Shown here in pieces: positions 1-24,000 of a DNA stretch of 24,000 nucleotides. The number at the start of each line of letters is the position of its first letter. Positions within the stretch are counted from its first letter, which is position 1. The translations under genes and the position numbers were made by a program. The notes under the pieces were generated by a model. That model made no database searches. It was given only the letters and a program-made list of their open reading frames with translations, and was not told the origin of the DNA. The stretch is from Mixta tenebrionis (lineage in GTDB: Bacteria; Pseudomonadota; Gammaproteobacteria; Enterobacterales; Enterobacteriaceae): positions 175,778 through 199,777 of the forward strand of contig NZ_VHQI01000002.1 in the NCBI RefSeq assembly GCF_006517625.1, in the 5' to 3' direction.

Positions 1-2
1 CT

Positions 3-506
3 TATGCGGTTGAAGAGCAGTTTTATCAGGACGTATTCGCGCAGTACTGCGGACCGCTGCCGCCGGTGTTATGGGTACTCAATCAAGTGGACAAAACTGA
101 ACCTGCTGAGCAATGGAACTGGCCCTCCGCTCAACCATCGGCACTGCAGGCTGAACGTATTACACAAAAGGTACAAGTCGTCGCCCGGCAGTTAAAGATC
201 ACTGAAGCCGGTATTCTGCCGGTCTCGGTCCGGGGGCGTTATCACCTGTCACGTCTGGTAGAGGCGATGATAACCCGGCTCCCAAAGCAGGCCCGTAGCC
301 CGCTGGTTCCCCACCTGCAGACTGGCTATCGCACGGAAGCTGTCATCAGCACTGCCAGCAGTAGTTTCGGTGATGCCGTAGTGAACGTAATTGACCAGAT
401 CATTGATTTGGCTCCTTTACCGCAGATGGCCCGTAGTGCACTGCAGGCCGTCACTCATACCGTCGCCCGTGCGGCCCGTTCTCTCTGGGGATTTTTCTTC
501 AGTTAA
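3..506 (+). CDS. C-terminal part of a YeeP/YfjP/YkfA-family island GTPase (5' end outside the window)
   Basis: The frame is open from base 3 (YAVEEQFYQDVF...), so the tracked ORF 66..506 is only the tail of a longer gene. It carries an NKxD-like G4 motif (LNQVDK). It occupies the position this GTPase holds upstream of the DUF932/antirestriction/RadC/CbtA module. Confidence 0.65.
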   Translation, partial: YAVEEQFYQDVFAQYCGPLPPVLWVLNQVDKTEPAEQWNWPSAQPSALQAERITQKVQVVARQLKITEAGILPVSVRGRYHLSRLVEAMITRLPKQARSPLVPHLQTGYRTEAVISTASSSFGDAVVNVIDQIIDLAPLPQMARSALQAVTHTVARAARSLWGFFFS

Positions 507-564
507 CCACCTCTCGGCCGGACAACCAGAATGGTTGTATCGATAAGTCATTTTGCTTAATGAC

Positions 565-590
565 GATCGATTTTGTCGATCGAACCGATC
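565..590. promoter_or_regulatory. Cluster of three GATC (Dam) sites, each inside a CGATCG palindrome; candidate methylation-sensitive switch
   Basis: GATC occurs at 565-568, 578-581 and 587-590 within gaCGATCGattttgtCGATCGaacCGATCGgg. The cluster lies in the 211-bp gap between the GTPase stop and the next ORF. A 6-bp hairpin (GTCATT/AATGAC) sits just upstream. Confidence 0.4.
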
Positions 591-717
591 GGGTTTATTC
601 ATTATCCCCAATCAATTTCAGGTTATAGAATCCCTCAGGGACTGTTTTGTTCACCTTTTTATTCATTATAAATCAATGCGATGAATCGCAGGGTTCTTCA
701 CGTATTCAGGGAGGCAT

Positions 718-876
718 ATGCCATTAATTCTTCTGTGGGTCGGACTGGCCCTGCTGCTGGGATTTATTGCGTCCGGTAACGGTCGTTCATTCTGGGGCTG
801 GTTTATTCTTGGGCTGATTATCGACCCGATACTGGCCGGACTGTTGTACTGGCTTATAGCTAAGGACCGCACATGA
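718..876 (+). CDS. Small hydrophobic membrane protein (52 aa), not in the ORF track because it is under 60 aa
   Basis: Hand translation gives MPLILLWVGLALLLGFIASGNGRSFWGWFILGLIIDPILAGLLYWLIAKDRT. It has two hydrophobic stretches. GGGAGG at 709-714 precedes the ATG, although the spacer is short. Its stop overlaps the next ATG (ATGA). Confidence 0.45.
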   Translation: MPLILLWVGLALLLGFIASGNGRSFWGWFILGLIIDPILAGLLYWLIAKDRT

Positions 877-989
877 AAACCCTTCTGCGACTGTTTGGAA
901 AAGCAACCCGCTGGTACATCACTCTCATCATCTTTATGGCCTGCCTGCTGTTCATTATCACCACTCTTGGTGATATGGCGGGTTTCTGA
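873..989 (+). CDS. Small hydrophobic membrane protein (38 aa), translationally coupled to the preceding ORF
   Basis: Hand translation gives MKTLLRLFGKATRWYITLIIFMACLLFIITTLGDMAGF. It has one clear TM segment. There is an ATGA start/stop overlap at 873-876, and the ORF ends 12 nt before the next gene. Confidence 0.4.
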   Translation: MKTLLRLFGKATRWYITLIIFMACLLFIITTLGDMAGF

Positions 990-1001
990 CAGGAATAGCT
1001 C

Positions 1002-1466
1002 ATGAAAAAAGCACTTTTAATTACAACCTTGGTGACTACAGCTCTGATGCCTGTTGTCTCTCAGGCTTTTGGCAACCGTGATGCCTGGGTCAGCGGCTAT
1101 GCACAGGGCACTGCGGAATACATCATCCTCGGAAAATGGCAATCACAGCTTTACCTGGCCTGCGACAGCTACGGTGACAAACCTGAAATGCTCATTTTTA
1201 CTGATGAATCCGGGCGACAGGTCAGCACGGACAGTAATCAGCGCATCATGGTGAAAATTGACAGGGAAGAGGCCGCTGACGTCAGTGAAACAGCAAGTCA
1301 TGTAGGGGCGGATAATTTTGCCTGGATGTGGGACAAACTACGCACAGGTAAACAAGTAACTGTCTCCGGCGATGGCGTGAAGCCTGCCACCTTTACCCTG
1401 AAAGGCGCGGGCAAAACTTTACCTGCATATAAAGATTCTTCCTGTGTAGCTGAATTCGCCCGCTGA
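1002..1466 (+). CDS. Secreted/periplasmic protein of unknown function (154 aa)
   Basis: It has an N-terminal signal peptide, MKKALLITTLVTTALMPVVSQA/FG. AGGA lies 7 nt upstream of the ATG. I could not recognise a domain; YfjT-like is possible but unverified. Confidence 0.7.
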   Translation: MKKALLITTLVTTALMPVVSQAFGNRDAWVSGYAQGTAEYIILGKWQSQLYLACDSYGDKPEMLIFTDESGRQVSTDSNQRIMVKIDREEAADVSETASHVGADNFAWMWDKLRTGKQVTVSGDGVKPATFTLKGAGKTLPAYKDSSCVAEFAR

Positions 1467-1486
1467 TATCGCTGAAGGAATTGCTG

Positions 1487-1828
1487 ATGAAACGTATATT
1501 ACTCGCCGCACTACTCGGCCTGGTTTCGTATTCTGCTGTGGCGGCTGAAGCACCTTTTACAGTAAGTGCCGGTCCCAGCAATGCGGGGGCACTTTACAGC
1601 AAGGTCAATATCACTTCCCGGTCAGATTCGGTGGTGATAAAGAAAATTATCGTTAACCGTGGCAACTGCCAGGATGCCGAAGCCATGCCCTGGAAACCAG
1701 TCAGGCTGGGATTCGGTAATTCAGTGGACCGGCTGTTCGTCGGTAAAGGGTTTATGTCGGCCTGCAGAATACTGGAAATTGCAGTAGATACTGACCAGGG
1801 CTCCTGGTCCTTTAATACCAGCCAGTAA
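1487..1828 (+). CDS. Secreted/periplasmic protein of unknown function (113 aa)
   Basis: It has a signal peptide, MKRILLAALLGLVSYSAVAA/EA. GAAGGA at 1474-1479 lies 7 nt before the ATG at 1487. The tracked ORF starts at a TTG at 1481. Confidence 0.7.
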   Translation: MKRILLAALLGLVSYSAVAAEAPFTVSAGPSNAGALYSKVNITSRSDSVVIKKIIVNRGNCQDAEAMPWKPVRLGFGNSVDRLFVGKGFMSACRILEIAVDTDQGSWSFNTSQ

Positions 1829-1853
1829 CACTTACTTTAATTCCCCACTTACC

Positions 1854-1889
1854 AACGCCCTGCTCATCCGAGCGGGGCGTTTTCTTTTG
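1854..1889 (+). terminator. Rho-independent terminator after the secreted-protein genes
   Basis: The stem is AACGCCC (1854-1860) paired with GGGCGTT (1875-1881), followed by TTCTTTTGT. Confidence 0.6.
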
Positions 1890-1910
1890 TCTCTCAGAAA
1901 GGAAACTACC

Positions 1911-2729
1911 ATGCGTTTAGCCAGCCGTTTTGGCGCGGTGAACCTGGTTCGCCGTGACCGCCCCCTGACCCGTGATGAACTGGCACACTATGTGCCCAGT
2001 GTGTTCAGCGAGGAAAAACATGAATCACGCTCAGAACGCTACACATACATTCCCACCATCACCCTGCTTGATAATCTGCAGCGGGAAGGTTTTCAGCCAT
2101 TCTTTGCCTGCCAGACCCGAGTGCGTAATCCCGATAAGCGCGAACACACCAAACACATGTTGCGACTTCGCCGCGCAGGACAGATCACCGGCAAGCAGGT
2201 GCCGGAAATCATCCTGCTTAACAGTCACGACGGCTCCAGCTCTTACCAGATGTTGCCGGGATTATTCAGATCGGTTTGTCAAAATGGGTTGATTTGCGGT
2301 GAGTCTTTCGGGGAGGTGCGTGTGCCGCATAAAGGCAACGTAGTAGAGAAGGTTATTGAAGGGGCTTACGAAGTGTTGGGGATATTTGACCGCGTGGAAG
2401 AGAAACGCGACGCCATGCAGTCGCTGATATTACCTCCACCAGCGCAGCAGGCACTGGCAAAAGCCGCGCTGACATACCGCTTTGGTGAAGAGCACCAGCC
2501 GGTGACGGAAACACAAGTCCTGTCTCCGCGCCGCTGGCAGGACGAAAGCGGTGACCTGTGGACGACATACCAGCGCATTCAGGAGAACCTGATTAAAGGC
2601 GGCCTGCCGGGCAGAACAACGAAAGGTAAACGGGCCCACACCCGTGCGGTTAAAGGTATCGACGGTGACGTGAAGCTTAACCGTGCCCTGTGGGTGATGG
2701 CAGAAAGCCTGCTGGAGAGCCTGAAGTAA
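1911..2729 (+). CDS. DUF932 family protein (YfjQ/YafZ-like)
   Basis: MRLASRFGAVNLVRRDRPLTRDELAHYVPSVFSEEKHESRSERYTYIPT... matches my memory of the YfjQ/YafZ family. The ATG at 1911 is preceded by AAAGGA. Its position in the island fits. Confidence 0.85.
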   Translation: MRLASRFGAVNLVRRDRPLTRDELAHYVPSVFSEEKHESRSERYTYIPTITLLDNLQREGFQPFFACQTRVRNPDKREHTKHMLRLRRAGQITGKQVPEIILLNSHDGSSSYQMLPGLFRSVCQNGLICGESFGEVRVPHKGNVVEKVIEGAYEVLGIFDRVEEKRDAMQSLILPPPAQQALAKAALTYRFGEEHQPVTETQVLSPRRWQDESGDLWTTYQRIQENLIKGGLPGRTTKGKRAHTRAVKGIDGDVKLNRALWVMAESLLESLK

Positions 2730-2980
2730 TGCCGCACATCCCCGATGGCGTGATTCAGGTCACGCCACATTAATGTTCCGTGAGCCACCAGTCTGGTTGC
2801 CGCTCCATCTGTGACGACGACCTGTGCGCCTCATCTCTTTTATCGCCCCGGTGAACTCAGCCTGTGCAGCTTAAGCATCCCTGAGGGGCACTGGCCCTCG
2901 CGCTGTGATGATGATGGCTATGTGCAGTTCTGTCCTTCACTTCTTCACAACAACCCACATCAAAATACAAAGGAAACCAA

Positions 2981-3457
2981 ATGAACAACATACTCACCCT
3001 GACCAGCCCGGTGACTGAATCTCTCACTTCACCACGTACTGATGCAGACCGCATCAAATGCATGCCCGTACCCGATGAGCAGCGTGCCGCCTTCTGGCCG
3101 CAGCACTTTGGCCGCATACCGCTGTGGATAACCCTTGAGCCGCGAATCTTTGCCTGGATGGACCGCTTCTGCGCGGATTACAGCGGCGGTATCTGGAATT
3201 TTTACTCACTCAGCAACGGTGGCGCGTTCATGGCTCCCGATGCCGGCAGCGATGAACAGTGGTCATTGTTTAACAGCATGAACGGTAACGGCGGTGAACT
3301 CAGCGCCGAAGCGGCAGGGATTGCGGTCTGCCTTATGGCTTACAGCCATCACGCCTGCCGGACGGAATGCGATGCCATGACAAAGCACTATTACCGCCTG
3401 CGCGATTACGCGCTGAATCATCCTGAATGCAACGCCATCATGCACATCATCGACTGA
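2981..3457 (+). CDS. Anti-restriction protein, KlcA/ArdB-like (YfjX family)
   Basis: The segment [50 protein letters not shown] is typical of the Antirestrict (KlcA/ArdB) family. It sits directly upstream of the radC-like gene, as in CP4 elements. Confidence 0.85.
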
Positions 3458-3468
3458 GGCCAGCCACT

Positions 3469-3978
3469 ATGGAACAACAGCTACCATTGTTTGCCACCGC
3501 ACTACCGGCATCCGCACAGCAGACTATCAGGGATGCGTTAACCCTGCTGGCGTGCCAGCTACGTGAACCCGGCGCGTCATTCACGTCCAGTCAGGCGGTC
3601 CGGGACTGGCTGCGTCTACAGCTTGCCACCCTTGACCGTGAAGCCTTCACCGTCCTGTGGCTGGATAACCAGCATCGCCTGATAGCCCACGACACGCTCT
3701 TTCTGGGAACGGTCAACGCTGTCACCGTTTATCCACGTGAGGTCGTTAAATCCGGTCTGAAAAATAATGCCGCCGCTGTCGTTCTTGCGCATAACCACCC
3801 GTCGGGTGAGGCAGAACCGAGTAAAGCCGACCGGCTGATTACAGAGCGCCTGCAGCAGGCGCTTGAGCTGGTCGATATTCGTCTGCTGGACCACCTGGTT
3901 ATCGGCGGAATGGATATCGCCTCGTTTGCCGAACGCGGCTGGTTACAGGGAATAAGCCTTGATGAAAATCATCAGTAA
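3469..3978 (+). CDS. RadC-like JAB/JAMM domain protein (YeeS/YfjY/YkfG family)
   Basis: It carries the JAMM motif [15 protein letters not shown] and ends ...FAERGWL. The ATG at 3469 (MEQQLPLF) is the plausible start. The tracked ORF starts earlier, inside the previous gene. Confidence 0.85.
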
Positions 3979-4183
3979 GCGCCAGGCGATGGCGATATAC
4001 CGTCAGCATCCGCAGTCCAGGCTGTTTCGCTTCTGTACCGGCCGGTATCAGTGGTCAGGCAGTATCTGCCACTATGCCGGTCGGGAAGTGCAGGATATCA
4101 GTGGTGTACTGGCCGTATTCGCTGAACGCCGCCAGGACCGCAACGGCCCGTATGTCGTATTGCGCAGCGTTACCCTGAATTAA
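3962..4183 (+). CDS. DUF987 protein (YeeT/YpjJ/YkfH family)
   Basis: [31 protein letters not shown]...[26 protein letters not shown] is colinear with E. coli YeeT as I remember it. Confidence 0.8.
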
Positions 4184-4205
4184 TCTATTCCTGAGGATTA
4201 CCTAA

Positions 4206-4562
4206 ATGAAAAACACCAAAAACCATGATATTGCCGAACCTTGGTGGGGACTTAAACCCACCATCACGCCGTGCTTTGGCGCACGACTGGTGCAGGAAGG
4301 CAACCGGCTGCATTATCTGGCTGACCGGTCCAGTATCACCGGAACATTCAGTGATGCGGATTTACGCCATCTCGACCAGTCGTTTCCTCTTCTGCTGAAG
4401 CAGATGGAGCTGATGCTTACCACCGGTGAGCTGACTCCACGCCATCAGCATTGTGTCACGCTATATGCGAAAGGGTTGACCTGTGAGGCCGATTCGCTCG
4501 GCTCGCAAGGCTATATCTATATCGCGATTTATCCAACACCAGGCAACAGCGTAACCCGTTAA
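4206..4562 (+). CDS. cbeA: Type IV antitoxin CbeA/YeeU family
   Basis: PWWGLKPTITPCFGARLVQEGNRLHYLADRSSITGTFSDADLRHLDQSFPLLLKQMELMLTTGEL.PRHQH.VTLYAKGLTC is near-colinear with YeeU/YfjZ. Confidence 0.9.
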   Translation: MKNTKNHDIAEPWWGLKPTITPCFGARLVQEGNRLHYLADRSSITGTFSDADLRHLDQSFPLLLKQMELMLTTGELTPRHQHCVTLYAKGLTCEADSLGSQGYIYIAIYPTPGNSVTR

Positions 4563-4619
4563 TCCCTTTCCCTGAACCATCACTCTTTTCAAACCGCCTT
4601 AATTCAGGAGCATTACCTT

Positions 4620-4961
4620 ATGCAAACCCAGTCATTATCCCCAACGCGGGAGGCTTCTTCACGCCCGTCCCCCGTAGAGATCTGGCAACGGCTTCTGGGC
4701 CACCTGCTGGATCGCCACTACGGTCTGACGCTCAACGACACGCCGTTTGGCAACGACGGCGTGATTCAGGAGCATATCGACGCCGGTATCACACTGGCTG
4801 ATGCCGTTAACTTTCTGGTGGAAAAGTACGAGCTGGTTCGTATCGATCGCAGGGGATTTAGCTGGCAGGAACAATCGCCCTACCTGCGGGCTGTAGACAT
4901 TTTGCGGGCGCGACAGGCAACGGGTCTGTTACGGCGTAGCCGTAACATCGCAGCATTGTAA
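4620..4961 (+). CDS. cbtA: Type IV toxin CbtA/YeeV family (cytoskeleton-targeting)
   Basis: [31 protein letters not shown]...[20 protein letters not shown]...[11 protein letters not shown] is the family signature. It lies immediately downstream of the antitoxin. Confidence 0.9.
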
Positions 4962-5027
4962 ATCTTGCGAGCCTCCTTCCCGAATTACATTCCCGATCTG
5001 TCTTCCTTATTTACTCATTGCATAATG

Positions 5028-5060
5028 CGCCTGCCACTCCCGGCAGGCGTGTTTGCTTTT
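5028..5060 (+). terminator. Rho-independent terminator after cbtA
   Basis: An 8-bp GC-rich stem pairs CGCCTGCC (5028-5035) with GGCAGGCG (5042-5049), followed by TGTTTGCTTTT. Confidence 0.6.
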
Positions 5061-5075
5061 ATACGGACAAAAATC

Positions 5076-5909
5076 ATGCAAACAGAAGCTGAAGTCTTAA
5101 CTGACCATAATGAGCTAATTTGCTCAACCAGTATTGAACGCATCGTCACAGGACGTGATGCTGCGCTGAGTCTGATAGAAATCCTGATCCATAAGCTTGA
5201 TGATATCTCACGGCTAACTTCCAGCATCGGTGGTGATGTGGCGGAGCATTGGGCGATGCGACAGGGCCATTCCTTTGACTGCTGGCTGATGCAGCCAGTA
5301 GATAAAGCGATGCCGGTGATTACCCGCAATATCGACCGCAGTATCTGGCGCGATCTCATGCTGAAGTCCGGGTTGTTGACTCTGATGGATGCCGAGGCCC
5401 GCAGTCAGTGGGCGAAGAACCTGGAGGAGGGCGATCTCCCGGCTATTAGCGAAGCCAACATCCTGAGTACATTTGAACAACTCCACCACAATAAGCAGGA
5501 TGTTTTCGAACGTGGGATTATCAATGTATTTAAAGGGTTAAGCTGGGACTACAAAACCAACAATCCCTGTTGTTTCGGTAAGAAGATTATCGTCAACAAT
5601 CTGGTGAAGTATGACAGATGGGGCTTCAGTCTGAACTGGGGCTGGCGGCGCGATCAGTTAGCCGATCTGGAGCGCATGTTGTTCCTGCTGGATGGTAAAA
5701 CCATTCCCGATAACCGGCACGATGTGACTATCCGGCTGATGGATTTTATTCGCGATAACCCGCATCAGCAGGTCTTTGAGGATGAGCTATTTACTATTCG
5801 CTACTTTCAGAAGGGCAGCGGACATATCACGTTTAAACGCCTTGATCTGGTGGAGAAGATGAATGACATCGTGGCGAAGCACTTTCCGGGGATGTTGCCT
5901 GCGAAATGA
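5076..5909 (+). CDS. DUF4942-like protein (YeeW-position gene)
   Basis: It sits directly after cbtA, as yeeW-type DUF4942 genes do. The ATG at 5076 (MQTEAEVL) lies after the terminator. The family call is from context and memory only. Confidence 0.6.
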   Translation: MQTEAEVLTDHNELICSTSIERIVTGRDAALSLIEILIHKLDDISRLTSSIGGDVAEHWAMRQGHSFDCWLMQPVDKAMPVITRNIDRSIWRDLMLKSGLLTLMDAEARSQWAKNLEEGDLPAISEANILSTFEQLHHNKQDVFERGIINVFKGLSWDYKTNNPCCFGKKIIVNNLVKYDRWGFSLNWGWRRDQLADLERMLFLLDGKTIPDNRHDVTIRLMDFIRDNPHQQVFEDELFTIRYFQKGSGHITFKRLDLVEKMNDIVAKHFPGMLPAK

Positions 5910-5953
5910 GATGTGATGTTTTTATAGGCACCTCTATGCTAATCTTAATAGGA

Positions 5954-5972
5954 GTTATTAAATGTTATTAAA
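5954..5972. promoter_or_regulatory. Tandem GTTATTAAA repeats with a 10-bp period; candidate RHH-antitoxin operator
   Basis: GTTATTAAA occurs at 5954-5962 and again at 5964-5972. Both lie between a plausible promoter (TTATAG 5922-5927, 17-nt spacer, TTAATA 5945-5950) and the AGGAGG of the antitoxin gene. Confidence 0.4.
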
Positions 5973-5985
5973 GGAGGTAATCCCT

Positions 5986-6234
5986 ATGGGTTCGCTTACT
6001 AAACAAACCATCAGCGCACAGATACCCGTTGAGTTGGCTGCTGCCGTTGAAAATCTGGCAATTGAGTTAGATCGTTCTAAAAGCTGGATTATTAAGGAAG
6101 CGTTGACCAGTATGCTGGCCGAAAGAGAACGGCGTCACCAGAGCATCCAGGCCGGTCTTGCCGATGTGGATGCCGGTCGTGTGGTGAGTCATTCGGACAT
6201 GGTGGATTTCGCTAACCGTTTAAAGAAAGCCTGA
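5986..6234 (+). CDS. Ribbon-helix-helix (CopG/ParD-like) antitoxin
   Basis: The N-terminal beta-strand/helix pattern ISAQIPVELAAAVENLAIELDRSKSWIIKEAL is typical of RHH proteins. AGGAGG lies 8 nt upstream of the ATG at 5986. The stop lies 3 nt before the toxin ATG. Confidence 0.8.
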   Translation: MGSLTKQTISAQIPVELAAAVENLAIELDRSKSWIIKEALTSMLAERERRHQSIQAGLADVDAGRVVSHSDMVDFANRLKKA

Positions 6235-6237
6235 TAG

Positions 6238-6513
6238 ATGGAAATTTACTGGACGCTTAAAGCTCAGGATGACCTGGAACGTATCTACCGTTTCGCCCTT
6301 CAGTATAGCCGCCAGCACGCCGATGACGTTTTGGATCGCCTGATTACTGGCTGCGCTGGCCTTACAGCGCATCCGGCAATCGGCGTACAGCAGACTCGGT
6401 ATGAACCTCGGGAAGTTCGAAAAGTATTATTCGATGATTACGAGGTTCACTACGAACTCCGTGACAATGATATCTATATTGTGGATCTCTGGCATACCAG
6501 AGAAGAACGATGA
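6238..6513 (+). CDS. ParE/RelE-superfamily type II toxin
   Basis: It is 91 aa. The pattern W...A..DL..I..F... then HPAIG, R.V...DYEVHYEL.DNDIYIV.LWHTRE is the ParE-family pattern. It is tightly coupled to the upstream RHH gene. Confidence 0.8.
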   Translation: MEIYWTLKAQDDLERIYRFALQYSRQHADDVLDRLITGCAGLTAHPAIGVQQTRYEPREVRKVLFDDYEVHYELRDNDIYIVDLWHTREER

Positions 6514-6548
6514 AAAGATTTTCTTTTCGTCCACGAGTGTTGATTAGC

Positions 6549-6578
6549 GAGTAAAAACACGGTTTTGTGTTTTTACTC
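6549..6578. promoter_or_regulatory. Perfect 12-bp inverted repeat (GAGTAAAAACAC n6 GTGTTTTTACTC); parE terminator and/or operator of the XRE gene
   Basis: Seen directly in the sequence. TTTTGTGTTTT occurs inside the right arm (6563-6573) and again at 6581-6591. The element lies about 50 nt upstream of the XRE gene start. Confidence 0.5.
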
Positions 6579-6627
6579 AATTTTGTGTTTTAATGGCACT
6601 TTCTACTCCTTCTGAAGGATGGATGCC

Positions 6628-7425
6628 ATGTTACAGAACAACATCAAACAGCTCCGTACCGAGCTATCTATCACCCAGCGCGAGCTGGCGTTTATGGTTG
6701 GCACCAGCCAGCAGCAAATACAGCGTATCGAAACCGGGAAAGTCGCTGCAAAGCTGAGTCTCGCACAGGCAATATCCAATGCCCTGGATAAGCCTCTAAA
6801 TGTAGTGTTTCCGGAAAGCGATCGGTTGATAAACGACTTCCGCAAGAAGCGCCGTAAAACCGATGAAGATCTTGAGGTGATAGCCACAAGCGGCATTGAA
6901 ATGGATAGCGGTCTCTGGACCGTAAAACTTTGGCTACAGGGACAACAGGACTATTTGTTGTTGCCCATTTCAGCTGCGGATAAACGGAGGTTTTATTATT
7001 ATTTTCAGGAAAAAGCCGCCCCAAACACAGAACGCTTCTTCGTTTTTGATTCTTCTGAGTATCGTTATGCGTTAAATATGCGTGAAGTGGTATTTCATCA
7101 GTTCCTGTCTGATGGCTTTGCCCCTATTGTGAGCGAAGAAGATGAGGATTACGAAGACGATTATTTTAATGTCCATATCACGCTGGTAAACGGTGGACCA
7201 GAGATACCGCTGAGTGTTGAACCTGATGTGGCAGAAAATGAAGAGATGGACGAAATCGGTCAGTTGAATGCGTTCTTTGAAACGCTGGATTGTGAGCCTG
7301 AAACAACGGATCGTTATATGATAACCGACGAAGATGGAGAGGATGCTTTTATCCGTATTGGTTCAATCGCTATGGTGCGAGTCGCATTTGATGCGTTGGA
7401 GCCTGTGGAAGAAGATGAGGAGTGA
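6628..7425 (+). CDS. XRE-family helix-turn-helix protein with a long acidic C-terminal domain of unknown function
   Basis: The N-terminus IKQLRTELSITQRELAFMVGTSQQQIQRIETGK is a canonical Cro/C1 HTH. The remaining roughly 190 aa contain runs such as SEEDEDYEDDYF, VAENEEMDE, TDEDGEDAF and EPVEEDEE. The ATG at 6628 is 8 nt after AAGGA; the ATG at 6619 is an alternative. Confidence 0.75.
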   Translation: MLQNNIKQLRTELSITQRELAFMVGTSQQQIQRIETGKVAAKLSLAQAISNALDKPLNVVFPESDRLINDFRKKRRKTDEDLEVIATSGIEMDSGLWTVKLWLQGQQDYLLLPISAADKRRFYYYFQEKAAPNTERFFVFDSSEYRYALNMREVVFHQFLSDGFAPIVSEEDEDYEDDYFNVHITLVNGGPEIPLSVEPDVAENEEMDEIGQLNAFFETLDCEPETTDRYMITDEDGEDAFIRIGSIAMVRVAFDALEPVEEDEE

Positions 7426-7569
7426 TTTTAAGTTAGCTGCGTTTTCAGAGAATCGCGCATGAGTATACATGTGAGTATATGTAGCGGTTCTCTTGTTTTG
7501 TAATCTTATTTACTTCAACGGGTTATGTTGATAATCGCGGTGCGGCCTTCGCACCATCGGAACATCAAT

Positions 7570-7593
7570 AGACGTCAACGGACGTCTTTTTTT
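7570..7593 (+). terminator. Strong rho-independent terminator (AGACGTC aacg GACGTCT + T7)
   Basis: Seen directly, 145 nt downstream of the XRE stop. It is preceded by a second hairpin, GGTGCG gcctt CGCACC (about 7539-7555). Confidence 0.65.
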
Positions 7594-7712
7594 GTGCCTG
7601 AAATCCAGCAGTTACCTATCTTTTCGCTATATTAACTCTCTCAAGATCAACCGGCTTCAACGTACATCCGCCAACACATGTTGGTACAGATGATGGTATT
7701 TCCGGTTCGATA

Positions 7713-8029
7713 ATGCTTGTACCAACAGGGAGTAAACAGTGCGCTCAGGTGATGGGCCATGACGCTAAAGTTGAGGTTTGCGGTTACGGCTTTCGCACAA
7801 TGGCCTGTAGTTCGTTGATTGAGTCAGGGGGTGTGGTCAAGAGATGTTTTGGAAAGGCAGATGAGCCATATGGCATGCAATTCGGTGAGGGCAGCGTATC
7901 CATAAAGCGGAACATCTGGATGAGCGCAAGTTAATGTTGCAGTGGTGGGCTGATTTTCTGAATGCGAACCGGGAAAAAGGGATTACGCCGTTTGACTATT
8001 TGAAGAGCAACCGGGGTAATGACGAATGA
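7713..8029 (+). pseudogene. C-terminal remnant of a P4-type tyrosine integrase, N-terminally truncated and frameshifted
   Basis: Integrase C-terminal motifs are spread over three frames. They are MGHDAKVEVCGYGFRTMACSSLIESG (frame of 7713), WSRDVLERQMSHMACNSVRAAY (from 7834) and HKAEHLDERKLMLQWWADFLNANREKGITPFDY...* (from 7901, stop at 8027-8029). At least two +1 shifts are needed, and no N-terminal domain is present. Confidence 0.75.
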
Positions 8030-8243
8030 GTTGAGTGCCTTTATTTCTCGGTTGATGCTTAAATAAAAACGACCAACCTGCCCAATTAGGACTGGTTGGT
8101 AACAGTATTTTTTACCGTGTTATCAGAAAACTACCTGCCAGGTAAAGAGCCGACAGACAAAAAAGATGTCTGCAATAACGCCTTGAATGTACATATAGTT
8201 GCAAGCATCATCGCAAATATGTGCTCATGGATTCTCCAACGCG

Positions 8244-9122
8244 ATGACCTCTGACAAAACCCTAAAGCAAGCGATATCAAATATTACTATTTGGCGCAAA
8301 GGCGAACAGCGTGCGCCACATAAGCCATTATTGCTGCTGCACGTCCTCTCACACTATCGGCAGGGTCACGATCGCCTGTTTAACTATGGTTCTGAAATCT
8401 ACGAGCCCCTATTGGATCTCCTGGAACGTTATGGACCGCAGCGCCGTGACCAGCGCCCAGACATGCCGTTCTGGCGTCTGAAGGGCGATGGCTTCTGGGA
8501 ACTACAAAACGCGGAACTGTGCTCAACCAATGGTAGCCGCCAGCCGCCCCGACGTGAACTGATCGAATATAATGTCGCGGGTGGGTTTGATGCCGATAAT
8601 TTTGCGTTGGTGGCAAAAAATCACAGGTTAATTGATACGCTGGCGCAGCAGCTCCTGGAGGAGCATTTCCCGGCCAGTATTCAGGAAGACATCGCTGATG
8701 AGATGGGTTTTGATATTCGCACCTCTCTCCGTAAACGTGATCCAAAGTTCCGCCAGATGGTGCTACGTGCTTACAATTATCAGTGCGCGATCTGCGGCTT
8801 CAACATGCGTCACGATAATGCGCCGATTGCTCTTGAAGCTGCCCATATCAGATGGAAGCAACATCATGGCCCTTGTGAAGTATCCAATGGCCTGGCACTG
8901 TGTGCGATCCATCATAAAGCGTTTGATCGTGGCTCGATTGGCCTGGATGAAAATATGCGTGTGATGGTTTCCGACGCGGTAAATGGTGGTGGGGTGGTAC
9001 AGCGATTGTTCTGGGATTTTGCGGGAAAGGCGATTGCGTTGCCACCGATTAAAGAAAATTATCCGGGCGAGCGGTTTGTGGAGTGGCATAGGGAAGAGGT
9101 GTTCAGAGGAGAGAGAATCTGA
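8244..9122 (+). CDS. HNH endonuclease with an N-terminal modified-DNA reader domain, probably a ScoMcrA-type sulfur-binding (phosphorothioate-dependent, type IV) enzyme
   Basis: The C-terminus has an HNH signature, YQCAICGF...EAAHIRW...NGLALCAIHHKAFD. The N-terminus carries APHKPLLLL...MPFWRLKGDGFWEL, which I recognise as the SBD-HNH family hallmark. The first in-frame ATG is 8244; the tracked ORF starts at a TTG at 8199. Confidence 0.65.
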   Translation: MTSDKTLKQAISNITIWRKGEQRAPHKPLLLLHVLSHYRQGHDRLFNYGSEIYEPLLDLLERYGPQRRDQRPDMPFWRLKGDGFWELQNAELCSTNGSRQPPRRELIEYNVAGGFDADNFALVAKNHRLIDTLAQQLLEEHFPASIQEDIADEMGFDIRTSLRKRDPKFRQMVLRAYNYQCAICGFNMRHDNAPIALEAAHIRWKQHHGPCEVSNGLALCAIHHKAFDRGSIGLDENMRVMVSDAVNGGGVVQRLFWDFAGKAIALPPIKENYPGERFVEWHREEVFRGERI

Positions 9123-9165
9123 AATGGACTGATTTTTTTTCGTTATATTATTAGGTCAGTAACGA

Positions 9166-9190
9166 GGTTGACAGCAAGATGCTGTCAACC
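9166..9190. terminator. Bidirectional terminator hairpin between the convergent HNH gene and hsdR
   Basis: A perfect 10-bp stem pairs GGTTGACAGC with GCTGTCAACC around the loop aagat. A T8 run lies upstream at 9133-9140. Confidence 0.6.
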
Positions 9191-9196
9191 TGAAAT

Positions 9197-12100
9197 TCAC
9201 ATCGTCCAATGATTCGAAATAACTTCCGCTTGTTTTAAAATTAACTCCACCGCACCCGCTGTTTTATCTGGCGGATATTTATACCGACGCAGAGTCTGTC
9301 GAACCAGAATACGCAACCTTGCACGAACGCTTTCGCGCACTTGCCAGTCCACCGTTGTGGATTGCCGCAGCTTCAGCGTCACTTCTATCGCCAGCTTCTT
9401 AAGTACCTCATCCCCCAACTCACGAACGGCGCTTTCGTTTTCTGCCAGTGCGTCGTAGAAGGCGATTTCGTCAGGATTCAGGCCAAGTGCATCATCACGC
9501 GCCATTGCGGACTGAAAATCCTTCGCCATCTGGATCAGCTCTTCAATCACCTGCGCCGTCTCAATAGCTCGGTTGTTGTATTTAATCAACACTGCCTGAA
9601 GACGTTCAGAATACTTCTTCTCCTGCACTACGTTATTTTTAGTTCGGGACTGGATACCATCATTAATCAGTTTTTCCAGCAATTCTACCGCCAGGTTGCG
9701 ATATGGCATATCGTGGACTTCCTGCAAAAACTCATCAGAAAGTAAGCCAATATTGGGCTTATCCAGCCCGGCTAGCGTGAAAATATCATCCACGCCATTA
9801 GCAATTACGGCATTATCCAGAATCTGTTTCAGTGCGGAGTTCTTCTCGGCCTGGCTTATTTTTTTGTCCACGCTGGTGAATTTACTGATAGCGGCCTTCA
9901 CCGCAGACAAGAAAGCAATCTCCAGTTTATAAGGCTGCGCCGCGTCCAGCGTACAGCAAAGCGACCAGGCTTTAGTAATTGCCAGTACGTTATCAAGAAA
10001 ACGCTTCTTACCGTCCTCAAGGCCGAGCACGTAGTTTGCAACAGGCACCAACAGCTTTTGTGCGTGAGCTTCAAAGCCGGTGTAGTCAAAACCCGCTGAC
10101 GTTGCTGTTTTGGCAAACATACCGTGGATGATGTCCAGCTTTTCCAGCATGATTGCCAGCGCTTCTTCGGCATTAATGGTCGCATCGCCTTTACCGTTTG
10201 CATCGGTATAGGTTTTCAGCGCTAGTTTCAGTTCATTGGCTATTCCGATGTAATCAACCACCAGCCCGCCGGGTTTATCTTTAAATACCCGGTTGACGCG
10301 GGCAATGGCCTGCATCAGGTTATGTCCGCGCATTGGTTTGTCGATATACATAGTGTGGCAGCAAGGGGCGTCGAAGCCGGTCAGCCACATATCGCGCACA
10401 ATCACCAGCTTCAGCGGATCGTTCACATTCTTGAAGCGTGACTCTAGTCGTTTTTTAGTTCGCTTGTTGTAGATATGCGGTTGCAGCATTGCCTTATCGG
10501 ACGCTGTACCGGTCATCACGATTTTGATTTGTCCTTTTTCAGGATCGTCATTGTGCCACTCCGGGCGTAGCGCGATAATTTCATCGTAAAGATGGACGCA
10601 GATTTCTCGGCTCATCGCGACAATCATCGCCTTGCCGTCCATTACGGTATTGCGCTTCTCAAAGTGGGAAATCAGATCGGCGGCAATCTGTTGAAGCCGT
10701 GGTTTTGCACCAACCAGTTTCTCCAGACGGCTCCATTCACCTTTGGTTTTTTCACGCAGGTCCAGCTCATCATCTTCAATCAACTCATCAACTTGATCGG
10801 AGAGCGCCGCCAGTTCTTCATGATTGAGATCGAGTTTCGCCAGCCGGGATTCGTAGTGAATAGGCACCGTTGCTCCATCGTCCACCGCATCCTGAATATC
10901 GTAAATTGAGACGTAATCACCAAATACAGCGCGGGTATCGCGATCCTCTGCCGAAACCGGTGTTCCGGTGAATCCCAGAAACGAGGCGTTAGGCAGCGCG
11001 TCGCGCATATGTTTAGCGTAACCGTATTTATAGATGCCGGTTTCCCGGTCCAGGTTGGCTTTCATGCCGTACTGGCTGCGGTGCGCTTCATCGGAAATAA
11101 CAACGATGTTACTGCGTCCATTGAGTACCGGATGGGCGTTTTCCACTTCCTCCGGGGAGAACTTCTGCACAGTGGTAAAAATAATGCCACCAGCATCACG
11201 GGTCGCAAGCAGTTCACGCAGTGCTTCGCGGTCCTCCGCCTGCACCGGCATCTGTTTGAGCAGTTCCTGCGCTTGGCAGAATGTGCCGTAAAGTTGGCCG
11301 TCCAGATCGTTACGATCGGTTACGACCACAATCGTTGGGTTGCCCATCTCCGGCTGTTGTAGCAGTTTGCCGACATAACAACACATGGAGATGCTTTTAC
11401 CGGAACCTTGTGTATGCCAGACCACACCTGCTTTCTTACTGCCAGGCTGAATGTTGCTGTGCAGGGCCAGTTGCTTACCGGTAGCAGCGACAATTGTCGC
11501 CTGCACGGCCTCGCGCACCGCATGGAACTGGTGATAACCGGCTATTTTTTTAATCAGCCTTTCATCGTTGTTCTCGAACAGGACGAAGTAACGGATATAG
11601 TCGAGCAGCAGCTCCCGGTTAAAGAACCCACGCACCATAGTTTCCAGTTGCCATTCCAGCAACGGCTTATCATTTTCATTGCTGATGGTCTTCCACGGCA
11701 TAAAACGTTCTTCCGTGGCCGTCAGGGAACCCACACGCGCCAGATAGCCATCGCTGACAATTAGCGCTTCATTGCTGATAAACAGATCGCGAATTTCATC
11801 TTTATAGGTCTGTAACTGGTGGTAGGCATCCCAGATATCTACTTTGTCGTCGATGGGGCTTTTCAGTTCCACCACCGCCAGCGGCAGTCCGTTAATAAAG
11901 CAGATGATATCCGGGCGACGAGGCTGTTTCGTCCCGCTGATGGTCATTTGATTGACCACCATAAAACGGTTGTTTTGCGGCTGGTTAAAATCCACCAGCA
12001 GAGCGTGATCGTGGATAAGTTCTTCGTCGCGGCGGTATTGTACCGGAACCCCTTCCAGCAGCCAGTGATGGAAGGCTTTGTTACTGGCAATCAGATCAGG

Positions 12101-12331
12101 GCTTTCAGCGCGAGTAATACGGGAGATAACCTGTTCGAAGACGTCTGCGGGCAGATGCGGGTTGATTTTTTGCAGGCAGGAGGCCAACACGGGCGTGAGG
12201 AACACATCATGATAACTGGCGCGTTGCGGGTTACTGCCATCCGGGGCAATATCCGGCCCGTGATTAATTTCCCAGCCTTGTTCGGCAAACCAGCCCAGGC
12301 AAAGCTGTTCTAAGTCGTCTTCGGTTAGCAT
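9197..12331 (-). CDS. hsdR: Type I restriction enzyme R subunit
   Basis: It is 1044 aa. It has an N-terminal PD-(D/E)xK nuclease ([20 protein letters not shown]), a Walker A motif (HTQGSGKS), a DEAH box ([10 protein letters not shown]) and a long helical C-terminal domain. AGGA lies 8 nt before the ATG. Confidence 0.95.
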
Positions 12332-12346
12332 CGGTAACGTCCTGTG

Positions 12347-13543
12347 TTAAACGTGTTCGGCTTCTTCAGTGATAATTTCAGCTTCATCATGCCCGTTAAA
12401 GGTCTGCTTAATCAACTGATTAAGTTCCGGTAGACATGTTGAAAAGGCTTTTTCAAATGTCGTCATATGTTCTACCAACCAGTCGACCATCTCCGGCCAC
12501 TTTTCCTGATCTGCGATGCCATTGATGGGTTTTCTGTAAGTAATACGACAGGATTTCTTATCCGGTAAGGCCTGCCAAACTATTTCATGCCCAAAACGAT
12601 TTTCGATAGCAGATTTGCGTTCATGAAGCCAGTCAAATGCGAATGTATTGGTTTGCGCAGAAGGTTTGGCAATCCAAAGCTCAACTCTCATTTCTTTTTT
12701 GCTGAAGATAAGATTGTACGAAACGCCACTGATGCCAGAACCCGCGCTTAACCAGTGGTCGGTTGATGGGCTGATATTATTGTAGAGTGAACATGAGCTA
12801 ACGCGGAATTTCTCCAGAGCCTGGGTCCAGAACGCCTTACGTAAATGGTGGCGAGCTTTGGATTCTCCAGTCGTGGACTGCTCCTCAGCCTCTTTCTGCG
12901 CCATATCGATCATGTAAGATTCCGCTTCCGGCGTTGGGATAACCTGCTTGATATCAATAAATACATCGTTACCATAACGGTAAGGTGTGACCTTAAAGCA
13001 CTGCACGCGAATATTGAACTGCATTAACCAGAGTGCGGTATTGGTTGCTTCTTTGCGGAAATTTGCTGCGACCATCATGATACGCTGTGAACGATTCTGG
13101 TTAATTTGCACCTCTTCCAGGCTATCGTGCTCAAGAAATTCAGCCAGCACGTCAGCCGCAGGACGCGTTTCTTCTGGTTCGTTCTGATCAAGGTAACGCT
13201 GGAAGATCTCTACGATGTGTTCTTTGCGCAGGTTCGCACAGTAACCCGCATATTTAAGCGCCTGCCAGACGACATCGCGCCCGGAATCATCGAGTTTGTT
13301 CTCAATGATCACCAGATTACCGTCTTTATCGATCGCCAGTAGATCAAGCCGCTCTTTGGTGTCGTCAAACCCGGCAAACTCTTTCTGGATGATAAGTAGT
13401 TCATCATCACTGTTGCGAGTCAATGCCTGCGGATGCTTCGCCAGCCATTCCTGCAAGTGATAGCGTTCGGTGAAACCCGCGTTAGTGAAAGTGGTTTCCT
13501 GGAGCGGTTGTAGGCTATTGCTGGGCTGATCGACTTTAAACAT
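12347..13543 (-). CDS. Restriction-endonuclease-fold (PD-(D/E)xK) plus DUF4268-like protein embedded in the type I R-M operon
   Basis: The N-terminal half reads ERYHLQEWLAKHP...KERLDLLAIDKDGNLVIIENKLDD, a D...ExK nuclease core of NucS/DUF91-like architecture. The C-terminal third (FWTQALEKF...WL..G...ELWI...FDWL...K..IENRFG.EIVWQALPDKKSCRI) fits my memory of DUF4268. The start overlaps the hsdS stop by 8 nt, and the stop is 15 nt from the hsdR ATG. Confidence 0.7.
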   Translation of the reverse strand: MFKVDQPSNSLQPLQETTFTNAGFTERYHLQEWLAKHPQALTRNSDDELLIIQKEFAGFDDTKERLDLLAIDKDGNLVIIENKLDDSGRDVVWQALKYAGYCANLRKEHIVEIFQRYLDQNEPEETRPAADVLAEFLEHDSLEEVQINQNRSQRIMMVAANFRKEATNTALWLMQFNIRVQCFKVTPYRYGNDVFIDIKQVIPTPEAESYMIDMAQKEAEEQSTTGESKARHHLRKAFWTQALEKFRVSSCSLYNNISPSTDHWLSAGSGISGVSYNLIFSKKEMRVELWIAKPSAQTNTFAFDWLHERKSAIENRFGHEIVWQALPDKKSCRITYRKPINGIADQEKWPEMVDWLVEHMTTFEKAFSTCLPELNQLIKQTFNGHDEAEIITEEAEHV

Positions 13544-14822
13544 AGTCAGCTTCCTTTGCTAATTCTTCGGCTTCCGGCAGGGTGATTTCACCGGAGAGGA
13601 GTTTGGGGAGTAGGGTATCGCGGAGTTGTTCCAAGTACATATTTTGAGTTGTATTAACACCAACCTTCTCATAGATACTGGTTAGAATTTCCTCTAGTTT
13701 TTGCCATAGCGCTGTTATCGGTGTCACAATATTCAACCTCATAATGTCTTTAGGATAAACATGAGGCTGGGCTGCTCCTTGTTGCATATGGGTAATTTCT
13801 TTCTGTCTAATTTTGAGTAGAGTATAAAAACAATATACAAACTGTGTTTGAATTTTATTTATATATGAACAGTCTGAAGCCCAAATATTACAATGATATA
13901 AATTAACAAAGCCAGCATTGGCTCCAGAAGCACTTATAGTTATCACAGGCGCAGTAACATTATATTTACTATGGTAGTAAGCTGGTACCAAACCTCCAGC
14001 GACGACAGGAATACCACCTTCTTCGATAGTTTTTTTTGTTATATTTTTCCCTTTCTTAGGTTCAAGGATTGTCCCTAGGCTTTCTAACGCCCAGCCCTCA
14101 GGAATCCCTCCTGACTCGTTTTCCTGCATTGCAGATGGGAACAACTCTGCTGTAGCTCTAAGTTCAGCATATTTTACAGGATGTTTTCGCTCAAATACAG
14201 CCAATGAATCAGTATCCTTTCCGGAAATCGCCGTCATGGCAGCAAGCGTTGCATCTTCTTGCGAACCACCTGCTTCCAGCACCGCGATTTTGGCTTTTAC
14301 CGGTTCAAAATCGACAAACCAACTTTTGAAAAGGGCTTGTGCCATTTGTTCGAGGGTTTGGTTAATATCTTGATTTAAATTTATTTTATTCTCTAAAGCA
14401 AAGAGAGTTGATGCAATTTCTGACTGAATTTTGTAGGAAGTAGGGAATTTAACTTCGAAAGGGTAAACAGCATTTCTATTCAAAGATTTCTGGGCGCTTC
14501 CAGAATTAAACTGTTCAAAATTTATTTGTTTAAGAAAATAATAAATAAACTCTGGGCAGTTACCCTTGAAATCAGAAACATAAAGACAAGTATTCAAAGG
14601 CCAGTAATTTTCTGAGACATAAGAAACCTGCCCCATGGAATTACCACTGCGTCCGATAATTACTCCGGGGCCTTTCGCTTTGAATTGATTATGATAACCA
14701 GTGATCCCTGAAGATCCCATAATTGGTATTTGACCATGTGTTCGATCCTGAGAAGGAAGATCATGACCCCTCTGTAATGTTATTATGTCTCCAAGTTTTT
14801 TTATCTCCCAATTAGCATTCAT
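13536..14822 (-). CDS. hsdS: Type I restriction enzyme specificity subunit
   Basis: Two variable halves are separated by the conserved spacer LEQMAQALFKSWFVDFEPV and closed by its repeat, LEQLRDTLLPKLLSGEITL. The ATG at 14822 overlaps the hsdM stop by 11 nt. The tracked ORF has an upstream extension to 14861. The variable parts are visibly AT-rich. Confidence 0.9.
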   Translation of the reverse strand: MNANWEIKKLGDIITLQRGHDLPSQDRTHGQIPIMGSSGITGYHNQFKAKGPGVIIGRSGNSMGQVSYVSENYWPLNTCLYVSDFKGNCPEFIYYFLKQINFEQFNSGSAQKSLNRNAVYPFEVKFPTSYKIQSEIASTLFALENKINLNQDINQTLEQMAQALFKSWFVDFEPVKAKIAVLEAGGSQEDATLAAMTAISGKDTDSLAVFERKHPVKYAELRATAELFPSAMQENESGGIPEGWALESLGTILEPKKGKNITKKTIEEGGIPVVAGGLVPAYYHSKYNVTAPVITISASGANAGFVNLYHCNIWASDCSYINKIQTQFVYCFYTLLKIRQKEITHMQQGAAQPHVYPKDIMRLNIVTPITALWQKLEEILTSIYEKVGVNTTQNMYLEQLRDTLLPKLLSGEITLPEAEELAKEADYV

Positions 14823-16521
14823 AACCAAGTCCCTTAAGGTTTGCCTTAATCTGCATTTCAAGTTTCACACTGCTTTCAAACTGTTCTTTTAGCTGCGCCG
14901 TCAGTCGCGTCATTTTCTCCGCAAACGGCTCATCATCCTCTTCCTGCTCGGCAGCACCAACATAGCGCCCAGGGGTTAAGACAAAATCATTTTTCTTTAT
15001 ATCATCTAGCGTGGCAGCAAAGCAGAACCCAGCCTCATTTTCATAATCCTTATCCGTCTGCCAGGCATGGAAAGTATCGGCAATCTTCCTGATATCATCC
15101 GACGAAAAGTCGCGTAATACGCGGTCTTTCATAAAGCCAATCTGGCGAGCGTCGATAAACAACACTTCACCTTTACGGTGCGCTTTGCCGTTACCACCTG
15201 ATTTGTCTTTGGTCAGTAGCCAGATACAGGCCGGGATTTGGGTGTTGGTAAACAGTTGACCCGGCAGCGCTACCATACATTCCACCAGATCCGCCTCAAT
15301 AATCGCCCGACGAATTTCACCTTCACTGTTGGTATTGGAACTCATCGAACCGTTCGCCAGCAGCAGCGCCATTGAACCTTTCGGGGCCAGATGGTGGATC
15401 ATATGCTGCATCCAGGCAAAGTTGGCGTTGCCCTGCGGCGGGGTGCCGTATTTCCAGCGAACATCCTCTTCCAGCGTTTTGCTCCACCACTCCTTCATGT
15501 TGAATGGCGGATTCGCCATAACAAAATCGGCACGTAAATCCGGGTGCTGATCGTTCAGGAACGTATCGGCGTTCTGTTTACCGAAGTTAAAATCGATGCC
15601 GCGAATCACCATGTTCATTGCAGCCAGACGCCAGGTGGTAGGGTTGGACTCCTGCCCGTAAACGGAGATATTGCGCTTTTGCTCGGCAGCGTTGTAATGC
15701 TTTTCATCAGCATGCGCTTCGATAAAGCGATCGCTGGAAACGAAGAAGCCACCGGAACCCATCGCTGGATCATAAACACGGCCATTATAGGGCTGAAGCA
15801 TTTCAACAATCAGCGTGACGATGCTTTTCGGCGTGTAGTACTGGCCGCCCTGCTTGCCTTCCGCCAGCGCGAACTGACCGAGGAAATACTCGTAAACGTG
15901 ACCGAGAATATCTTTGCTCTTCAAATTGAGCTTCACGCCATTGTATTTAGGTTCGCTGAAACTGGTATCGGAGAAAACGTTAATCAGGCTGATTAATAGG
16001 TCATTGCCAAGCTGATAGTGCCCGATACGGTTAAGGATGTTTTTCAGTTTCGGGTTGCTGTTTTCGATAGTATCCAGAGCGATATCAATCAGCTTCGATA
16101 CTGACGTCATGACAATATCTTTGCCGCTATCGTCTTTCCCCAGAACCGTCCCTACAGGCAGAGCTGCGTTGGTTTTGAGCGTTTCCCAGCGAGCCAGTTT
16201 GGGCACCCAGAAGACGTTTTTCTCAGTGTAGTAATCCTGAACTTCCAGCTCTTCTGCGATCGCCTGCTGGTATGCCTCTTCCGTGTCGTAATCATCACGA
16301 GAAAGCGCGTAAATGTTGTCCGGGTTGGACTTGTCTTCAAACAGCCCTCTCAGCTCCTTCTGACGGGCGTCAAAGGCATCTGAAACATACTTCAGAAAGA
16401 TCAGCCCCAGCACCACATGCTTGTAGTTGGCCGCGTCCATATTGGCGCGTAGCTTATCTGCGGCTTTCCAGAACTTAGTATCCAGATCGTTCAGAAATTG
16501 CTGTTCAGCGTTGTTCATCAA
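14812..16521 (-). CDS. hsdM: Type I restriction enzyme N6-adenine DNA methyltransferase subunit
   Basis: It has an HsdM N-terminal domain (FWKAADKLRANMDAANYKHVVLGLIFLKYVSD), AdoMet motif I (VYDPAMGSGGFF) and catalytic NPPF (MANPPFNMKEW). Confidence 0.95.
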   Translation of the reverse strand: MMNNAEQQFLNDLDTKFWKAADKLRANMDAANYKHVVLGLIFLKYVSDAFDARQKELRGLFEDKSNPDNIYALSRDDYDTEEAYQQAIAEELEVQDYYTEKNVFWVPKLARWETLKTNAALPVGTVLGKDDSGKDIVMTSVSKLIDIALDTIENSNPKLKNILNRIGHYQLGNDLLISLINVFSDTSFSEPKYNGVKLNLKSKDILGHVYEYFLGQFALAEGKQGGQYYTPKSIVTLIVEMLQPYNGRVYDPAMGSGGFFVSSDRFIEAHADEKHYNAAEQKRNISVYGQESNPTTWRLAAMNMVIRGIDFNFGKQNADTFLNDQHPDLRADFVMANPPFNMKEWWSKTLEEDVRWKYGTPPQGNANFAWMQHMIHHLAPKGSMALLLANGSMSSNTNSEGEIRRAIIEADLVECMVALPGQLFTNTQIPACIWLLTKDKSGGNGKAHRKGEVLFIDARQIGFMKDRVLRDFSSDDIRKIADTFHAWQTDKDYENEAGFCFAATLDDIKKNDFVLTPGRYVGAAEQEEDDEPFAEKMTRLTAQLKEQFESSVKLEMQIKANLKGLGYEC

Positions 16522-16539
16522 AACCTCAAGAAATCATTT

Positions 16540-16645
16540 GTGTCTGGTTCGGGATCCAGGTTGCGGAGAAGCAGGGAAATTGCCAGAGATCATACCCTGA
16601 CGTCAGCGCGATACCAAGATGCAGGGCAAGATTCCGAACCAACAC
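16540..16645. repeat. Imperfect inverted repeat of about 17 bp flanking about 73 bp, immediately upstream of hsdM
   Basis: GTGTCTGGTTCGGGATC (16540-16556) pairs with the reverse complement of GATTCCGAACCAACAC (16630-16645), with one mismatch and one indel. It lies in the hsdM leader/promoter region. Confidence 0.35.
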
Positions 16646-17071
16646 CTTGTGATAAGGAGGATTATTCTTTTGCACTTTCAGCGCAAAATGTCGGTATTTT
16701 TATTTCGCTACCTGGTATTGTGCAGGTCGAGGTAGATCTTGCGATAGCCATAGATGCAACCTGACTCCATTTAAGCCGGTAGTAAATCGCCGCCTGTTGC
16801 AGGCTTAATATCTCAAGGTTGCCCACAGGCTTGCCAGCTCGCTCTCTTCTTCAGGAAGCATTCTGATTTAACAAACAGACACAGCAATATCTCAATTTTT
16901 CTGTGATCAAAATAATCCCATTTTTTTAACATATCAATCATTTTAATCAGCACTATTAAATTAATATTTTTTGATTTTAACTGTAATTACGTTACTTTTT
17001 ATATGCTTATTCTTTGTGGAGGAATTATATTATATCGAACGGATACATAACCCTGGAAAAAGGTTACATCC

Positions 17072-18505
17072 TCAAATTAATTTATTGTTTATTAAAAAAT
17101 TCCACCATGGAATACCAATCAGCATATGGAGAATAAACGTCAGTAAAGCAGTGATAGTACCAATAATCCACCATGATTTAATATCGTTATACCCTGCAGC
17201 AAAGATAATAGGGCCGGCCGCGCCGCCGTAGTGAGTAATGCAACCACCGTAGGAGTTAGAAAACAGAATTGCCAGAGCAAGAAGGACGGGAGCGGTTCCG
17301 GTCACCAGTCCGACGGTGGCAAATACGGGAACCATTGCGGCCACGTAAGCGCCACCGGAGGCGAACATATAGCGCACAATAATGCTTATAAAAACAATAA
17401 TGACGATGGTGCTGTTCCCCGCACCGAGGAAATCCAGGCGCTCAGACATAAACGCCGCCAGCCACTTAAAAAAGCCTTCTTTACTCAGGGTGGCGCTGAG
17501 ACCAATAATTCCGCCGTACCAGATAAGCGTATTCCATCCTCCCTTATTTTGCAGAACATCATTCCAGCAAATGATACTAAAAATAAGCGCTCCAGCCATG
17601 GCGATGACGGCAACGGAAGATTCATGAAGCCCCAGATAACGGCAAAAGATCCATCCCAACAGCGCTGAGATGAACACCACAATTAGTCCTTTCTCTTTTC
17701 CGCTTATCGGCCCCAGTGCATTCAGACCCGCCGTAGCGATTTGTACATTATCGATGCTGGTTAATTGCGGACGCGCGATTTTATAAGCAACCCAGGGAAT
17801 AATTGCCAGCATCAATAGTCCCAGCGGCACAGCGGCTATCGCCCAGCCAGCCCAGCTCAGGTGAATTTGGAAAATATCAGAAATTAACTGTAGCGCCAGG
17901 GCATTTCCGGCAAAAGCAGTTAAGAACATATAGCTGGTGGTTTTGGTGACCATATAAACATTCACCATAAGAAAACGTCCGGCTTTACACGGGCTTTCAT
18001 TTGGTGTGGAGCCTAATGCCAGCGCAATACTGTTAATAATCGGGAAGACGATGCCGCCAGCGCGCGCGGTATTTGATGGCGTGGCCGGGGAGAGAATTAA
18101 ATCCAATAAAGCCGTGACGTATCCCAGCCGCAGGGTTGTACCACCAAATTTTAAAATAAACCAGTAAGCCAGACGTTTTCCCAGTCCCGTTGTCACAAAG
18201 GCGGCGCTTAGCGTAAAAGCGCTAAAAACCAGCCAGGTAGTGCCTGAAGCATAACCGCTCAACACATCCGTCGATTTTACGGGGGAATCGGCAAAGCGCC
18301 CTACTGTAAAACAGGACAATGCCATCGCCGAAAGTATAATAACCGGCTCCGGGTAAGGCTTGCTTACCAGCCCGACAATCGCTGCCAGATAAATCCCCGC
18401 CAGAATCCAGGCTTCTTTCGTTAATCCATCGGGTGGAGGGATTATTAATGCTAATGAAACTATAAAAACCAGAATAATGATTTTAACTTTTTTAGATTTC
18501 AACAT
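17072..18505 (-). CDS. DASS-family di/tricarboxylate transporter, CitT/TtdT-like
   Basis: It is 477 aa and polytopic. It is colinear with E. coli CitT as I remember it (PPPDGLTKEAW..., GLGKRLAYWFILKFGG.TLRLGY, SPATPSNTARAGGIVFPII). It is the last gene of the cit-type operon. Confidence 0.85.
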   Translation of the reverse strand: MLKSKKVKIIILVFIVSLALIIPPPDGLTKEAWILAGIYLAAIVGLVSKPYPEPVIILSAMALSCFTVGRFADSPVKSTDVLSGYASGTTWLVFSAFTLSAAFVTTGLGKRLAYWFILKFGGTTLRLGYVTALLDLILSPATPSNTARAGGIVFPIINSIALALGSTPNESPCKAGRFLMVNVYMVTKTTSYMFLTAFAGNALALQLISDIFQIHLSWAGWAIAAVPLGLLMLAIIPWVAYKIARPQLTSIDNVQIATAGLNALGPISGKEKGLIVVFISALLGWIFCRYLGLHESSVAVIAMAGALIFSIICWNDVLQNKGGWNTLIWYGGIIGLSATLSKEGFFKWLAAFMSERLDFLGAGNSTIVIIVFISIIVRYMFASGGAYVAAMVPVFATVGLVTGTAPVLLALAILFSNSYGGCITHYGGAAGPIIFAAGYNDIKSWWIIGTITALLTFILHMLIGIPWWNFLINNKLI

Positions 18506-18612
18506 GAGTCACCTCAGCTAAAAGCTATGCCATTGGCAGCAGATGCTTCAGTGCAAAAGAAGTCTCTGCTGTATTATAGTGCGGTTTACTAACGCTTAAT
18601 TAATCTGTTACT

Positions 18613-21222
18613 TTAAAAATCCCGCTCGGTAAAACTTTTAATAATATTATTTTTCTGAGGGGTTAACTGATACTCTGGTAATTGATCGAAATTCAAATAG
18701 CGATAGGTATCATCGCGCGTTTCGTGAATTTTATCCATATATTCGAAATATTGTTTAACGGTCGGCATTTTGCCAATAATAGCCGCCACGGCGCTCAGTT
18801 CAGCCGATGCCAGAAATACCTTCGCATCTGTACCCAGGCGGTTCGGGAAATTACGGGTCGATGTTGAGACGACATAGCTTCCTTGCCGTACCCGCGCCTG
18901 ATTGCCCATGCACAGCGAGCATCCGGCAGGTTCGATGCGGGCGCCGGAATGAATAAACTTATTAAAATATCCCTCGCTGCAAAGCTGCTGCGCATCCATT
19001 TTCGTCGGCGGCGCCAGCCAAAGCCGGCCAGGAATTTTGCTGACGTCAGCAAGCATTTTTCCGGCGGCGCGGAAATGACCAATATTTGTCATGCAGGAAC
19101 CAATAAATACCTCATCTATCGGGGTATTTGCCACGTCGGAGAGCAGGCGGGCGTCGTCCGGATCATTGGGCGCGCAGACGACAGGCTCGGTAATCTCTGT
19201 CAGATCGATCTCAATTACCGCAGCATATTCGGCGTTGTCATCGGCAACCAGCAATGACGGGTTTTCCAGCCAGGCTTCGATTTCAGCGATACGCCGCGCC
19301 AGCGTCGCTGCGTTTTGATAACCCTGACTGATCATCCAGCGCAGCAGGGCGGCATTGGAGCGCAAATATTCGGCCACGTTTTCTTCATCGAGACGCAGTA
19401 CGCAGGCGGCGGCAGAGCGTTCGGCGGAGGCGTCGGCCAGTTCAAAAGCCTGTTCCGCCTTCAGCATGCCCAGCCCTTCGATTTCCAGGATACGGCCAGA
19501 AAAGATATTGATCTTATTTTTTTTCTCCACCGTCAGTAACCCCTGTTTGATGGCATAGAGCGGAATGGCGTGCACCAGATCGCGCAGGGTGATCCCTTTT
19601 TGTATCTCACCGGTAAAACGCACCAGCACAGACTCCGGCATATCCAGCGGCATAATTCCGGTAGCCGCGGCAAAAGCCACCAGTCCGGAACCGCCGGGGA
19701 AAGAGATCCCCAGCGGGAAGCGGGTGTGGGAGTCGGCTCCGGTGCCGACCGTATCCGGAATCAGCATTCGGTTAAGCCAGGAGTGGATAATGCCGTCGCC
19801 GGGCCTGAGCGCAACGCCATTGCGGCGGCTGATAAACTCAGGCAGCGTTTCATGCAGCTTCACATCTACCGGCCTGGGATAGGCCGAAGTGTGGCAGAAA
19901 GATTGCATCACCAGGTCGGCGGAAAAGCTCAGGCAGGCGAGATCGGTTAGTTCATCGCGCGTCATCCCGCCAGTGGTATCCTGAGAGCCAACCGTGGTAA
20001 CTTTCGGCTCACAGTATTGCCCAGGACGAACTCCGTCCACGCCGCATGCCCGGCCAACGATCTTCTGCGCCAGCGTAAAGCCCGCACTGGACGGCGCCGG
20101 CGCTTTTGGCTGCCGAAAGACGTCGGACGGCGCCAGCTTTAGCGACTCACGCGCCCTTGCGGTCAGGCTTCTGCCAACGATCAGCGGAATACGCCCCCCG
20201 GCGCGGACTTCATCGAGTAAAACGTCCGTTTTTAGGGAGAATGAGGCAAGCAGGCGCTGGCTGGTGGTTTCGCGTACCTCGCCCCGGTAAGGATAGAGAT
20301 CGATAAGCATCCCCGTTTCCAGCCCGGAAACGTCCATTTCAACAGGCAGCGCGCCGGAATCTTCAAGGGTGTTGAAAAAGATAGGAGCGATGTTTCCGCC
20401 AAAGACAAAGCCGCCGTTTCGCTTATTGGGCACCCAGGGAATATTGTTGCCGATGTGCCAGAGAATAGAGTTTGTGGCGGATTTACGTGAAGATCCGGTA
20501 CCCACAACATCGCCAACGTAGACCAGCGGGTAACCCGCTTTTTTCAACGTTGCCAGCTGTTCTATCGGCCCACGGCTACCGGGCGCATCTGGCGTTACGC
20601 CGTCGCGTGGGTTGCTTAACATTGAAAGCGCGTGCAGCGGTATATCCGGGCGTGACCAGGCCTCCGGGGCAGGGGATAAATCATCGGTGTTGGTTTCACC
20701 AGTGACTTTAAACACTTTCAGGGTGATTTTTTCAGCCAGTTCCGGGCGGCGGGTAAACCAGTCGGCATTGGCCCACGACTGAATAACCTTTTGCGCATGG
20801 ACATTACCCTGCTGTGCTTTTTTTTCAACGTCCTTAAACTTTTCGAAAATAAGCAGCGTGGTACATAATTGTTCTGCCGCCTGGCTGGCCCATTGCGGAT
20901 GGTCGAGCAAATCGATGAGCGGCTGAATATTATAACCGCCCTGCATCGTGCCCAGCAGAGCAATGGCCTGTTGCGGAGCAATAATTCCTGTCGAAGTTTC
21001 ATCTTTAATCTGTTGAGCGAGGAATTCTGCTTTCAGCTTCGCCGCAGGATCGACGCCCGGCGGTACGCGATGCATTAATAATTCAATCAACGTTCCTGTA
21101 TTATCACCGTCGCCGTGCTTTAGCGCCGAAATTAATGCCGACGTTTGTTCAGCCGTTAACGGTTTAGGCGGAATATTTTGCAAAGCGCGTTCTTGTACAT
21201 GCTTATTATAAGCGTCTAACAT
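18613..21222 (-). CDS. Aconitate hydratase B paralogue (AcnB family, full length)
   Basis: It is 869 aa and colinear with E. coli AcnB across the N-terminal HEAT-like domain, TGETNTDDLSPAP, GSQDTTG, GADSHTR, the Fe-S ligand regions IGSCMTN and GCSLCMGNQARV, and TSTRNFPNRLG. Confidence 0.9.
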   Translation of the reverse strand: MLDAYNKHVQERALQNIPPKPLTAEQTSALISALKHGDGDNTGTLIELLMHRVPPGVDPAAKLKAEFLAQQIKDETSTGIIAPQQAIALLGTMQGGYNIQPLIDLLDHPQWASQAAEQLCTTLLIFEKFKDVEKKAQQGNVHAQKVIQSWANADWFTRRPELAEKITLKVFKVTGETNTDDLSPAPEAWSRPDIPLHALSMLSNPRDGVTPDAPGSRGPIEQLATLKKAGYPLVYVGDVVGTGSSRKSATNSILWHIGNNIPWVPNKRNGGFVFGGNIAPIFFNTLEDSGALPVEMDVSGLETGMLIDLYPYRGEVRETTSQRLLASFSLKTDVLLDEVRAGGRIPLIVGRSLTARARESLKLAPSDVFRQPKAPAPSSAGFTLAQKIVGRACGVDGVRPGQYCEPKVTTVGSQDTTGGMTRDELTDLACLSFSADLVMQSFCHTSAYPRPVDVKLHETLPEFISRRNGVALRPGDGIIHSWLNRMLIPDTVGTGADSHTRFPLGISFPGGSGLVAFAAATGIMPLDMPESVLVRFTGEIQKGITLRDLVHAIPLYAIKQGLLTVEKKNKINIFSGRILEIEGLGMLKAEQAFELADASAERSAAACVLRLDEENVAEYLRSNAALLRWMISQGYQNAATLARRIAEIEAWLENPSLLVADDNAEYAAVIEIDLTEITEPVVCAPNDPDDARLLSDVANTPIDEVFIGSCMTNIGHFRAAGKMLADVSKIPGRLWLAPPTKMDAQQLCSEGYFNKFIHSGARIEPAGCSLCMGNQARVRQGSYVVSTSTRNFPNRLGTDAKVFLASAELSAVAAIIGKMPTVKQYFEYMDKIHETRDDTYRYLNFDQLPEYQLTPQKNNIIKSFTERDF

Positions 21223-21279
21223 ATGCTCTCCGAATCAGATATTGCCTACCTGAATAGTGGTCACCTAATAGTTGATGTT

Positions 21280-21852
21280 TTAAAAATGTTCTTTAATATC
21301 GTGCTGCAGACTTTCACCAAATTCTGCCAGCTGCTCCAGACCATAATTCCACTCGCCAAATCCGGACTCGGTATTGATATGCCCGGCTTCGCCAATATCA
21401 ATGACGCGCGCCCCCCAGCACTGCGCCCAAAACTGCGCGCGCTTAAAGGTCATTAGCGGATCGTTGCGGCTCGCAAACATCAGGCTGGCGGTCGGCAGTT
21501 TTTCGGGAAGCACCGCCTCATCCAGTTCGAAGAGGGATGGCTCGGCCGGGGCAACCATAACGATGCCCGCAATATTCATTTTTTGCGTCTGCACCAGCCG
21601 ACAGGAAGCCAGCGCGCCAAAGCTGTGTCCAACCAGAATGGCGGGCAGCTGGCAGGTAGCCAGCTCGCGACGAATCGCGGAAATCCATGTTTCGATATCA
21701 GGCTCCAGCCAGTTGCGTTGCATTATCCGCTTCAGAAAAGGACAACGACGCCCCCAACAACTTTGCCAGTGATGCTCGTCACTGTCTCTCAGGCCCGGCA
21801 CCAGAATAATCGTGAACTGCTCGCTTAACTGTTCCAGACGTTGTGTCGTCAT
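21280..21852 (-). CDS. Alpha/beta serine hydrolase, YdeN/RBBP9-like
   Basis: It has the nucleophile elbow GHSFG. Downstream are NDPLMT (Asp) and EAGHIN (His), as in the YdeN family. GAGGA lies 7 nt before the ATG at 21852. The alternative ATG at 21879 overlaps the citG stop but has no SD. Confidence 0.7.
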   Translation of the reverse strand: MTTQRLEQLSEQFTIILVPGLRDSDEHHWQSCWGRRCPFLKRIMQRNWLEPDIETWISAIRRELATCQLPAILVGHSFGALASCRLVQTQKMNIAGIVMVAPAEPSLFELDEAVLPEKLPTASLMFASRNDPLMTFKRAQFWAQCWGARVIDIGEAGHINTESGFGEWNYGLEQLAEFGESLQHDIKEHF

Positions 21853-21878
21853 AATGTCATCCTCTTCAGTACACTCCA

Positions 21879-22751
21879 TCAGGCCGGGTAGTGGGAAAGT
21901 ACCCAGCCAACGGCAAGGAGATCCGCACTGCCGCCAGGGCTAAGATTTTTTGCAATCAGGGCGTTATCCATATCGATCAGCGCCTTTCTGAGCCTCTCGC
22001 CCGACAGGTTGCGTATCTGCAGGAGCCGCCCGGCGTAGCGTTGCACATACTTCAGCCCGTTCAGCCCGCCCCGCGAAACCACATTGGTATCGGGGTTGTG
22101 CGCCATCAGGGCGAGGAGCATTCTGAGCAGCGCATCCTGTTCCGTTAACCCATCCCGCAGCGCCTTTTCCCACTGGGGCAATCCGAAACGCGTGACGGTG
22201 GTAAAGCCGCTTTCCGCCTCGCCCCGCGCGCCGGTAAGCCCCAGAGTCTGAAAAATATGCTCACCTTTGGTGTTTGCCTGGGTGGATTTTTTGAGCTCGC
22301 CGTCAACCAGCCCTGTACAGATCGCGCTGATTTCCCGGCACAGCGCTCGCTGATTAAGCGGCCTGCCGCCGCTGGCAAGACGGCCCGCGGCAGCGCACAA
22401 CAGACCCAGTGAAAACACGCCGCCTTTATGGGTATTGATGCCGCCGGTGGCGTTGAACATCGCCTGTTCGCACGCCAGCCCAACCGGGCGGATAGCCGCC
22501 AGGGTTTGCGGGGCAGGAAAGTGTGCGGTGGCTTTCCCCTGGGCAAAAAAGCGCGCAAACCAGGGCGAGACGGCGGCAATACTGGCCATAAAGAGCGCGA
22601 GATTCATATCACGGTGCGCGCCGTTATTGGCGCCATCAACCAGCCCCGGTTTCGGGGTAAGCATCACTTCCCGGTACATCGCCTCGCCAGCCAGCCCGGC
22701 GATGTCGGCTACCGGCTCGTTCCGCTTAACGCTGACCGCTAAAGTAGCCAT
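21879..22751 (-). CDS. citG: Triphosphoribosyl-dephospho-CoA synthase
   Basis: The motifs LTPKPGLVD..NGAHRDM, NTHKGGVFSLGLLCAA, LGLTGARGEAESGF and NLSPGGSADLL are colinear with E. coli CitG. Confidence 0.9.
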   Translation of the reverse strand: MATLAVSVKRNEPVADIAGLAGEAMYREVMLTPKPGLVDGANNGAHRDMNLALFMASIAAVSPWFARFFAQGKATAHFPAPQTLAAIRPVGLACEQAMFNATGGINTHKGGVFSLGLLCAAAGRLASGGRPLNQRALCREISAICTGLVDGELKKSTQANTKGEHIFQTLGLTGARGEAESGFTTVTRFGLPQWEKALRDGLTEQDALLRMLLALMAHNPDTNVVSRGGLNGLKYVQRYAGRLLQIRNLSGERLRKALIDMDNALIAKNLSPGGSADLLAVGWVLSHYPA

Positions 22752-23274
22752 AGGTTAAATCCTCAATCACCTGCGCCAGTTGCTGAGGAGAGTGCCGGCG
22801 CATACGGGAGCAGACATGAGCGGGTTCATGACAGATAAAGCATCGGCGCATCGGTTGGTTTATCGCGCTGCGCTTAACCAGTCCGGCGCTGGGGCAAAAC
22901 ACGTCGATATCCCACAGACGGCCAAGAGGGTGGTTATCTTCAAGGTGTGCCGTAACATGTTTGATCATCCAGGCGGGTGCAGAGACAGACCAGAACGCCT
23001 CCGGCCCCGTTGGCAGAAAACGTGTTTCCTGTCTGGTGACCCGCCAGCAGTGTTTACGCAGCAGCTGGTTCAGGCTTTCAATCGCCTGCGCCATTACCTG
23101 CCGGGCGAGAGGCGTATCTTTTATCTCTCCCGGCCAGACGAGGGTGGCGGACACCAACGGCTGGGCGAAGCGGTCCAGCCACTTTTGCTGCACGCTGGCG
23201 CGGGCTTCCCTGGCCAGCAGAACATCCTCAAGGGTGACGGCTGCGGATGACGCCTTTGTCGTTTCGCTAATCAT
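22726..23274 (-). CDS. citX: Apo-citrate lyase phosphoribosyl-dephospho-CoA transferase (holo-ACP synthase)
   Basis: LLAREARASVQQKWLDRF.QPLVS, HPLGRLWDIDV and RRCFICHEPAHVCSR are colinear with E. coli CitX. The start overlaps the citF stop by 4 nt. Confidence 0.9.
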   Translation of the reverse strand: MISETTKASSAAVTLEDVLLAREARASVQQKWLDRFAQPLVSATLVWPGEIKDTPLARQVMAQAIESLNQLLRKHCWRVTRQETRFLPTGPEAFWSVSAPAWMIKHVTAHLEDNHPLGRLWDIDVFCPSAGLVKRSAINQPMRRCFICHEPAHVCSRMRRHSPQQLAQVIEDLTYGYFSGQR

Positions 23275-24000
23275 TGTTTTACCTGCCTTACCACATCAAT
23301 GACGCTGCCGTCGCGATAACGCACCACGCCGACAATGCGGGAAGTAAACTCAATGGGTTTAGGCTCGCCGGAAATGACCAGCGATTTCTGGTACAACGCT
23401 TCGATATCAATCACCGCTAAACCAGCGGCGACCAGCCTCTCTTTCACCTCCGGACGGGCAGGGTTGACGGCGATACCGTGGTCAGTAACCAGTACGTCGA
23501 TACTTTCGCCTGGGGTAACGCGCGTGGTGACGCGACGAACGACGGTAGGAATGCGGCTGCGGATCAGGGGAGCGACCACGATGGTTAAATTCGCAGCGGC
23601 GGCAACGTCGCAGTGGCCGCCGGATGCGCCGCGCATTACGCCGTCGGAGCCGGTCAGCACATTGACATTAAACGCCGTATCTATTTCCAGCGCGCTTAAG
23701 ATGACGATGTCAACGCGGTCGCAGCAGGCGGCTTTAGCGGCCGGGTTAGCATAAACGCTGGTTGAAATCTCAATGTGGTTTGGGTTTTTCGCCAGCGAAT
23801 CCCCGGCAGCGCCATCAAAGCTTTGGGTATCCAGCAGCCTGGTGATAAGTCCTTTCTCGTGCAGATCCACGATGCTGCCGGTGATGCCGCCCAGGGCAAA
23901 GCTGGCGACAATATTCTTTTTGCGCATCCGCGTTTCGAGGAAGCGCGTGCAGGCGGTAGAAGCCGCGCCCGATCCTGTTTGCAGCGAGAAGCCGTTACGA
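23271..24000 (-). CDS. citF: Citrate lyase alpha subunit (citrate CoA-transferase), C-terminal part; 5' end beyond the window
   Basis: The frame is open to the window edge (RNGFSLQTGSGAASTACTRFLETRMRKK...). FALGGITGSIVDLHEKGLI, GASGGHCD, LVTDHGIAVNPARPE and VVRYRDGSVIDVVRQV are colinear with E. coli CitF. Confidence 0.9.
   Translation of the reverse strand, partial: RNGFSLQTGSGAASTACTRFLETRMRKKNIVASFALGGITGSIVDLHEKGLITRLLDTQSFDGAAGDSLAKNPNHIEISTSVYANPAAKAACCDRVDIVILSALEIDTAFNVNVLTGSDGVMRGASGGHCDVAAAANLTIVVAPLIRSRIPTVVRRVTTRVTPGESIDVLVTDHGIAVNPARPEVKERLVAAGLAVIDIEALYQKSLVISGEPKPIEFTSRIVGVVRYRDGSVIDVVRQVKQ

Follow-up and report, generated by a model that had tools for sequence, protein, structure and literature searches.

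X, the third gene of a four-gene type I restriction-modification (R-M) operon in the window, i.e. the whole 24,000-nt stretch of Mixta tenebrionis DNA that was analysed, probably encodes an autonomous, single-polypeptide, type IV-like modification-dependent nuclease of the PDC-S11/Madara/MdgA family that is co-expressed with the type I system as complementary cover. Given that the tested members of this family cut modified-base phage DNA, the most likely role of X is, we suggest, that of a second restriction activity within the operon and not of a PrrC-style alarm. Operon anatomy, fold, catalytic conservation, family membership and distribution were computed here, and activity and modification dependence are taken from papers on relatives; the specificity of X itself is presumably also for modified DNA.

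Anatomy of the operon and its junctions

The operon has the gene order hsdM-hsdS-X-hsdR with all four ORFs on the minus strand, and the order, the two overlaps and the AGGA-containing gap given in a preliminary description of this DNA were all confirmed at the coordinates given there. hsdM (14812..16521, minus strand; 569 aa counted from the first possible start) encodes the methyltransferase subunit with HsdM_N and N6_Mtase domains (Pfam, E 4.6e-114) and a match to PADLOC MTase_I (E 1.8e-172). hsdS (13536..14822, minus strand; 428 aa from the ATG at 14822) encodes the specificity subunit, in which Pfam finds Methylase_S in two stretches and PADLOC finds Specificity_I (E 3.6e-107); the mechanical ORF list reaches back to a TTG at 14861, and the ATG at 14822 was taken as the plausible start, giving an 11-nt overlap with hsdM, the stop of which is at 14812. 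hsdS ends and X begins within a common 8-nt sequence, ATGTTTAA (13536..13543, minus strand), an overlap that clearly points to translational coupling of X to hsdS, and AAGGAAG precedes the start codon of X by 8 nt. X stops at 12347 and is followed by the 15-nt spacer CACAGGACGTTACCG (12332..12346, minus strand) with an AGGA inside and then by the hsdR ATG at 12331. hsdR (9197..12331, minus strand; 1044 aa) encodes the restriction/translocase subunit with HSDR_N, SWI2_SNF2, ResIII, T1R_D3-like and T1RH-like_C domains (Pfam) and a TIGR00348 match (E 1e-186); its relationship to EcoR124I HsdR is distant only (E about 1e-29 over aa 103-488). In total, the host operon is a type I R-M system by its HsdM with N6_Mtase, its HsdS with two TRDs and its HsdR with nuclease and SF2 motor, all intact and co-oriented.

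In comparisons with loci that are otherwise about 95% identical, the TRD region of hsdS fails to align, and hsdR, X and the 3' end of hsdS are co-inherited as a single block. The preliminary description had held that X cannot be expressed independently of the R-M genes: the tight coupling to hsdS stands, the exclusion of internal promoters does not. The 13 sites returned by a promoter scan do not rise above background (11.6 +/- 4.0 expected), and internal promoters may drive X despite the coupling.

Outside the operon, the same island contains on the plus strand a gene for a phosphorothioate-DNA-dependent HNH restriction endonuclease (8199..9122; NCBIfam NF045808, E 1.2e-133). A gene of this type also neighbours the X locus in one E. 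coli genome, and homologues are found in just 4 of the 80 loci.

The X protein and its characterised relatives

X (12347..13543, minus strand; 398 aa) is predicted to be a type IV modification-dependent restriction endonuclease. It matches the PADLOC profile PDLC04913 (PDC-S11) over its full length (E 8.6e-178, aa 1-380 on profile positions 1-373 of 375) as well as all eight PADLOC PDC-S11 models, such a profile match being the criterion that gave the ECOR34 gene discussed below its label; the family comprises at least 5503 clusters at 50% identity. As proposed in the preliminary description, the protein combines a DNA-nuclease fold with a DUF4268 domain. In the AF2 model (pLDDT 93.5), the N-terminal NucS-like PD-(D/E)XK nuclease domain (about aa 1-203; 12935..13543, minus strand), defined by Foldseek and by Pfam matches of relatives, has NucS (2vld_A, E 1.9e-4) and EndoMS (5gke_A, E 2.4e-4) as its best PDB neighbours, both with a probability of 1.0, followed by the Shedu protein SduA. 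Direct profile matches of X at aa 50-123 to PDDEXK_4 and NucS are weak and sub-threshold, the N-termini of relatives reach Pfam NucS_C above threshold, and the NCBIfam NucS equivalog model gives 15.1 bits (cutoff 216) with aa 65-107 alone aligned. The catalytic motif D67-x13-E81-x-K83 (DLLAIDKDGNLVIIENK; 13295..13345, minus strand), assigned by conservation across homologues, reads D67...E81-N-K83 in X. Across 82 sequences with identities as low as 29%, D67 and K83 do not vary and E81 is kept in at least 90%; in 83 closer homologues E26, E55, D67, E81, K83, Q94 and Y98 are all invariant.

The C-terminal DUF4268 domain (aa 234-369; 12437..12844, minus strand; Pfam PF14088, E 2.4e-39; pLDDT about 95-98) is the presumed sensor of modified DNA. 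In Foldseek its fold looked similar to YbjN/T3SS chaperones, with no likeness to a known modified-base reader, so that the sensor role is one that we infer. DUF4268 is reported as a fusion partner of GmrSD type IV enzymes (PMC4619093) and is present in MdgA and MdgB (PMC12366544). Searches against Pfam, NCBIfam and PADLOC returned DUF4268, PDDEXK and NucS-like matches and no ABC-ATPase or anticodon-nuclease domain, and Pfam gave no match in X to DUF262 (ParB-like NTPase) or DUF1524 (His-Me finger).

Two relatives have been characterised. When cloned alone, the PDC-S11 gene of E. coli ECOR34, named Madara, restricts T4 (ghmC) as well as other Tevenvirinae but not T4(C), and a D63A substitution abolishes defence (10.64898/2026.09.05.749240, 2026 preprint). 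Like X, Madara belongs to this PADLOC family, has an N-terminal NucS-like PD-(D/E)XK nuclease, a linker and a C-terminal sensor-like domain, resides in a defence island and complements a system acting against unmodified DNA; unlike X, it has its own promoter, is divergent from brxA (BREX) and lies outside any type I operon. Its C-terminal domain was termed EVE-like by the authors, a likeness that Foldseek on X did not reproduce. The catalytic Asp of Madara corresponds by motif to D67 of X, and E. coli X homologues with an N-terminus shorter by four residues have the motif at D63/E77/K79, which are D67/E81/K83 in the numbering of X. MdgA, a DUF4268 single-gene nuclease that together with MdgB came out of metagenomic selections for modification defence genes, is effective as a single gene; the purified protein degrades glucosyl-hmC T4 DNA and much less the unmodified T4-GT7 DNA, and the E77A variant is dead (PMC12366544, Cell Host Microbe 2025). 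Modification-dependent cleavage is demonstrated in vitro for MdgA, which additionally protects against Mu and the family of which is widespread across phyla; its catalytic Glu fits the E of the E-x-K motif. A common function of X, Madara and MdgA is consistent with the shared PADLOC family, domain architecture and residue numbering, the three being compared by description rather than by direct alignment. With family members already characterised, the statement in the preliminary description that this gene type lacks functional characterisation is out of date and its interpretation is largely superseded.

Genomic context and alternative explanations

X is directly after hsdS and upstream of hsdR in about 56 of 80 species, and X homologues are solo in 17 of the 80 species loci, i.e. 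about 21% are non-embedded; the association with type I R-M anticipated earlier is therefore strong and not obligatory. The 8-nt hsdS-X overlap ATGT[T/A]TAA is identical in 37 of 54 measurable loci, most S-X-R loci have -4 to +15 nt between X and hsdR, and the M-S-X-R arrangement, which is far beyond chance as it recurs in dozens of species, is kept among relatives down to 30% identity. In the plasmid loci inspected, IncFII plasmids carry a homologue of 61% identity as a solo gene, and homologues are found on 380 plasmids in total; other solo copies adjoin BREX or other defence genes or lie between gyrA and an MFS transporter gene. In the tree, solo and embedded copies are intermingled, with at least 10 switches of context inside one subfamily. 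A conservation comparison of 83 homologues found no positions conserved in embedded copies only, and 140 columns with at least 90% conservation among embedded copies retain their residue in at least 80% of the solo ones. One locus (L002) has an intact X beside an hsdR pseudogene, and another (L096) an intact X beside a split hsdS. The hsdS-hsdR interval also houses RhuM/Fic, Abi_2 and Schlafen-like genes, and unrelated cargo genes often stand between X and hsdR; accessory defence genes use this interval as a general cargo slot. DUF4268 genes of the X type occur in about 3% of complete E. coli genomes and on hundreds of Klebsiella plasmids.

The solo copies on plasmids and chromosomes support autonomy of X homologues. 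Combining these data with those on the relatives, we suggest that the DUF4268 domain would read hypermodification in phage DNA, e.g. the glucosyl-hydroxymethylcytosine found in T-even phages, and that the NucS-like domain (D67, E81 and K83 with E26, E55, Q94 and Y98) would cut it, probably as a dimer. X would be co-transcribed with the type I operon and its translation coupled to hsdS, so that the cell makes both activities together: HsdMSR would target unmodified, unmethylated DNA and X base-modified DNA that resists type I restriction. In this model, X would need the R-M complex neither for restraint nor for activation, the S-R interval would serve as a landing slot, and the linkage to hsdS would provide complementary coverage or co-regulation. 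A precedent is the type IV system TgvAB in the type I operon of V. cholerae, and BREX-BrxU is comparable.

Alternatively, X could be guarded in the way of PrrC, i.e. kept latent by HsdMS(R) and, on inhibition of the type I enzyme by a phage anti-restriction protein, freed to degrade DNA as a suicide or second-line effector, much as the preliminary description had proposed. X does occupy the slot of prrC in EcoprrI, shows strong enrichment in type I operons and is coupled to hsdS; two of the outcomes named there as contradicting this proposal, scattered homologues and lost catalytic residues, were not found, as X is enriched in R-M loci and keeps these residues. However, relatives of X defend alone and sense DNA modification rather than R-M inhibition, solo copies are frequent and have lost no conserved position, X persists intact beside decayed hsdR or hsdS, it has neither ABC-ATPase nor anticodon-nuclease domain, and PrrC itself is hardly ever found outside such operons (Payne et al.). 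We therefore regard latency of this kind as very unlikely; X as a defence gene covering phages that escape type I restriction very probably stands. Somewhat less improbable, and still unlikely, is that embedded X is physically or regulatorily linked to the HsdM2S core, which would add to intrinsic modification sensing a guard like that of PrrC with a DNA nuclease as its effector. The positional conservation (about 70% of close homologues immediately after hsdS) exceeds what co-expression needs and could conceal that X works together with the methyltransferase core, with the latter, for example, gating or recruiting the nuclease or with X signalling a failure of type I restriction.

The type I machinery could also be required by embedded X, or boost it strongly, even with solo relatives being autonomous, e.g. 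by recruitment through HsdS/HsdM or through HsdR translocation stalled on modified DNA. The deep conservation of the hsdS-X overlap, the inheritance of hsdR, X and the hsdS 3' end as one block and the retention of M-S-X-R in distant relatives are in line with this, as is TgvAB, a type IV system within a V. cholerae type I operon, which protects 10-100x better in its five-gene cluster than alone. That boost, however, needs no HsdR catalysis and is credited to expression and stoichiometry, and X has no embedded-specific conserved residues, has switched context repeatedly and is often separated from hsdR by cargo; we consider such dependence unlikely, if less so than the other alternatives. The outcome of sensing might instead be abortive, X degrading DNA indiscriminately including that of the host and killing the infected cell. 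This was explicitly left possible by the Madara authors (10.64898/2026.09.05.749240), and NucS-like/Shedu-type nucleases, SduA being a structural neighbour of X, include abortive systems; the discrimination of T4 from T4-GT7 DNA by purified MdgA (PMC12366544) fits ordinary type IV restriction, and we give the abortive reading a chance slightly below even that of PrrC-like latency. Finally, the closest solved fold being NucS/EndoMS, X might be a housekeeping repair endonuclease or a decaying passenger without a defence role, which is extremely improbable in light of the equivalog score far below its cutoff, the different second domain, the location in mobile defence islands and on plasmids, and an intact protein whose conserved columns are kept in embedded and solo copies alike.

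We therefore favor X as an autonomous modification-dependent nuclease. The finding itself adds little, since the family and its activity, like the embedding phenomenon, have been described before. It provides a probable function for the very common annotation "DUF4268 domain-containing protein" inside enterobacterial type I operons. Islands of this type seem to combine three layers of restriction, directed at unmodified, base-hypermodified and phosphorothioated DNA, a combination that bears on phage-therapy host range and plasmid transfer. The hsdS-X coupling makes the wiring of accessory defence genes into R-M operons a tractable question, and an HsdM2S-linked X would, if true, be the DNA-nuclease counterpart of the PrrC guard.

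Comparison with known systems

In EcoprrI, PrrC sits between hsdS and hsdR. X thus shares with the PrrC of E. coli CT196 the slot in a type I operon and a defence linked to T4-like phages. However, PrrC cuts tRNA-Lys as an ABC-ATPase-like anticodon nuclease with no domain in common with X; the R-M protein masks it and Stp activates it, whereas the X family acts alone on DNA, and the near-constant association of PrrC with R-M is not seen for X.

NucS has the identical D-x13-E-x-K spacing, followed by Q and Y. X resembles NucS/EndoMS (PDB 2VLD, 5GKE) in its nuclease-domain fold and catalytic constellation, and differs in having DUF4268 in place of the N-terminal DNA-binding domain and the clamp-binding tail; the role of NucS is in repair, not defence. 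BREX-BrxU and similar pairs parallel X in that a modification-dependent nuclease is genetically tied to a methylation-based system, although BrxU is GmrSD-like and both the proteins and the host system are others. TgvAB consists of two proteins with DUF262/DUF1524 (His-Me finger) and has no homology to X, which is one PD-(D/E)XK and DUF4268 protein. What GmrSD/TgvAB share with X is the embedding logic only: in TgvAB, which is active against Tevenvirinae and independent of HsdR nuclease activity, a modification-dependent type IV activity is likewise embedded in a type I R-M operon, and complementary coverage has been proposed.

Architecture of the operon and its embedded gene

The gene considered here, X, encodes a protein of 398 aa and lies between hsdS and hsdR of a type I restriction-modification (R-M) operon in which hsdM (14812-16521), hsdS (13536-14822), X (12347-13543) and hsdR (9197-12331) are all co-oriented on the minus strand in the window ORF list. 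The gene order, coordinates and junctions reported in the preliminary description are borne out by the ORF coordinates and the junction sequences: hsdM ends at 14812 and overlaps hsdS by 11 nt, counted from the most plausible hsdS start at ATG 14822; the hsdS stop and the X start have ATGTTTAA at 13536-13543 in common, with a Shine-Dalgarno-like AAGGAAG 8 nt upstream of the X start codon; and the X stop at 12347 is followed by 15 nt containing AGGA and then by the hsdR ATG at 12331. Mechanical ORF calling starts hsdS at TTG 14861 and hsdM at TTG 16521, the latter with an ATG codon directly after it; ATG 14822 is the more plausible start of hsdS, and ATG 16518 is probably that of hsdM. A scan of the whole operon for consensus promoters and terminators gave background-level matches and is uninformative on internal promoters for X.

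The type I system is complete by Pfam, NCBIfam and PADLOC: HsdM contains HsdM_N and N6_Mtase domains, HsdS two stretches of Methylase_S, and HsdR (TIGR00348, E 1e-186) HSDR_N, SWI2_SNF2/ResIII, T1R_D3 and T1RH-like_C domains.

Fold, conserved residues and family of X

X contains a DUF4268 domain at aa 234-369 (window 12437-12844, E 2.4e-39), together with PDDEXK_4 and NucS matches at aa 50-123 that are sub-threshold only. An AF2 prediction from a shallow alignment of 36 close homologues left the N-terminal domain unusable (pLDDT <50); the deeper alignment of 82 sequences gave a model with pLDDT 93.5 and pTM 0.69. In Foldseek searches against the PDB, the N-terminal half of this model is nearest to NucS (2VLD, E 1.9e-4) and EndoMS (5GKE), followed by Shedu SduA, and a profile search of PDB sequences gave no significant match. 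The Pfam match and the NucS-like model agree with the previously proposed restriction-endonuclease fold and DUF4268-like C-terminus. Across 82 sequences reaching down to 29% identity, five residues (E26, D67, K83, Q94 and Y98) never vary, and two more, E55 and E81, are conserved at ≥90%; all seven are invariant among 83 closer homologues.

The DUF4268 half shows a weak likeness to YbjN and T3SS-chaperone-like alpha-beta folds (TM-score on target up to ~0.5). The EVE-like fold described for this domain in the Madara preprint was not reproduced, and the top 50 Foldseek matches of the DUF4268 model include no known modified-base reader.

Over its full length X is matched by PDLC04913, a PADLOC model for the phage-defence-candidate family PDC-S11 (E 8.6e-178), and all eight PADLOC PDC-S11 models match it. 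The family comprises >6,900 clusters at 90% identity (E≤1e-5) and, in an exhaustive search, 5,503 clusters at 50% identity (E≤1e-3). Proteins related to X over the first ~220 residues only bear other C-termini, and their N-termini match Pfam NucS_C above threshold. Among the variants P0193 and P0169, and P0186, P0198, P0210, P0213, P0215, P0237 and P0238, some contain four or three tandem copies of DUF4268; others combine the same NucS-like nuclease with a C-terminal region lacking a Pfam match, which may be an alternative sensor. Such modularity would fit a nuclease fused to a sensor domain that can be swapped.

The definition of the PDC families rests on a "guilt by embedding" approach applied to BREX, DISARM and type I R-M loci (Payne et al. 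2024). The earlier view that this type of gene has no functional characterization is outdated: MdgA and MdgB, two DUF4268 nucleases named in a 2025 study, each protect as lone genes against T4, though not against T4-GT7, and purified MdgA degrades T4 DNA much more efficiently than it does unmodified DNA and is inactive as the E77A variant (PMC12366544). A September 2026 preprint (10.64898/2026.09.05.749240) gave the name Madara to the PDC-S11 gene that E. coli ECOR34 carries. Cloned alone with its own promoter, Madara is active against Tevenvirinae and wild-type T4, and T4(C) is not restricted; it loses defence upon the D63A substitution and, in an AF3 model, combines an N-terminal NucS-like PD-(D/E)XK domain with a C-terminal sensor-like domain. 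In E. coli homologues that are four residues shorter before the motif, the motif is D63/E77/K79, the same numbering as in the Madara D63A and MdgA E77A mutants. DUF4268 had been noted earlier as an accessory domain of the GmrSD type IV enzymes (PMC4619093). Its profile match, domain architecture and motif place X in the PDC-S11/Madara/MdgA family, and membership in the PrrC, NucS or GmrSD families was rejected. The family, its function and its embedding in type I operons are already published.

Association of X with type I genes

X-like DNA is present in 184 of 5,426 complete E. coli genomes, and every chromosomal context inspected has the order hsdM-hsdS-X-hsdR (M-S-X-R), which extends to another type I family, whose HsdM has 807 aa. 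X homologues are also found on 380 plasmids, mostly of Klebsiella, and one homologue of 61% identity stands alone (solo) on IncFII plasmids; phage-borne copies are essentially absent (three partial matches). In a collection of one genome per species, at least 489 species have a relative of X. Among the best 80 loci, a sample of 52-99% identity skewed to X's own subfamily, X immediately follows hsdS, with hsdR downstream, in ~56 (33 exactly S-X-R, 23 with extra genes before hsdR), has other type I-adjacent orders such as M-S-R-X or X-M-S-R in 7 and is solo in 17. Cargo between X and hsdR consists of familiar type I genes (RhuM/Fic-DOC, Abi_2, Schlafen-AlbA_2/HATPase_c_4). Solo copies neighbour BREX (BrxL and PifA-like), a UvrD/NERD helicase or a DdmD-like helicase, or simply lie between gyrA and an MFS transporter gene. 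Both states recur among distant relatives: P0259 (30% identity) is in an M-S-X-R operon and P0132 (41%) is amid housekeeping genes.

The initial interpretation is supported in part: the role as a defence nuclease holds, as does the enrichment in R-M loci. That interpretation also suggested that X, like PrrC, is guarded by the R-M complex and fires when the type I enzyme is inhibited; this mechanism does not hold, and several lines of evidence argue against it. Solo copies are dispersed among the embedded ones in a neighbour-joining tree, implying at least 10 context switches. At 140 alignment columns conserved at ≥90% in embedded copies, the same residue is found in ≥80% of solo copies; the alignment has no column conserved at ≥90% in embedded but <60% in solo copies, and no R-M-specific surface is thus apparent on X. 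X is intact in E. coli P276M (L002), where hsdR is annotated as a pseudogene, and in the E. coli locus L096, where hsdS is split into pieces of 103 and 305 aa; an intact X beside such decayed partners would be hazardous if it were a toxin dependent on masking. A domain search found no PrrC domains in X. EcoprrI is a type IC system; HsdR of the host operon shows no more than distant similarity to EcoR124I, a type IC enzyme, and kinship with type IC/EcoprrI was rejected on this basis.

Complete indifference of X to its type I partner is argued against by its conserved position after hsdS and its inheritance as a block. The 8-nt hsdS-X overlap, ATGT[T/A]TAA, is identical in 37 of 54 measurable loci. 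When window 9197-16712 is compared with loci L011-L016, hsdR, X and the 3' end of hsdS form a block of ~95% nucleotide identity across Mixta, Hafnia, Dryocola and Escherichia sp. Identity is lower in hsdM (~89%), and across the TRD region of hsdS (~13630-14820) there is no alignment at all. Homology ends at ~16712, probably the island edge beside citrate-utilisation genes. Even given the conserved hsdS coupling, we consider a real functional link between X and the type I core improbable; this coupling is the one remaining point of interest.

Island neighbours and proposed mechanism

Convergent with hsdR lies a gene for a phosphorothioated-DNA-binding HNH restriction endonuclease (8199-9122, plus strand; NCBIfam NF045808, E 1e-133). 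E. coli MB07011 (L001) also has this neighbour; given that homologues are confined to 4 of the 80 loci surveyed, it was rejected as a conserved partner. Window 1887-5909 (plus strand) carries a backbone typical of CP4-like elements, with DUF932, an Antirestriction gene, RadC, a CbeA/CbtA toxin-antitoxin pair and DUF4942. The Antirestriction gene is of KlcA/ArdB type (2981-3457, plus strand; PF03230), so that the island has an anti-type-I-restriction gene in addition to its own type I system. No tRNA was found within the window. Elsewhere, the L002 module adjoins a type I Zorya system, and E. coli loci L095-L097 have, at ~14237-15191 and a few kb from M-S-X-R, genes with aGPT-Pplase3/ADDT and thymidylate-synthase domains, which belong to enzymes of thymidine hypermodification pathways, mostly of phages.

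We suggest that X acts autonomously as a type IV restriction endonuclease. It would be transcribed together with the type I genes, its translation being coupled to that of hsdS, and DUF4268 would read hypermodified DNA for subsequent cleavage by the NucS-like domain. The present analysis shows the anatomy, the fold, the conserved residues, the family membership and the distribution; biochemical specificity is taken from the literature on family members and is presumably the same for X. By pairing type I enzyme and X, one mobile module could cover both unmodified and base-hypermodified DNA, and the linkage may serve this complementary cover, with the neighbouring phosphorothioate-dependent HNH nuclease potentially adding a third logic. 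Direct precedents for such pairings are BREX with BrxU and BREX with Madara. TgvAB, also a direct precedent, is embedded in a type I operon, in V. cholerae, and acts independently of HsdR catalysis; its likeness to X is limited to this embedding logic.

Follow-up and report, generated by a model that had tools for sequence, protein, structure and literature searches.

Why should a citrate lyase operon carry an aconitase of its own? This question is raised by a locus of Mixta tenebrionis in which, within the window (the whole stretch of 24,000 nt that was analysed), citF, citX and citG are followed by a hydrolase gene, an acnB paralogue and a transporter gene (Table 1). The initial annotation placed these six genes in one direction with tight junctions, and this was confirmed: all of them lie on the minus strand, citF and citX overlap by 4 nt and citX and citG by 26 nt, and the gaps that follow measure 26 nt between citG and the hydrolase gene, 57 nt between the hydrolase gene and the cit-linked acnB (acnB2), and 107 nt between acnB2 and the DASS transporter gene. 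Two starts are conceivable for the hydrolase: the ATG at 21852, which has GAGGA 5' of it, and the ATG at 21879, which overlaps the citG stop and would turn the gap into a 1-nt TGATG overlap. Shine-Dalgarno-like purine runs were found 5' of the acnB2, DASS and hydrolase starts. In E. coli, citG is directly followed by citT, as the initial annotation had stated and as the E. coli annotation confirms.

Table 1. Features of the window that belong to the operon, listed from citF onward, with the evidence for each assignment.
Feature	Position in the window	Strand	Evidence
citF, 3' part	23271-24000, truncated at the window end; the gene runs on to G000:C12:200568	(-)	PF04223 E 9e-115
citX, holo-citrate lyase ACP synthase	22726-23274	(-)	PF03802 E 2e-51; TIGR03124 178 bits, cut-off 105
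citG, triphosphoribosyl-dephospho-CoA synthase	21879-22751	(-)	PF01874 E 6e-80; TIGR03125 327 bits, cut-off 272
PF06821 serine hydrolase	21280-21852, or 21280-21879 with the alternative ATG	(-)	PF06821 E 2e-49
acnB2, cit-linked acnB paralogue	18613-21222	(-)	three AcnB Pfam domains; TIGR00117
DASS transporter (YbhI orthologue)	17072-18505	(-)	PF00939 E 4e-153

The window end truncates the operon, and the upstream part contains a divergent LysR gene and genes for a PrpF-family isomerase, an MFS transporter, an FAH-family protein and CitCDEF. The citF-to-DASS genes are the distal half of a 13-gene catabolic operon (G000:C12:192849-207363), in which the divergent YbhD-like LysR gene is followed by genes for the PrpF/YbhH-type isomerase, the MFS transporter and the FAH-family protein, then citC, citD, citE, citF, citX and citG, and then the genes for the serine hydrolase, AcnB2 and the YbhI-like DASS transporter. 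The 12 structural genes all run in the same direction, and neighbouring genes either overlap or are no more than 107 nt apart. The terminator scan called no terminator-like site on the coding strand in the gaps between the window genes and no convincing internal terminator. Ten promoter-like matches were found against 6.2 ± 2.2 expected by chance, which is not much above chance, and nothing was drawn from them. An Rfam scan over the whole 19.9-kb locus returned no riboswitch or sRNA.

The citrate lyase part of the operon is complete and in order, and the six products of citCDEFXG pass the NCBIfam cut-offs TIGR00124, TIGR01608, TIGR01588, TIGR01584, TIGR03124 and TIGR03125. CitF, the alpha subunit (citrate:acetyl-ACP transferase), has 506 aa and scored 728 bits against TIGR01584 (cut-off 501). 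The same six cit genes are found in the same order in the citCDEFXG-citT operon of E. coli, although Cit protein identity between the cluster and E. coli is only 39-65%. The FAH-family protein (PF01557, E 4e-57) has HpcE, FAHD1 (6SBI) and 4DBF as relatives in the PDB. A gene of this family lies immediately 5' of citC in 41 of the 401 sampled genomes, and the adjacency was present in 27 of the 28 genomes of one family with genomes of 2.2-2.9 Mb. In the representatives that were checked, a CitAB-type sensor is followed by a 2HCT transporter gene, FAH and citCDEFX(G). A common citrate operon consists of a CitAB sensor and a 2HCT transporter followed by FAH-citCDEFXG, and it shares with the cluster both the six cit genes in their order and the FAH-citC adjacency. 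Compared with these citrate operons, the cluster has a LysR regulator instead of CitAB/DpiAB, MFS and YbhI-like carriers instead of CitT or a 2HCT transporter, and an additional isomerase, aconitase and hydrolase. The FAH-family protein is predicted, from its gene position and by analogy with relatives in the family, FAHD1 among them, to be a soluble oxaloacetate decarboxylase.

AcnB2 contains all three AcnB Pfam domains (Aconitase_B_N, Aconitase_2_N and Aconitase) and scored 1394 bits against TIGR00117 (cut-off 1287) over model positions 1-843. The 4Fe-4S ligands Cys710, Cys768 and Cys771 are kept within GSCMTN and GCSLCMGNQ, which agrees with the initial annotation, where the Fe-S motifs and the N-terminal domain were considered to be intact. 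Of 438 columns that are invariant in the housekeeping enzymes, 354 are identical in all 12 cit-linked AcnB copies; 21 fixed differences occur at otherwise invariant positions, including P419G, which closely follows the SQDTTG motif, and P766A, which lies two residues ahead of a cluster cysteine. Judged from its sequence, AcnB2 appears to be catalytically intact. A housekeeping acnB is present on the same contig about 315 kb from the cluster (G000:C12:512280-514841; TIGR00117, 1658 bits), so that acnB2 is not the only acnB of the genome, and the two proteins are 70% identical. Two acnB genes were found in all six cluster-bearing genomes tested, namely Mixta tenebrionis and five others, and in the tree the clade of the cit-linked AcnBs (SH-aLRT 99) is separate from the sampled housekeeping AcnBs of Enterobacterales and Alteromonadales, among which the housekeeping copy of this genome groups with Mixta. 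Because of these two findings, AcnB2 is placed by sequence as a true paralogue and not as an orthologue of the housekeeping AcnB of the TCA cycle, and the initial annotation, which a sole acnB in the genome would have refuted, was correct to call it a paralogue. A dedicated aconitase makes sense in this operon for one thing because citrate lyase acts in fermentation, and for another because ordinary aconitase is competitively inhibited by trans-aconitate (PMC11495376).

The genes at the opening of the operon resemble those of the E. coli ybh locus. The divergent LysR gene (PF03466/PF00126) encodes a protein with 55% identity to E. coli YbhD over its full length, and the isomerase (PF04303, PrpF family) is 61% identical to YbhH, also over its full length. 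The best solved match of the isomerase is PDB 6OTV (YbhH; E 2e-140), the nearest solved relative apart from YbhH is LigU, an oxalomesaconate isomerase, and there is also resemblance to a methylitaconate isomerase in the PDB. It scored only 186 bits against TIGR02334 for PrpF proper (cut-off 441). As a counterpoint on substrate, it passes the cut-off of the 4-oxalomesaconate tautomerase model NF033377 with 515 bits (cut-off 440). The MFS transporter gene (PF07690) stands directly after the isomerase gene. The DASS transporter had been described as CitT-like; this identity was rejected, since the protein is 60% identical to YbhI over its full length and only 31% to CitT, with which it has the DASS superfamily alone in common. 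Its gene closes the operon and is optional: seven of the related clusters have it, whereas no DASS gene follows acnB2 in Kosakonia arachidis, K. sacchari, Phytobacter and Celerinatantimonas. All cluster promoters, and the ybhD-ybhH promoter of E. coli, have in common an ATTAAT-N11-ATTAAT box together with CATTAGAG; the conserved element reads ATTAAT-N11-ATTAAT, then TTGACATTAGAGTTAT.

Taken together, gene content suggests that the operon probably converts trans-aconitate through cis-aconitate and citrate into oxaloacetate and acetate, and then oxaloacetate into pyruvate. In this proposal, the LysR protein would sense the substrate, and the MFS carrier, the DASS carrier or both would import trans-aconitate and probably cis-aconitate too. 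The PrpF-family isomerase would convert trans- into cis-aconitate by a 1,3-allylic proton shift, AcnB2 would hydrate cis-aconitate to citrate, and citrate lyase (CitDEF, with CitC, CitX and CitG as its activating proteins) would cleave citrate to oxaloacetate and acetate. Decarboxylation of oxaloacetate to pyruvate by the FAH-family protein would pull the sequence forward. The isomerase and the aconitase are exactly the two enzymes required to turn trans-aconitate into citrate, and the cluster retains the FAH-cit engine, with the sensor and transporter swapped for LysR and other transporters. The initial annotation proposed that a tricarboxylate other than citrate, for example isomerised trans-aconitate, could be fed through the aconitase into the lyase. 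This idea gains strong support from genes beyond the window end, which lies inside citF: the first structural genes of the operon encode a PrpF-family isomerase and an MFS transporter and are preceded by a divergent LysR gene, which is the layout of tarRAB.

In Bacillus velezensis FZB42, import and isomerisation of trans-aconitate by the tarR|tarA-tarB system were shown by experiment (PMC11495376). As in the cluster, a divergent LysR gene is followed by a PrpF-family isomerase gene and an MFS gene in the same orientation, as assigned by Pfam. The tar system has two structural genes and passes cis-aconitate to the TCA cycle (PMC11495376), whereas the cluster contains ten further genes (FAH, the citrate lyase set, the hydrolase, the dedicated AcnB and DASS). 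In Table S6 of the same paper (PMC11495376), TarA homologues with 36-38% identity are given for Phytobacter diazotrophicus, a Kosakonia and Celerinatantimonas diazotrophica. The identity of the cluster isomerase to TarA, judged via orthologues, is about 36%, and the relation to tar rests on the architecture and this published identity table. The TarR operator consists of TTATAA palindromes (PMC11495376), in place of which the cluster has the ATTAAT-N11-ATTAAT element.

The E. coli ybhD|ybhH-ybhI-ybhJ locus shares with the cluster the orthologous LysR, isomerase and DASS proteins and the promoter box. In both, the isomerase sits with a protein of the aconitase superfamily, so that this pairing recurs. 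However, YbhJ is not an AcnB, and the E. coli locus is without citrate lyase, FAH, MFS and hydrolase genes. No match to the YbhJ-type hydratase model NF008503 above its cut-off was found anywhere in the Mixta tenebrionis genome, and AcnB2 holds the role equivalent to YbhJ in the cluster. One study ties ybhD to a malate phenotype. Klebsiella michiganensis has both a ybhDHIJ-type locus and this cluster, and the two may therefore act on different substrates. A comparable pair of an aconitase-superfamily dehydratase and a PrpF isomerase, acting on an aconitate-type double bond, is AcnD-PrpF of the 2-methylcitrate cycle of Shewanella oneidensis (PMC5690661). AcnD is AcnA-like and is encoded in a prp operon (PMC5690661), while the partner in the cluster is AcnB-like and belongs to a cit operon.

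The initial annotation regarded such a pathway as undescribed. This did not hold, as Acidaminococcus fermentans ferments trans-aconitate by way of citrate, oxaloacetate and pyruvate, which is the same chemistry as proposed here (isomerase, aconitase, citrate lyase and oxaloacetate decarboxylation). A. fermentans differs in being a Negativicute with the genes spread over several loci and no single operon, in using a membrane, sodium-linked oxaloacetate decarboxylase, and in having no AcnB-type enzyme tied to the lyase. Literature searches combining aconitate isomerase and citrate lyase found no description of this gene cluster, and a search for trans-aconitate with the host genera found no growth phenotype. 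The pathway is already known biochemically, and its proposed link to such a gene cluster is new as far as the literature search shows.

Six enterobacterial genera and Celerinatantimonas share this order of 12-13 genes. Carriers include Raoultella, Klebsiella michiganensis, three Enterobacter, three Kosakonia, Phytobacter and one more genome of the same family (G273); Celerinatantimonas and a congener have the cluster without the hydrolase and DASS genes. All five other cluster-bearing genomes tested contain a second, separate citrate lyase, which indicates that the cluster is self-contained. The Phytobacter and Celerinatantimonas genomes searched have one PrpF gene each, the cluster copy. The named hosts include plant-associated diazotrophs, namely Kosakonia sacchari, K. 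arachidis, Phytobacter diazotrophicus and Celerinatantimonas diazotrophica. The main C6 acid of sugarcane is reported to be aconitate (PMC8871043).

Three other explanations were weighed against a role in trans-aconitate breakdown. The operon could be a general tricarboxylate fermentation system, mainly for citrate, in which AcnB2 and the isomerase add isocitrate/cis-aconitate or 2-oxoglutarate precursors. Such a system would fit the finding that the cluster contains the only citF and the only citrate lyase of the Mixta tenebrionis genome, that no 2HCT (CitS-type) transporter gene occurs elsewhere in that genome, that CitE and CitF exceed the equivalog cut-offs for true citrate lyase, and that one carrier serves both citrate and aconitate in A. 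fermentans. On the other hand, citrate reaches citrate lyase with neither isomerase nor aconitase, and the ordinary FAH-cit citrate operon, which is without both enzymes, relies on CitAB and a 2HCT carrier, while the regulator here is a YbhD-type LysR. Five other hosts also keep their separate citrate lyase beside the cluster. We regard a mainly citrate-fermenting operon as unlikely. As an observation on this host, the presence of its sole citrate lyase in the cluster means that plain citrate may be served too.

The acnB gene might also be a relocated or duplicated housekeeping gene that lies beside the cit genes by chance and has no functional link to them, and the resemblance of AcnB2 to a fully competent aconitase B is in keeping with this. 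A relocated housekeeping gene is ruled out by the second acnB copies and the separate clade: the higher-scoring housekeeping acnB is present in Mixta tenebrionis and five other cluster-bearing genomes, and the cit-linked copies fall outside every sampled housekeeping copy. The citG-(hydrolase)-acnB2 adjacency is moreover conserved from Enterobacteriaceae to Celerinatantimonas, and a chance placement is hardly credible. The third explanation is that another unsaturated polycarboxylate used by PrpF-family isomerases is the substrate and that the specificity of AcnB2, the lyase or both has shifted, for example towards a citramalate-lyase-like activity; the candidates, which are 4-oxalomesaconate (gallate/lignin breakdown), methyl-aconitate and an itaconate/citraconate-type acid, are even taken together improbable. 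The NF033377 score, the resemblance to LigU and methylitaconate isomerase and the 21 fixed differences of AcnB2, with P419G and P766A among them, point in that direction, and according to their NCBIfam family name AcnB enzymes also use 2-methyl-cis-aconitate. Against it, the 13 cluster genes include no LigJ/GalB-type hydratase or LigK/GalC-type aldolase, AcnB2 keeps most of the invariant columns and exceeds the AcnB equivalog cut-off, CitE, which shows 92-97% identity from one enterobacterial cluster to another, matches the equivalog model of citrate lyase above its cut-off, and the full activation set for citrate lyase (CitC, CitX and CitG) is present.

The hydrolase is a small, cytoplasmic alpha/beta-fold protein (PF06821, YdeN/RBBP9-like), and the Ser of GHSFG, the Asp of NDP and the His of GHIN are invariant among its orthologues. 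Its gene is directly 3' of citG in the enterobacterial clusters, and in another genus (L171, L156) citG is again followed by this gene, in a second FAH-citCDEFG locus of the non-aconitate type. The protein is most likely a citrate lyase accessory, and a candidate acyl-ACP thioesterase (deacetylase). Our literature search found no gene assigned to citrate lyase deacetylase (EC 3.1.2.16).

A bolder reading, which we put forward only tentatively, is that the cluster is a self-contained, horizontally mobile pathway for trans-aconitate fermentation with three parts that are new at the gene level. These would be an AcnB lineage specialised to work amid its inhibitor trans-aconitate, a PF06821 hydrolase acting as the long-sought citrate lyase deacetylase or as an acyl-ACP proofreading thioesterase, and an FAH protein that, in many Gammaproteobacteria, accompanies citrate lyase as its standard soluble oxaloacetate decarboxylase. 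If this were true, a substrate would be assigned by orthology to E. coli ybhD, ybhH and ybhI, and one transferable 14.5-kb unit would contain a complete pathway that turns trans-aconitate into acetate and pyruvate independently of oxygen. To our knowledge, tarRAB is the only genetically defined bacterial system for trans-aconitate assimilation, and it ends at cis-aconitate and depends on the TCA cycle. Grasses such as sugarcane are rich in trans-aconitate, and the carriers of the operon are mostly plant-associated and gut enterobacteria. For the ybhDHI orthologues of E. coli, the cluster gives a concrete hypothesis on the substrate; it also offers a reason for a genome to keep a second AcnB, and provides candidate genes for the soluble oxaloacetate decarboxylase and the lyase deacetylase, two activities that go with citrate lyase.

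The initial annotation read the gene order in the window as citF-citX-citG-hydrolase-acnB-DASS, with which the ORF listing and profile searches agreed, placing the genes on the minus strand. The junctions were also as described there: citF and citX overlap by 4 nt and citX and citG by 26 nt, and gaps of 26, 57 and 107 nt follow between citG and the hydrolase gene, the hydrolase gene and acnB2 (the cit-linked aconitase B paralogue), and acnB2 and the DASS transporter gene. An upstream ATG for the hydrolase would give a TGATG overlap with citG instead of the 26-nt gap. The hydrolase, acnB2 and DASS genes are each preceded by a purine-rich ribosome-binding site, and a simple scan of the coding strand placed no terminator-like hairpin in the gaps from citF to DASS. 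The E. coli order, in which citG is directly followed by citT, agreed with the E. coli annotation.

The window truncates this operon, and the cit genes seen in it are part of a larger unit. In the neighbouring DNA (L005, G000:C12:192000-211900), citE, citD, citC and the genes for an FAH-family protein (PF01557), an MFS transporter and a PrpF-family isomerase lie 5' of citF in the same direction, and a LysR regulator gene is divergent from the isomerase end. Since these genes are co-directional, the LysR gene is divergent and all gaps are 107 nt or less, we regard them as one unit of about 14.5 kb, namely LysR divergent from isomerase-MFS-FAH-citCDEFXG-hydrolase-acnB2-DASS. Genome-wide searches found no citF, PrpF gene or clear PF06821 gene besides those of the cluster.

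Positions of the cluster genes in the window and of citrate operons in relatives
Feature	Position	Strand	Source
citF, 3' part	window 23271-24000	minus	ORF listing and profile search
citX	window 22726-23274	minus	ORF listing and profile search
citG	window 21879-22751	minus	ORF listing and profile search
PF06821 serine hydrolase	window 21280-21852 or 21280-21879	minus	ORF listing and profile search
AcnB-type aconitase (acnB2)	window 18613-21222	minus	ORF listing and profile search
DASS transporter	window 17072-18505	minus	ORF listing and profile search
CitAB-type sensor and 2HCT-FAH-citCDEFX(G) operons in relatives	L141:3406-13947, L144:3695-12949; also L113-L140		

The FAH gene is not peculiar to this cluster: when 401 genomes of the GTDB order were sampled, 41 had it directly 5' of citC, including 27 of the 28 genomes of one family with genomes of 2.2-2.9 Mb. 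The representatives examined carry a CitAB-type two-component pair and then 2HCT transporter-FAH-citCDEFX(G), which by our comparison is an ordinary citrate-fermentation layout. In citrate-fermentation operons of other bacteria, an oxaloacetate decarboxylase is placed where FAH stands in these relatives, and the comparison suggests that citrate lyase in those genomes usually has the FAH protein as its soluble oxaloacetate decarboxylase partner. The cluster shares FAH-citCDEFXG with this layout, but the sensor is replaced by LysR, the carrier by MFS and DASS proteins, and two enzymes are added, an isomerase of the aconitate isomerase type family and an aconitase. These two added enzymes are exactly the steps between trans-aconitate and citrate.

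The front end of the cluster resembles two known systems. In Bacillus velezensis, the tar system consists of the divergent LysR regulator TarR, the PrpF-family aconitate isomerase TarA and the MFS importer TarB, and experiments showed that it takes up trans-aconitate, isomerises it and hands cis-aconitate to the TCA cycle (PMC11495376). The cluster likewise begins with a divergent LysR, a PrpF-family isomerase and an MFS protein. TarA homologues at 36-38% identity were listed in Phytobacter diazotrophicus, Kosakonia radicincitans and Celerinatantimonas diazotrophica (PMC11495376 Table S6), and the Phytobacter and Celerinatantimonas genomes that we searched have a single PrpF gene each, which is the cluster copy. 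Neither citrate lyase nor a dedicated aconitase is mentioned in that paper.

The second likeness is to the E. coli ybh genes, as a DNA search matched ybhI. In a protein comparison against the annotated E. coli locus, the LysR, isomerase and DASS proteins were 55%, 61% and 60% identical to YbhD, YbhH and YbhI. The transporter had been called citT-like; it is indeed a DASS transporter, but it is only 31% identical to CitT. Among solved structures, the isomerase matched YbhH (PDB 6OTV) best, with LigU, methylitaconate isomerase and PrpF next. The third structural gene of the E. coli locus encodes YbhJ, also of the aconitase superfamily, which was not found in this genome by a genome-wide profile search. 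The spacer between the LysR and isomerase genes (L005:14279-14422, G000:C12:206278-206421, outside the window) contains the inverted repeat ATTAAT-N11-ATTAAT with TTGACATTAGAGTTAT after it. This element is common to all related clusters, from this genome through Celerinatantimonas, and occurs slightly diverged in the ybhD-ybhH spacer of E. coli; it probably represents the LysR operator together with the -35 region. It is reported that ybhH and ybhI are under YbhD control, with a malate-related phenotype (PMC9068703). Klebsiella michiganensis DSM 25444 carries an E. coli-type locus, ybhD divergent from ybhH-ybhI...ybhJ (L180:6969-14472, L181:6438-11919), as well as the cit-linked cluster (L012), so one module is not simply an alternative to the other, and they possibly differ in substrate.

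In the proposed pathway, the MFS and/or DASS carriers would import the substrate under LysR-mediated induction, the isomerase would turn trans- into cis-aconitate, AcnB2 would hydrate it to citrate, citrate lyase would split citrate into oxaloacetate and acetate, and the FAH protein would decarboxylate oxaloacetate to pyruvate. Although trans-aconitate is favoured at the isomerase equilibrium, the pathway would be pulled forward, because the aconitase equilibrium lies on the citrate side and oxaloacetate decarboxylation is exergonic. The NCBI model would name the isomerase a 4-oxalomesaconate tautomerase, but profile searches of the cluster found no other enzymes of the 4-oxalomesaconate route among its genes. 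Citrate itself may also be a substrate in this genome, because it has no citrate lyase outside the cluster and a search of it for a 2HCT carrier found none. The proposal that the module may feed a tricarboxylate other than citrate into citrate lyase is supported by the comparative evidence.

The AcnB paralogue had been judged to look catalytically competent, and we likewise found AcnB2 to be intact: profile searches recovered all three domains of an AcnB, among them the HEAT-like domain at the N-terminus, it scored 1394 bits against the AcnB equivalog model (cut-off 1287), and the three cluster cysteines are retained. A second, housekeeping acnB was found at G000:C12:512280-514841 (1658 bits), whose product is 70% identical to AcnB2. 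The acnB2 gene starts with ATG and the housekeeping acnB genes with GTG. In a maximum-likelihood tree built from 51 AcnB proteins, which has a midpoint root only and a long Celerinatantimonas branch, a branch with SH-aLRT 99 separated all cit-linked copies, including those of Celerinatantimonas, from every housekeeping AcnB from Enterobacterales, Alteromonadales and relatives; the housekeeping AcnB of this genome grouped with Mixta. At 438 columns nearly invariant among 74 housekeeping AcnBs, 354 were identical across 12 of 12 cit-linked copies, and at only 21 was the housekeeping residue absent from all of them. These include P419G just past the SQDTTG motif, Y753F/L, and P766A two residues ahead of Cys768; several of the 21 lie near catalytic motifs. 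Citrate lyase works under fermentative conditions, in which TCA enzymes are down-regulated. A dedicated aconitase is plausible because aconitase is competitively inhibited by trans-aconitate (PMC11495376), and we speculate that the substitutions fixed close to the active site may reflect this inhibition or the fermentative setting.

The hydrolase orthologues share an invariant Ser in GHSFG, Asp in NDP and His in GHIN. A second cit operon of a Celerinatantimonas-like genus, FAH-citCDEFG-hydrolase (L171:5152-11649, L156:1501-3440), has a homologue with 46-49% identity after citG but neither isomerase nor aconitase, so the hydrolase is tied to citrate lyase and not to aconitate. More distant homologues elsewhere do not adjoin cit genes. 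The hydrolase would fit a candidate acyl-ACP thioesterase, which may serve as a deacetylase or clear off wrong acyl groups. The citrate lyase deacetylase has been purified from Rubrivivax gelatinosus; our literature search found no published gene for it.

A search with AcnB2 against one genome per species gave ten proteins at 78-88% identity, the next being at 70% or less. Nine have the same gene order, complete or, on a cut contig, partial, and the contig of the tenth (L013) was too short to show neighbours. The nine carriers are a Raoultella MAG, Klebsiella michiganensis DSM 25444, Enterobacter chinensis, two further Enterobacter, Kosakonia sp., K. arachidis, K. sacchari and Phytobacter diazotrophicus. 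The closest AcnB2 relatives are the Raoultella and Klebsiella copies (87-88%). The full gene order is also present in G273, a genome of the same GTDB family. Two acnB and two citF genes each were found in five of the cluster-bearing genomes. Celerinatantimonas diazotrophica and a congener carry LysR divergent from isomerase-MFS-FAH-citCDEF-citG-acnB2, without the hydrolase and DASS genes. These clusters have no citX between citF and citG (L033:8975-10007, L146:9717-10716), and their citG frame of 316 aa is too short for a CitXG fusion, so that CitX presumably comes from the second cit locus. The acnB2 gene of Kosakonia arachidis and of Celerinatantimonas is the last one before convergent genes, which argues that acnB2 is core and the DASS carrier optional. 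Among eight species representatives of the genus, one other carries the 14.5-kb cluster (91% DNA identity), and the remaining representatives matched via housekeeping acnB only. A type I restriction-modification islet adjoins the cluster here (window 9197-17071, with the whole cluster beside it). From this patchy presence and the adjoining islet, the cluster behaves as a transferable unit and looks like accessory, horizontally moved DNA.

The initial annotation knew of no description of such a pathway; its chemistry is not new, as the pathway was already known biochemically. We found no paper describing a bacterial gene cluster that combines an aconitate isomerase with citrate lyase. Taken together, the comparisons support the view that this cluster joins tar/ybh-type aconitate uptake and isomerisation with an FAH-linked citrate lyase.
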